A stretch of 64,000 nt of DNA from Lepidodermella squamata (GCA_047495785.1 JBLDXI010000009.1:1612001-1676000); one strand, 5' to 3'. Numbered from the stretch's first letter, positions 1-64,000 are shown. Numbers and translations are program-made. Notes: generated by a model from the letters alone, not told the origin.

Positions 1-680
1 GCACGGACAGGTGCCGTAGCGGCAGTCGTCGAGGTGGGCCTGTAGTTCGCGGAACAGCCCGATCCACTGGCAGCCGCGCGCTTCGTTCGAGCATTTCACT
101 TTGAGTGATTCGATCTCGGACTGAAACGCTTTGTCGACGAAGACGCGATCGCGCTCGACCTTGACCTGGTCGATCGGACAACGCGGAGCCACACGCAGTA
201 GTTCGGGTAGACAACTTGAGCAAACCCGATGGCCGCACTCATCGAATTGAACCGGGTATCGCAGGACGTTGCTGCATACCGGGCAAAGGTAGCGACGATC
301 TAAACCGCCGATAAAATTCACGCCGGCTACATCGGCATTTCTGAAAAGTTTTAATAGGAACGTTAGAATCAGGAAAGCAACAATCGGTAAAGCCAGTAAT
401 TGGCTCAATGCTAGAGCTAAAACCAAGTTCATCTCTTTTGATAAAGTGCGGTTTGGATGTCCTCTTTTTGCATAATACAGAGGTCATGAAAAAGGTCTTT
501 CAGGTGCGCAATCCATTCACGTACAGTTTGGCACTTCGGTGTAATTTTTTATGAAAAGGCAGTAGAAAAAACAAACTTTGACTTGCTGGCTCCGCTGATT
601 GAAGAAACCTGTGAATGGCCTGACGTTCCTGAGTAAGGTCGCGAGGAAACGTAAGCTCCTCCTCCTCCACTCGCTCCCAT
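1..680 (-). CDS. TRAF-family RING/zinc-finger protein, 5' part (runs off window)
   Basis: Exon 340..1 translates ...LDRRYLCPVCSNVLRYPVQFDECGHRVCSSCLPELL...CPID...IESLKVKCSNEARGCQWIG...LQAHLDDCRY (TRAF-type RING plus first Zn finger). Acceptor ttttcag at 341. Putative first exon 680..577 (MGASGGGG..., phase-2 GTTTGT donor) is less certain. Confidence 0.8.
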
Positions 681-1655
681 ATCATAAGACGGCATTTTTA
701 TTGGTGCAGTGTTTTGTTAAATGTTGCGACAATATCGAGAATAATTTTTTTGTTAATTTGTGGAATCGTTTGACGATAAAATGATTACATTCTCGCTCCA
801 AGGTAATAACCTAAAGAAACAGGAATTTGTTCAATGTAACAAATCAAAACAGGTTTTCGTTAATGCCAAGCTAGAAAAACAGGTGGGGTGGGTAAAAAAA
901 TTTTCATGACTGCATGATGCAAAAATTATTCCGTGTGCCCTTCGAACCCAGGTGTGAGGCTTTGTCTTAGTACCGTTGTGGTGTGTTGCCTAGAATTAAA
1001 CAAAAGAAGCGTTTGCGCTCGGAGCAGCGCCGCTTCGATTTTGCGAGAAAAATTGTATGATGGACATCCCTTGCCTCCACCGCCGTTGTTCCCTCCTGCG
1101 TTTTTTCTCAGCTGCGACTGAATAAGTAATGCGGCGATGAACAAACGGCGCAAAAAAACTGCGACAGCGAAACAACGATTAAATTGATCTGAGCAGTCAA
1201 ACGAATGCAAACGCGCATATTTAATTACACGAGTTCGATTGACAGAAAGATTTCGTTTTTCGTCATTTCGTCTGCCCTTACGAATGTTTTATTCTCCTCA
1301 AAGTTCGATCCAGCCAAGCCAAACTATCAATCGGTTTCTGCTCGCATGATTTATTCAAGTATCTGAACAACCGCACGTCTGGGCGTATATAAATCAGCGA
1401 ATAGGCATTAAGGTGTATTTTCATAAATAATATCAAGGTAGAAAACAATTACAAGCGTGTCTGAATCACTTGGCACACTGACTTCAGTTAAAACGTAAAT
1501 CACTCACTATGAGCAACAATATTATGCATTTTTATCACAGATTTCAATTAACAATTTTAATGAGTTTGCGTATAAAATTTCAATATTATCACACTATCTA
1601 CCGTATAAAAAGGATCACACTGGAATGGCACTAGGTAATGTATCATCGTTAGAGT

Positions 1656-3391
1656 TCAGACGTCGACGTTCAGTCCAAGTAAGAACGAGTCAGTTACAAC
1701 AGCGAATCGGTTTCCGTGAGCCTTCGCGCCCGGATGACGCGTCGTGGCGTAAACGCCGCCAGGTAAATCACGGATCAAGGCCGAAACATTCAGGGACGAA
1801 CGATCGATACAGGCAGCTAAATTGTCGCTTGAGCCTGCAACCAATATGTACTGCTGGCCGAGCCAAGAAACGCAATAAGCCTGAAATTTAAAACAGTCCG
1901 ATTTTAGTATTTCGTTAGAAAAATTATACTTCCTTGTCCCCTTAATAGTTTTAGTGTTCTCTTGGGTTTTTCTTTAAGAATTTTAGAAGCACGCTTAGGA
2001 ATGTCGTTTTTACATCGGGAAGTGTAAAATAATCCTAAATGATCAATTCGAACAAGAAAAAGCTATTCCATATTCAGATTCGTATTTCGAATATTTGCTA
2101 ATTATCGAATATTGAATATTCCTACATGCGCACTATCTGGAACCACTTTTGAGCTGCTAAAGAGGCATATCAGTGTGAAAATAGCAAAATAAATTGAAAT
2201 AAAAATTCCTCCTTAAATTTTTTACCATACCGCATTATAAATCACTTAATTTTCAGTAAATTGAATTACCTGTGTCTTAGCTTTCACAGGCATTACGACT
2301 GTTTTGATGAGTTTTAGGCTGGAATAGTCCCAGATTTGAACGACTTCCTCAGAACGCCAGCTGCCAGTTATCAGATGATTATGATCCGGATCAAGATCCA
2401 ACGCATCTCCGCAGATATGCGGACCAAACAGCGAGCGAATGGCTTTCGACTCACGAGTGTCCCAGAATTGAACGGTATTATCCCAACCGCCCGTGTAGAA
2501 CACGTGAGGATCGATCGGGTGAAACTGGCACGCGAAAACCTTGGATCGATGACCGTCCATCACATTCAGTTCAACACTAGGTGCGAAAGTTGCCACCTTC
2601 TGCTTGGTAACCATATCGTAGAGATTGATCTCAGGCGTTCCGCCAACCGTGAGCAGCCTGCTGCCAGATATGAACGGATCGACGGCGATGTTCAACGTTT
2701 CGCGACCTTCAGCCAGCGTTGCCAAGGCGCGACCGCTCGAAGTGTGCCAGATTTTGACATGGCCTGACGTGTAGCCGGCTACGACGATGTTCGGCGCGGC
2801 TGGGCTCGATAGATATCGCACGCAGGTCGCACCCTGCGCCGGCAGGTTCGCCGTTTCATCCGCCAACGTATACAGATGATTGACATCAGGGCTTAAGACG
2901 TCATAAATTCGAATCGAGCCGTTCGTCAGACCAACCGCAATGTGGCTACCGTCGTGGTTGTACTGGCAACACAGGGCAATTGAGCCGCAGTTACTGTTAA
3001 AATAAGGCGTTAATTTTTTGAGATTAGTCGAAATCTGGCTGGGTTTAATCATGATAAATTACTTTGTGAAATTAAGCGAGATTGAACCGAAAGAGTCGTA
3101 GCCAGCAAATCCCTTGGCACTTGCGGCTTTTGCCTGTTGAGCGGAAATATCCATGCGAGACGGCCGCCGACCGGCGCTGAGCAGGGAATTGACTGAATTG
3201 TTAGATTTTCGAACTGATGCCGGTGAAAGCGTGTGCCCGGTGCCTTCAAAATGCTTATGCGACAGCGCTGTGACCAACTCATCGGCCTCGCCTTCTGACG
3301 GCGAGCTTGGAGGTGACAGGTGCTCTTCTTTGTCCTCAGCTGCATTGTAAAAATCAAACTGCCCTGCTTGAGCTGGTTTCTGATGGTCCAT
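1656..3391 (-). CDS. WD40-repeat protein (3 exons)
   Basis: ORFs 3391..~3062 (MDHQKP...), ~2993..2270 (GH...WD repeats such as GHRSKVFACQFHP...TGGWDNTVQFWD) and 1880..1656 join through GT-AG introns. Confidence 0.85.
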
Positions 3392-3875
3392 TCTCTTACG
3401 GATATAAAAAACGGCGCCTATCACGAGAAAAAATTGCAACCTAGATTCCCCCGTCACGTAGTATACTTTTTTGCTTTCAAGCATTCACCGACTCATTTTT
3501 CATGAATGTGTATAGAGATACCGTCATTAAACCACAAAAACTGAATAGGCAGCAGTAACTCAACCACAGGATATCTGGAATATTACACTTTGAGCTGTCG
3601 TCATCACATCACGTGCGTGTAGCGCGCACGGTGCACAAAAATATGTTTACCACGGGTTGCACAGCAGTGACTCAATATATGCTCATCCATCACATGAAGA
3701 GATAAAGCAAGAAAATTTATGTCTCATCTAAATAATAGCTTTCACGGGCAAAAGAATATAATCCTTGCAAAAAATTCTATTCAGCCTTCAAAAAAGAAGT
3801 ACTCAGTACCTTGAATACACGGAATATCTTACTATAATTCAGCGGCAGACTTCAACAAAGCATCGTTTTTTTTCT

Positions 3876-5496
3876 TCAAGGAGCTGGCTTCGGCGCCGGC
3901 TTAACGAAGGGAATGAATTCGCGATACTTCGGCGGCATGAACGGCCGCAGAGCCTCAGGGACGTTGATGCCAGTTTCGGTCTGGTGCGACTCCAAAACGG
4001 CGCAGATGACTCGAGTGGCGGCGCACATGGTCGCGTTCAGCATGTGCACGAAATCGCCGGTCACAGCCGGGTCCGTGGTCGCCTTGCCGCCGGCAGTCGC
4101 CGTCGCGTCCGGCGCGTTCTGGCCGAAGCGGACGCGCAGAGAACGCGCCTGGTAGTCGGTGCAGTTCGAGCACGACGCCAACTCGCGGAAGGTGCCCGAG
4201 CCGGGGAACCACGCCTCAATGTCGTACTTCATCGCGGCGGCGTTGTTCAGCTCACCCGAGACAATGCTGATGACCCGGTAGCTGAGGCCGAGCTTCTGGT
4301 ACATGGTCTCAGCGTTGTTGACCATGAGGTCTAGCATCGGCCAAGACTCGGTCGGCGCAGTGATCGCGAACTGCTCGACCTTTTCGAACTGGTGCACGCG
4401 GAAGATGCCACGGGTGTCGCGACCATGCGATCCCGCTTCGAGGCGGAAACACGCAGACAGACCAGCGTACTTGTACGGCAGCGTTTCAGCCGCCAGCCAC
4501 TCGTCGCGGTGGAGAGCGGCGATCGGCTGCTCCGAGGTGGCGATCAAATACCGCTCCTCGGCGCAGTCATCGCCATTCGCGGCTCCGGTAGTCGAAGCCG
4601 CGCGGCCTCCGGAAACGTGGTACAACTCCTCGTCGAACTGGCTCAGTTGAGCGACCTCAGACATGATTTCTTTCCGCATAAAAAATGGAGTGTACAGAGG
4701 TGTGAAATCCTTTTCGGCCAACAAATGCAGGGCCATGTCGAGGAGAGCCTGCTGCATGAAGACTAGCGGACCTATCAACAACAAAAATCGATGAATCACT
4801 CATTTAACTAAAAAACTGGGACAAACCTTTGAGGTAAAAACCGCGAGAACCAGCAACATTAGCACCTCGTTTGCCATCGTAACCGTCGACCATTTCAACC
4901 AAATCAATGTGGCTGTAAGCCGCACGCTTCGTAATATCTCCATGAGTACGTTCAATACGGTTGTTGTCTTCGTTGTCCGAAATCGGGACGTTCGGGTGCA
5001 ACAAATTGCCGATTTCGACCAGAATCGAATCGCGCGTTTTTTCCGCCTCGTTCGCCTTCACTCGAGCCTTTTCAGTGTCCTGGTCGATGAGGGTGCTGAG
5101 CGCTTTTAATTGAGCGACGGTCAGCTCGGCCAGCTTTTCAGGGGCGAAAAGTGGGGGAGGGGTGCCACCAGTGTGTTTTTCGGCCAGAAAGTTCAAGTTC
5201 TCCATAGCCGTCGAGAGGACTCCGTTGACAACGTCGTGGTCAGCCGCGTCGGCGGTTTGTTGGATGGCTTGACCAGCGGCGCGATCTTTCTTCATTCGCT
5301 CGCCAATAGCTTTCGAAACGGCATTTTTCGCGCGGTTCAGCTGGTCGCCTTGAAACTTGAGTTTGCGCCACAGGCGGTCCTGTTCGATGACTCGGTCAAC
5401 GGCGGTTCCGTCACGGTAACGCTTCTTCTCAGACTCGCGGACAATCTCGGGGTTTCCACCCTTCTCCTCGCGGAACAAGTCGATGCTCAACACCAT
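3876..5496 (-). CDS. SARS1: Cytoplasmic seryl-tRNA synthetase
   Basis: [10 protein letters not shown]-terminus, [14 protein letters not shown], motif 2 FRxE...[37 protein letters not shown]; one ~56-nt intron at ~4771-4826. Confidence 0.97.
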
Positions 5497-5826
5497 TTCA
5501 CTCGCTTAAAATTTGTAATAAGAATAATCTAAAATATTACAAAATATTTTAAATGCACACTTTTTAGATCTTTTTTAAACACAAATAAAAAAACACGATT
5601 TTCTATAACGGCCTTTGTCGACTGAGACAACAAATAAGTAGTAGATCGTTGATCAGAAAGTTTCATGAGAGGACACCGAAAACAAAAACTAACAAATTGT
5701 AAGAGAAAATAAGTAAGCACGACGCGGGAGCTTTATCTGAAGACCAAAGCGATTTTCTTGACTGTAGCAAGGTATTGCTTAGTTATCCGTTTTGAATAAT
5801 ACTGAACGCATGCATAGGAAGTTTGA

Positions 5827-7000
5827 TCAATTAGGCCCTGCGCTGACTACGCAAGCGGGCGTCGACTCTGGCAACTTGTTGAACAAGATCTTGTGTATTG
5901 TTATCGAGATCGTCATCGGACGCTGTTCCGCCTCCTGCCCCGGTCGAGGAAGAAGGTACAGGCACTGTATTCGTTCCCCCTTAAAGAAAAAATTATTAAT
6001 TGAAAATAACATTAACCCAACCAAGAAAATACCTGATAGTCTCCAAAATCTGTGGTGGTGAAAAGAACATCATTTTAAAAGTGTCATTGCAAAGCTTTAA
6101 TAAGAAATACCTGTTCAACGTCTCAGGGTCCAGAGGTCTGCGTTGACCACCGGGCTCGTACAACAAAATATGAAGAACTTCCTTGTAGATGCTTGCTTCA
6201 GGGAAGTCAATTTTGGTATTTTTCTTATCTTGGCCATAAACAATGAAAGAGCAACATATTTCGGCACGTTTACTGCCATCGCCATAGAACAGCCAGCAGC
6301 AAATTTCATTGGCACATGCGGGGTCTTTGACAAACTGAATCCGGTGATGAAAATTGAGCGCTAATCGGTCGAATAATTCAATATTTCGCAGGAAGTTGTC
6401 GTCTGAATTCGGGGTATACGAGTATTTGTTATTATGTCTGTTACACAGAAGCTTTATCACGGGCTAAACATGACAAAAAACTGAATGAAGAGTCACCCAA
6501 ATATTGAAAGACTCGGTTACCTTTTTCGTGCTTTGTAATATAAGTTCTGATTCACTTGCGCTGGTCACTAAAGGAATATAGCAAATGATTCCAGCCGGAG
6601 TTGCGGGGTCAAGTGCTTGCTCAAGTTGTTCGACTAGCTCTTGGATGCAATAATACCGTGCCTCAGTCAGCAATTCTCGAAGCTCAGTCTTGTCCTCAGG
6701 CAACGGCACGGAGCCGTCACGCAAAAAGTTCAATACTGAGCCGAAATGCTTCCCACTCCGGTCGATTACTACATACCCATCTCCATCCGTTTCAACATCG
6801 ATCATTCCGCTGAACATGCCTTTGAACATGGTATCTTGTTTGGTCAACGTATCGATCGTCGTCATAAATAAGCGACCGCCGACGTTTAGTTTTACGTATT
6901 TCGAGCCCCGAAAAGTGGCAGCACTTGTTGACGACATTCTCGTTGCCAGCGGATTGACGGTACTGATTTGAACATGCTTTGATAATTCCGAATCAGACAT
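5827..7000 (-). CDS. KCTD10: BTB/POZ Cul3 adaptor, KCTD10/KCTD13/TNFAIP1 (BACURD) family
   Basis: [10 protein letters not shown]...[15 protein letters not shown] domain; C-terminal [23 protein letters not shown] and [11 protein letters not shown] signature of the BACURD family; short introns. Confidence 0.9.
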
Positions 7001-7136
7001 AACAATAAAGATCCTAAATGAAATTCAAAATCACGCCATTAGAAAACTAGTCATTTTACCGAATTCCCATTGTGAATTAAGAAAATGTCATTTCAGTGGG
7101 CTAAAAAGAGTAATGAGAAACGAAATATAAAATTCT

Positions 7137-8251
7137 CTAATCACGAAGATTGATAAAATCTGGCCGGGTTTTTTTACTCGAATGACGTTCAGCAGCGTGC
7201 CGTGTTCGCATATGAAAGTTTGCCAGAGCTGGCGAACTCAAGCGCTGATCGCACAAACAGCACCGACATACACCAGCAAAATGAGGAAAAATAGAACCTT
7301 TCAGCAATATCTTCCGTTCAGTCGCGACTCCGTCGATATTCTCACTAAGAGATCTTCTCACTTTACCACGTAATTCAGACAATGAAAATAGCCGCTTTAG
7401 AGAATGATGTTTTTTGTTGTGGGCGACATACAGTCGAAAACTGGATGTGTATAAATTGCAACTCTTGCAGGCGAAAGACTGAAAAATCACGTCGGCATCA
7501 GAGCGTTTGGTTTGCTTAGTTGTGAATTCATCGATTTTACCATCCTTCCCCGTATCATTACTTCGAAGAAAACGCTCGATTTGTGAGAACACATTTTGTT
7601 CTGCATCCGCTGGTGAAGACGTATTGGGAATGTTGAATGAAGCACATTCGTCCATGGAAAAATCTTGCAAATCAACGTCCTCACGGTTATTGGCACAAGG
7701 CAGGCTGAGATGGCGACATATTAGGTCACTGATGTCTGCTAACGTCCATTCCTCTGCATTTGTTAAGCGCCGATGAGCCGCGTTGAAATGATTCACAATT
7801 TCGTCCTTCGATACAAGCCAAGAATCACAAAGCGTACACCTAATGCCAACATTGGCAGCAGGTAAATTGAGAAGGGAGAAATTTGTATCAGAAGAAATAT
7901 AACATTTGTGATTAGATATCAACCGTTGGCTGCTAAACACTTTTGTGCAGAAGCCACAGACAATGCTAGCAAAAGCTTTCTTCTCTGCCGACTCAGGTTT
8001 TTCGACTAAGCCATGCTCGCGCAAGCAATGCTCACGAATCTCATACTTCCTCAGTACTTTGGCACAATGCTCACATTTGTGCAATTTTCGAACCTTGCCA
8101 GACGCTAAAACATAATCAGCAGATAGATGAACAAGAAATTTTACAAATAACTTCACAAACCTGTAGTCAACTTGGAATCAATAGGCTGATTATCATGAAT
8201 TTCGCGGATTGATGCAGCTTCGTCACGTTCAGTATATTGCAGGTCCTCCAT
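7137..8251 (-). CDS. Multi-C2H2 zinc-finger protein
   Basis: Exon 1 MEDLQY... 8251..8161, intron to ~8106, then an ORF with about 5 dispersed C-x2-C...H-x3-4-H motifs. Confidence 0.75.
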
Positions 8252-8428
8252 CACAATTTTAAAATGGAGCTATATCAAATAAAAGGAGCGTCAGCAAACA
8301 TCAGCCTTTTTCATATTCTATCGATAATTCAGCGAGGTATCAAAATCGTAGATCATATAAGTAATTACTTTCTCAAACAAGAAAACGACTTCTACATTGT
8401 AAAATAAGCTTACATTGAAAACAGCTAA

Positions 8429-8788
8429 TTAAACACAAAACCGTTTATGACGACGAGCCACCGCAATACAGGAAAATGATTTTTTGCATTTAACACATGT
8501 AGAACGCGTTTGCAGAACGATGCGACGATATCGCATAGACAAAGTGGATTGAACAGGAGGGCAATTGTAATGATACTTGATCAAATGATCACTGAATGTC
8601 TGCCGATTATCAAATTCCTCCCGGCATGTAGCACAGGAATAACTCTGCTTCGGGAGGCCTGCATCGCGTCCGACTGACTCTTCTTGAGTTAAGTTGGAAG
8701 GAAAAGGGCGATCGCTCTCAATCGCACTCAAGTTTTCCGACTCGTTTTCACCAGAGCTGTTGCAGTTATCGCCAGGGGAATCCCTCAT
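8429..8788 (-). CDS. Small C2H2 zinc-finger protein (119 aa)
   Basis: YSCATCREEF...SDHLIKYH and CVKCKKSF...RRHKRFC motifs; acceptor-like AG about 10 nt upstream of the ATG. Confidence 0.65.
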   Translation of the reverse strand: MRDSPGDNCNSSGENESENLSAIESDRPFPSNLTQEESVGRDAGLPKQSYSCATCREEFDNRQTFSDHLIKYHYNCPPVQSTLSMRYRRIVLQTRSTCVKCKKSFSCIAVARRHKRFCV

Positions 8789-10674
8789 AGCAGAGCTCTA
8801 CCTGTTGCCTTCAAATGAAGCAAACGAAAGTTGGATAGACCGGCAAAAAGAAGCAAGAGTCAAACCCCGAAACTCAAAAAAAACTCGCAAACATTGCAAA
8901 TGATGACGGTATTATTTCATTTTGCGAGAGTATTTCAGTAATCAAAAAATTACTATGTCATTTCACTAGAAAATGCTTAAAATATATATTAAAATAAGTT
9001 GTGTTAAACATACGAGAAAAACATAGAAGCGAAATGGCGCGCAAAATTCAAAATCCCAGCAACCCAAAAAGAGCCGCCGGGATCACGTAGGAGAATGTAG
9101 GGGTTCGGCTCAAAATTTAGAATTGCATCGATTGCCGTATGTCGCTGACGCGCCTATACTCATTCAAGTCGACATTCTGAGTGTTGATAATGCTGATCTT
9201 CGTTCTGTTTCTCAAATTGGCTGAATAAGACACGCCGTGTGAATAGAAAGGTCTTTACTCAAGCCAGAAAGGATTTGACAATGTGGACTGTTCAAGCACA
9301 TTTGACCGTTAACAAGTGAAAAGTGGGGTTTGGCGAATTTTTCCTGCTATATCCAGCAAATCGAAAAAGTGCGTTGACTAGAAGAAGAATGATTCTTGGA
9401 TTCTAAGAAGCTCCGAATGAGTTTTTCGAGGATTTGAAATTGTCAAATTTCCAACCTCTAGGAGTCTCCATCCTCGTTTAAATACGGAAAAATCTTATCA
9501 ACTATCGTTGACGTCAAGTACCTTATCTAGCGAGATTCCTCCCCTCAGATTACCACTGAAGAATTTCGACTGGGGATAATAAAATTTCGGGCCATTTTCG
9601 AGATTCAAAACGCCAGGATCATTTTTTGGTCAAGTCAAGAACTAACCGCAGTTCGTCAAGTCCGGAATTATATTGTAATTGCGAGCCGGATTATTAATAT
9701 CAATTAAGCTATCAATAGTAACCAAACAGGTCACGGTAATAGACCGTTTAACTGATGGAATAAAAACTTAAATTGTTAGGTGCTTGTTTCGAAATATTTC
9801 ACTGCTAAACTTTGAAGCCCATTTTCTATTTTCTCCCAAATCCTGAAATATATCAACTTGTTTTTGATACCGTTGGTATCGTTTGACATATCGTAAACCA
9901 AATAGAAATAAAGTTTTCCTGGCAGAAAATAAAGCGTTTTGTCATGCGGTGGCCCAAATGTTGATTTCTCATGATACGTCTGGTCCCACCGTAAAATATT
10001 ACAATTTCACGGTGAATCTGCGTGATAAACTTACTAGCTGCTTAGAATGATTTTACTTTTGGAAAAAGCACAAATTTAGCGGGACAATCATGGTCTATTT
10101 TTCGCAAAAGACATGCTAATTTGGACAAGGGACTGGGCTTTTTTTGCTAAGTTATGACCTATCACCGTTCTCGAGGTATTTATATTTTTTCTGGCCATGG
10201 GATGTGACCTTATATCTCTCGTTATAAATTTTGTATCCCTTTTCCATGTTTTCTTTGTTTGCGCTACTTTTATGGGACACACTGTACATACATTTTATTT
10301 TTACACCTTCCTTCAAAAGGTAAAAGGAGGTTTGACTTGGCACAAGAATGCACGTTATATCCTCATACAGTAAAATTGTCAGTTAGGTTTATTACACTTT
10401 GATCAATTTGTATTACAAGTTGATAAAAGATAAATCATGCAACAATTATGTTGTTGTTTTTTGTCGATTTTTTTCTGCCTGCTCTTCGAGAGAATAAAAT
10501 ACACGTTCCCGAGTCAAATAATCGAATAGGTATTTTGCGCGGGTTTTGCCTACACTTCATTTTATAAAACTAGCGTTAACAGTTGACATAATGCAGCAAA
10601 AAGCGGGCATCGACATTTTATTAGCTTCCTCGGCTCATCGCAAATAATTTCTTTAGTGGCTTGTAAGAGAGTTT

Positions 10675-11446
10675 TCAATTCCATGAAGGAACGGTGGCTG
10701 TTGGTTGATATTGAGGCAACTGGGCTTTCAGATGAGAATTGGAGTAAATTCCAGATTCGTCTTTCCAGGTATTTCTTCCATATCTACGATGATTATCCCA
10801 GTCAGTAAATTGAGAGTGGCAGCGTTTCCATGCTGTAGAAAAGTCACTATGAACGCACGTCCCAGACTTGGTTTGCGGTGGAATCATTGGTAACCGCCAT
10901 TTATAATCCGCTTGTTGAGTCGTTTCCAAATGCATTTTGTTACGTAGAAGATCAGGCTTCGGTAGCACACCAGAGTTTTCATTTATTATCGCTTTGACTC
11001 CCAGGGCTTCCAAAGATCTTTGGAGGGAAAGGTTTTCGTTTGTCAGATTCTTCATTCCTAGCATCGGCTCAGCAAGTGTCCTCTCTGTGTAATCTCTCTT
11101 CGCATTGAGAGCACCGTTAGTCATTTCATCGTAAGTTGTGGGTGGAAAGCTCTGAATTTTTTAACAACATAATAATAAGAAAAACTGTTGGTTAGTTAAT
11201 GTATGCAACTAACCCCGTCAGTTACGGTTGCCATTCTGTTGTAAGTTGATTTCGTCAGATTGCGATGGTCACCCTTGCTAATGTCGTAATCCTTTGGCTC
11301 CTGCTCTCTAGCCAAGTGCCTAAACAATATTTACATAACACATGCAACTAACATCTCTATTTATATGGTTACCATGTTCCCGTTTTCACTGCACGACTAT
11401 AGTTGGCCACGTCTGCTCTTAAGGAAAGTGCACCGGTTCGTTCCAT
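10675..11446 (-). CDS. CFAP95: Cilia- and flagella-associated protein 95 (C9orf135)
   Basis: Spliced product MERTGALSLR...YSRAVKTGTW/HLAREQEPKDYDI... and C-terminal SQFTD...YGRNTWKDESGIY match recalled CFAP95 motifs; the start may lie further upstream. Confidence 0.8.
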
Positions 11447-11798
11447 TCCTATACAGCGTAGCGTAAAATCTAAGGGAGTCAAATTGAAAAATACACAAAT
11501 AGAATTAAAACGCATATATTCCATTAGACAATCATCATTTTGATGAACAGCATAGTTTATCAATAGCATCATTTATCCCTCTGATACGTTTTGCGAACAA
11601 TAGACTTGCACGTTCGTTCAGACAAAACAGACTGTTTGTAGGTGGTTATTATGAAATTTAGGCAACTTGAATTTGGGCTTAGCATAGGCGTGATATGGCT
11701 TAATTAAGTGATGGTATGCGACATGATGGATCTAATGCTTAGCAGTGCACTGGGTGCTTGGCGGTCTAAAACGACTTCAGCTTAGAATCCAAATAAAT

Positions 11799-11812
11799 GT
11801 CGCCATGGAGAC
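11799..11812. promoter_or_regulatory. RFX X-box in the divergent CFAP95/CCDC178 promoter
   Basis: GTCGCCATGGAGAC fits the palindromic X-box consensus (GTNRCC-AT-RGNAAC-like); a second half-match GTTGCCATGAAAT lies at 11905; both flanking genes are ciliary. Confidence 0.6.
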
Positions 11813-12002
11813 ATACATATATAATTGCAAATCATTGATAAAATTAATTTATATCGTAAATCCTACTAAAATAATATTTAGTGTGAAGTTGTAATTTTGT
11901 AAACGTTGCCATGAAATGCATGCATACCTTACGGGTAACGTACCGAAGTCACGTCGTTGGTTCTTTCGGTTATATTCTTTGCCATCATCCTTTGCCTTAG
12001 AG

Positions 12003-15000
12003 ATGGCAGTTGTTACATTTGAGGATACGGCGAAGATAATGCGGAGCTCGCAAGAGCTTGTCGAAATAATGGAAAATCCATCAGGTACTGATTTTGAGAT
12101 TTCGATTAAACTTTTCTGGAGCATTCGATTTGACATTTTGTTTGTTTAGGTCTTCCCTCTGGGAAAGGAAAGGCGATCGTGAGAAGGCGGAAGTATCGTC
12201 CAAGCAGCTGTCGCTTGCAGCTCACGGCATCACCATGCGTCAGGAAAGTGTCGCTGCACCTAGAGCTTCTTTCTACGGCTATTAGTGATATTCTGCTTTT
12301 GCGAAGTACGTTGCAAATTGATCTCTCATCTGTAGCCTCATCTCACGAAAATTACGAAGATTGAGGGACAAATTTATACCGCAGCTTATGATTTTGGGGA
12401 GAGGAGCTCTGTTTTCATTTTTCCTCATTACGATAGCTAGTGTCCGCCGATGCGTAGTATCGTTTGCTGATTTTCAATTGAGTGATCAAATTTGATATTA
12501 TAGAACAACCCGCCACATCCGCCCGTCCCGACACAACTCTGCAAGTTGTTGGTGTTGGGCAGCATCTCGAAAATCCAGGGCTCGACTCCGAGGCTAAAGC
12601 TATAACTGAAGAGGTTATAGGTGTCGTTGCCAAGTTGGAAGATGATATTGCGGATACAGAGAGTAGGCTGAACAGCCAAAAAGAAACCGCGGGCACTTTT
12701 AAGTCTGGACTTCACATGCTTCGCCGTCAACAGCTGCTCACTTTACACGCTGCTGTAGACACTGAGCATTCTTCATGCTCTGTGGACATTCAAGAATTGG
12801 AATGGCACGTCAATTACGAAAAGCGCCAAGTTGCTGGCCTGGAAAAGAGACATAACGTCGCTTACAAACTGAATCTCGATTTACGTAAGGAAATCGACTT
12901 CTATCAGAAGACCAAGCCCGAATTGGCGGAAAAGGCCGAACTTGAAGAGTCTTTACTGCAAATAATTGTAAAGGAGCAAACAAATGCTAATGTTGAATTG
13001 GAAAAGAGATCGGGGGTCTTGAAGGATACGGAGAAGAAACACGAGACTGCTATTGGAAAAATTAACGAGGAGAGAACATTCATTCAGAACGATTTGAAGA
13101 AAGTCAGGTATAATGCCTCTTCAATTTCTCAACATAAAATCTGTTATCTCTTAAATTTCTAAAGGAAAGAGCTGGCTGACGTTAAACAGGCAATCATCGA
13201 TGCCCGAGCTGAGTTCGATTACATGGTTGAGAAAAAAGCCCGCAGTGAATCGATGATAAAAAAGAACTCGCTGGATAAGCAGTTGTTCGATTTGAAATCC
13301 GACAATACGAGAGCTGCGATCCGTCAGCAAAACGAAGTTAACGCCAAGGTCTCAACGGAATTAGATGGTAATTTCGCGCCGTAAATAATCTGTTAATCTG
13401 GAGCAGCAATTATATGTTATTTCAGGGTTGATGGAAGAAAGCCGAGACCTAGAGAATCAGTTGATGACATTCACGTCCGATTTCGAGACTCAGAAGGCTA
13501 CGTGGGAGGATATTATTGCTGGAATGCAGCGAGGTAACTTAATAAAACGTGTCAAGATTTTTTTATCAGCTGATTAATTGTCAGATTTGTCTGCATTGGA
13601 GGAAAAATTTCGTTTGCTGCATCAAGAGGCCAATGACCTGGAAGCACTTGTTGATGACAAGTCTCGCGATCTAGAAGCGTTGAAAAAACGGAAAAACGAA
13701 CTTGAAACTAACGTCCGGCGCATGGAGAAGGACATTGTCAAGTATGAAGATCAGATGCTCCTGATTGTTGGGGAAATCGCCAAATTAGAGCACCTCGTTT
13801 ACGCTGCCGAAACTGAGCTGAAGAAGATTATTACTCAAAATTCCGAAGCAGAACGTGCGAAAAGAGCAACTATTGACAACTTGAAACAACAGGTTTGAAT
13901 TATAATTAGAGTGTCTGTATATTAATTACTACATTGTACTAAAAATAACTACAGATCAATCAGTTGAAGCAAGAAATTCAGACCCTAACGGCTCGTTACG
14001 AGTCTGATCTACAAGATCTAGATGAAATCAGAGCTCACACTCAGTGGAAACGTGAGCAATTCGATAAGCTGATTGCGGAAAACAACGCGTCTATTGCTGA
14101 AAAAACGGTTCGTAAAATTATTGAAAATTAATAGTATGTAGAAACGTAATTCCATGTCGTCATTTAGAGAAAAGTGGGCAAGCTCGAACAGAAAAACAAT
14201 GACAAATTGGCAACGGTAGCTGCCCTGGAAGAGCAGTTAGCGGCCCTGCGAGCAGAACGAGCCGCAACAGAGGAGCACCTGGACAGTGAAGCTGTTAAAG
14301 CAAGGGCCCGAATAGCTGAATTATCTGCTAAAAAAGAAATTCAGCTGAAAGAGCTTTCTGAAATGCGATTCGATTCGGAACGTCTCAACAGGTTGTTGAA
14401 AGAAATGAACGAAATGGTCGCAGCGATGCAGGCAGCAAGCCGGCGTTACGACTCAAGGCTTGAACAACTGGAGAAAATCTACGAAGAGGCTGATAAGCAA
14501 ATGAGCTGGCGTAAAAATATTGAAAATGAACTGCAAGAGCGGCTCGTGAGAAACCAAACTGGCCAAAGCGAAGGCGCCGACCGCCACCACACGAATTTAA
14601 ATCAACGCCAGTTCGCTCTAAAACTCGTTCGCGAATGCCTGGGCGCGAATTTCTACTACAACGCCTATTTAACTGCCAAGTATCGCCTGAGACAAAACGA
14701 GTTGAATGACGCTAGAAATATTCTCGCAAATAATTCTACAAAGAAAAGCTTGCAATTGATGCAAGCTGCCGATTCGGTCCTCACTTCGAAATTCTTGCGG
14801 ATGTTCGAAGCTTCGAATGAAATGGCTAGTGATGTACGTAGAGCCTACTGCGCTGTTCACCAGAGCAACACAGATTTTCAGTGCTGTAAGAACGTGCTCG
14901 AAATTCGAGATATCGGTTTTGCAATGTCAGCTGATGCAGCTAAGGATGGCGAAGAGCTTGTGGATATGTGTCGTGTCCAGGCTAAAATTCGCGATGATGT

Positions 15001-15088
15001 GAAATTTTCAGAATTCAAAACAGTTCCATTCGACGTCGCTGTAGAATTGGTCTCAAAACCGCCAATTGAACTCAAAAGAAAGTCATAA
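12003..15088 (+). CDS. CCDC178: Coiled-coil domain-containing protein 178-like (multi-exon)
   Basis: EEVIGVVAKLEDDIADTESRL...AVDTEH...DIQELEWHV...NLDLRKEIDF aligns with recalled CCDC178 (EAIRLIKSLETDRADAEEAL...AVQKEH...DVIELQWHL...IQADIDY); long coiled-coil exons with ~55-60 nt introns. Confidence 0.8.
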
Positions 15089-15169
15089 ATACTCCGATTT
15101 ATTCTGTGATCTACTTTCTACCAAATTATATTTTGAATAAATTCCATATTCCTACATTTGATAATAAAG

Positions 15170-16876
15170 CTATTTTGATTTTGCTGCAAGGATTAATTGT
15201 TTGATAGGCAGACTTTTCGCCAAATCCACCGCGTTTTCACCGTTACTATTTTTCAACTCGACATTAGCTCCGTTATCCAGCAGAACTGAAATCGTGTCGC
15301 CGTAGCCATTAACTGATGCAATGATCAAGCTTGACCATCCGAAATTGTCTTGTTCATTGACTTTTGCGCCGTTTTTCAGCAAAATTTTCACTACCCCGAG
15401 ATGGTTATTAGCCACTGCCATCATCAGCGGCGTCCAGCTCTTTCGATTTTTTGCGTTGACATCAGCGCCACGTTGAATTAACCATTCAACCATATTAACA
15501 TGACCGTTGCAGCTCGCGACCATTATCGGAGAAATATTGTTTGCATCCGCATAGTTCACATTGATATCATGTAAGGACTCAGCTTTTGCAACATCACCGC
15601 GTTCTGCAGCTTTACGGAGCTCATCATTGCTTTGGTTTGACTAGAAAACGAAACAAATAAGCCATGCGAAATAGCTGCATAGTGTAGAATTTACCGCCGA
15701 TATTTCCGCAAATCGAGCAGATGATTTGAGATCAGCGCCATTTTGAATCCCATTTTCCCGTTTGCTACCCAATACTTTGATGTCTGATAAGTAAGGATTT
15801 TTCACTAGCTCAGAAATGCCAAGTCTGTCTGCAGCTTGGATCGCTAGTAAACCATCAACCAAGCCGGTTAAATGGTCTGACACATGGCTCGGCAGTTTTG
15901 GGCGATCGCTAGTCATGATGCATTGGTAGATGGATTCATGAGGCTTTTTTGATTTTACGTCAACAGGGTAAGGTAGTTTCAGGGTTAGAAGTTCGTATAA
16001 GACTACGCCCAAGGACCACGAGTCAAATTTGGCTGTAATTACAGTGGGTCCTTTGCCAACGCTTGACGCCAATACTTCCGGCGGCATATGAAGCAAGGTT
16101 GAAATTACTGAGTCCTTGTTCAAAGTGGCATGGGCGACTCGAACACTGAAGTTTCAAAATTTTGGATAATTTAGCCTTTACAATAATAGGTAATTATCAA
16201 ACTTGTCGATCAGCTTTGCGATTCCAGCCTCGCTTAATTTCAGAGTTCGCAAATCGCTGGATAGAAACACATTCTGGTTCGAGCAATAAATTCCTAACTT
16301 CGGTTATAGTAAAAATTCCTGCCACTTACGCTGGGCTTGATATTCCGGTGTATAATTTGACGGCTATGGATGTACGAAATAGCTTGGACTAGCTGGGAAA
16401 ACCACAACTTAACCTAAGAACCCAATCCATTAATGGGCATATATTAGTAATCAGTTAGAACCTCGCTTTCGGGAAACGGATGATTAGACGTAAGCTTCCT
16501 CTCGTCGATTAGCGTTTGAAGGCTAGGGCCTGGAAAGAACTCCATCTCAATTTTGATAGCGTTACTAGCATAGTCTAGGAAACAAAAATATGTTTTATGC
16601 TGATTATTTTTGGTGTTGTAGGACCTTCGCTGACGCTGTAGAATCTTGCCAAGTTGGGATGTTGAAGTTTCAGCAGTCCGTAAGCCTGCAGTTTAAGCCG
16701 GATAATAATTGAAGTGAAGTAAACAGAGGTTAACCTACTTCAGCTTTGGCAGAAATGAGAACTGATGGATCGTCTCTGATTGAGTTTTCATCAAGCACAA
16801 TGGTTTTCAGGGCGACTTTACGCTGACCGACAGAGACAGAGCCGAAATTTCCAGAAGCTGGATTAGTTTCAGTCAT
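15170..16876 (-). CDS. Protein kinase-like (probable pseudokinase) domain fused to C-terminal ankyrin repeats
   Basis: SGNFGSV, VALK, LQHPNLARFY, IIHRNIKPS/NVFL, LKLSEAGIAK, HMPPE, DSWSLGVVLYEL, then ~4 ankyrin repeats (15170-15620). Confidence 0.85.
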
Positions 16877-17006
16877 CTTCGCGAAAAATTATCTACGAAT
16901 AACAGTTGATGTCAGAAATGAACTAAATATTTTCACCAAAATGAAAGCAAAGCGAAAAACAAAGCAAGTAATATCCCGGTATTGCGTCAACTAATTCCAG
17001 GCGAAG

Positions 17007-18235
17007 TTACTTAAGCTTTCGATTAATAACTGATACTCCGAACTCGTTGTACTCTTGACGAGTTATCCAGTTGGCTTGGAACGACGAAAGTGAGCTCAAA
17101 ATTGAGCCACCTATCCATGATGAATACTTGCGTTCAGGTCGAACTTCTAGAGTGATTTTAGTTCCAGGCGGCAGCGACCACTTCAATTCGCATTTTAAAC
17201 GTTCAGCAAAGCCAGGCGCAACAGTTGCACCACCACTTATAACGATATTGCTAAGCAACTCTTTTCTAATGTCCATTTCACAGGCTGAAACGGATCGAAG
17301 TAACAATCCGTGAATTCCTTCCAATTCACTGCCCGCTAAAGATGGTTTGAATAACACCTCATGACATTTAAATCGTTCGCTGCCCATGGTCAGTTTTTGC
17401 TGGTCGGGAAGTTCGTACTCAGTGACGAGAGAAGTAGCTTGTCCGCGTTCAATGGCTTCAGACGTTTGCGCCGCGTCTATCGTTACAAATCCAACATTCT
17501 CCTTGATATCTTTTGCGAGCTCGTAATCGTAAAGTTTCTTAGACTTTGTTGTCGCTGTATTCAAGAGTTTTTCTAGTTGCCGCGTTACATCTCGACCGCC
17601 AAAATTCATTCTCTGAGTAGCTTCGACGATTTCAAAGCCCTCATAAATCGCCATTGTATGCGTAACACCGTCTCCAACATGTAAAACCAACCCAGTTGTT
17701 CGACTTGAAGCCATCAGAGCCAACCAAGCTGGGTTTTCAATGTGCAGAGCTGGTACGTTGAATCGCTCGAACAGTGTCTCCACCATTCGGTGACGATTTT
17801 TTGCGGGGTTCAAAGGCGCCTCTAAAATCATCATTATTGAGATATTTTCAAATTGATATACAAAATTTCACCTGTTGTCAATACGTTATGCTCTTCGGGC
17901 GCTATTTTTAGGGCGTTTTTGAAGGTGTAGCGCCAGATTTGTTCCATAGCATCCCAATTTTGTACTACACCCCGCTCAATCGGGTATTGAAGCGATAGAA
18001 TTCCGCGCATTCGCTGCGCATCATCGCCGATGAATGTCTCTTGCATTGCAGCTCGCCGTTGCGCCCAGGCGAGAGATGAAGACGAAGTCTTAACCAGTTC
18101 ACACCTCGCCAACCACGCTGGGTATTGAGGTCGGCCGATGACATTGGACAGCAGGGTTGTAGGAATGTCATCTGCGCCAAAACCGGCTTTTATGCTACTT
18201 GTTCCATTCACCAAAACGCAGCTCACTTCTTTCAT
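17007..18235 (-). CDS. Divergent actin-like / actin-related protein (copy 1)
   Basis: IKAGF, YPIERGVVQNWDAME.IW, EAPLNP, GDGVTH, YELPD, ISGG, PERKYSSWIGGSIL; one intron at ~17824-17871. Confidence 0.92.
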
Positions 18236-18520
18236 TTCAGATTATTTGAATCTTATATCTACGCAAACTAAAAAAGCACTTGAAATATAGCGCGGTTTTA
18301 TTTCGGCGAAAAATTCTAGGCAGTTATATCATAGATAAAACAATCCACTCCCTCAAGCGTGCTAAGGGATATCTTTTAGAGAAACGCGGAGGCGTCTCAT
18401 ACGCAGAGATAAAACGCTTTTCTTAGTAACAATGTATCCTAAATACACTTGAAACGATCTAAAATGAAGGTTAAATCGAGGTAGCAATTAGCCATTTAGT
18501 CATACGATATATAGGTCAAA

Positions 18521-19642
18521 TCAAAGAGTAAATTTCCTGAAAATTATTGCTGCACCGTACTCGTCGTAGTTTGATCTTGACAACCACTCGCAATTTGGCG
18601 ATTGCGCCACTTTTGATCCGCCTAACCATGCCAAGAACTGCCGCTCCTTCCTCGCACTTACTTTCACCTTGATATCACGATGCGTCTGACGTTGAAGCTC
18701 GGCAGTCAGGCGGCTGGCGAAACCGTCAAAACAAGTTGTTCCTCCAGCTAGGACTACATTGCCGAAAAGCTTTCTAATCTTGTCTTCATTACCCCCACTC
18801 GCTCTTACAATCGACTCGATTACGGTGAATTGCAGCCCAATATCTTCACGGCCTGCCATTGACGGCTGAAACAGAGCTTCTGGACATTTGAAACGCTCGT
18901 CACCTAGAATTATTTCGCTAGAATCGGGCAGGACATATTTAGCGGAGTAAGTCGTCAGCTTCAAACTAGTTCTTAGATCCTCCGGGTAGTCAGCTGATAC
19001 AAAACACATCTTCTCTTTGATTTCTCGAGCTATTTCGCGTTTGGCAGATGACTCGGCAAGGTTAACTCCGGTCCCTCGAGATATCAGTTTCGATAAGCGA
19101 GATGTCAAATCACGACCTGCGTAGTTCTTAGCTGTTGTTGAATCAATAGAAAATTTCCCGTCAATAACCGGCATGACGTATGTTACACTTTCCCCACTAT
19201 CGACAATGACTCCTGTTTGGCGATTCGTAGCTTTCAGTGCGAGAAGTCCTGTGTTTTCTAGATGAAGCGCTGGAACGCCGAATGATTCGAACATCACCTC
19301 GCAAATATTAGCTTGGCGCTTTTTCGGAGACAACGGATTCACGGTAACTACTACACGATGTTTGTCAGGCCGTGCTTTTAATAGGTTAAATCCATAGCGC
19401 CATATCTTTTCGCGGCCATCTAAGTCGTTCCAATCCGGATGTCGTAGATTTAGAATTCCCCGCAGCTTCTGAGCCTCATTGCCGACGTAGAAATCTCTTG
19501 GAACCGCAGTAACTAACCGTGATCTGATTCGAACTTCGTCAGGATAACCGATTTGAGCGGGGAAAACTATTTTTGGAGCATCATCGCCAACATATCCAGC
19601 TTTTATGTAGCCGCTACCGTCGTCTAAAACCACCCCAGACAT
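18521..19642 (-). CDS. Divergent actin-like / actin-related protein (copy 2, intronless)
   Basis: VVLDDGSGYIKAG, DSGESVT, AGRDLT, REIKEK, YVLPD, ERFKCPEALFQP, LAGGTT, WLGGS. Confidence 0.92.
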   Translation of the reverse strand: MSGVVLDDGSGYIKAGYVGDDAPKIVFPAQIGYPDEVRIRSRLVTAVPRDFYVGNEAQKLRGILNLRHPDWNDLDGREKIWRYGFNLLKARPDKHRVVVTVNPLSPKKRQANICEVMFESFGVPALHLENTGLLALKATNRQTGVIVDSGESVTYVMPVIDGKFSIDSTTAKNYAGRDLTSRLSKLISRGTGVNLAESSAKREIAREIKEKMCFVSADYPEDLRTSLKLTTYSAKYVLPDSSEIILGDERFKCPEALFQPSMAGREDIGLQFTVIESIVRASGGNEDKIRKLFGNVVLAGGTTCFDGFASRLTAELQRQTHRDIKVKVSARKERQFLAWLGGSKVAQSPNCEWLSRSNYDEYGAAIIFRKFTL

Positions 19643-19848
19643 GATTATTTGTGATAAAATAACGAGACACAAACCGGTAGCAGGGCGCGGAAAAACTTTA
19701 CGGGCCTTGCAATGTCGCGAGCTTTTTGCGGCAATAAACGGCCATTATCTTATCGAATTCACTTTACGCGGAAAAACAAGCGGCTATCGTGAAAGCAAAT
19801 AAACGTAAACAACTGTTTTATTCAAGATAAACCGCCAAATAATATAAT

Positions 19849-21018
19849 CTAGTTTCTACCCGGGTTAAGCATAATTTTCTTGTGAATCGCAGCGGCGCCA
19901 TGTTCGTTATAAAAGCGTTTCGTGATGGTAAGTTCGTTGAAAAAGGGTAAATCGGCTAGAACGGAAGCACCTGTCCAGGCCGCATGTCTGCTAAATGGGC
20001 TTTCGGATACATGGAACCGCAATCCGTTTGACGCTGTTAGAAGCTCAGTTTCCAGCCGTTTCAGAAAACCAGGAAATAGCCATCCTGCTCCAGACATAAC
20101 AATATTTTCGCTCAAATCTCGTCGAATGTCGATTGGGCACTTCCCTAGAGACTTCAAAATCAGCTGTTGCACGCTTTTTGCTTTCGACCCAAATTTCGCA
20201 GGCTGAAATGCCAGTTCTGGGCAACGAAACCGTTCCGTGATTAGTTTTAGCTTCAAATTTTCGCCGCGTGCCTTGTACTTGGCCCTGATCTCCCCTTCAT
20301 TTCTAGAGGCCGTCTCCATTTCGTTGACAAAATTTGCAGCAACGTAACAAAGCCTTTCTTTGATGTCTCGTAAAATTTCACTATCGATCGCGCTTCCGAT
20401 GATGTTTCCGAGGTGGTCGGTTAATGCTGAACCGGCAATATCGCTCGAGTGTACGGTAGCATTGGCTATCAGGTAACCCTCGAACATTGGGACTATGTTC
20501 ACATCACTGTGACCAAATTCCACCATTAAGGCTGTGGATTTATTCCCTGCGAAAAATGAAAGCGGCGCTGGAGTCGCGACGAAAATGTCGAGAAATCCAC
20601 TTTTCTCAAACATCAACTCAGTCAATTTTTCGAGCTGAGATCTCGGGCTATTCGGAGAAGCTGTGAAAAAAAATCAGGAAAAATAACTACGCTGTATATC
20701 AATAATGAACAAACTCGTAATGATTAAAGAATGTTGAACAGGATCTGCCTTGAGTTTTCTGAACATTACGTCTTGCCAAATTGATTCCATTGCGTCCCAA
20801 TCTTCGATTACGCCTTGTTTTATGGGTGACTCGACGCTCAACATGCCCTGGCGCGATTCCAATTCTTGACCGATGAAAGGTCCTTTCAGGCCTAGGTCAG
20901 GCGCCATTGGCTTGCCCGCTAGTGTTCTGTAACAGATTTGCGGTGCATTCTGCGTAGAAAATCCTGCCTTGATTTGGCTGGAGCCATTGTCAATAATAAT
21001 CGCTGAGCTATGTGACAT
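19849..21018 (-). CDS. Divergent actin-like / actin-related protein (copy 3)
   Basis: IIIDNGSSQIKAGF, PIKQGVIEDWDAMESIW, AGSALT, RDIKE, ERFRCPE..FQP, WTGAS; one intron at ~20661-20716. Confidence 0.9.
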
Positions 21019-21240
21019 TGTAATTTAGAGCTGTTCTGCAAATTCCCGGCTGGTAAAATACAACTTTATCAAAACGCAATGCCGGAAAACGGCAGCAGCA
21101 GATAAAAACCACGCAACGTCGTATCATTAAAATTGGCTTTATTAATTTTTCGGTACAAAAACGGGTGCGAGGTTGCAAGAGAATTGTGAGCAAATAATAA
21201 CCGGTGAGAATGAATTCAATAAAACATCTATCATATAAAA

Positions 21241-24200
21241 TTAGTTAGCGATGTGACACTCTTCGGCCAGCGAGCGGCAATAACGTGTTTCGACCTCGAT
21301 TTCCCGCTCCAGTTTTTCCATGCGAGCTCTCAATTTTTTCACCTCGTCATAGACGTTTGGTGACGGAATATTTTCCGCATGAATTAATTTCTTCATCTCA
21401 ACTTGAAGATTGCTGAAAAATAAGAAAATAATTTAAAAAAGTCGATAATCAAATGAATGAACTGACCTAAGTTCGCATTTCATGGTCATTAATAGTTCAA
21501 GGCGGTGCTTCAGCTCAACCAGTCTCAAATCGTCACCCTCATCATAATTGGTAAGGTGATCGCAATTTCTGGACGTCGCTCGCGGGTTAATTTCATTTGG
21601 TGTTAACAACGATTTATTAAAGAATTTCGCATTCGCGGAAGATGGCCGAGTTTGATCAGTAACAAAGAACGATGTCGAATTTTCAGTCGCGAGTTCCACA
21701 AGGTCTTGAGGACGAAGCAATTTCGGTGAGCAGCTGTCACTTCGACTCTTCAATTTCAAATCATCCGGTGATATGAGATTCGTGGATGGTTTCGACGAAG
21801 GCAGTTGGGAAGAAGGCGTTTGCGAGCGGAAATTTTCGAATGCATTCCTCTCGGTTGGACGAACACCTTGATTGAATACTCGATCACGCTCGACTTCCGG
21901 GATGAGGAAATCTGGAATTCTCGGCATTGGCCGGTGCCTTGCCGCAACCCAGGATGGAGTTTCAATAACTCGAGCCGGTTTAATTGGCTCAAAGGTTCTG
22001 GCCGGAATTTCTGGAACACTCAAGACAACAGGCTCTTTTTTCGCCCTTTTCCGCTTCTCGACAACATCCCGCCATCGTCGAGCAAATCTGCGAGTTATTC
22101 GCAGTTTTCGCTGCGATATTGACCAGTCGCTTGGCGGTATTGAATGGTGGTCTTTCATCCAGAATTGGTCAGCAACAGCAATCCAGTGGCTCACAGCTCG
22201 ACGAGACAATAACTCCTGCCGAATAAAAAGGGCCTCTCGCTCTTTTTCATGCTTCGCCCGTCTTGCTTTGATGTATCGAAGCCAGGCGGCGAAAACAACT
22301 GACTTTAGATTCGAAGCCCACTGCCAAAGGGCGACGAGATTTTTTTGTTGCTCGGCCCGAACTTCGGCGAGGCGGGTTCGCCAAAGGACGAAAGCATTCG
22401 CTGTAATACGAACACTCGAAAACTGATCGGCCCATTGATGAAGAATCAGTTTTCGGATCGACGTCAAACGATACTGACGCCATGCTTCGAAAGCACGCCG
22501 CAATCGTACTCGTTCTTCGTGGATCACCGCTCGTTCAATGTTGAGCCGCGATACAATCAAAGCATCGCTTCGCTGGCGCCATTTCTGAAGAGCCGCACGT
22601 AGCATGACTGAAAGTTGAAAAATAGGCATATAATCATGAAAATTCAGAATTTTCTCTTACTTTTCCTTCGAATCGATTGCATCAATTCGACCTTATGAGC
22701 TTGCCAGTCGTGCTTTGCCGAAACGATGTTACTTCTCAAGCGCCAAGCTGTAAAACACCGCTGCACCAATTTTCGATTCGCAGCCGCATGAGCCAAATCA
22801 GCTTTCAATTTTTTCGATGCGAAAATGATAGCTTGGCGGCGCCAGACTGCGAAAACAGTCGCCATTAATTCACGATTCTTGAGTTCAACTTTCGACTCGA
22901 CAGTCTCAATAGCTTGATGTGATTGTTCTAGGGCGATTTTAAGGCCGCGGAAAAATTTCCGCTGAAGGCGCTCACGGTAGTACTGCGTAGCCCAAGACAA
23001 CTCGAGCGCTCGATCTTTCTTGCGTTCGACGTACATTTTCCAGGCCGCGAAGCATTTCTTCCGGCTTGAGTAAGCCTTGAACTGATCAGCAGCAATTGCA
23101 TCACGGCTTCTATTATTCAGTAAAACAGGCATCAGATTTATGCACTTGAAAACGCAACTTACTGTTCGGCTCGATTCAGGTAAGCATCGCGCCACTTGGA
23201 AAAGCAGTGTGAAATGACGGTGAATCTGCGCCGCTGCGTGAAAATCAATAGCTTCTCGTTGCAAATTCGAATTTTCATCAAGGCGGCCATCCATGCATTG
23301 AATTTAGCTGATTTCAGCCGCTTCTCGTCAAACATAATAGCCAGATGATTTAACATTCGATTGTCTTTCACAATTTGCAGCGCATTCTTCCAAACGGTGA
23401 AACATTTTCTAAGCCGGATCAGTTTCGAGAACTGCGATGCCAGAGAATTGTTTCGTTTCTTAGCTGCAGCAGATCGCCAATAGAAGAAGAAATTTGACAA
23501 CCGTCGCCGCGTGCAAACATCTGCAGCCAACAAATTTTGAATGGTCTTCTCGCGTCGATCATTCGCGTACAAGTTCCACTGAGTGAAACATTTTGACAGC
23601 AATCGCATGGTTAGAAAGCGTTCGGCGGTCCGGTAGCGCCAAACCAGTCTCGTGTCTTCCCTCCTGTCGAATGCATCGCTCCAAGTTTGAAAAGCTCGCT
23701 TCAATATCTTCACGAAACAATAAATATAGTGATCATGATGAGAAAGCTACTCTTACCGCGCGAGAGGCAAACTTTGTAGCTGCTTCATTCATCGATGCTT
23801 TTTTAGATTTAAGATCGAGAAACGATCGAAACGCAGTGAATGTTTTTTTCTTCAATGTCCTTTCATACAGGAATTCGGCTTCGTAAGTTTGAACTTCTCG
23901 GTATCGTCGATACTTCAAGCCTACAATACTGAAGATGTGATCAATGATGAATCGCAATTTTTCGACTCACAGAGTTTCCAAGCCTCAAAATGCCGTCGTA
24001 ATTGGGCTCTTCTTGCCAGCGAACTCATAGCACGTTTATTAGCCTCTTGTTTGACTGCTTGTTCGTATTGTGTGCTCCAAGAATAAAAGTAGCGAAGAAG
24101 AAGCGAGAGTCGTCGAAATTTGTCTGCACGCACTGTTATTCATTAAAATTCATTAAAATTGGAGAATGATTAGAGCTGTGATAATTAGGTACTTTTCAGC

Positions 24201-25224
24201 CGCCTGACTGGCCGCTTTGCTATCGCCCTATTTTTCAAAGTTAACAAGAATTGCTTCGCCATCCGACGAGTGCGCTCAGCACGCAGGACACCAATCTTGA
24301 ATTCGAGGAAGAAATTTGCACTCAACTTCTTTCTCCAAAGCCGTAAAAACTGAAAAAGTGAATGCCAATCGTTGACCTACTAAACATATTTCGATACTCA
24401 CCCTCCTTTGAAGATTTTGGTTGTAAAAACTGATTGCCTCCTTGTTCATAATCAACAAGTCACCTTTGTTGTCATGATGAAATTTCCAGATTGCGAAAAG
24501 ACGGCTATTTAAACACCGTAGATAGTTGTTATATGAAGAGAAGTTTTTTGCAAAAATACCGCAATGTCTCAAAATTTCGCTGTTTGATAACCTCATCGCA
24601 TAACTGTTTCAGCAATTTCTTCTTCTGAATCCAGATCGACCACGCTTTAAATGCGAGTCTCATTAGGTTCAAATCACCTAAGAATCATCAGAAGTAAAAT
24701 AGCATAACGTATTTCAATCATACCCAACTTACCATGATTCTCAGCTTTCTTCATCATTACCTGCTTTCCCACGCGATAACCACGATACGACTGCCAAGCT
24801 CGAAAGCAAAGCTGCATAAGCTTGAATTTGAAATGGCAATCGGCTCGAACTTCCAATCGCCATTCTTGTCTGTTGGTCCACCATAGATCTTTCCAAGTAG
24901 CGAACGATTTTTTCAATTTCGAACGGTTTATTTCCTTTCTGCAATAAGAAGTATACCATCCCGTTTATACCTGTCATTACAAGATTCTTACTTAGCGACA
25001 GAAGGAAGGATGCGGCCGAACGCATTCTTCTTCCACAATGCAAGATATTTTCTCGCAAGAAATCGCCGGCGAATTTCCTTCAAGCGGCCCCCTCGATTCC
25101 ACGCATAATCAGTTGTAAATCGATACTTATATGCTGCTTTTTTTGGTGAGTCTTTGCGTGCAACTGGAGAGGTTGGTACTTTCGAAACTACAGCCGGTCT
25201 TGAACGGTTAGAGGTGCTGTTCAT
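21241..25224 (-). CDS. SFI1: SFI1 centrin-binding centriole protein (many exons)
   Basis: N-terminal [25 protein letters not shown]...FGRILPS matches the SFI1 N-terminus; dozens of A-x7-L-x3-F-x2-W Sfi1 repeats in ORFs 21433-24916. Confidence 0.9.
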
Positions 25225-25691
25225 ATAAATATCTGGAACCTAAAGAAAACACATAAGGCAATGAGGCAACCAAACAACAAAATAGACATGAAGGAAAACA
25301 TTCTCAGATAAGACTTTGTATCGATCTTCCAACAATGGCGGTTTATCCATGTTGAGGATACAGCGGACCAGGTATGAAATATGCAACTTCAAGCGCCAAG
25401 CACCCAATGCGGATACATCCGTTTATCAATCAGTCCCTCCGCCTCCGCAACAAACTTACCTAGTACCTGGTATGTCGTTAACATGGGCGATGGGCGCATT
25501 ACAAACAAACACTAAACAGAGTTTTTACTCTCACTAACTGCAAGCTATGCAATGGTTAGTAGAAGGTGGTAGGGTAGGGTACTGGTTAAGGCGGCATCGC
25601 AACATGACCATAAGGCATAGAGAAAAAATGACCAAAGAAAGCACTCAAGCTAAAATTTCCAAATCCTCATTTTAATTCAAAGTTGACTTTC

Positions 25692-25952
25692 TCAAAACGG
25701 ATATCTCCGTCTTCTACCAAATTTTGCATGCCTATAGAACGCGAGCTGCTCTTACACGTGGTTTAAGATTTGAGGTGGGCAACCCAACTGTTGTTACGAT
25801 ACAAAAACCTCGTTTTCACCATGGTTTTACTTATTTTGATGATATCAAGACTGAGCAGCAATTGCCCACCTCAAATCTTATACCACGTGAAAGAGCAGCT
25901 CGCGTTCTATAGGCATGCAAAATTTGGTAGAAAACGGAGATATCCGTTTTGA
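25692..25952. mobile_element. Palindromic MITE-like element (~90-nt arms)
   Basis: tcaaaacggatatctccg...gcatgcctatagaacgcgagctgctct...agatttgaggtgggcaa is mirrored almost perfectly at 25862-25952. Confidence 0.8.
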
Positions 25953-25987
25953 AAACGCACTTCTATAATAATGCCCCCTCAGATTCA

Positions 25988-26487
25988 GTGATTTAAAGAA
26001 GGAGCTGAGCTCAAAAAGGAGCTGAGCTCAATGGAGCTGAGCTCTAACGGAGCTGAGCTCCCTGAATACCGCGCGCGGTCAATTCAAAGGCCAAGTTCAT
26101 GGAACAATGTCGGTTTTAATACCAAAGTATAGATCGTTCAATTCTCTATCGACTGAATATAGGTTTGTCGCTCGAAAAACTAAACAGAAAAAAGTTAAGT
26201 TGGTAAATAAATTAATGCCATTTGCGCGCACTCTCAAGCGATATGCACACTTAAATACGCAATCTAGCATGGGCGTAAAACTTTTTCTGATTGATTTTTT
26301 CCATCGAGAAATCTACATTCGATCGATAGAGAATTGAACGATCTATATTTTGGTATTAAAACCGACATTGTTCCATGAACTTGGCCTTTGACTTGACCGC
26401 GCGCGGTATTCATGGAGCTCAGCTCCGTTAGAGCTCAGCGCCATTGAGCTCAGCTCCTTTTTGAGCTCAGCTCCTTCTTTAAATCAC
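25988..26487. mobile_element. Foldback/MITE with ~180-nt terminal inverted repeats containing 4x GGAGCTGAGCTC subrepeats
   Basis: gtgatttaaagaaggagctgagctc... (25988) and ...gagctcagctccttctttaaatcac (26487) are near-perfect inverted repeats around a non-coding core. Confidence 0.9.
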
Positions 26488-26514
26488 CAAGTACGGAGCG
26501 GCATTCTATATTAT

Positions 26515-26870
26515 TCAGTTTTTTAAGCACTTTTCTAAAAGATTACGATGCTTGATTAAATAAGGCTGCCAGACGCATGAGGCATATAGTAGGTTGGGTA
26601 AGACATAAGAATTGAAAGCACGAATTAGAACTGAGTGATTTCTGGTGGAAAAAGAGTTCAGGATCAAACCACAAAGGCGACGGCTTTTAGCGTATAGTTG
26701 GTTGCAGTGAGACGAGAAGGTCAACCTGCTATCTATGATGACGCCAAGATCGCTAGTTTCTGTCACCGAGTTGATAATGTGAGAACCGAGTAGATAATTA
26801 TGGAGTAAGTTCTTAGATCCAAGACGAAGAATGAAACATTTTTTAAGATTAACTGATAGTATTTTAAGAT
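26515..26870 (-). mobile_element. CR1/L2-clade LINE reverse transcriptase C-terminal fragment
   Basis: LSVNLKKC...DLGVIIDSRLTFSSHC...A.R.CGLI...F...L.RAFNSYVLPNLLYASCVWQP is the typical RT-end/thumb region of CR1/L2/Jockey-type elements; truncated at both ends. Confidence 0.85.
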
Positions 26871-27123
26871 ATATGACCGCATCCACGATTACGAGTGTAT
26901 CTACATCAGAAGTTAAACATCGAAGTCACATCACACATCGCATCAGCCATCAGCCAAAGACCGCAAGCGCCAAAAGTTATCGCTCCAAAGGGTAGCTTTG
27001 AAAGCCTGGGCCACAAAATTCGCAAATTTAAATGTCCCGGGTTTAAATGTTGACATTTTTATAACATTTTTTATTAAAATATAACAATATAAACAAAACG
27101 GTGATATTCGAATATTTCAATTT

Positions 27124-27340
27124 ATGGTTGCCGCATGCTTTTTCGGCCGGCGCTAAGCTGGGGGTGTTGGCGATCATGATGGGCCGACTAGGCTGTTTTC
27201 TTGGTCTGATCTGGGCTGCTGAAGTTCCGCATCCCAGTGGCGTAGATGAGGGGTCGCGAGCAGCCCCAGTGGACCTTCCACTAATCAAACACATGGCTGA
27301 CCAGCTTCGCTGCTCTTCTGGCTACCATTTGACAACATCC
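27124..27340 (+). ncRNA. Candidate structured RNA in the 5' intron/outron of VPS33B
   Basis: GC-rich island in AT-rich flanks; several hairpins using G-U pairs on the + strand; last hairpin tcaaa..ccag/ctgg..tttga followed by ACA; family not identified. Confidence 0.35.
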
Positions 27341-27468
27341 TTCAGACATTGTTTGTGATTTGATGCCGCAGGATCTGAAATTGAAGAGCTATTTCTACTT
27401 CATTGTATATTTATTATGCTTATTGCATGATTTTATTAGGTCGGAGGACTTAATTAAAGCGTTGTATT

Positions 27469-29462
27469 ATGGCTGCACCGAAACCACCCGTTGACTATCA
27501 GTTGATAGAAACAAATTGCTGCATGCGTCTTCGGTATATAATGGCCGAGGAATTGTCTGGGAAAAAGTGCTTAGCTATTCAAAATGAGTTTTTTCGTAAG
27601 TAATGACTTGACATGTAAATACTGTGACATGGTAATTTTTTTCCTCACAGCTATTTTTGATAGGATATCTGCGGGTCTTACGAAGAAACCTAGTGAACAG
27701 CTGAAAATGTGGGAAGTTACCAGCGTCAATCGAATCGACACGAACATGCCTGATGTGAAACCAGAGCAAAAGTATTTGGTTTACTTCATGGCTCCCGTAG
27801 CTAAGAACCTCCAGGTCTTAGTCAACCACATGAAAAATCAGCGACAGTTGCTGAGCAATTTGACGGCTAAATTCGTTGTCATATTTTATCCTCAAAAGCT
27901 ATCATTTTGTGACTACTTCATCGAGCAAGCTGGTTTATGGGACGAAGTTACGCTTTATGACCTCGGTTTGAGTTTCGTTCCTATTGAAAAAGACATATGG
28001 AGCTACGAATCGCCATTTATATTCCAAAACATGTTTCTTGAGGGCGATCTTAGTTGGGTTGGTGTTATTTCTCGCGCGTTGTTGACCCTTCAAAATCAAG
28101 ATGTATATGGAAACTTTTCGCGAATTTGCGGCATCGGAAAATACAGTTCTATGATTTACAACTGCCTGAAACAAATGCAGGAAGCTCGGGGAAGCTATAA
28201 AAAAGTTGGCGGAATTTCTGAAATACACACCGTTGTACTCATCGACCGAGATGTAGATTATGTTACGCCTTTAATCACAGCGCTGACCTATGAAGCTGCT
28301 TTGGACGAAGAATACGGGATTAAATGTGGATTGCTTAAGTACGCCGAATCAGGCCCCGCTAATGGAGAGGAACAAAAACTCAAGGCCATGATGTTCAATA
28401 GTTTTCAACCGCACGTTGACGAGATTCGGAATCTGCACATCTCAGTAACGCTAAAGCATTTACTCGCTATAGGCAACCGTCTCAGCCAGGGTGAAAAAGA
28501 GGTTGCAGAAATAGGCAGCGTCTCGAAGCTAAAAAACTTTGTCGACAAGCTGCCGGATCATCTGAAGGAGAAGTCCTTCATCACGTCACATTTCGAACTG
28601 TTGTCCAGAATTATTGAGGGACGAGGAACAAGGCAACTGGCCGAACAACTTCAAATAGAACACAGTTTGGCTAAGCAAATTAATACAAGTGACTGCCTTG
28701 GCGCGATCGAAGACATGGTTTCGAACGGTGTCGGTGCCGACACTCCCGACTGGGCTATTTGCTTGCGGCTCGCATGTCTTGCAGCATTAACTAATGATGG
28801 ATTGTCAGCTGGAGATTTCGCTCGATTTACTTCCGCATTTTTCGCCACATTTGGCGCTAAGATTTTGTACACATTGAAGCGGCTGGAACAAGCTGGTTTA
28901 TACTATGAATCAATCGCAGCTTCAGCGCCTGCTCCTGTTCGCCAACTTGTTAGTGCTGCTGCTAAATCTGCAAATCCAGGCAGCTCCTGGTCCTATAAAA
29001 ATGCTTCCAAACGATTACCACTTGCTCCACCTGCTGAATTCAATTTACCTGAAGGCGACAACGTTACAGAGCCATCTTATATATTTAATGGAGCTTACGT
29101 ACCAATCACCGCTAGGTGCGTTCGGATTACAATTTTATAAATTGTTTCTGTAATTTGATGATTTTAGATTGGTTGAATACTTCCTTACATTACCTGCCGG
29201 TCAACCTCCTGCCGAAGATTTGGCCAGTTGTTTAAAATACAAGCCATTCCTGTATGATATTTCCGCCTCTATGAGAGGAACAGGAGGCCAACAAGTTCTT
29301 TCATCTTGGCCTAAAACTGCTTTAGTTGTGTTTGTTGGTGGCGCAACGTTTGCCGAAGTCGCCGCTTTACGTCTGCTGGGCAAACGTCGCGGCTGTCAGG
29401 TCACTGTCGCAACAACTGCTATGCTCAACGGCAAATCATTCATGAGTCAATTCATATCTTAA
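27469..29462 (+). CDS. VPS33B: Sec1/Munc18 family protein VPS33B-like
   Basis: GKKCL.I...PIFDRI N-terminus, LIDRDVDYVTPL...LTYE..LDE.YGIKCG, SYIFNGAYVP, VVFVGGATFAEVAALR..G...TTAMLNG; introns at 27597-27650 and ~29116-29167. Confidence 0.9.
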
Positions 29463-29636
29463 GATGTCTGTTTTAATTCAAACTAAGTGATTATTTGATT
29501 TTCCTATCTGGTGCAATGCGTTTGGCCTTGAAAGAGCTACATACCATATTTTAAAGAAATTCGAGAAGTGATAATGAACAATAATTTATTTCTTTGTCCA
29601 TCTTTAATTTTCTAGAGCTTTTATTAAAGAAATATC

Positions 29637-29789
29637 ATGGCGCAAAACCAAGTCGTAAAATCGATCAAGTCACTCTACCAAGATCCTTTCAAGTGGTCGC
29701 TCATCAAAGGTGTTGTTGCATTCGGTGTCGCTATTGTCGTCGCTCGTTCTCTTGCAAGCAATCCCGAAGTGACTGGAAATGTAGTCTGA
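29637..29789 (+). CDS. TOMM6: 50-aa mitochondrial import receptor subunit TOM6-like
   Basis: MAQNQVVKSIKSLYQDPFKWSLIKGVVAFGVAIVVARSLASNPEVTGNVV*; D-x-F...LI...F..G/A.V.AR.L pattern of the TOM6 TM segment; own upstream acceptor (ttttctag). Below the ORF-track size cutoff. Confidence 0.7.
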   Translation: MAQNQVVKSIKSLYQDPFKWSLIKGVVAFGVAIVVARSLASNPEVTGNVV

Positions 29790-29887
29790 TCAACGCAGAG
29801 CAGCAAACAATCAATCCTTTTACTCTTTTGTTGCCGATTAAAGTCATATTGGCTTTACCTTGTTTCATTAAATTGTAGGGTTTTAAA

Positions 29888-30571
29888 ATGCAGTCGCATA
29901 ATGTTGGATTCGCCATGCCTCCGTTATCTGCCAGAAGTGAATTTAGTGGCTATGGCGCTTTGGGCCAGCCTCCGAAACAGCACATCCAAGACTTTAAGCC
30001 TGGAATAAACATCGTGTCGAATTTGCCGCTCCAAATGGCGATATATTTCAACAGTTTCTACTTCCCATTTTGGCTGCTTTCGTTTCTGATTTCTTTCATT
30101 ACAAAAATCGGCACCTTGGAACAAGTTTACCAAGTAACTATTGGAGCCTGTCTTGTGACGATGGCCCTTGTTGAAGGACCCCGGCTTTACTTCGGGTACG
30201 CTGGAAACCTTAAAGAAGCTGTAAGTTCATCTTTTAATGTTGTAGTTTGACTCTATATTCGAAATTTGTTGCAGATTTCTCAATTGGCTGGATTTTGGCT
30301 GTTAACCATGCTGATTCAGTTGCCACTGGTTTCATTCCTACTTTTCAACCCCGATACAAAGAGCCTGCCATTCGAGAGTGCCAATCATATTGTTTACTTC
30401 GTTTTCGTCTTGGCTGAAGTTATTTTCGGCCTCAACACCATTACGACCATGGTACGTGAGCAGACTAATCGTTTCCGAATTCGCTATCTTATCCACGAAA
30501 TTCCGGACCCTGTTCATTTCGACGACAAGGACGAGCCTGAGGAAGAAGAACTGGCTGAAGATGCTCAATGA
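29888..30571 (+). CDS. TMEM17: Ciliary transition-zone transmembrane protein TMEM17
   Basis: IVSNLPLQMAIYFNSFYFPFW...E.PRLYFGYAGNLKE / ISQLAGFWLLT.LIQLP; intron 30221-30273. Confidence 0.9.
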
Positions 30572-31016
30572 TTAAAACTGGATCTCATTTCGTTTTTGTG
30601 ATATTTCCGCTTTTTCACTGAATTTTTTGCACTGTGTTTAGAATCACAATAAAAATTTCCATAATTTTCATTTGTTTTACTGTTCCAATGACTCGCGAAG
30701 ATAAATAATACATATGTTACTAATCAACACCGAAAATCACATTGCAATGGCAATACAATATGACGATAGATTCCGACTAAACACCGATAAAACCCGAAAA
30801 TTTAGGCAAGTCGGGATGCGATGAAGCAAAGGAAAGTGAAAAATAGGATTGCGGCGTTTGAGCGACAGATATATGTCATCATCAATGTGGTCCTTATAAC
30901 AAACAATGCGTCAGAATCAACGTGAAACATCGAAGGGCCAACGTAGTGCACAAAATTGACCATTGAAGACAAAGTTACATTATTTCAGCATATCTAGTCA
31001 GCTAATTTCGAGTTAA

Positions 31017-32388
31017 TTATCGCCGCTTTTTGCATATGCGGGCGTGATACGACTGAGCAAGTGAGTTGATAATCGACAGGGCAAAGTAAATCAGCATGAG
31101 GGTCACCAGGCCGCCGAAAATTGCACCAATGAGTGAGCCGCTCCCAGAATCACCTTGAGAGCCACCCGTGTGCAAATGAGAGCGCTGCTTTTCCAGATAC
31201 TAGGAAGAAAACGTATTAAACAGCTGGCAAGAAATTTTTAGTTAATTCACTTCTCTGAATGGCTGTTCCACTTTTTCGCCGAATCCACCAGGAATACGAC
31301 CGATAAGACTGATTACACTTTCTACGTGGTGTTCCGAGAAGAGAAATATCACAAACAGCTGCTGAATATGCATTTTTATAACGGCTTTCCCAATAGCAGT
31401 AGCTCCGAAAAACGTCGCAAATGGTACGAGGAAGTGGCCGCAAGTAATACCTGGTAGGTTAATAATAGTTATAGAAAAAATGAAATTTAAAAATACAGCA
31501 AGTCATACCAGCTAAGTCAAACAGTGGATTAGGTATTGAAGCACAAGCTAGAATGCCCCAGAAGCCAACTGTAGTAATCAGCCACTGCACTTTAAGCTTC
31601 ATTCGATCCAACAGACTCAGTTCTTGTGGGTTAGCTTTGGCCTTCTGTTCGAGCTCTAGTAATTCATCTTCGCTATCTTCCTCATCAGGATCTCTCTTTC
31701 CAGAAAGACTTGCCGCGCGAGCCATGAAGTAAGGAGGTAGTTCTCCGATGGCTGTTCCAAGACCCCACATCATAGCTTCCAGCCTCACTTTGCTCATTAT
31801 TGTCCAAATAGATATTTGCTCTTTAACAATTTCGCCGACAGCTTCGGGGCAAATAACGTCATCAGGATAAGGCGGCTCTGGAAAATTGGTGGATGAGCAT
31901 TCGTATGCTGCGAGTGTCACACGAGCGATGTGAGGCCCGAGATATAATACGAACGTATGAAGCCCTGTACCGAGTCCGATTGACGACAGGACGCCCAGGA
32001 ACACCCACCATAACGACCAGAGGATTTGTTTTCGCAGATAAACAAAAAAATGATGATCCGCAAATTCCAGATAATGGTAGGCTGAAGCAAAAGTAATCAA
32101 GATAGTGGCTAGAATCAGCAATTGCGGCCAGAAAGGTGTCAGCCGTTGAATGGCATCGCGGACCAAGCATAAAAGTTCCATTATGAAGTACTGAACGGTC
32201 GTCAAGGGACGGCGCCAAATGACGATGCCCTCACGCTCTTCGCGTTGACGCTTGGCTAAATCCTTATTATGAGTAACTGACTGAGCGCCATTAGCTTTTG
32301 GAGAAGTTCGCTGCTCGGCACTCCTCAAATTATACCTTGGAGATTTTGTTCCATTATCCGAAGCGTTCCGCGTTCCGCCTCGAGGCAT
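31017..32388 (-). CDS. VMP1: Vacuole membrane protein 1
   Basis: [67 protein letters not shown]; 3 coding exons. Confidence 0.96.
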
Positions 32389-34282
32389 TTAAAGTTTAAC
32401 TATGGCAATCAAAATTTATGAGTTCACTGTATACTGTATTTCCAAAATTCAAACTATCGGGATGGATGAGAGTATGTATGTTAGACCCTGGCACCAGTTC
32501 TGGTGATTTGACAGGGCTTGGGCTGATAGTTAGACCTGTCACCGACGATTCAATGTTATGCGCCGAGATGGCACAATGGGATACAAAACAATAAATTATA
32601 AAAATAGAGCTATGATCTATTTGGTCCAAATCGAGGACAATTTCCTAATCAAGATTAGCAAGAACTTGGTTAGGGGAATGAGAAAGGGAGAGGGGAGATT
32701 GAGGAAAATGGAATTTCTTTTGATAAGCTCAGTCGTCAGTTGCCGATGACAGTACCCAGGACATTATTTTAAAGATCAGAACCCGAGTAAGAGTACACGA
32801 GTAAAAGGGGCATCAGGATCAGGAATTACGATTTCTCCTCGCCCTGACAGACTCAAGCTTTCGCCATAAGGCGGAGCTAGTGAGAAAATCGCGAGCTTAC
32901 GCTCTAGGAAAGTTTGATCTGGTTTACTAACTAAACTAAAAAATATAAATCACTGACATTTCCTCATGGTTAACGTCCCGCAGCTTACACGAATGAAAAT
33001 GAAAGAATTAGAGCGCCGAGCGCCCGAACTTGACTAATTTAAAATTTAAAGACTTTCTCATGCGTCGTGCGTAACAGACAGCAGATCAAGCGGCTTTCGA
33101 GGCCCCATTCCTCATCTTTCATCACCAATTTATCATCTCTCATCTTGGCTAAAAACCAAGGTGCGTCGTTGCCAAACGATTCTCCGGATCTCAAATATAT
33201 CCGATTTGAGCATCATGCGTGAGACGCGCGGTCACTTTCGGAAATTTTCTTGACAGAAACATTGTTTAATAATGTTGTACACCTTTATAAAGATGAAAAT
33301 ATAGTTTATGAAATATCTGATATTTTTTTGGCGGGCTATTGTGTTTGAGCGGCCTCTTTGTTCAGCCTCTGTCTCCAGGCGGGTTCGTGAAACGCTTGCG
33401 AAACACCTTACCTCGACCCTCGACGATAATTGTCCAATTGTTCCGCGCAGACCTGCAACGCAATTGTTGTACACCGACCTTTAACCAAACTGCAAACCAT
33501 TTTTGACTCTGAAAAGTTGCACATGGAAGGAATAAGATTGGGTTTCGTTATCTAACTTTCTTCCACTGCCCTCAGAGGTTACAGTTTATTTTTACTCTCT
33601 GAGACACGGCAATAGAATCGAACAGCCTTTTGACTTTTCTATTGCCTTATCCTACCATGTTCACAGGCTCGGAAATTCCGCTACACTGGTCCCGCGGTTA
33701 TTGCTGTGGGAGTGCGCTGTGCTATTTAGATCCAGGATTCAGGCTTAAAACTCTTACTCACGAAATGCCAAACGGTCGCTCGAGGATTAGATAGTGATTA
33801 ATCTGTGTTGTCTCTTCTTACTTTCTGATGTGAACCGCTTATTGATAAAATAAAGGTTTATCGCTTATTCTTGTGTGAGTACTGGTCATCAACTTTTAGA
33901 CCCATGCTTCATTCTTAATAATAATGTTTGGGTACATTCGCATGACTCACTTAGTTAGTATTTAGTATCTGATATCTTATGTTACATTAATTAGATTTTT
34001 TGCCCTACTTCAAACCCCACAGTACGTTATTGGTTACAACTTTCAATCTCTGAAAATACCAGTGAGTTCGCGGTCTTCGTTCTTGAATAAAATGCAATTG
34101 ATTAGAGTAGCTGTTTTTGGTCGTTAGCTGTGAATTATTGGTGCCTGGACTTCGTCGGCTAAAGGCGGCGTTCTATGTTGAATTCTTCGCTCAATGCTTC
34201 ATCAATGCTTCGCTCACTGTCTAGTCATTTACTGTCTTTTTATTAGAAATGTATTATTGTAAATGTTAATTGATTCGAAGCT

Positions 34283-37200
34283 ATGTCCTGTTGTGATTCT
34301 CGGGACGATCGAGTGCTACGGGTTTTCCCCGAAGAAGAGAGGTATCTATTTGATGACTGGGAAGTATGTCAGCATTTGAGATTATTTGATTTCAGCGGAA
34401 CCTCCTACATTAACACCGCATATAATTTGCTTCAAAATGTCGTGAATCGTCAGCAAGGATCGGTAAAGCTTTATTTCTTCTTATTGTTGCTTCCTTCATA
34501 CGATGTTTTAAGGGCGAGAGCAGCGGTGTCGTTCAAGCCAAGGAGAGGGTCGTATGGACTAAAATTGACAGGTGGAATGCTTGTCAAGGTGAGATATCTG
34601 CTGGATTTTGTTGTTTCGGCCTTACTTACTCATGTAATAGATTGCATTAGCAATGCCAAATTATCCGAAGCAGCTGTTGGCAAGCAACCTTTTTTTCTTA
34701 TTACTATTGCGCTCGAAAATTCTCTTCAGTTGTGGCTATTATACGTAAGGAATTTCCAAAAGTGACACTTCATCTTCATTATTTAATCTTGTTCTCTGCA
34801 GTCCAATGGTGCATGCGATCTTGTTTGCTCCCTAGGTGGAGAAGATATTAGAGTGTTTCAACATCTCACGTGTCCAAAGAAAGGCTGCAGAAAACGATTC
34901 GGGCCTTTGGCTATTAAAGTCAGCGCCAATGTTGGACTCGAAGTTGCAAGCTTCTTGAATCTTCGTTCATTCGATGAGATTGAAAAAATACAGCTGCCCA
35001 AACATATACTGGGCGTTCTTAACAACGAGAGCTATATCGCATTGGCTGTTGCGGAGGAAATATTTGTTTATACCAACGATGAGAATTTTACGCGCCTATT
35101 TTCGATTTCGTCGTGCTATCACGATGTTGCGCTAAACACAAATCCAATGGCTCTTGGCACACAGTAAGTTTGATCTCATTATCAAGACTTGAGATGATGA
35201 CACGATGTAAAATTAGGTGGCTCGCATTCGCCGATGCTCGGCTGGTTCACCGATACGAGTGCGGGGGCGGCGTGTCTGTCGACGTCAGCTCTCAGCTGTC
35301 TTACACTTCGGTTCTAATATCTGGCGCGCAGACCCTAGCAAAGGGATTAATATCTATAACTGGATCAATTACTGCTGCTTTGACGCGATCCCCGTCTAAC
35401 AGTCCTGGAATCGGATCGCTAGCTACGGCATCGCCAGACTTGGTGGGAGACTCGCCATTGTCAATGTCGGCAGGCACTCCGCCGTCGGGAAATTTCCTAA
35501 CTGCACCTGGCGTTGAACAAAACGGACATTACATGTCAATACTGTCCCAACAAGCTTCAAAGCACCCAGGAGTAGTTACAATTGTCAATTGCGCACAGTT
35601 CGCAGCGGCTCGCGCTAAGGGAAATCGCGAAGCTGCGTCAGGGCTTGTTGCCCATTTCCCTGCTCACACCGGTGCTCCGTTAGCGTTTCTTCAATTTTCA
35701 GCAAACGGCTCGTTGCTAGCGACGGCGGACACGGCCGGTCGCGAGTTCAACGTCTTCCGAATTCTGGCGCACCCATCAAGCGTTTCACTAGCAGCCGTAC
35801 ATCACCTATACTCGCTCCACCGAGGTGATACGACCGCATCTGTCGTCGAAATGTCGTTTAGCCCTGATAGCAGGTGGTTGGTAGTTGGGACGCATCGAGG
35901 AACAGCTCATGTCTTCCCTATCACACCCTACGGCGGGTCAATAACGAGGCGCACTCATTGCAGAAAGAAGGTGCCAAATCGATTCTCTCGATATCATCAG
36001 TCTGCTGGGTTGGACACCCTTCAAACAACCGCGCCTGTGGTTGCGAATGGTCGTTTTCAGCCGCAGGGCCAGGGAATGATTGGCTCGCCCAGATCGAACC
36101 CTTCACCATTAGGTGGCGCATTTCCGGCCTCGAGTTCTCCGAAAATGTCGCACATCCCGATGCCGAGTTTGAACCCTGGATTACAACCCAGTTTGGCTGG
36201 TGGTGGCGCCGGGCCAGTCGCCTACCCGAGTAGGCTCAACGCCCGTCTACCGCCATACCCGCACCCGGTCCAGGTTCGAGCAATGTACCAAATCAAGCAG
36301 ATCATGTCAATACCCGGTCTCGATCTAGTCAACACGCCGGCGCCAGGCGGACCCGCTGGCTACAACGGCTTAACCAGTTTATCAAGTTCGCTGCCGACTA
36401 ATACGGGCAGCTCTATGGGGTCCTTGTCAGTCGCTGTGAACAATTTACTGCCGACTGGTATGGCTGCATCTATTTCGATGGCGTTCAGCCCAAATCCGAT
36501 TTTCCGCGCCCCATCTCAACTCATGTCAGCAGCTGCGTCGCTTAGCAGTTTGACCGGTAGTGGGTTGTCGAGCTCGTTGAATGGGGTGTCTAAGTCGCTC
36601 CCACCATCGCTGGCTTCAACCTCACTCTGCTTGGTCACCTGGCAGGGGGATTTGATTGAGTACAAGTTATCACCGCGGGTTGCACAGAACATCCCTCCGG
36701 AAAAATTGAGCCAGGATTCGCCTATTGAGGTGGATTGTGAGTCTGTGGCTCGGTGGCCACTGGTCGCTCATCTTCAGGCGGCTGGCTCTGTTGGAGGCGT
36801 TCCTGGGCCGTTATACTCTCACGTGGACGTTTCATCGGTCTGCCCATGTGCGATAGTATTCGGCCGATCGTCACCCTGCGACCGCACGGCGGAAAATTGT
36901 GAGAATTGCCCGACGTCGAAGCACTCGGCGAAAGATGCGCTGGAAAGTTTGACCCCTGATGGCTGGATCGCTCAGGTTGAGACATTCACCTGCAGCTCGC
37001 CGTCCCGTCGACTTTGGTCGGGTCCGCAGTTTTCCGTTCACCAGTACACGCCTGGTAGGCTTGATTCTGCGGCGTCTTTCAGCCCGAGGCCTTCAGCCAG
37101 TTCGATAACTGGCGATTCGATTGGCAACCTCCCGTCGCGAACGTCTCTCTCTACCAGCCCGAACGTTTATCAGAGTGAAGATTCTGCTTTCGGTGAAGAG

Positions 37201-37601
37201 TAAGTCGTTTTTATTTATTCCACAAATTTTTCAATTTTTATGAATTTAGACGAGCTATTACGCCGCCATCTAGCGCGAGCAGTAGCGCGAGTGGGTCTTT
37301 GGTGACCCTCCCAGCTGCCGCTCTAACAGCTGCGACCACAGAGCCGGAAATTACTGTAACTAGCCCTGTTGATATCCAACCTACTACGAGCGCCAAATCA
37401 CAAAAGCAAAACAAAAAGAACAAGAAAAAGAACAACAACAACAGCAATGGTGGGCAGACGAATGGTAACAACAACTCGAACAACGGCAAGGATGCTATCG
37501 CTATCATTGAGGCATACTCGGGCCCTGTGGAGGCCGCCGTATCGGATAAAAACGTCGAGACGGAATTGCTAGCCGCAGCCGTGCAAGACTTCCAATTTTG
37601 A
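34283..37601 (+). CDS. BCAS3: BCAS3 WD40/PROPPIN-like autophagy and microtubule protein
   Basis: NPMALG.RWLAFAD, VAHFPAH...LLATAD..G.EFNVFRIL.HP...VHHLYSLHRGDT.A.V....FSPDSRW...THRGTAHVFPI.PYGG, RFSRY.QSAG, WIAQVE.FT...P.RRLW.GPQF; several short 5' exons. Confidence 0.93.
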
Positions 37602-40083
37602 AGATTCGGTTGTTGTTCGCCTTGGTTTCGATTGATGCGTTTTTCGTCTTTTATGTGTAGATCTCTGTGTTTTTTTTGACTGACACCAATCCCGCTATAA
37701 ATACCGGCGCATTTTTATCATCGTCATAATTACTCCGCCTTAACGAAAATGAATATAAATATCTTATTAAAAAATGATCATGCTATTTTTTACTGAAAAT
37801 TTGATTGTCCAGCAAATAAATGTGTTGTGTGTCGACTGCTTTGAGAAGGTAGTTGTAGTTTTGAGATAACTTTTCTCCATTTTGTGTCTGATTCGTTCAA
37901 CTGTCAATCGGGTCTCTTGCCCACGTCTTCGATTTGTTGACCATCTATTTCAAAACGTGTCCTGTTGTTCATGGGTTTGGCCTCTCCAATTCAACTTTCA
38001 ACAAAGTTTTTTTTCAAATAATGTTCTTACAATGCAAAATTGTTCAGTGCTGTTGCCCTTCTACCTTGAAAGTTATTAAAATCCTTCAGATAGTTTTTCT
38101 ACGTGCGAAATCGCGTTTTTACCGAATATATTATGACTGTTAACCAGCAGAAGTCGATCCACTTTAATGCTTTCCTTTTTGTATTCAAGAGAGAAGATTT
38201 AGAGACACATGCTATACCGTTGCTTTTCCTTTGAATCTAATCGATGAAGTATAGTTCTGCCACAGAGTACGCGTTAAAGAAAATTCACTTGAAAATCTGA
38301 GTCAAATTTTAATGTTAAATAAGTATCCTCTGGCAGAACTGTTTTGGTATGCCTTCTCATATCTAATAAGCTTTCATACCTTCTATCAACATTACCTACT
38401 ATTTTGCTTCTTCGTCAATGTTTCTAATTCGAGAACTGCCAATACACCTTTATGTTCGTGATACAAATAATTTAAATTTCAACATCAAAATTCAGCAGAA
38501 TTATATGAAAAATGGGTAGCATTTGTTTCGCGCGTTATCATGACCCAAGTGTTCGTTCATTCTAAAATGGTACTTTGAAGAAGAATATTTTATAAAGACA
38601 AATAACGTTATATATTATTGCTATTATACTTAATAATAACTTCAGTATTTCATTTGAGTTATATTTGAATTAAATCTGTTTTGATTATATGAATACACTT
38701 TTCTACGTTACTTTTTCACGCGTCATGTTCGAGCTTATCAATATAAGCCCTGCGAAAATTGAATCGAGTGCTGATTTCTCATCCTATTTTTGTTCTTGAT
38801 AATTGAAAAATAATCACGCCCGCTTCTAGTACACATAATCATGCGCGACTTCTTCGTTTTGATACACACACGACTCGAGCAGTATAACTAAGTCCATCCT
38901 ACGGCTTTTCATTCATTGCGTGTGTCAAGGTACAACATGCAAGTGCCCAAGGTACAGACTGAAATTGCGTTGTAATATTGTTTTGATATTTCATTGTAAT
39001 TTTTATTGGGCTGCGAAATTTTTGTAATGCTATACTATCATCTTCTCAAGCGCTGAGCCATTTCTGTACTAAATAAATCAGCCTCAAGTGCGCTCGTGCC
39101 GCCAGTTTGTTGCTTGAGCACCTGCAGCAAATTAAGGCATGCAAGCGACAGCCGCACGTAGCGCTCAAGTTCGAGTAATTATACATACGCATACACATAC
39201 AGAACAGCCACCCTCGCGCTTGTTTTTTCTATATAGTTGTAGCGAGACGACATCTCTTCTTATACGTCGCGGTGATGAAAAATTTCTTCTCTGTTTTTCA
39301 AGTGTTGATAAAATAACGTTGAAGCGGTGATGGCGTGGCACAATCAGTGCAACAGCTTAATATAAATTCATTTTATTTCACCTTCTAAAAATAATATCAA
39401 TTTTCTGCCTGAAACTTGTCCGGGTTTAAATATCGGTAAATATATTTCATAAAATAGGAATCTTTTCGTTGTTTTGTCTTGAAATCTTTCTACCCTCATT
39501 GATTGCTGTGTGTATGCGAACCGTCGTGTTACTTGAAAAACATATAATGGCTGCTGTCTTTTTGAGAGATATATTATTATATATACATACATTATTTGTG
39601 TCGAAAGCGGGAAAAACTGAACTATTTAAAAATTGGGAAAAATAATGATGAGAAAACATCATTTAACGTCGGCAACCCATATTATGCACACACCTGAAAA
39701 TGTCATATGTCTGCATTGCATTTTCTCTTTTGCTCTCATTCCTAGATTGGCGTTGAAAAAACACAAATAATAAATGAAAAAAATCTTTCGGTGAATAAAC
39801 CACGTTCTCGCGTTTTTACTCGTAGATGTGTACTGCAAAATAACATCTATAGCGCTGACGAATGTTTTATTATTATCATCATCATTAAGTCATGATAATT
39901 ATACAATAATTATTATTATTCTTGGTAATTAATATCAACAATATATTACTGATATATAAAGTTAAATTGCCTCTCATTCTTTTTACGGCAATGGAAAAAC
40001 GAAGAAAAATGAAAATAACAATAAAATCGAACTAAAAATGGAGAGTTCGTTTTCAGTGCATTTTTTGTATTAGTTTTCCAGCA

Positions 40084-43000
40084 TCAGTGGTAGTGGTGTC
40101 GTATTAACCTGTCTAGGTCTTTCAGCTCCTGCGACAGACGATCGTTTTCGCGAACCGTGAGTTCAGCGGTTGTTACGGGCGGTTCGAGCTCTGTAAAATA
40201 CGGAACAATTATGACGCAGGCATTTACCAAGTTCATGCGTGGCAGACACGAAATATGCGATAACACACTTGTTTACTTCATTTTTTTTGGCACGGGATGC
40301 TATGAGTCATGCCGGTGTGGCACGTGGCACTCTCGGCAAATTATGCGTGTGTGGGCACGCTGCCAAAAAAAATTAGGTAGCGTGTTATCGGATTGGTCTC
40401 GATTTGCCGCAAATTATTTATGCACAAGAACATCGATTTAAGCTTACTAGACTTGAACAAAACAGGAGGACGGAGAACAGCTGGAAGCGCAACTGATGAG
40501 ACCGACAGTAGACAACATGAAGACAACAATTAACTATCACGCCAAGCATTTCACCAATCATGCAAACCTTTCATAACGGGCGACTGACGAAAGTTGGATT
40601 TTCGGTTTGTTTCGCGGTTTGCATAGTGCGTTGGTTCGATTTGCGGTTCGATGAACCGCGACGGCGGATGAGCTTGGCGCATGATCTGCGCAGGGTTGAT
40701 CTGCCGCTGGGGCAAACTCATCTCATCGAGCTGAGGAGGGTACCGAAGCGCCTGCTTTTGAGGGAAGCTGTTGAGAGATAAACCGGAAGACGGAATCGAA
40801 TACGGGTAATTGCTGACTTTCGACGGGGGCGTGGGCATTAGCGGACCCAAGCCGTCCACTTCTGCTGGAATGATAGCGTTACTATTGGAATATTTAGTCT
40901 TAGCGCGACGCCGGGATTGCTGCTCTTCACTGGTTGTAGCATTATGGTGATGACCATTATTACCATTATTACTCGGCGCAGCAGGAATGGCTGGTAAGGG
41001 GGCTTTGTTATTTCCGGGCAGCTCATTAGACTCGTTTTTATTCGATGGCGGCTGAATAGTTTTGCGTTTTGTCGGTTCACTGCGAGTCATCATCCTATAA
41101 TAAAGAAAATTAATAAGTATCGGAATAAATCATGATTGGCATTACATGTTCTTGATTTCTTCAATTTGCAGGCGAAGTGTTTCATTCTCGCGACCGAATC
41201 GTTCACAATCCTCGAGCATACGCTCACGCGCCCGCTGCAGTTCGGTATTCTCCTGACGCAGGTTTTCATTTTCAACCATAAACTCTTGCAGCATGTCGTA
41301 GAATTCATTGTCAGATTTGATTTCTTTCCCATTCGGTTTATCGCCGTTTGGCACGCGAGGCGTAGCTTGCGCTGCCTTATTCGGTGAAATTTTACTTCCC
41401 GAAGATGACAGCAGTTGTTGCCGCAACTGATCGTTTTCACTTCGCAAAAGCTTAAGCTCTTGGTGCAAACTGGACATCATCTGCTCAAGAGGGTTCATTC
41501 TCACTGACGGATCTGTTCTTATCAGCCTTGCCCGGCCCGCATATCGAAGGGTTGTCAGCGTTTCAGCGATATTCGCTTTCGATGGCGATATGCATGCAAT
41601 CTATCAATTATTTTCATGTTATTTTTCCAATTTCGCTTTCAATTTTTTTCTTACCATGACGGTGAAACTTTGACCCCCGAGTGAGTCTGCGAGAACTTTA
41701 GTCAGCTTGGAATCGCGATAAGGTACGTGCCCATTTTCATCCTTAGATAAGGCCTGGATGCACTTGCCTAGAACGAGCAAACCCTTGTTGATGTTATTCG
41801 CCTCACGTTGTTGATCTTCGGCGTCCGAGTTGCGTTCACTTCCAGCTAAATCGACAAAGGTCAACTTGCCGCGGCGAACCATAACTACGTTATTGTCATC
41901 TTCCTCGCTGGCCTGCTGCCGAGTTTCCACGCCCACTGAGAATATTGCATGCGACCTTGATGAAACAGGATTTTGACAAGTTGAACGACAAAAACGTTGT
42001 TGAGCAGCTTGATAAAAAAATAGAAAAAATTAAAATAAATACCTTTCATCAGGTTCGGATGGTGGATTTTTGATTTGGTAAATTTCTTCTTGTTCTAGAG
42101 ACACCTTAAAAGGCCCCACTATTTTCTGCCGATCTTCTGACAGCAAATAGCTGTATAATCCTGGATCTTCGGGCTGAGAGCGAGGTGGGGTAATAGCTTC
42201 TTTTTTGGCACCATTTTGATTCGGGAAAGGCTGATTTTGCATAGGAAGATGAAGGTCGCTGTTATTCTTCGCTTGTCTGTGGTTCTGATTCCCACTATTG
42301 GGCTCAGACATATGACGAGGATTCACGACTGGTTGACGAGCTGGCTGTTCAAAGTTATTCTCCTCTCGATGGCCAGGGGGACGTCGTGATGCGAAAAGCA
42401 TTTCTTCCTGCTTTTTAAGAGCCTCGTCCATTCGTTCAGCAGCTTGTTGCTCTGAAATGTTTCGTAGGTTATCTGAAGGTCTATGATTATTCTCCTCTCG
42501 TCGCACTTGTTGAGGTTGGGGTTGTTGTTGGGGTCTGTCAGGCTTGGAATACTGCTGATCCTGAGTCATGTTTTGGCGAGGGTTGCGAGAAAAAGATTCA
42601 TCGTAATCATTCTCAATTCTTCGGCGCGGGCTTGGATTCCGCTGGCTTTGGTTCTTATTCGAAAGTTCAGCAGCTGCCTGCCGCTGCTGATTTGGCGGCG
42701 GTATTCGATAAGTCTCAGCTGGAGGTTGACCTTGAACTTTATCGGGTCTGACTGGAGGTCTTGTTTCTTTGACGCGAGGTTGAGGGTTGGGTTCGATTTC
42801 ATCTGGGCGAGGCGTTCTCAAAGCTGGGTCTCCGAACGGGCTCCAAGCAACGCCGCTGAAATCTTCGTCATCTTTCTCGTAAAGCACATTGGTTTTGTAC
42901 GGTTTCCGATCATTTGTGCGGTTTTGCGTGGGCGGCATGAAGTTTTTGACCATGCCGACGGATGAGTGCTGCGAGTTGGTACGGCTTCGACGATACGATT

Positions 43001-45764
43001 CCCAGGTTGCGTAATCGTAAGTTGATTCTATTGGAAATTTGCTGGCAACGTCCTCGTCACCGATCGATGATTCGTCCGCTTCTTCACTACTCCCTTCGCG
43101 CCTTTGTTTGATAGGAACCGGCGGAGGCTTGCTACGATTTGAGGCTAGAGCAGCAAGTGGCAGCTTAGAATCTTCAGATCGCACTCTACCATGCAACATT
43201 CATGCTTGCCGTAAGGGCTACGATTGCTATGGAGCGCGTAAGTATTAACGTGTTTTTAAGGTCGATTATTGACAGATAGATGTCGCCAGCGCACCGGCCT
43301 CTGACAGACGCTCGATCAATCAGCCGGCATATTGCATGCGCAGTTTTTTACGCGCATCTGAACACCAATATATAGCTGGGCAGGAAAGTTGATTCAAAAA
43401 ATTATTGCTATTGGCAAAGGCACATAGCACGATCAATCAGAACGGCGCGGCGACTAATGTCGCCACCTTGGTAACCCCTTTTGTCGAGGCGCCACATATC
43501 GACAAAAATCGAAGAAACGTATTTGCTAGCTTGCTTTTCAACACGTGCTCTCATGGCATAATTACGCCGCTAAAAATCTATGCTTTGCAATATACCTCTC
43601 GAAAAACAATGGTCGTACTTGTTTTCTTCTAAAATTATGGGACAGAAACGATACTTCTGCTATACAAAATTGCTTAAAAATGCGATCTAAAAGGGCAATG
43701 TGTTGGTCAAGGAGGGGGGGGGGGCAGGAAAAACAACAAATTTGTTGATCAAATTCGTCTTTACCTTGGTACAGTAAGCTAATTGCCTCGCGCGTATTCG
43801 TGCACTGAAACCTGGATACGCCTTCGATAAAAAAGCCGGAATCACGGCTCCAACGGACCTCTACCGCTCGTTGAAGATCAAACATATCCACAAGCTGCAT
43901 TTATATACAAAGCAAAGAAAAATAAATAAAGTCGATTCTTCACACAGCAGTATTAAAATCTAACCTGTTCGTTGTAAATCTGAACAGCAGAAAACGTAAC
44001 GGTGTATTGAGAAATTTTCATCCGCTGCAAGCTGAGGAATAAATGACCAATACATCGCGGTATCAGACCGAACTGATTTCGGTCAATTGACGTCCACCAA
44101 GTTGACGAAAGATCACCGAAAACCTTTCATAGCTTAAATTATAGTGAAATTATACGCCTTAATAAAAACCTACGTCATCTGGTAGCGGAGGGCCAATCAG
44201 AGTATGGGTCTTGCCAGCTCCGGTTTGACCGTAACAAAACACTGTGCAAGGATAGCCGTTAATTCCATTTTCAACAAATTGCTTCATCCTTGTCTCTTCA
44301 AAAATATCTTCCTGACTATCTTCAGGACCGAATATTTTGTCAAAATCAAAAGTCCGAAGAGTTGACCCATTGTTTACCTATTGGGATGAAATTATTTATA
44401 TGGGGTTTCAAATGATATTCGGATTGAACTCACAATAACTGAATTCAGCTTTGGAGGGATTACTTGGACGCACGAAATTTCTCTCAGCTCCATCGGACGG
44501 ATTCTTAGAGCAACTGCCATTCGGGTTCCAGAAAACCCATTGAACTTTGTTGTAACCGAATTCCCCTCCTCTAGACTTTTCCTGATAGGCGGAAGAGGTT
44601 GTGCATTAGATGCGCTGCTTGGCAGTGAATATGATCCGACAATGGTCAAATTAGTCAATGGTGGCAGTTTAGACGGCGCCTGGCTGGTGCTTCTTTTAAG
44701 CGTCCGGTTAACAAATGGCCGCTGAGTGTTCGGCGAAAGTTTTGTGCTGCTCAATTTGTAGTGGATTGGTGGAGTGGGTGGGGTTGCAATCGAAGATGGT
44801 TGGCTGCTAAGACCTGAGTCAGATGGCGATGACGTGAGGTTCGTGAACGATCTGTGGTTGCTGCTGGCTACGTAATACTGCTGTTGGTGCCGGGAGGTAT
44901 AACGGGCTACGACCGGCGGGTGAGGTTGACGCCGTTGCTTTCCAGGCGAGCGGTAGGAATACGATGGCATTGGGGTGTGCTCAGGCACCCTGTGAAAAAT
45001 TAAACAATATTTCGAATAAACTTTTATTGGCGAAGCAAAAAAAACAGAAACGCTCACTGATCGGATTTTTCCAGAGATTCATCATCAGTAGGTGCACTTG
45101 ATGCACTGTCTTCCTGCTCGTTCATTTACTCAATTTTTTATGGCATAAAAATGTTGCGTGGAATATAGAAAATTCCGGAAGGGCCCGCTAACATACCCGA
45201 GCAACTATGTCCTATATCAACAAATTTGTTTGCCTCCACAAGATTATGGCTATTACTAATGGAGCAAATCAATCTATAGCATGATTGCAATAGCCTATCG
45301 ATTAATACAACACTGTTCCATGATTTGGAATGTAATTACCCCATTTTATTTCTCGCCCCCGAAATAATGCAAGCGATAACACAAGAGCTCTCTAAGCTTG
45401 ATGTAACTCGATGATAATATTTTTTGTTGGGGGGCAACGCTTTTTCCCAAGTATGAGTATTATATTAATATAAGGAAACTAACTCGTCGACCGACTCTCG
45501 ATCAATGGTAGCATAAGTGTCGCTGGTAACCGGACTAGCGAAGTCTTGTTCTCGAGTCGTAGACGCCGAATCGTCCTGATTATCGACCTCATGGCGCGGC
45601 TGGCTGGCAATGGTGACGAAAGGGTCTGATGGCCGGTAATCGGGATTTGACGAGAGAAACATGCTTAGGTCGCTTTTCCGCCGTCTTACACTTTGCGACT
45701 CTCGAGCGCTGTAGTATACTTCCGTGTTGCTCTGCTCGATGTAGCTCATTTCGTAAGCTGACAT
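40084..45764 (-). CDS. KIF12: Kinesin KIF12-like (kinesin-16), multi-exon
   Basis: YGQTGAGKT, VRWSRDSGFFIE, SSRSHAI, GKLTFVDLAGSE, HVPYRDSKLT.VLADSLGG, and C-terminal LQEFMVENENLR as in KIF12; 5' exon assignment less certain. Confidence 0.85.
42030..43199 (-). CDS. 389-aa low-complexity (Q/P/N/R-rich) ORF nested in a KIF12 motor-domain intron
   Basis: Uninterrupted 1.17-kb ORF; in-frame TGA immediately before the ATG; stop lies in the polypyrimidine tract of the next KIF12 acceptor; no recognisable domain. Confidence 0.6.
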   Translation of the reverse strand: MLHGRVRSEDSKLPLAALASNRSKPPPVPIKQRREGSSEEADESSIGDEDVASKFPIESTYDYATWESYRRSRTNSQHSSVGMVKNFMPPTQNRTNDRKPYKTNVLYEKDDEDFSGVAWSPFGDPALRTPRPDEIEPNPQPRVKETRPPVRPDKVQGQPPAETYRIPPPNQQRQAAAELSNKNQSQRNPSPRRRIENDYDESFSRNPRQNMTQDQQYSKPDRPQQQPQPQQVRREENNHRPSDNLRNISEQQAAERMDEALKKQEEMLFASRRPPGHREENNFEQPARQPVVNPRHMSEPNSGNQNHRQAKNNSDLHLPMQNQPFPNQNGAKKEAITPPRSQPEDPGLYSYLLSEDRQKIVGPFKVSLEQEEIYQIKNPPSEPDERYLF

Positions 45765-46976
45765 TTTACTTTGCTGGAGTCTGACGTTAATGACAATTTA
45801 TTGCAATTAAATTAAAATTGACGGAGTGACTTCTACAAGAGGCGAAAATATTTGTACTTAAAGAGTGCACCAGTCATGTCAAAGTCTCGCTTTGTCAATT
45901 TTCAACAACTTCTGAGGAAAAAATCGAAAATGCTACGCTTAGGTTAGAAGGCCATTTGAACTGAGGTCCGATTTACTCTGACGAAATATAGGATAAAAAT
46001 ATTTTTAATATTTCCGCAAATTCAGAGCAAACTAGGAAAAACAAACGGAATATAAGCGAGTGCGATGAGTTTGATCCATCATGATCAGTGATCAGTCAAA
46101 CTAATCCTGGCATTCCGCGCTGTGCCGCGATCGAAAAGGCCCGAGGACGACCGGAATAAACATTAGCTATAAGCACGGCAAAAGAGCTCAGTCAGTGCAG
46201 GGCGCTAGGAACCCACTATCGCTTATCATTTCGAGCCATTTAATTCCTGAAGTGATCACTAGCGTTTTTTTTATCGGAGAAAACACTTCAAGAAGTCACT
46301 GCGCTACTTACTAATAATTGCTTACAGTATCGAGCGAACGCTGTTTTTTCTGAAATATGACACGCGAAAAAATGAACTCCTGTCAATGAAAGTATAGTGA
46401 GGGCGTGTAGGTGTCAGCTTGATGTGGCGCTTTTTTTAATTCACTTGAGCGTCTTCCTCCGATGCCGGCGCTACCTGTGATTTTTATTGAAAATGACCGC
46501 TTGGAGAACGCATAAATTTTATTAAACCTAGCTGTATGCTTGGGACTAGTATACTAGTGTTCTGGAAGTCCCAAGAACAGGTTATCTATTTATAAATTGT
46601 TGCTCGTTTTCACGACTTATGCCCGCATATCGAAACTACTTGTTATCTGAGGCCGAGGCGATCTCATAATTTTAGCAATTAACAGCGACTGAATTTTTCT
46701 GCAGATGTATTTTCATCATGGAAATGAAAAATATTGGCTAAAACATGTTGCCCTCCTGGTTAATTTCTCTGCTCTATTTTTGTAATTTCGCGGCTTGTTG
46801 CTGCACTTTGCTGTATATCAAAGACCCAGTATTCGAGCCAGAGCCAGGTTTATATTTCCATTAGAATTTGCACTTGGGAAACAAATTCGGTATAAGTACG
46901 AGCTATTTACGGCAGGTATGATGTTCTCTCACGAAAAAAACGACCGCGAACCAGCCTTTTTTCTTCAATTTATTAG

Positions 46977-49287
46977 CTAAGGATACAAAGAATAGCTAGT
47001 GCTGATCTCGTTAGATCTCAGACGAGACATGTTCTTAATGGCATAGTGTAAGTTGACTGATTGATTCGGTATTATGATTAAAAATGCTGGCGTAATTAGC
47101 ATGATGAAAGTGAAAAACAACCAAAAGAACAGACGATCGAGCACGTTTGATATCTGGCGCCACTCGCTTTCAATCACTTTTAGAATTGTCGCGCGAACTT
47201 CACGAGTTGCCATGCGAGCTACAGAAGTTGTCAGACGTCGGATGAGTTTTTGCTCGAAGACGTAACTTGCTGCCTGCTCGTAAAGATCTCGAGCTTCGGC
47301 GCTTTTATCCGACAAATCTGGCTCAGAGAAAGTTCGATTCAAGACTCGACTAGTTGCCGCTCTAACTTTTTCAACGCTGTACGTTGTGCTGACTTGACTC
47401 TCTGTTAAAAAGCAAAAATTACAACTAAGAATATGTGATCGCGAGAGGCCTATGCTCACCTCTCTTGTTCGAAAATCGGAAGTAGCACTCGTGAGCTTTG
47501 AGGTAAGTTTTAGCTGCTTCTACAACTGTATTCTGCTTTGTTTTGTCTGGCGCCGTGCGAGAACAGCACATGAGCTTTGCGATTACTCTCAGAACAAAAA
47601 ATCTTAGCCAAACTGGAGCTCGTTTTGTCAGCTCATCAAAGGCATAAATGTTCAAAATCGCAGTTTGAACGCAAATAACTACAGCTGCAAGAGACATCGT
47701 GACAGCGAGGTACGTTGAAACTAGAGGTATGAAATCGCTTGACCTGGGCGTTCGAGATGTCACCAAAAGTTGGAACAGAGTAAAGGAGAGCACGAGTGAT
47801 ATTCCGAGCGAAATTTTCTCTCCACTCTCCGAAGGTAGCCAAAAACAAAACAAAGACAGCATTGAAAGGCACATTGCCGGCGCCATTACGTTAAAAACTG
47901 CAAGAAAAATTCTCAAAATATAAAAAAATTGTGAAACTAAAAACCAACAATTGTTGTAGAGGAATTTTCGCTTCACGCGCACAGCAACAATCACATCGCT
48001 ATGAACGAGGCTCTGATCGAGGAAATAGGCAAGTATTTTTGATGATTGACAATTTTATCCAAGCTCACCTTCAACAAAGGATTTCGACGTAGTCGAGGTC
48101 TAATTGAGGATTCGACGTAGTCCCAGACACTGCTTTCGCTATACTGGATCAACTGAAGCTCCGTGCGAATAGGATACATATACAGCTGGGTGATGTCATG
48201 CGCCCATGATCCAAAAACTGAAAAAATAGCTGCTATTTCATCTGCGAAAATGAAATAGTGGAACCCACTGTAAAAGCACAGTTGCTCGTCGTATGGATAC
48301 ATCGCAAGGTTCAATCTTTGGATTTAAATTGAAAAATGTGGGTCAAGTAATAGTTTGTTCCGAACTTACATGCACGTTGATCTCAATTTCACGTAAGTTC
48401 CAACAAAAACCTCTCCGTCCCAGTTGATGACGGCTAGAACTCTGTCGACAAATAGCTTCATTGAATTTTCGGCCGAATTGAACAAAATGATGTCAGGTTG
48501 CCATAGCTAGCGGTTGCCATAGAATTAATAAAATCCAAGGCAAAATAAGGTTACCTTCGAGGTTGATTGCCGAATGAACTTGACACCTTTGAAGTCTTTC
48601 GGATTCCATTGGAGTTTTTCGTCCCTCCATCTCTGGAAATTCAAACATTACGGGAAATAAACAGCTAATGAGTATAAAATAACCAATTCCATCCAGACGT
48701 TGCTCTCTAAAATCTGCTTTACTTCATCCATGTTCACCATGGATATCAAATCGAGGTTGAAAGAAACATTCACTCTATCTTTGGAGCGTATGACTGGCCT
48801 TGCGCTGGGGTCGTAGTCTCGAAAAATGTAACGAGAGACTTCTTCTTCGTCAGTCGGGCGCAAGGAGTTGATACCGTATCCCCATTCCTCGGAGTTCTCT
48901 TCAGCCTTGGGTAGGACAGAGTCGTCGGTGAATTCGGATGAGTTGGTTAGGTCAAAAAGCGGCTGACTTATGTTAGAGGAGTCTATGCTGCCTACTATAT
49001 CAACCAAGAGAGAATTCGGCAATCGGTTGGACTCGGCACCTATTTCGGCCGAACTATCATCATACAGATCAAGTTCAAGCGCGAGGGTTGAATCATTTGT
49101 TAAATTTCCAGTCGTAATATTGCAAGCTCCGAATGTTCCTTGGCACATCCACGTCATCAGCTGAAAAGTTATTCATAAATATTAAGAATAGTATAAATCA
49201 AAAACTCAGCGTTTTCACCTGAAATCCGTCCAGATAGGCGAGAAAGTGAAGTAAGACAATTGTCAATTTTTTAGTTCCGGGAAGCAT
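46977..49287 (-). CDS. Cys-loop ligand-gated ion channel, nAChR-like non-alpha subunit
   Basis: Signal exon, YDPSARPV, MDEVKQIL.SNVW, WQPDI.LFNSA, Cys-loop C...MYPYDEQLC, GSWAHD, LPSESGEKISLG, M4 WRQISNVLDRLFFWLF; no vicinal Cys in loop C. Confidence 0.92.
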
Positions 49288-50507
49288 TTTCACAAAAAAT
49301 ATGTACTCAGCGGGGAAGCAGGTGATGAAAACCAGAGCACTTTGCGTGCGGTGCCGTTCTAAAAAATCTAGCTTTAGGCTGCCTGCTCATCACATCGTCC
49401 GACAGCTGGTCAGCATTTGTTAGAAGCCGATAGGACACATAAATACGCGATGATATAATATAATAATTTGCGGGGCCATTCATGCTATCCTATATTTATA
49501 CAAACAGCACGTGAGAAATAATAACTTTAACCATGAGGTTAAATATGTATTGTTCGACCCAGTTGTAAGCAAAGATTATGATTAAACAATGACGGCGCAA
49601 TTATCAGCAATGCGAAAACAGCGCTTCGATTGAATAAATCAGATAATTTCGCTATGCGAAGAGATAAATAATTACTTCTGCGCCGACAATCGAGACTATT
49701 TAGGCTTTACAAAAAATTGTTGGCATCAAAGAGAGCATGGATGTCGGATATTGGTTGCAAATTAAAAAAAATGAATATAACGAAGAGCATAACCTGCAAG
49801 ACTTCTAACACAAGATGCCAACAAGATGCAGGCTTTAAAATCATTGTAAAGCAGTGACTCCCCCACTGAAGTTTGCTTTAAAATGCAGGCTTAGGCAAAT
49901 CCTCTGTAAAAGACGATTATGCGGAAGTGAAAGAACTATGAGAGCTCCAGTTTTTTTAGGACACATAATCTTCGGTTTAGCTATTTGTACTTTGCCTACA
50001 TTGAAAAAATTCCCGCAGAAAAGATATCAATATTCAACCTACTTTGGAACTGGCAATATATGCAGCGTACGCAACACATCAAGATTTTCATCCTGCGACC
50101 ATAGTCCATGTCTCGACGCTCTAGGCAACCGGTGTCCCGGTGATTACCATCGATAGTCAAATTTTTCTAGAATTGTCATGGAGAGCTTTTTAAAACCTGA
50201 CGCGTGAGAAATAAGCAGTATCGTGGACGTGAATGCAAGTTGTAAGTTCACTTGCGGTTTCAGGTCAATGTCTGATTTTCGATGTACTTGGTGACTTCAA
50301 GCCCAGCACTCGTCATATTTTCGAGAGCCTCTTAAATTCGGTGAGTTCGACAAAGACACTAACGTCATTAACATGGCTTTCTTGAGGAATGCAGAAAAGA
50401 TGCAGTTGCAGGCTGAGAAGGAGCTAACAGAACCAAATAGAGTAAGCGTCAAGCAAGTGATCAAGTGATTGTTGAGCCAACGGGTTCCACGACTTTTAGC
50501 AATTGTG

Positions 50508-50817
50508 CTGTTGGGGCCCGAGCCCGATTTCGGCCCGTACGCATTCCAAAAGGGGCGGCTCGATTGCAGAGACCCGAGCTCGGCGGCCCGAGTGCGGCGC
50601 TGAACAATAGCGCTGGTTTCCATTTTTCTCCGCCGTGCTCGGGCCAACACCTTGGCCGGCACGTGTGTGGTGGACCGTTATTCTATCGAATTTGATTTAC
50701 AGATAAATTTACAGAAACCGTCGCGTACGGGCATGTTTAAAAGCTGATCGAGCGCGGAGCGGCAGATCAATGATACCCGTCAGCGTACGGGCAGCATTCG
50801 GACTCGGGCCTCAACAG
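50508..50817. mobile_element. MITE-like element with ~35-nt imperfect TIRs and internal GGCCCGAG / GCGTACGGGC repeats
   Basis: ctgttggggcccgagcccga..gcccgtacgc versus gcgtacgggc..tcggactcgggcctcaacag. Confidence 0.65.
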
Positions 50818-50851
50818 TGCCACAAAACATCAGTGACATATCAGGAATTCC

Positions 50852-50884
50852 CCTTGTGAACTCCTTGTGAACTCCCTTGTGAAC
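50852..50884. repeat. 3x CCTTGTGAAC short tandem repeat
   Basis: Directly visible in the sequence. Confidence 0.8.
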
Positions 50885-51468
50885 ACCTAACATAAAACTA
50901 GAAACAGCTCATGTGCGGAAACACTTTTTCCCGCGCAATGAACAAAAAATATGAGACCTTTTTACATCAAAAACCTGATGCAATTTAATTACATTACAAT
51001 TTTTATACTGTTTTATTACCTATTCTGAATTTTGTGGTGTGACCTTGACCATCAAGCACGTTGTTTTGAACCGCGCGGTGTGTGCGATCTCCGAGTCTAC
51101 GGTCAGGAGGGCGACGGTCGGAGTAGCCATCAGCTGAGATAGCTGAGAATAACCGCTACGGTAGTCGAAGTGCCAAGTGCCAAATTAGTTCTAATTGCCT
51201 ATTTTCCGCAATCAAAAACCAAAGGAGAGTTGGCTATATTCCCATATCTCTCATTCTGACTTCTTGTATAGGCACTATATGCATCCTGATTATTTGGCCT
51301 CGATTAGCCTATGCCTTTTCCCTCTTCCCGCGTCCTATCGGCTGTCGGGGACTAGTTCAGGTTCCATCTTCATTTTAGGTCATCTTCTTGATTCTTAATG
51401 TATTATGTATTATATCCTATCTATACAGCTTTATTTTTCTGTATAGGAAACTTAATTTGATAGCCGCG

Positions 51469-53121
51469 ATGCTGGTCCCGTTATGCGGTATGCCTTTTGT
51501 TAAAATCGTGTTTTCTTATTTTTAAGTTTCTCTGTTGTTTTAGGAAGTGTTTCTGCCGCGTGTAGCAAGAGATTCGCATCGTTGAAGGTAGTATACGGTC
51601 AGTATTAATAGATTGGAAGATTCTGAACTCATGTAATGCTGTTTAGAATGTGACCCCGTTGATCTCCTTGACTCGATCCCTCCCATATCGTCATCTTTCT
51701 TCGGTCCCGCAAGCGCAAAAGAAAGTATTTGTTCGCGATAAGATTCATTTAAATGTCGGCACTATCGGTCACGTCGATCATGGTAAAACCAGCTTGACCT
51801 CAGCCATCACCAAAGTTCTTGCTGAGGAGAAGATGGCCAAGTACAAGAAATATGACGAAATCGACAATGCTCCTGAGGAAAAAAATCGTGGTATTACCAT
51901 AAATGCCACCGTTGTCGAGTATAGTACCAAAAAGCGCCATTACGGCCACGTTGATTGTCCTGGTCATGCTGATTACATCAAGGTATAGCTTGGTAAATTA
52001 ACTTGCGCTGGTGTTTATATGTATTTTCAATAGAACATGATTACCGGCACAGCTCAAATGGACGGAGCTATCTTGGTGGTGGCCGCTACCGATGGTGCTA
52101 TGCCACAAACCAAGGAACACTTGCTATTAGCAAAGCAAATCGGCATTCAAAAATTGGTTGTCTTTCTTAACAAGGCCGACATGGCGGACAAGGAAATGTT
52201 GGAATTGGTCGAGATGGAGCTGCGTGAATTGTTAGCTTCTTATGGTTATGATGCTGACGCCACGCCGATCATTGTTGGTTCCGCCTTGTGTGCCATTGAA
52301 GATCGTAACCCCGAGATTGGCCGTGATGCCATCAAGAAGTTGATGGAAGCTGTCGATTCATATATTCCAGATCCTGCTCGCGATCTAGACAAACCTTTCT
52401 ATCTTCCCATCGAAACAGTTCATACGATTCCAGGTCGAGGCACTGTGGTCACTGGCCGCTTGGAATATGGTGTCATCAAAAAGGGCGATAACTGTGAAAT
52501 TCTCGGCTTCGACACTGAGCTGAAAACTACTATAACTGGTATGAGATTTGAAATTTGAGCGTAACCTTATGATCATTTTGACCATTAGGTGTTGAGATGT
52601 TCCATCAGATCTTGGAACAGGCTCAAGCTGGCGATCAGTTGGGTGCGCTTATTCGAGGCGTCAAGCGCGAAGACGTTCGACGTGGCATGGTTCTGTGCAA
52701 ACCGAAGACGCAGAAGTTGGTCAATCATTTCAAGTCTCAAATTTATCTGCTAAACAAGGAAGAAGGTGGGCAGAAGACTCCGCGTGCCAAGCCCCTGGTT
52801 GACAAAAACCAGGTTCAGGTATTCTCACGTACCTGGGATTGCCCCGGCTTTGTTCAGCTAACTGGCAAGGAAATGGTTATGCCTGGCGAAGATTCGTCGA
52901 TCCACCTGAAGATGCTCAAGAAAATGGTAATTGAGCAAGGCCAAAGATTCACCATGCGCGACGCGTTCGGTACTCTTGGTTATGGTGTGGTGACAGAGCT
53001 TTTGCCTAACCACGATGCCGAGGCGTACTTGGAAGAGCGACGTGAAGCACGCCGTGCTGTTCGTAGGGCTGAGCGGAAAAAGGAGAAAGAATCGATGGGC
53101 GGGAAATCCAGCAAGGATTAA
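51469..53121 (+). CDS. TUFM: Mitochondrial elongation factor Tu with a C-terminal extension
   Basis: Transit-peptide exons ([24 protein letters not shown]...), [43 protein letters not shown]; 5 exons. Confidence 0.96.
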
Positions 53122-53318
53122 AACGAAGTCTTCGGCTATGCTATCCTCTCATAACTTCAATAATATCTATCGTGTTGCTTACCTACTATAGGTCAAATTT
53201 GTTTAAGCTGTATCATAGTCCCAAAAGCCTATCTAGTGTGTGATCGAAACTTTGATTGAATTAAATTCATTTTATACATGTCAATTTAACAATTATTTTC
53301 ATCGTTAGGTTGCGTTAA

Positions 53319-53925
53319 ATGGCAAAAGTTTTACACATTGGCCGGGCTCCAGTCCGGTTCACCAAGTTCTACTTGGAATCTAGTAATCTATTTCTTCGCG
53401 ATAACGTTCGTATCTTTGCCTTCAACGTCTTGCCCAAACAACCGCATTCTGCTGGCCTGGAGGCGTTTGATTTTTGGCATACATGTCAGCTTCAGTATCG
53501 CAATCCTAATGTTCAGCTAGTCAGACTGGATAAAGTTACGCCAACTCCTTTCATCATGACGTATTTCGAAGATGGCTCTCGCGAACTCGTCGATTGCTTC
53601 GGCAAAACTCGAACCGAAATTCGGGAACATATTCGAAAAGTGTTTGGAAAATCTGAGTGAGTTGAGTTTTATCATTATTGGAGTGGTTAACTTTCTGTAT
53701 TATTGAAGCGCCGAAATCGCGGAATTGATGAAGAGCAAAGAAGAACAGGAGAAACAACGCAGTCATCCTCCTCAAAACCCGGCTAATTTTGGGCTCGGGT
53801 GCGATCGGTGGTGCATTTGCGAAATTCCGGGCCAGGTTCCCTGCTCAGGCTTCGAACGCCCTCCCAAAGAACGGACGGGCAAATTCCGCTTCCACGGCGT
53901 TGATCGTGATGCTGTTTCTAATTAA
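53319..53925 (+). CDS. MRPS25: Mitochondrial ribosomal protein S25 (mS25)
   Basis: GRAPVR.T..YL, F.FW...QLQYRNPNVQ, TPTPFI, NPANFG..C.R.CICEIPGQVPC; intron at ~53657-53709. Confidence 0.92.
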
Positions 53926-54085
53926 CCCCAATATTGTTTAAGATATCAAGCTGGTCCATCTTTGCATCAAATCATAAATCATTTTTCTTATTTTCTCTTC
54001 TGATAGAATTTAATCACGAATAATCAGTTAATTTGGCGGTTATATGGCCGTAAAATCAGGTTGGTTATTTCTTCGAAATTTGGTC

Positions 54086-54223
54086 CATGTGATCTCGAAA
54101 CCACTATTGATTGAAAATGATATAGCTGGTGGTGTGTCACAAATAATAACTAATGATGCGATTTCGCACGGATCCAAAACTTGAGTTGTAGTTCTTTCGA
54201 CATCTTCATAATCGCGAATAATT
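54086..54223 (+). ncRNA. H/ACA-type snoRNA (intron 1)
   Basis: Hairpin tgtgat..acca/tggt..gtcaca, H box AAATAA, hairpin gcgatt..gat/atc..aatcgc, AUA box. Pockets ctcgaa/ggtgt and gcacg/ttca. Confidence 0.65.
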
Positions 54224-54319
54224 TGTTCGTTTAGATTGCGACGTCTCGCGCAGAATAGCCGAATCCATAAAATGTAAGTTCGAAGCAAAGGATTTTACGA
54301 TTTATACTTGTTGCTGGAG

Positions 54320-54425
54320 AGTTTTCAGTGATGACCTTGTATAAGTAGTGGTCAGACTTGTCTGGTGACAACTTTTACGATGAGAACTGACAACCTCTTA
54401 GCAAATGTTGACTTTCTGAGATTCA
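54320..54425 (+). ncRNA. SNORD75: Box C/D snoRNA, SNORD75 (U75)-like (intron 2)
   Basis: Box C GTGATGA 54328, D' CAGA preceded by AAGTAGTGGT (antisense to conserved LSU GAAAUACCACUACU), C'-like CGATGA, box D CTGA 54416, short terminal stem. Confidence 0.75.
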
Positions 54426-54539
54426 ATGTATTTATGGAGTGTATGTTTGTTTCAGATTCGAACAATTCGATGCATTGCCAATATTTGGTCTGACGTGCTG
54501 ACTTGAGGTTAGTTACCCCTTTTGATTTCATTCAAGTTT

Positions 54540-54677
54540 GGTTTGAGCACGAGGTCATTGCGTATGCCGTAAATATGTATGCGTGCTGGCTTCAAGCTCA
54601 AACAGCGACGAGCAAAACTTGACAACCGATTAATCTATTCTTATTTTTACTTGGTTCATCTAAGTTTGCTGATATTT
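54540..54677 (+). ncRNA. H/ACA-type snoRNA (intron 3)
   Basis: tttgagc/gctcaaa and agcaaa/tttgct lower stems, AUA box; 3' pocket strand CATCTAAG is complementary to conserved 18S CUUAGAUG. Confidence 0.7.
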
Positions 54678-54758
54678 CAGATGCCTTAAGCGACTTCGAC
54701 GTTTTCCTTTGTTCGACTGGCGATACAAGGTGAGTAGCTTTGTTTGTTTGATCTTCCA

Positions 54759-54897
54759 TATCGAGACGAGTGACAATGTCAAGCCGGTTACATACAGTCT
54801 TGAATTGATTTGTAGTTTCGAATATTTTGGCCTAGTTATGCCGAGTGTGGCTGTTTGCTCCCTATCTTACTGCCTCTCTTAAATATGGCCCATATTT
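54759..54897 (+). ncRNA. H/ACA-type snoRNA, family A copy 1 (intron 4)
   Basis: tcgagac-GAGTGA-caat...attg-atttgta-gtttcga; ggcc..TGCCGAGTGT-ggc...gcc..ggcc-AUA; paralogous to the RNAs in introns 5 and 6. Confidence 0.75.
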
Positions 54898-54990
54898 TTC
54901 AGATACCCGTCTTTTTGAGCGATCGATCACAATCGCGGCGGCTTCATGCTTGGTGAGATTTTTAATGCCTTAATTTTTGAAAATTTATAA

Positions 54991-55126
54991 GATCGAAGCG
55001 AGTGACAATATCAAGTCTGAGCGTGGCTTGAATTGATATGTAGTTTCGAATATTTTTGACCATTTAATGCCGAGTGTGGCTGTTTGCCTTTGCTCTTCCA
55101 GCCTTTCAATAATATGGCCAAAATTC
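54991..55126 (+). ncRNA. H/ACA-type snoRNA, family A copy 2 (intron 5)
   Basis: Same two-hairpin architecture and pocket sequences as copy 1; tail box AAA. Confidence 0.72.
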
Positions 55127-55186
55127 ATGTAATTTCAGATCCCACCATGGTACGTTGCTTATGTAACAATGGTCTCATGGAGTTAC

Positions 55187-55325
55187 CTCGAGTTGAGTGA
55201 CAACGTTTGAATCTCTTCGTGGTTCAATGTTGCGAAAGATACTCGTAAAGTAACTGCCGTATATTGCCGAGTGTGGCCTGTCGCCTTTTCCATCGATCAG
55301 CCTTTCTAAATCGCGGTGTACATTT
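55187..55325 (+). ncRNA. H/ACA snoRNA, family A copy 3 (intron 6)
   Basis: cgagt-TGAGTGA-caac...gttg..actcg, H box AAAGTA, TGCCGAGTGTGGC, ACA at 55320; compensatory stem changes relative to copies 1 and 2. Confidence 0.8.
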
Positions 55326-55393
55326 TCAGATTCGAATTCTGGAACTTCAAGCTATTGACCGAGGTGAGTGAATTTTTGAAATTAAATCTTTCT

Positions 55394-55530
55394 TCTTCGA
55401 AATTTATGCTTTTTGTGTTGCTGATTCTTGTGCAACACTAAATTCAAATTTCGAGAAATTCTTAACCTGAGTTGAGTACTTGAGTCGTAATTCAAGATAT
55501 GACTGAAGAAATTTATCCAGGCTAACATTT
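55394..55530 (+). ncRNA. H/ACA snoRNA (intron 7), predicted guide for the LSU rRNA 5' end
   Basis: tcgaaattt/aaatttcga stem with pocket ATGCT/TAAATTC complementary to LSU GAAUUUAAGCAU; second hairpin cctg/cagg with pocket TGAGTA/ATATG; ACA at 55525. Confidence 0.78.
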
Positions 55531-55630
55531 TGTTATTATTTCAGGAATGAAGAATTTGCGATGGCGAAGCGCGGCGATCGTGGGTGTTTCGATGCAAGGT
55601 AAGAGTCGCTCTTCGATTTTCGCCCAGTTA

Positions 55631-55767
55631 CTCGAGCAATAGAGTCAGTGCTGTGTCTTATCAGTGTCACAATGCTGCTAATTGTATCGAATATAAAATG
55701 ACAAAAACGAGTGCGGTGTGCCCGTTTAACTTGTGGGCGCCTCGTTTCAGTAATTTTGTCTACATCT
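55631..55767 (+). ncRNA. SNORA3: H/ACA snoRNA, SNORA3/snR11-like family B copy 1 (intron 8)
   Basis: 5' pocket TAGAGTC/GCTA pairs with LSU GAGC-UU-GACUCUA (yeast 25S U2416 equivalent); H box ATATAA; ACA at 55762. Confidence 0.82.
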
Positions 55768-55852
55768 TTCGGTTTGTTTTTCAGTTGCTGTCACCTTTCG
55801 ACCCACGGGTTATTCACTCAGGTGAGTAATTTTTCGTTGTAAATTATCGCCT

Positions 55853-55991
55853 ACCGAGACATAGAGTCAGCGTTGTGTCTATTGTAGTGGCACAATGCTG
55901 CTTAATGTTTCGAAAATTGATCGAAGCATGTCGTTCAGTGCGGCTGTCACGTATATCATGTGATATTCGTTATTTAACCTTGCTTTCATTT
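55853..55991 (+). ncRNA. SNORA3: SNORA3-like family B copy 2 (intron 9), boxes degenerate
   Basis: TAGAGTC/GCTT pocket and TTCAGTGCGGC/TCGTT pocket retained; ACA replaced by TCA and no clean H box. Confidence 0.68.
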
Positions 55992-56188
55992 TGATATTTT
56001 AATTTCAGACGTACCAGATAGTCACTAAGCGACCAGCCATATGACCGTGACCTACCACGCTAACAAGGTAATGAAAAACTCCTCCTTAAAAAGTCATTCT
56101 TAATTAACGGTGTTCTTCTTATCAGATTTTCAAGTATCGTTGCTGGCCTAGAAACAAGTGAGTAATAATTTTAAAATTTAGTTGATAA

Positions 56189-56336
56189 ATCGATGCATTA
56201 GAGTCAGTGTGGTGTCAAGCTTCGGCTCTAGTGACACCTTGCTGCTAAATGTATCGTAGACTAATTTGAGGCATTTCGTTCAGTGCGGCAGTTGCTTGTT
56301 CCGTGTGACAATCGTTATTTCACTTTGCTTACATTC
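56189..56336 (+). ncRNA. SNORA3: H/ACA snoRNA, SNORA3-like family B copy 3 (intron 11)
   Basis: TAGAGTC/GCTA pocket, H box AGACTA, TTCAGTGCGGC/TCGTT pocket, ACA at 56331. Confidence 0.82.
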
Positions 56337-56405
56337 TGATTTGTTTTTCTTTAGGCTGGTTTCACGCGACACAAATGGTAATTCTATTTTCTATTTTGGG
56401 TGGCT

Positions 56406-56543
56406 CTCGGACCATAGAGTCAGGGGCGTATCTGGTTTCCGTGATGCGTTTCTGCTTACGTGCTCCGTATAGCAACGGCCTGATATTTCAGGGTTGTCAC
56501 TATTACTCAAGTGTGGCAGCTTTTATCGACCAGCCCTACATTT
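56406..56543 (+). ncRNA. SNORA3: H/ACA snoRNA, SNORA3-like family B copy 4 (intron 12) with a different 3' hairpin
   Basis: TAGAGTC/GCTT pocket, H box ATAGCA, 3' pocket TATTTCA/TATCGAC, ACA at 56538. Confidence 0.78.
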
Positions 56544-56933
56544 TCCCTCTTTTTTCAGGTACTTCTGCAAACTTCTCGACTAACTCATTAATGATTCGAT
56601 TTTGATATGATTAAAATGCTGAAATAAAATTGTTTGAATACCAATGCGGACTCTTTTGAAACTTCATTTTCTGTGACGCCGTTTTGAAGCCAAGTGGAGG
56701 CTGTATCCTAGTAACAGACCAACTTAAGCGAAAAACTCCCGCGATATCGGCGGCCTATATCATCTGAACACTGAACTCCCCAAACTTTTACACTGCGAAG
56801 CCGGTTTTTCACAGGAAACTTCGTAAAATTCTGGAATTCTAAGCGATTCTGGCAGCTAAAACGTGGTAATTAAGAATATGCTGTGAATGCTGAGAAACGA
56901 AATTGAATTAAAAGCAGAAAAAACGGAAAAGCC

Positions 56934-57027
56934 TTCACCACATTCTTCGAGGTTGTGATTTGAATTGTATATCAAGAACAGGCTGTAAACCTGCTTTGTT
57001 TACAAAACACGACCACGTGAATGGGCG
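56934..57027. repeat. Dispersed ~95-nt hairpin repeat, copy 1
   Basis: ttcaccacattc.ttcgaggttgtgat.tgaatt..atatcaa..acagg...cctg...aacacgaccacgtgaatgggcg, shared with 59638-59736. Confidence 0.8.
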
Positions 57028-57966
57028 GAGGGAATCGATTCCGTAAGTCAACATCGGTAGCTGAAATTGAAAGATTTAAACAAAGTGAGAAAACAACAGT
57101 CACCCGCCGTGAATTTCGGTACTTTTAATCCATAGATCTCACTTCTTTCTGATAGATTTTCATCATCAAACTTATATAGCAAAGATAAAGAATATAAAGA
57201 AAAATGAGGCATCTTTCGTTGGCATGACATGACATGATCTCGCAAATCAGCAGTTTCATCATAGAATAGTTGATACACATGAGCGCGGGTGTAGAGCATC
57301 AATAAGAAAAAATCATAAATCGAACACGATTCAAGAACAGAAAAAATCAACTGAAAGAAGTCAAGAAGTTGTGCAATGATCTATCTCGATCTGAACGGCA
57401 TTGTTCGACTACTCTCTACAATCAAATTTAAGTGCTTTGTAATAGGAGATAGCCACACGAGTGGCCTCTGGATGAAATGTTTGAAGAAGACGAAGAAAAA
57501 AACGAATCTACTCGAGAGTGGGTGCAAGTTGAGGCGAATAAAAAACGAGACGCCGGCCAGCACATCAAAACGACGTCGCCGCGTTGTAAATTCAACTCTC
57601 ACTTGCTCGCTCACTACTACGTTATTAGCAGTTGTTAGGTGCATTAGAATTTTTTCTACAACGCTCACGTAGCCGCATGTGTATGTACGTATTTAAATGC
57701 GAGCTATTCGTCTTGCTGCTGTTGCTGCTTCTGCTTATTATTACTATGTGCGTGTACCGAGACTAGCATTAGCACTGTATTATGCGTATAAAAAAACTGA
57801 AAAATAGAGCCGATCGATCGCACATAACAATAATGTAGCGCGCAGGAAAAATACTAGAGAGAGAGAGAGAGAGACCTTTCCGCTGAAAATAGCCGGCCGT
57901 GGCTGACAGCGAATTACAATGATCGCGAGCAGTTGTGACAGCAGATGATAAAAACGAACGCGGGAT

Positions 57967-60900
57967 TCAAATTATTAACGCAGCAGCAGCAGTCAACATG
58001 ACTAGATAATAAGGCAAAATCATCACAATAGCACCCTTCGAGTCCATCGGCATTGCTAGCCGGGTTTCTTCCAACGTCGTGTTTAGCACCAAACAGCCGG
58101 TCCACAGTTTCGTTGTTTCGAGAGGCCGACTCCGAGCGGCCTCGAGCCGGTAGTCGTCGAACGGGATGAAGCGACGGCGCGATCTTTCCGCCGCGGTTTC
58201 GACGACGAAATACGTCACGCCGTCCGTGTTTAGAAACGCCGAGTTGAGAGGCAGTGGCACGCCGCGCCAGAATCGTTCAACCGGCCGCGGGTACGTGAAA
58301 TCGACATGGTTTCGCAGCTCGTCCAGCCGCCAATACCGCTCGCCAGCGACTAGGTAGGTGTACAAATTGCCAGACCAGACGAAGGCGGCGTCGATTCGCT
58401 GGACGTCGGCAGGCAGGCCGAGTTCGATTATCGGCCGGCCGGTCGGCGGGAAGCCGGGTATTAACGCGTTTGTTCTGAACCGCCAGTAGCGACTGTCGGA
58501 GAAAATCATCACGTCGTTGTCGTGCCGCCGTTCGTAAAACGTGTCGACGCGCTCGAGTTGGCTGGGCAGGCCGAGGAAGAAGTCGGAGGCCAAGATCGGG
58601 AAGCCGGGTGACAACGAGCCGTCAGCCTCGAATCGCCATAAATTGTTGCGCCGAAATGCGAAGATTTTACCGCGGATGATCGAGATTGCGTCGAATTCGG
58701 TGTCGCAAACGTCTGGGACTCGCTCGTCGTAGCCCGGCGTGGCCATGTCGGGGGTTGACGGCAGCTCCCAGTCGGGCTTCGAGCCGATTGCGGTGGTCGG
58801 ATTTCGGGCACTGGCGGTTTCTTCTGTCCAGGTTCCGGAACCGTAGAGAAACGCGAGGGCGTGCAGATCGTCGTCGCCAAGCCGCGGATCTGAAGCGTAG
58901 TTGTTGTACCACGGGTTCATGACCGAATCGGGCACGGCTGAGTGACCGAGTCCGAGCGCGTGGCCTTGAAAAACAAGATGAAAATGAATTAAAATGGCAA
59001 ACAAGCTAAACCTAATTCGATTAACTGATTTCCCCCACCAACCGTCCCGCAGAATTTTTACAAAATTTCGGACAGAATTTTTGAAATTCTAGAGCAATTA
59101 TTCTTATCCCAGTGTAAATAGAGATTTATCACCGGAAATGTCCAAGTGTCCAAAATAAATCACGCATTTCGGACACTTTTGAGATATGTCAAAATCACTC
59201 ACCAATCTCGTGCAGAGCAACAGCGAACAGATCGACGCCGGTCGCTTTGCGAAGGTCGGCTGTGTCGCGGTCGAACCATTCTTCGTCGTCGTCGAAATGA
59301 ACCTCGCCGCCGCGCTGTTCGCCAGGGAAAAACGCGTGTGCCAGAACAGCGCCGTTGCCATCGAAGCGGTACGCATCGCCGTGGTGTTTGCGAGCGAATA
59401 AGAACGTGATGTCGGCCGACAGCGACGGCACGGTTTCTTCAATCACCTCCAACTTGGCCGCTTTCGCCCATTGCTCCAACGCTCGTTCGACCAACTTCTT
59501 CGAAGCCGATTTGCCAAGTGAATTCGAGTAATTCAAAAACCTGAAGCAGACAGATAAAAAATAATTATTAAAAACTCCAGCTTAATAAATAATGCACTCA
59601 GATTTTAAGGGATTTATGCTGCTATGGCAGACCGGCTTTCACCACATTCATTCGAGGTTGTGATGTGAATTTCATATCAAAGACAGGTAGAGAAACACCT
59701 GTCTTATTTGACACAACACGACCACGTGAATGGGCGAGCGCCAGAGTCGCACTTGGCCGATAACGAAAATTGCAAGAAAAAAATGCGAGAAAAAAATCAA
59801 CTCACTGATAAGTTAGTCGTTTCCGCTTCCATCGAATGTTGGCCGAGACTGCGTAACGCTTTATTCGTGATTGAGCAGTTGCCGGAGTAGTTGTTGTCGA
59901 TGAAACAGCGTTGAACTCGCGGTCAAAGTCACGAACGCCGCATCGTCGTTCGACTAGCTGTTGGCGCGTAGCAAAGTCGATTTTTCCAGTTGGCCGGAGG
60001 CCGCTGAACGCCTGGAATCGAGCGAGGGCAGCCGCGACCGGGCTAGGCGGCGCGACATCTTCGCCGGCTTGTTTTGACCCGCGTGGGTCGACGAGACGCT
60101 GTGGCGCGGCCGATAACGGTAAGTAGAACGAGCTAGGCGTAGTTTGTTCGACGTAGCCGAAGTCGAGGTAGCCATATTTTAGCAGATAATCCTAGAAAAT
60201 GCAGAAAGCAAAATGCGAGTTGGTTTTGTTATGGCACATCGTGATTGTTGTTATTGAAAAGAGAGAAAGAGATGAAGCCAAAACACGGAAATGGCATTTC
60301 GGGAATAAACAGCGCCGGCGCAGCACTAAAATCTGTCGTAGATTTATGATGTTTAGTGTTGCGAAAATGCAACATTATTACACCCCAAGCCGATTGCAAG
60401 CGAGCGCGCAACAATCAGGCCAGGTATTAGAGGAACTTCGCGATAAATAAAGATGAGAATGCCAGAAGATGATGATCATGATGACTGGTGGAGATGCGAA
60501 ACTACAACATAAACTGCAAACAAAACTGCAACTTGGTACAAGCGAAGAAGATGGGTGAGAGTAGTGGAGTAGTAGCAAAACGAGTAAATGAGCGCGAATT
60601 TCCGGCCTGTTCGCCGTTCGAACTAATCCTTCATCTAGGCCCCGCGGCTAGATAGCTGCTCGCGAGCAGTAAGCGAAATGCAATAAAGCCGAATGAAAGA
60701 AAATAATAATAATGAAAAGACGAAGATGATGCTCGCATAGATATAGATGTGTAGTGGCAGTAGTTGAACATGTATCGCAGGCGCTTAATGCAGGCCATCT
60801 GTCGGGAGCGGCGCGCTGTTCGGCGGCTGGTGCGCTGGTCAAGCCGAAGCCTAACCAAACACATACGCTAGTGAATGGCGCGCGCGAAAATTTATAGCCG

Positions 60901-63738
60901 TACGCTTGCCGAACCGCTTAACGGATCCGTCAGCAGCAGGCGGGTGGTGGTGGTGGTGGTGGTGTGGTGGGCCACGGTCTAACACTAAATGAGATGGTGA
61001 TTGCGGTTATACTAGCTCGCGGCGTTGCAAATCGAAGAATCAGTAACGCTCGTCAAAGTCAAAAGTGAGCGAATGGCTAACACTTGCAGTTGCGCAGGGG
61101 TTATATAGTAGCCCATTCGACCCGCCTGTGATTTGTTGGCCCGTGATGTGTTTTGGTTTAACCGAGATTTAAACGCGAGGCGCGGTTGTAATAACCGCGA
61201 AACGCAAGCCAGATGTCGGATCGGGAGCGAGCTCGGTAATGATGATCGCGCAACGGCCCCGGTTATTTGATGGGATTTTCGGCGGCGGTGCGCGCGCACC
61301 AAATTAGCGAGCGACGGGTAATTCCGCGAGCGCGCCAGCGCCTGCAATCTATCACGCGGCCGTCAGATTCGAAGAGACAAGCCAGAAGATGGATTGCTGA
61401 CAGATGCGTTGCGCAATAACACGCGCGATCACATGTTAGCGCCAAATTGTTCCAGGCCGCGGCGGCGGCGGGAAAACGATGAGCATCATCATCATTCGAA
61501 GCCAAGTTTCAGCGACTACGCGATGATGAATAAAGGGCTCGTAAAACCAGCCAGCTTTTGGTCAAGTGGCGCGCGCGAATGACACATAAATTTGCGATGT
61601 GCTGGGGCGCAACCATAAAATTTCAATAATATCACGAATGCAGTAATAAACCAGAGCGCGGGCAAAGAAACACGCCGCTGCGAGCGATAAAATATTCGCC
61701 ACCTGGGAGTAGCCGGCGGCCTCTCGGCGGACTTGTCAAACGCGCGCGCCCGCGCGTCTATCGTGTTTGTTCGGCAATAATTTGGCGCTCAAAAAGACAC
61801 GAAGGCGGCAGCGCATCACTAGTCATTTACAACAATAATAATCGACATATAACAAAGCTGCGGACTACATTTGCAACAACAGGCTAGATTGCGCTTTCGG
61901 GTGTGGGTCAAGCGCGCAAACAGCGCGATAATATTGCTACGCGCCGGGGCTTTTTCGATACAAACAAACGCAAACACTGAAAGACGGAAATGAGAGAGAG
62001 ACAGCTGAGGGCCACGGCCGCCGAGCGAAAGAACACGACAAGAGGCTGGGTGTGGTAGAAATTGGATTCGTTCTGGTGCCGACGCCATCGCCGGCGTTCA
62101 TTTGCCGGTGCTGGTGCTGGTTGCCGTACGCGCGCACACAACACCAAGAAAACAGCAATGAAATATCGCGCAAGAATCGATTAAATGACATCGGCTAGCG
62201 GAAGGAATATTGACTCGAAGCGGCGGAAATGCGCGCATTTTTCGCCAGGAATCTTCATAATCATTCATTCATCATGGAGCAATGGTCATAGGAAGACGCG
62301 AAATCAAATTACAAATTACACTTCGTGCGTTGGTGCAAATTTCGCGCCAAGATACGCTTGCCGTTGACTACACAGACTACTGAGTAAATGACGGTTGAAA
62401 GAGGACACGCGCTTACTCAGCCGAGGAAAAATTCACTCAGAAAAAAAGGTTCAGCAAAGACGCGCGTGCGGTGAATACCGGCAATTAAAGGGCACGCACG
62501 CAGCGGCAATGAAAAGTGAAAAGTGGTCAAAACGCTGAGGGTGCGCTTGCTTTTATACTGCGCGTGTTACTCGATGACTGTTGGTGTTTGGTAGAGAGAG
62601 AGTTAAAAGACAGCACATAGATGGATATGCGCGCGCTGTCTATGCAAAAATGATGATGCGCATAGACAAGAAACAGGCGGCGATGAAGACTCGGGCGGGC
62701 CTTGACAGACGGAGCGTGTTCAAAAGTAATTGGTAGCTGTCAGAAGAAATTACGCCACCACCACCACTACAACAATTCTTGCCTCGCAGTGTCTTGACTA
62801 ACTAATGGTGGAGTATAGGCTCCATACATATACACATACAGCCGGGTGAGAGAACACGCGCCTGCTGCCGATAGAAGATAATTAACATGCGCGGGGTGGC
62901 TCTTCTCCGCATTCGACATCGATATTGCGGCCAAGTCAAGTCGAGTCCGCCGGGCGTGACCCCTCTGGGTCTAATAAAAACGCATCATCGTCATTTACGG
63001 CGAGTGAGAGAGTGAGTAGGAATTTCCTCAACAAGACGTCGCGAGTGTAGTAAATAATAATAATAATAATAATATCGATATTTTACTGTAAATAATTTCT
63101 GATAATGACGAACATCGAGCTGACATATGCGCGACAGATAGTCGAGTGCCGATGCGCAAGGGCCAATAACTACTACTAACTACGACGGCCAAAGTCTATT
63201 ACGTGGCCAGTCACATGTTTGGCAGAAGCTTGCGATTGATTTCACACTCACAAGTTATGGAAATTAGCATATGTCTTTGCGAATAATAATAACTGGATTA
63301 CAACACTGTGGGCACAGAAGGCGATGCGGAAGATAGTCGCTCGGCGATGATGATAAAGATTTCGGCGCATCGAGCGGCAAAAATTTGAATTTCAAATTAG
63401 GGCCTAATTCTACGATAACTTACCACGATCCACTGCTGTTGCTGCGGTACGATTTTCGCAAAGTCCTCGCCGCTGGACTCGTCATCGTTGGTCAACACTT
63501 CGCGGGACTGAAGCCCGGCGGCGGCGGGTTCGACAACCGGTTGGCTGATGACCAGAGGCAGCACTTCGACGCGGACGTTGTCGAGCGGTGCCGCAAGTGA
63601 GAGCGAGGCAAGTAGTAAAACGACGGCTGTCGTCTTGATAAAATGCAGCCATTTGTTAGCTTGATGATGATGATGATGATGGCGATAAGTATTTCGGTAA
63701 TAACAACAAACGAGTAGCTGCCGGTGCACTAGGCTCAT
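57967..63738 (-). CDS. Matrix metalloproteinase (M10A) with hemopexin domain and probable GPI signal
   Basis: Signal exon 63738-63424; prodomain DYLLKYGYL...ARFQAFSGL.PTG.ID...ERRCGVRD and furin site RIKR (60191-59806); FDGNGAVLAHAFFP, HFDDDE.W, HEIG/HALGLGHS, SVMNP Met-turn; hemopexin repeats; hydrophobic C-terminus with no cytoplasmic tail. Confidence 0.93.
59638..59736. repeat. Dispersed ~95-nt hairpin repeat, copy 2 (in an MMP intron)
   Basis: Direct imperfect copy of 56934-57027. Confidence 0.8.
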
Positions 63739-64000
63739 CGCGCGTAAATTTAATAATGCGAAAAATAATATAGTACAGCGGTTCGACAACAGCAATTAGC
63801 CAGTCATTCGTGCCGAACGTTGAAGCGACGCCTAAAAGGACACAAAATTAACAAGTCGTTAATTTAGCTTGGAAAATGAAATTGATCTCTCAAAGTAAAT
63901 TGGGCGTGTAAAATCGATGGGTTTGAAAATTGCTGTGCTGGCGTGTACTGGTAATTAAGCTGGGCCGTCCGTCGTGGGCTAGTAAAACTTTTCTCAACCG

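Follow-up and report, generated by a model that had tools for sequence, protein, structure and literature searches.

A spliced non-coding transcript with predicted intronic snoRNAs in the gastrotrich Lepidodermella squamata

Non-coding genes that carry small nucleolar RNAs (snoRNAs) in their introns are known from Drosophila, where Uhg1 holds 16 snoRNAs in 4.2 kb (PMC4430873) and Uhg4 holds seven, Psi28S-2949 and Or-aca5 included, as a case of H/ACA cargo in a non-coding host (PMC9710044). The locus described here lies in a 64,000-nt stretch of the L. squamata genome (GCA_047495785.1 JBLDXI010000009.1:1612001-1676000; hereafter the window) and resembles Uhg1-Uhg8 in being a non-coding host of several exons with redundant snoRNA paralogs in its introns at a similar density, whereas its sequence and position are unrelated to theirs, its cargo is mostly H/ACA, and it is possibly promoterless. 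At about 240 nt per RNA, compared with about 260 nt in Uhg1, the packing is not exceptional, contrary to the first-pass annotation of this DNA, which had presented the array as ultra-compact. GAS5 and SNHG1 likewise use their exons as a scaffold with short ORFs, but they are C/D hosts with longer introns, whereas the 3' ends of the L. squamata RNAs lie 3-18 nt from the intron end. SNURF-SNRPN/SNHG14 is an imprinted read-through host that spans hundreds of kb and carries orphan C/D RNAs; the likeness to it, should read-through hold at the present locus, would be that of a snoRNA array in the 3' extension of a protein-coding gene. As flies and mammals offer well-known cases of this layout, the locus is presented as a new example and not as a new mechanism, and it leaves the accepted logic of such host genes unchanged. 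It does annotate 11 likely snoRNAs in gastrotrichs, the L. squamata literature examined having yielded no snoRNA annotation, and it shows the turnover of guide copy number within a fixed host in two species.

Structure, splicing and coding potential of the host

The host follows genes for mitochondrial EF-Tu and an mRpS25-like protein, which we so name by family resemblance (both +), and precedes a matrix metalloproteinase gene (MMP, -). EF-Tu and mRpS25 were searched exon by exon, and the host exons were joined solely for the ORF scan. Our parse agrees with the earlier one in yielding 12 GT..AG introns separated by internal exons of 11-59 nt (Table 1). Eleven introns measure 173-197 nt and the remaining one, which is empty, 58 nt; the introns adjoining the locus are of 50 and 52 nt, in keeping with the shorter local norm claimed before. 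An AATAAA lies close to position 56625.

All 12 junctions are supported by run X1, as the first-pass annotation had predicted: eight directly, by GT..AG joints at introns 1-4 and 7-10, and four indirectly, through the 11-nt exon 55139-55149 seen between introns 5 and 6 and through loose ends consistent with introns 11 and 12. X1 is a single run whose kind was guessed, and which was taken as RNA because of these spliced joints; being made up of contigs, it is blind to mature small RNAs. Its depth is 65-250 over the host exons and about 3-9 over the introns. Run X2 gave no host joints.

The first ORF of the spliced host ends in exon 3 after 30 codons, and the longest reaches 51 codons, in accordance with the earlier claim that the transcript has no real ORF. 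A hidden protein gene at the locus was rejected, since there is no such ORF and the exons are unconserved: those of the window and of the relative described below, represented by contig L003, are unalignable (best score 17, null mean 20). Some host introns in both species start with GTT (GTTGG or GTTAG), at 54060 and 54508 in the window and at 1835 and 2268 in L003. Elsewhere in the window, several divergent actin-like ORFs stand in tandem (17007-21018, -), and a short ORF at 26515-26886 (-) looks by eye like a reverse-transcriptase-associated LINE fragment.

Very probably, in our assessment, the locus is a non-coding host of the GAS5/SNHG/Uhg type, transcribed by Pol II and spliced, whose introns are trimmed to snoRNPs that modify rRNA while the scaffold decays. 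The data show the splicing, the absence of coding capacity and selection on the guides. By analogy with the known steps of snoRNA biogenesis (PMC8609340), Pol II would yield a short 13-exon RNA with exons serving only as scaffold, splicing would free each long intron, and debranching and exonuclease trimming would follow, leaving 10 H/ACA-type RNAs of about 135-145 nt and one C/D RNA of ~80 nt. The same analogy suggests that these mature RNAs would bind their proteins, the H/ACA ones guiding pseudouridylation and the C/D one 2'-O-methylation of rRNA, and that the spliced host RNA, which has an NMD-type layout, is probably cleared by NMD.

Folds, boxes and predicted targets of the intronic RNAs

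The long introns fold better than their shuffles, with a mean z of -1.9 compared with +0.5 in 18 control windows (Mann-Whitney p 1.2e-4). Values for single RNAs range from -5.2 to +0.8, those of introns 1 (+0.8) and 4 (-0.1) being no better than shuffles, and the hairpin-hinge-hairpin-tail fold, present overall, is weak in introns 1, 4 and 6. The RNA of intron 2 has C, D', C' and D boxes, a terminal stem and a guide that follows the +5 rule. The first-pass annotation had proposed 10 H/ACA RNAs and one C/D RNA; their boxes are less clean than it claimed, only 4 of the 10 H/ACA candidates (introns 6, 8, 11 and 12) having a canonical H box together with a canonical ACA, and the others carrying a relaxed H box, a variant at the ACA position, or both (Table 1). 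A scan against Rfam at both thresholds, a check that had been suggested, gave no match at the gathering threshold and nothing meaningful below it, and for this reason the RNAs are classed as functional equivalents and not as members of Rfam families. Each long intron contains one conserved predicted snoRNA, intron 1 being doubtful, which fits the earlier proposal of one guide RNA per long intron of a non-coding host.

Table 1. Features of the host locus (window positions unless a contig is named)
Feature	Position	Strand	Remarks
mRpS25-like gene, one intron	53319..53925	+	RNA contigs join its last exon to host exon 1 without a break
Pyrimidine tract and AG, no clear upstream donor	53983..54006	+	may be a trans-splice acceptor or a start of the TCT/TOP type
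Spliced non-coding snoRNA host, 13 exons	54007..56640	+	junctions and ORF scan; 5' end uncertain, may reach back into mRpS25
Host introns 1-4	54060-54234, 54274-54455, 54508-54680, 54730-54902	+	GT..AG
Host introns 5-8	54953-55138, 55150-55329, 55364-55544, 55599-55784	+	GT..AG
Host introns 9-12	55822-56008, 56068-56125, 56158-56354, 56378-56558	+	GT..AG
Intron 10, normal-sized (58 nt), empty	56068-56125	+	parse and RNA contigs
Intron 1 RNA, weak H/ACA candidate, no target	54088..54223	+	fold z +0.8; ends AUA
Intron 2 box C/D RNA	54317..54398	+	C 54328-54334, D' 54353-54356, D ~54387-54390
Intron 3 two-hairpin RNA	54541..54677	+	H box relaxed; AUA lies 6 nt before the intron ends; z -4.1
Intron 4 family A H/ACA-type RNA	54761..54897	+	relaxed H box, AUA; ortholog L003:3413-3552; z -0.1
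Intron 5 family A H/ACA-type RNA	54993..55125	+	relaxed H box, AAA
Intron 6 family A H/ACA RNA	55188..55325	+	canonical H box, ACA 7 nt from intron end
Intron 7 H/ACA RNA	55397..55530	+	relaxed H box; z -4.4
Intron 8 family B H/ACA RNA	55632..55767	+	both boxes canonical
Intron 9 family B RNA	55854..55991	+	relaxed H box, degenerate ACA (UCA); z -5.2
Intron 11 family B H/ACA RNA	56190..56336	+	canonical boxes; targets as intron 9
Intron 12 RNA	56407..56543	+	family B 5' hairpin, different 3' hairpin conserved in last L003 intron

Two groups of paralogs were recognized, family A in introns 4, 5 and 6 and family B in introns 8, 9, 11 and 12, in agreement with the tandem duplication of intron units proposed before, by which the array would grow and shrink as intron-exon units are gained and lost. 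In the 5' hairpins of family B the pockets are invariant and the stems covary, as had also been claimed; eight pairs show changes on both sides, a count that 1 of 500 shuffles reproduced and that relatedness inflates. At least 25 differences between strains were recorded, and none of those listed falls in a guide strand, an outcome expected about 10% of the time by chance. Almost every H/ACA 5' hairpin in both species (54761-56543 in the window) opens with (T)CGA or CGG and closes with TCG or CCG, which hints at one ancestral hairpin.

Gastrotrich rRNA and snRNA were not found in viral or metagenome scans or in paper supplements, so surrogate rDNA from other eukaryotes was used for target prediction, together with human modification maps (PMC6182160) and pocket boundaries set by eye. 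The surrogates were marine MAG contigs (L008, L011, L012, L014, L015, L022, L025 and L029); L010, L013, L016-L021, L024, L026, L027, L035 and L036 were left out as possibly human or other mammalian. All six family B 5' pockets (introns 8, 9, 11 and 12 and two in L003) fit a single LSU uridine, in GAGC-U-UGACUCUA, with a spacing of 13-15 nt to the H box (0/40 shuffles), and this uridine is the equivalent of human Psi3899. Its guides elsewhere are presumably human ACA3/SNORA3 and yeast snR11, from which the family B RNAs differ in that they have no Rfam-level similarity to them, carry partner 3' hairpins that aim elsewhere, and stand in four tandem copies. The 3' pockets of introns 9 and 11 and of L003 intron 12 fit GGAUUA-U-GACUGAAC in LSU, with one bulge allowed (0/40 shuffles), and the 5' pocket of intron 7 fits GCUGAAU-U-UAAGCAU, close to the 5' end of LSU (1/40 shuffles); both uridines are unmodified in human, and LSU pseudouridines absent in human are thus predicted.

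The 3' pocket of intron 7, which is conserved in L003 intron 10, matches the SSU Psi1244 site of five reference rRNAs (1/12 shuffles). We take human ACA5/ACA36 and yeast snR36 to be guides for the same site; compared with these, the intron 7 RNA has a different partner hairpin and no Rfam match. In the C/D RNA of intron 2, the +5 base of the D' guide falls on the equivalent of LSU Cm4032, and the same guide, presumably corresponding to SNORD75 of GAS5, occurs in two L003 introns. The 3' pocket of intron 8 may aim at the central U of CUACUGA-U-G, through 12 Watson-Crick pairs in one reference only. With the surrogate rRNAs, bipartite pocket pairing around a target U, for which a distance to the box of 14-16 nt is expected, was obtained for introns 7, 8, 9, 11 and 12, and no convincing pocket target was found for introns 1, 3, 4, 5 and 6. 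Because the shuffle counts are small and the pockets were set by eye, target assignments for single-copy RNAs are to be read as leads. Two further ideas, that all 3' pockets share one contiguous target and that family B aims at helix 69, were given up when better sites emerged.

A syntenic array in a relative

A relative of the mRpS25 gene, at 80% identity, was found on freshwater-type metagenome contigs with the order EF-Tu, mRpS25, gene-free gap and MMP; the JGI metagenomes gave no further syntenic relatives. By eye, the gap in L003, a locus known from its sequence alone, yields 13 GT..AG introns, 168-220 nt long, and exons of 17-57 nt, with no ORF above 25 codons. Its introns match those of the window by family and order, with a weak first RNA followed by the Cm4032 C/D guide, family A, the Psi1244 guide and family B. 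As the host occupies the same locus with the same order of cargo, it must be older than the split of the two species, and only the copy numbers are species-specific. The L003 cargo amounts to roughly six RNAs of the C/D and seven of the H/ACA type, compared with one and ten in the window, so that the earlier description of a lineage-specific, H/ACA-dominated host is not supported, its dominance by H/ACA RNAs being true of L. squamata alone. The comparison of the two arrays indicates that the cargo changes through tandem gain and loss. Five of the six L003 C/D RNAs (1835-3324) carry a SNORD26-like LSU guide, so named from a weak Rfam match, that is absent from the window array, and the sixth has a guide to another LSU site.

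Cargo, transcript origin and intron geometry

The conservation of guide strands across the two species, in contrast to exons and loops, bears on what the cargo is. An ordinary spliced lncRNA or a decayed repeat, whose hairpins would be by-products of duplication with most copies dead, could account for the empty Rfam result, the weak folds of introns 1 and 4 and the degenerate ACA of intron 9, but not for this pattern of conservation, nor for the compensatory changes and the pairing, at canonical spacing, with sites known to be modified; such an explanation is largely refuted, and we give it a very small chance. Less remote, though still improbable to our judgement, is that part of the cargo, namely family A and the 3' hairpin of intron 12, consists of scaRNA-type or orphan H/ACA RNAs and not of rRNA guides. 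These strands are invariant in both species and have no significant conserved site in the surrogate rRNAs, where the conserved 3' hairpin strands of intron 12 found no target, and non-canonical H and AUA boxes are retained in both species. Candidate targets of family A and of the intron 12 3' hairpin are the CUACUGA-U-G LSU site, a Psi4606-like site, 5.8S and U4, the last because the family A 3' hairpin strands resemble what we take to be the complement of the U4 3' stem-loop. Partial fits to CUACUGA-U-G, to the Psi4606-like U-G-CACUCGGC (L049/L052) and to 5.8S speak against orphan status, as does the recovery of family A 5' hairpins by the family B model, which suggests a common origin as rRNA guides; a scaRNA role would sit poorly with a UGAG (CAB-like) loop that occurs in intron 5 only.

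A separate question, whose answer would add to the snoRNA-host explanation and not replace it, is whether the host has its own promoter. The first-pass annotation had set its 5' end at 54007; this is not established, as RNA coverage is continuous from the mRpS25 stop codon. The host may instead arise by read-through from mRpS25, or be the last cistron of an EF-Tu-mRpS25-host operon trans-spliced at the AG at 54006, a close call that we place slightly on the doubtful side. An X1 contig runs from 53915, in the last mRpS25 codons, through host junctions 1 and 2 and shares 30 nt with the mRpS25 contig, but a contig that spans two genes need not be one molecule, and overlapping transcripts fit as well. 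From the mRpS25 stop codon it is 81 nt (55 nt in L003) to the unpaired pyrimidine-AG, without an intervening AATAAA; the tract proper occupies 53983-54001, and a similar AG is found at L003:1551. Moreover, the mRpS25 RNA itself begins with 11 non-local letters before its acceptor (53307-53308), ~30 nt past the end of the EF-Tu contig, a leader that likely reflects spliced-leader trans-splicing. No leader was present, however, among the loose ends listed at 54007, and the pyrimidine tract is also compatible with a TCT/TOP start, which is usual for snoRNA hosts. A literature search turned up no papers on trans-splicing in gastrotrichs or on snoRNA hosts carried in operons.

The H/ACA RNAs of the host are tightly packed, with the ANA box ending 6-21 nt before the intron end, whereas in human ribosomal protein and lncRNA hosts the median distance from snoRNA end to intron end is 109-247 nt (PMC13736004). 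A YTAA motif lies at -18 to -22, within the 3' hairpin, in all five RNAs whose box is no more than 12 nt from the intron end, and it overlaps the ACA box in intron 7 and in two L003 introns; over all introns, the test for the motif was weak (19/28 against a 50% background). In introns 3, 4 and 6 the box is 6-8 nt from the intron end, and a branch point would fall in the strand of the 3' pocket. This geometry would place a normal branch point inside several of the RNAs. Were it so, the 3' hairpin could not receive its H/ACA proteins until the intron had been spliced out and debranched. That the host is the promoterless last, non-coding cistron after EF-Tu and mRpS25 and, at once, has branch points embedded in its H/ACA RNAs is a conjunction we consider unlikely; if true, it would offer a compact case for studying the order of snoRNP assembly relative to splicing. 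Neither arrangement was found in the literature searched.

The neighbourhood of the host also contains microRNA sequences. The Lsq-Mir-67 precursor with its flanks, the only Lsq-Mir-67 entry found in the supplement of PMC6468455, matches an MMP intron of the window (59613-59765, -) at 153/154 nt. A second mir-67 hairpin, whose window copy has one base missing in the mature arm, lies directly 3' of the host (56932-57029, -; L003 4540-4625, -), and the relative likewise has the two copies.
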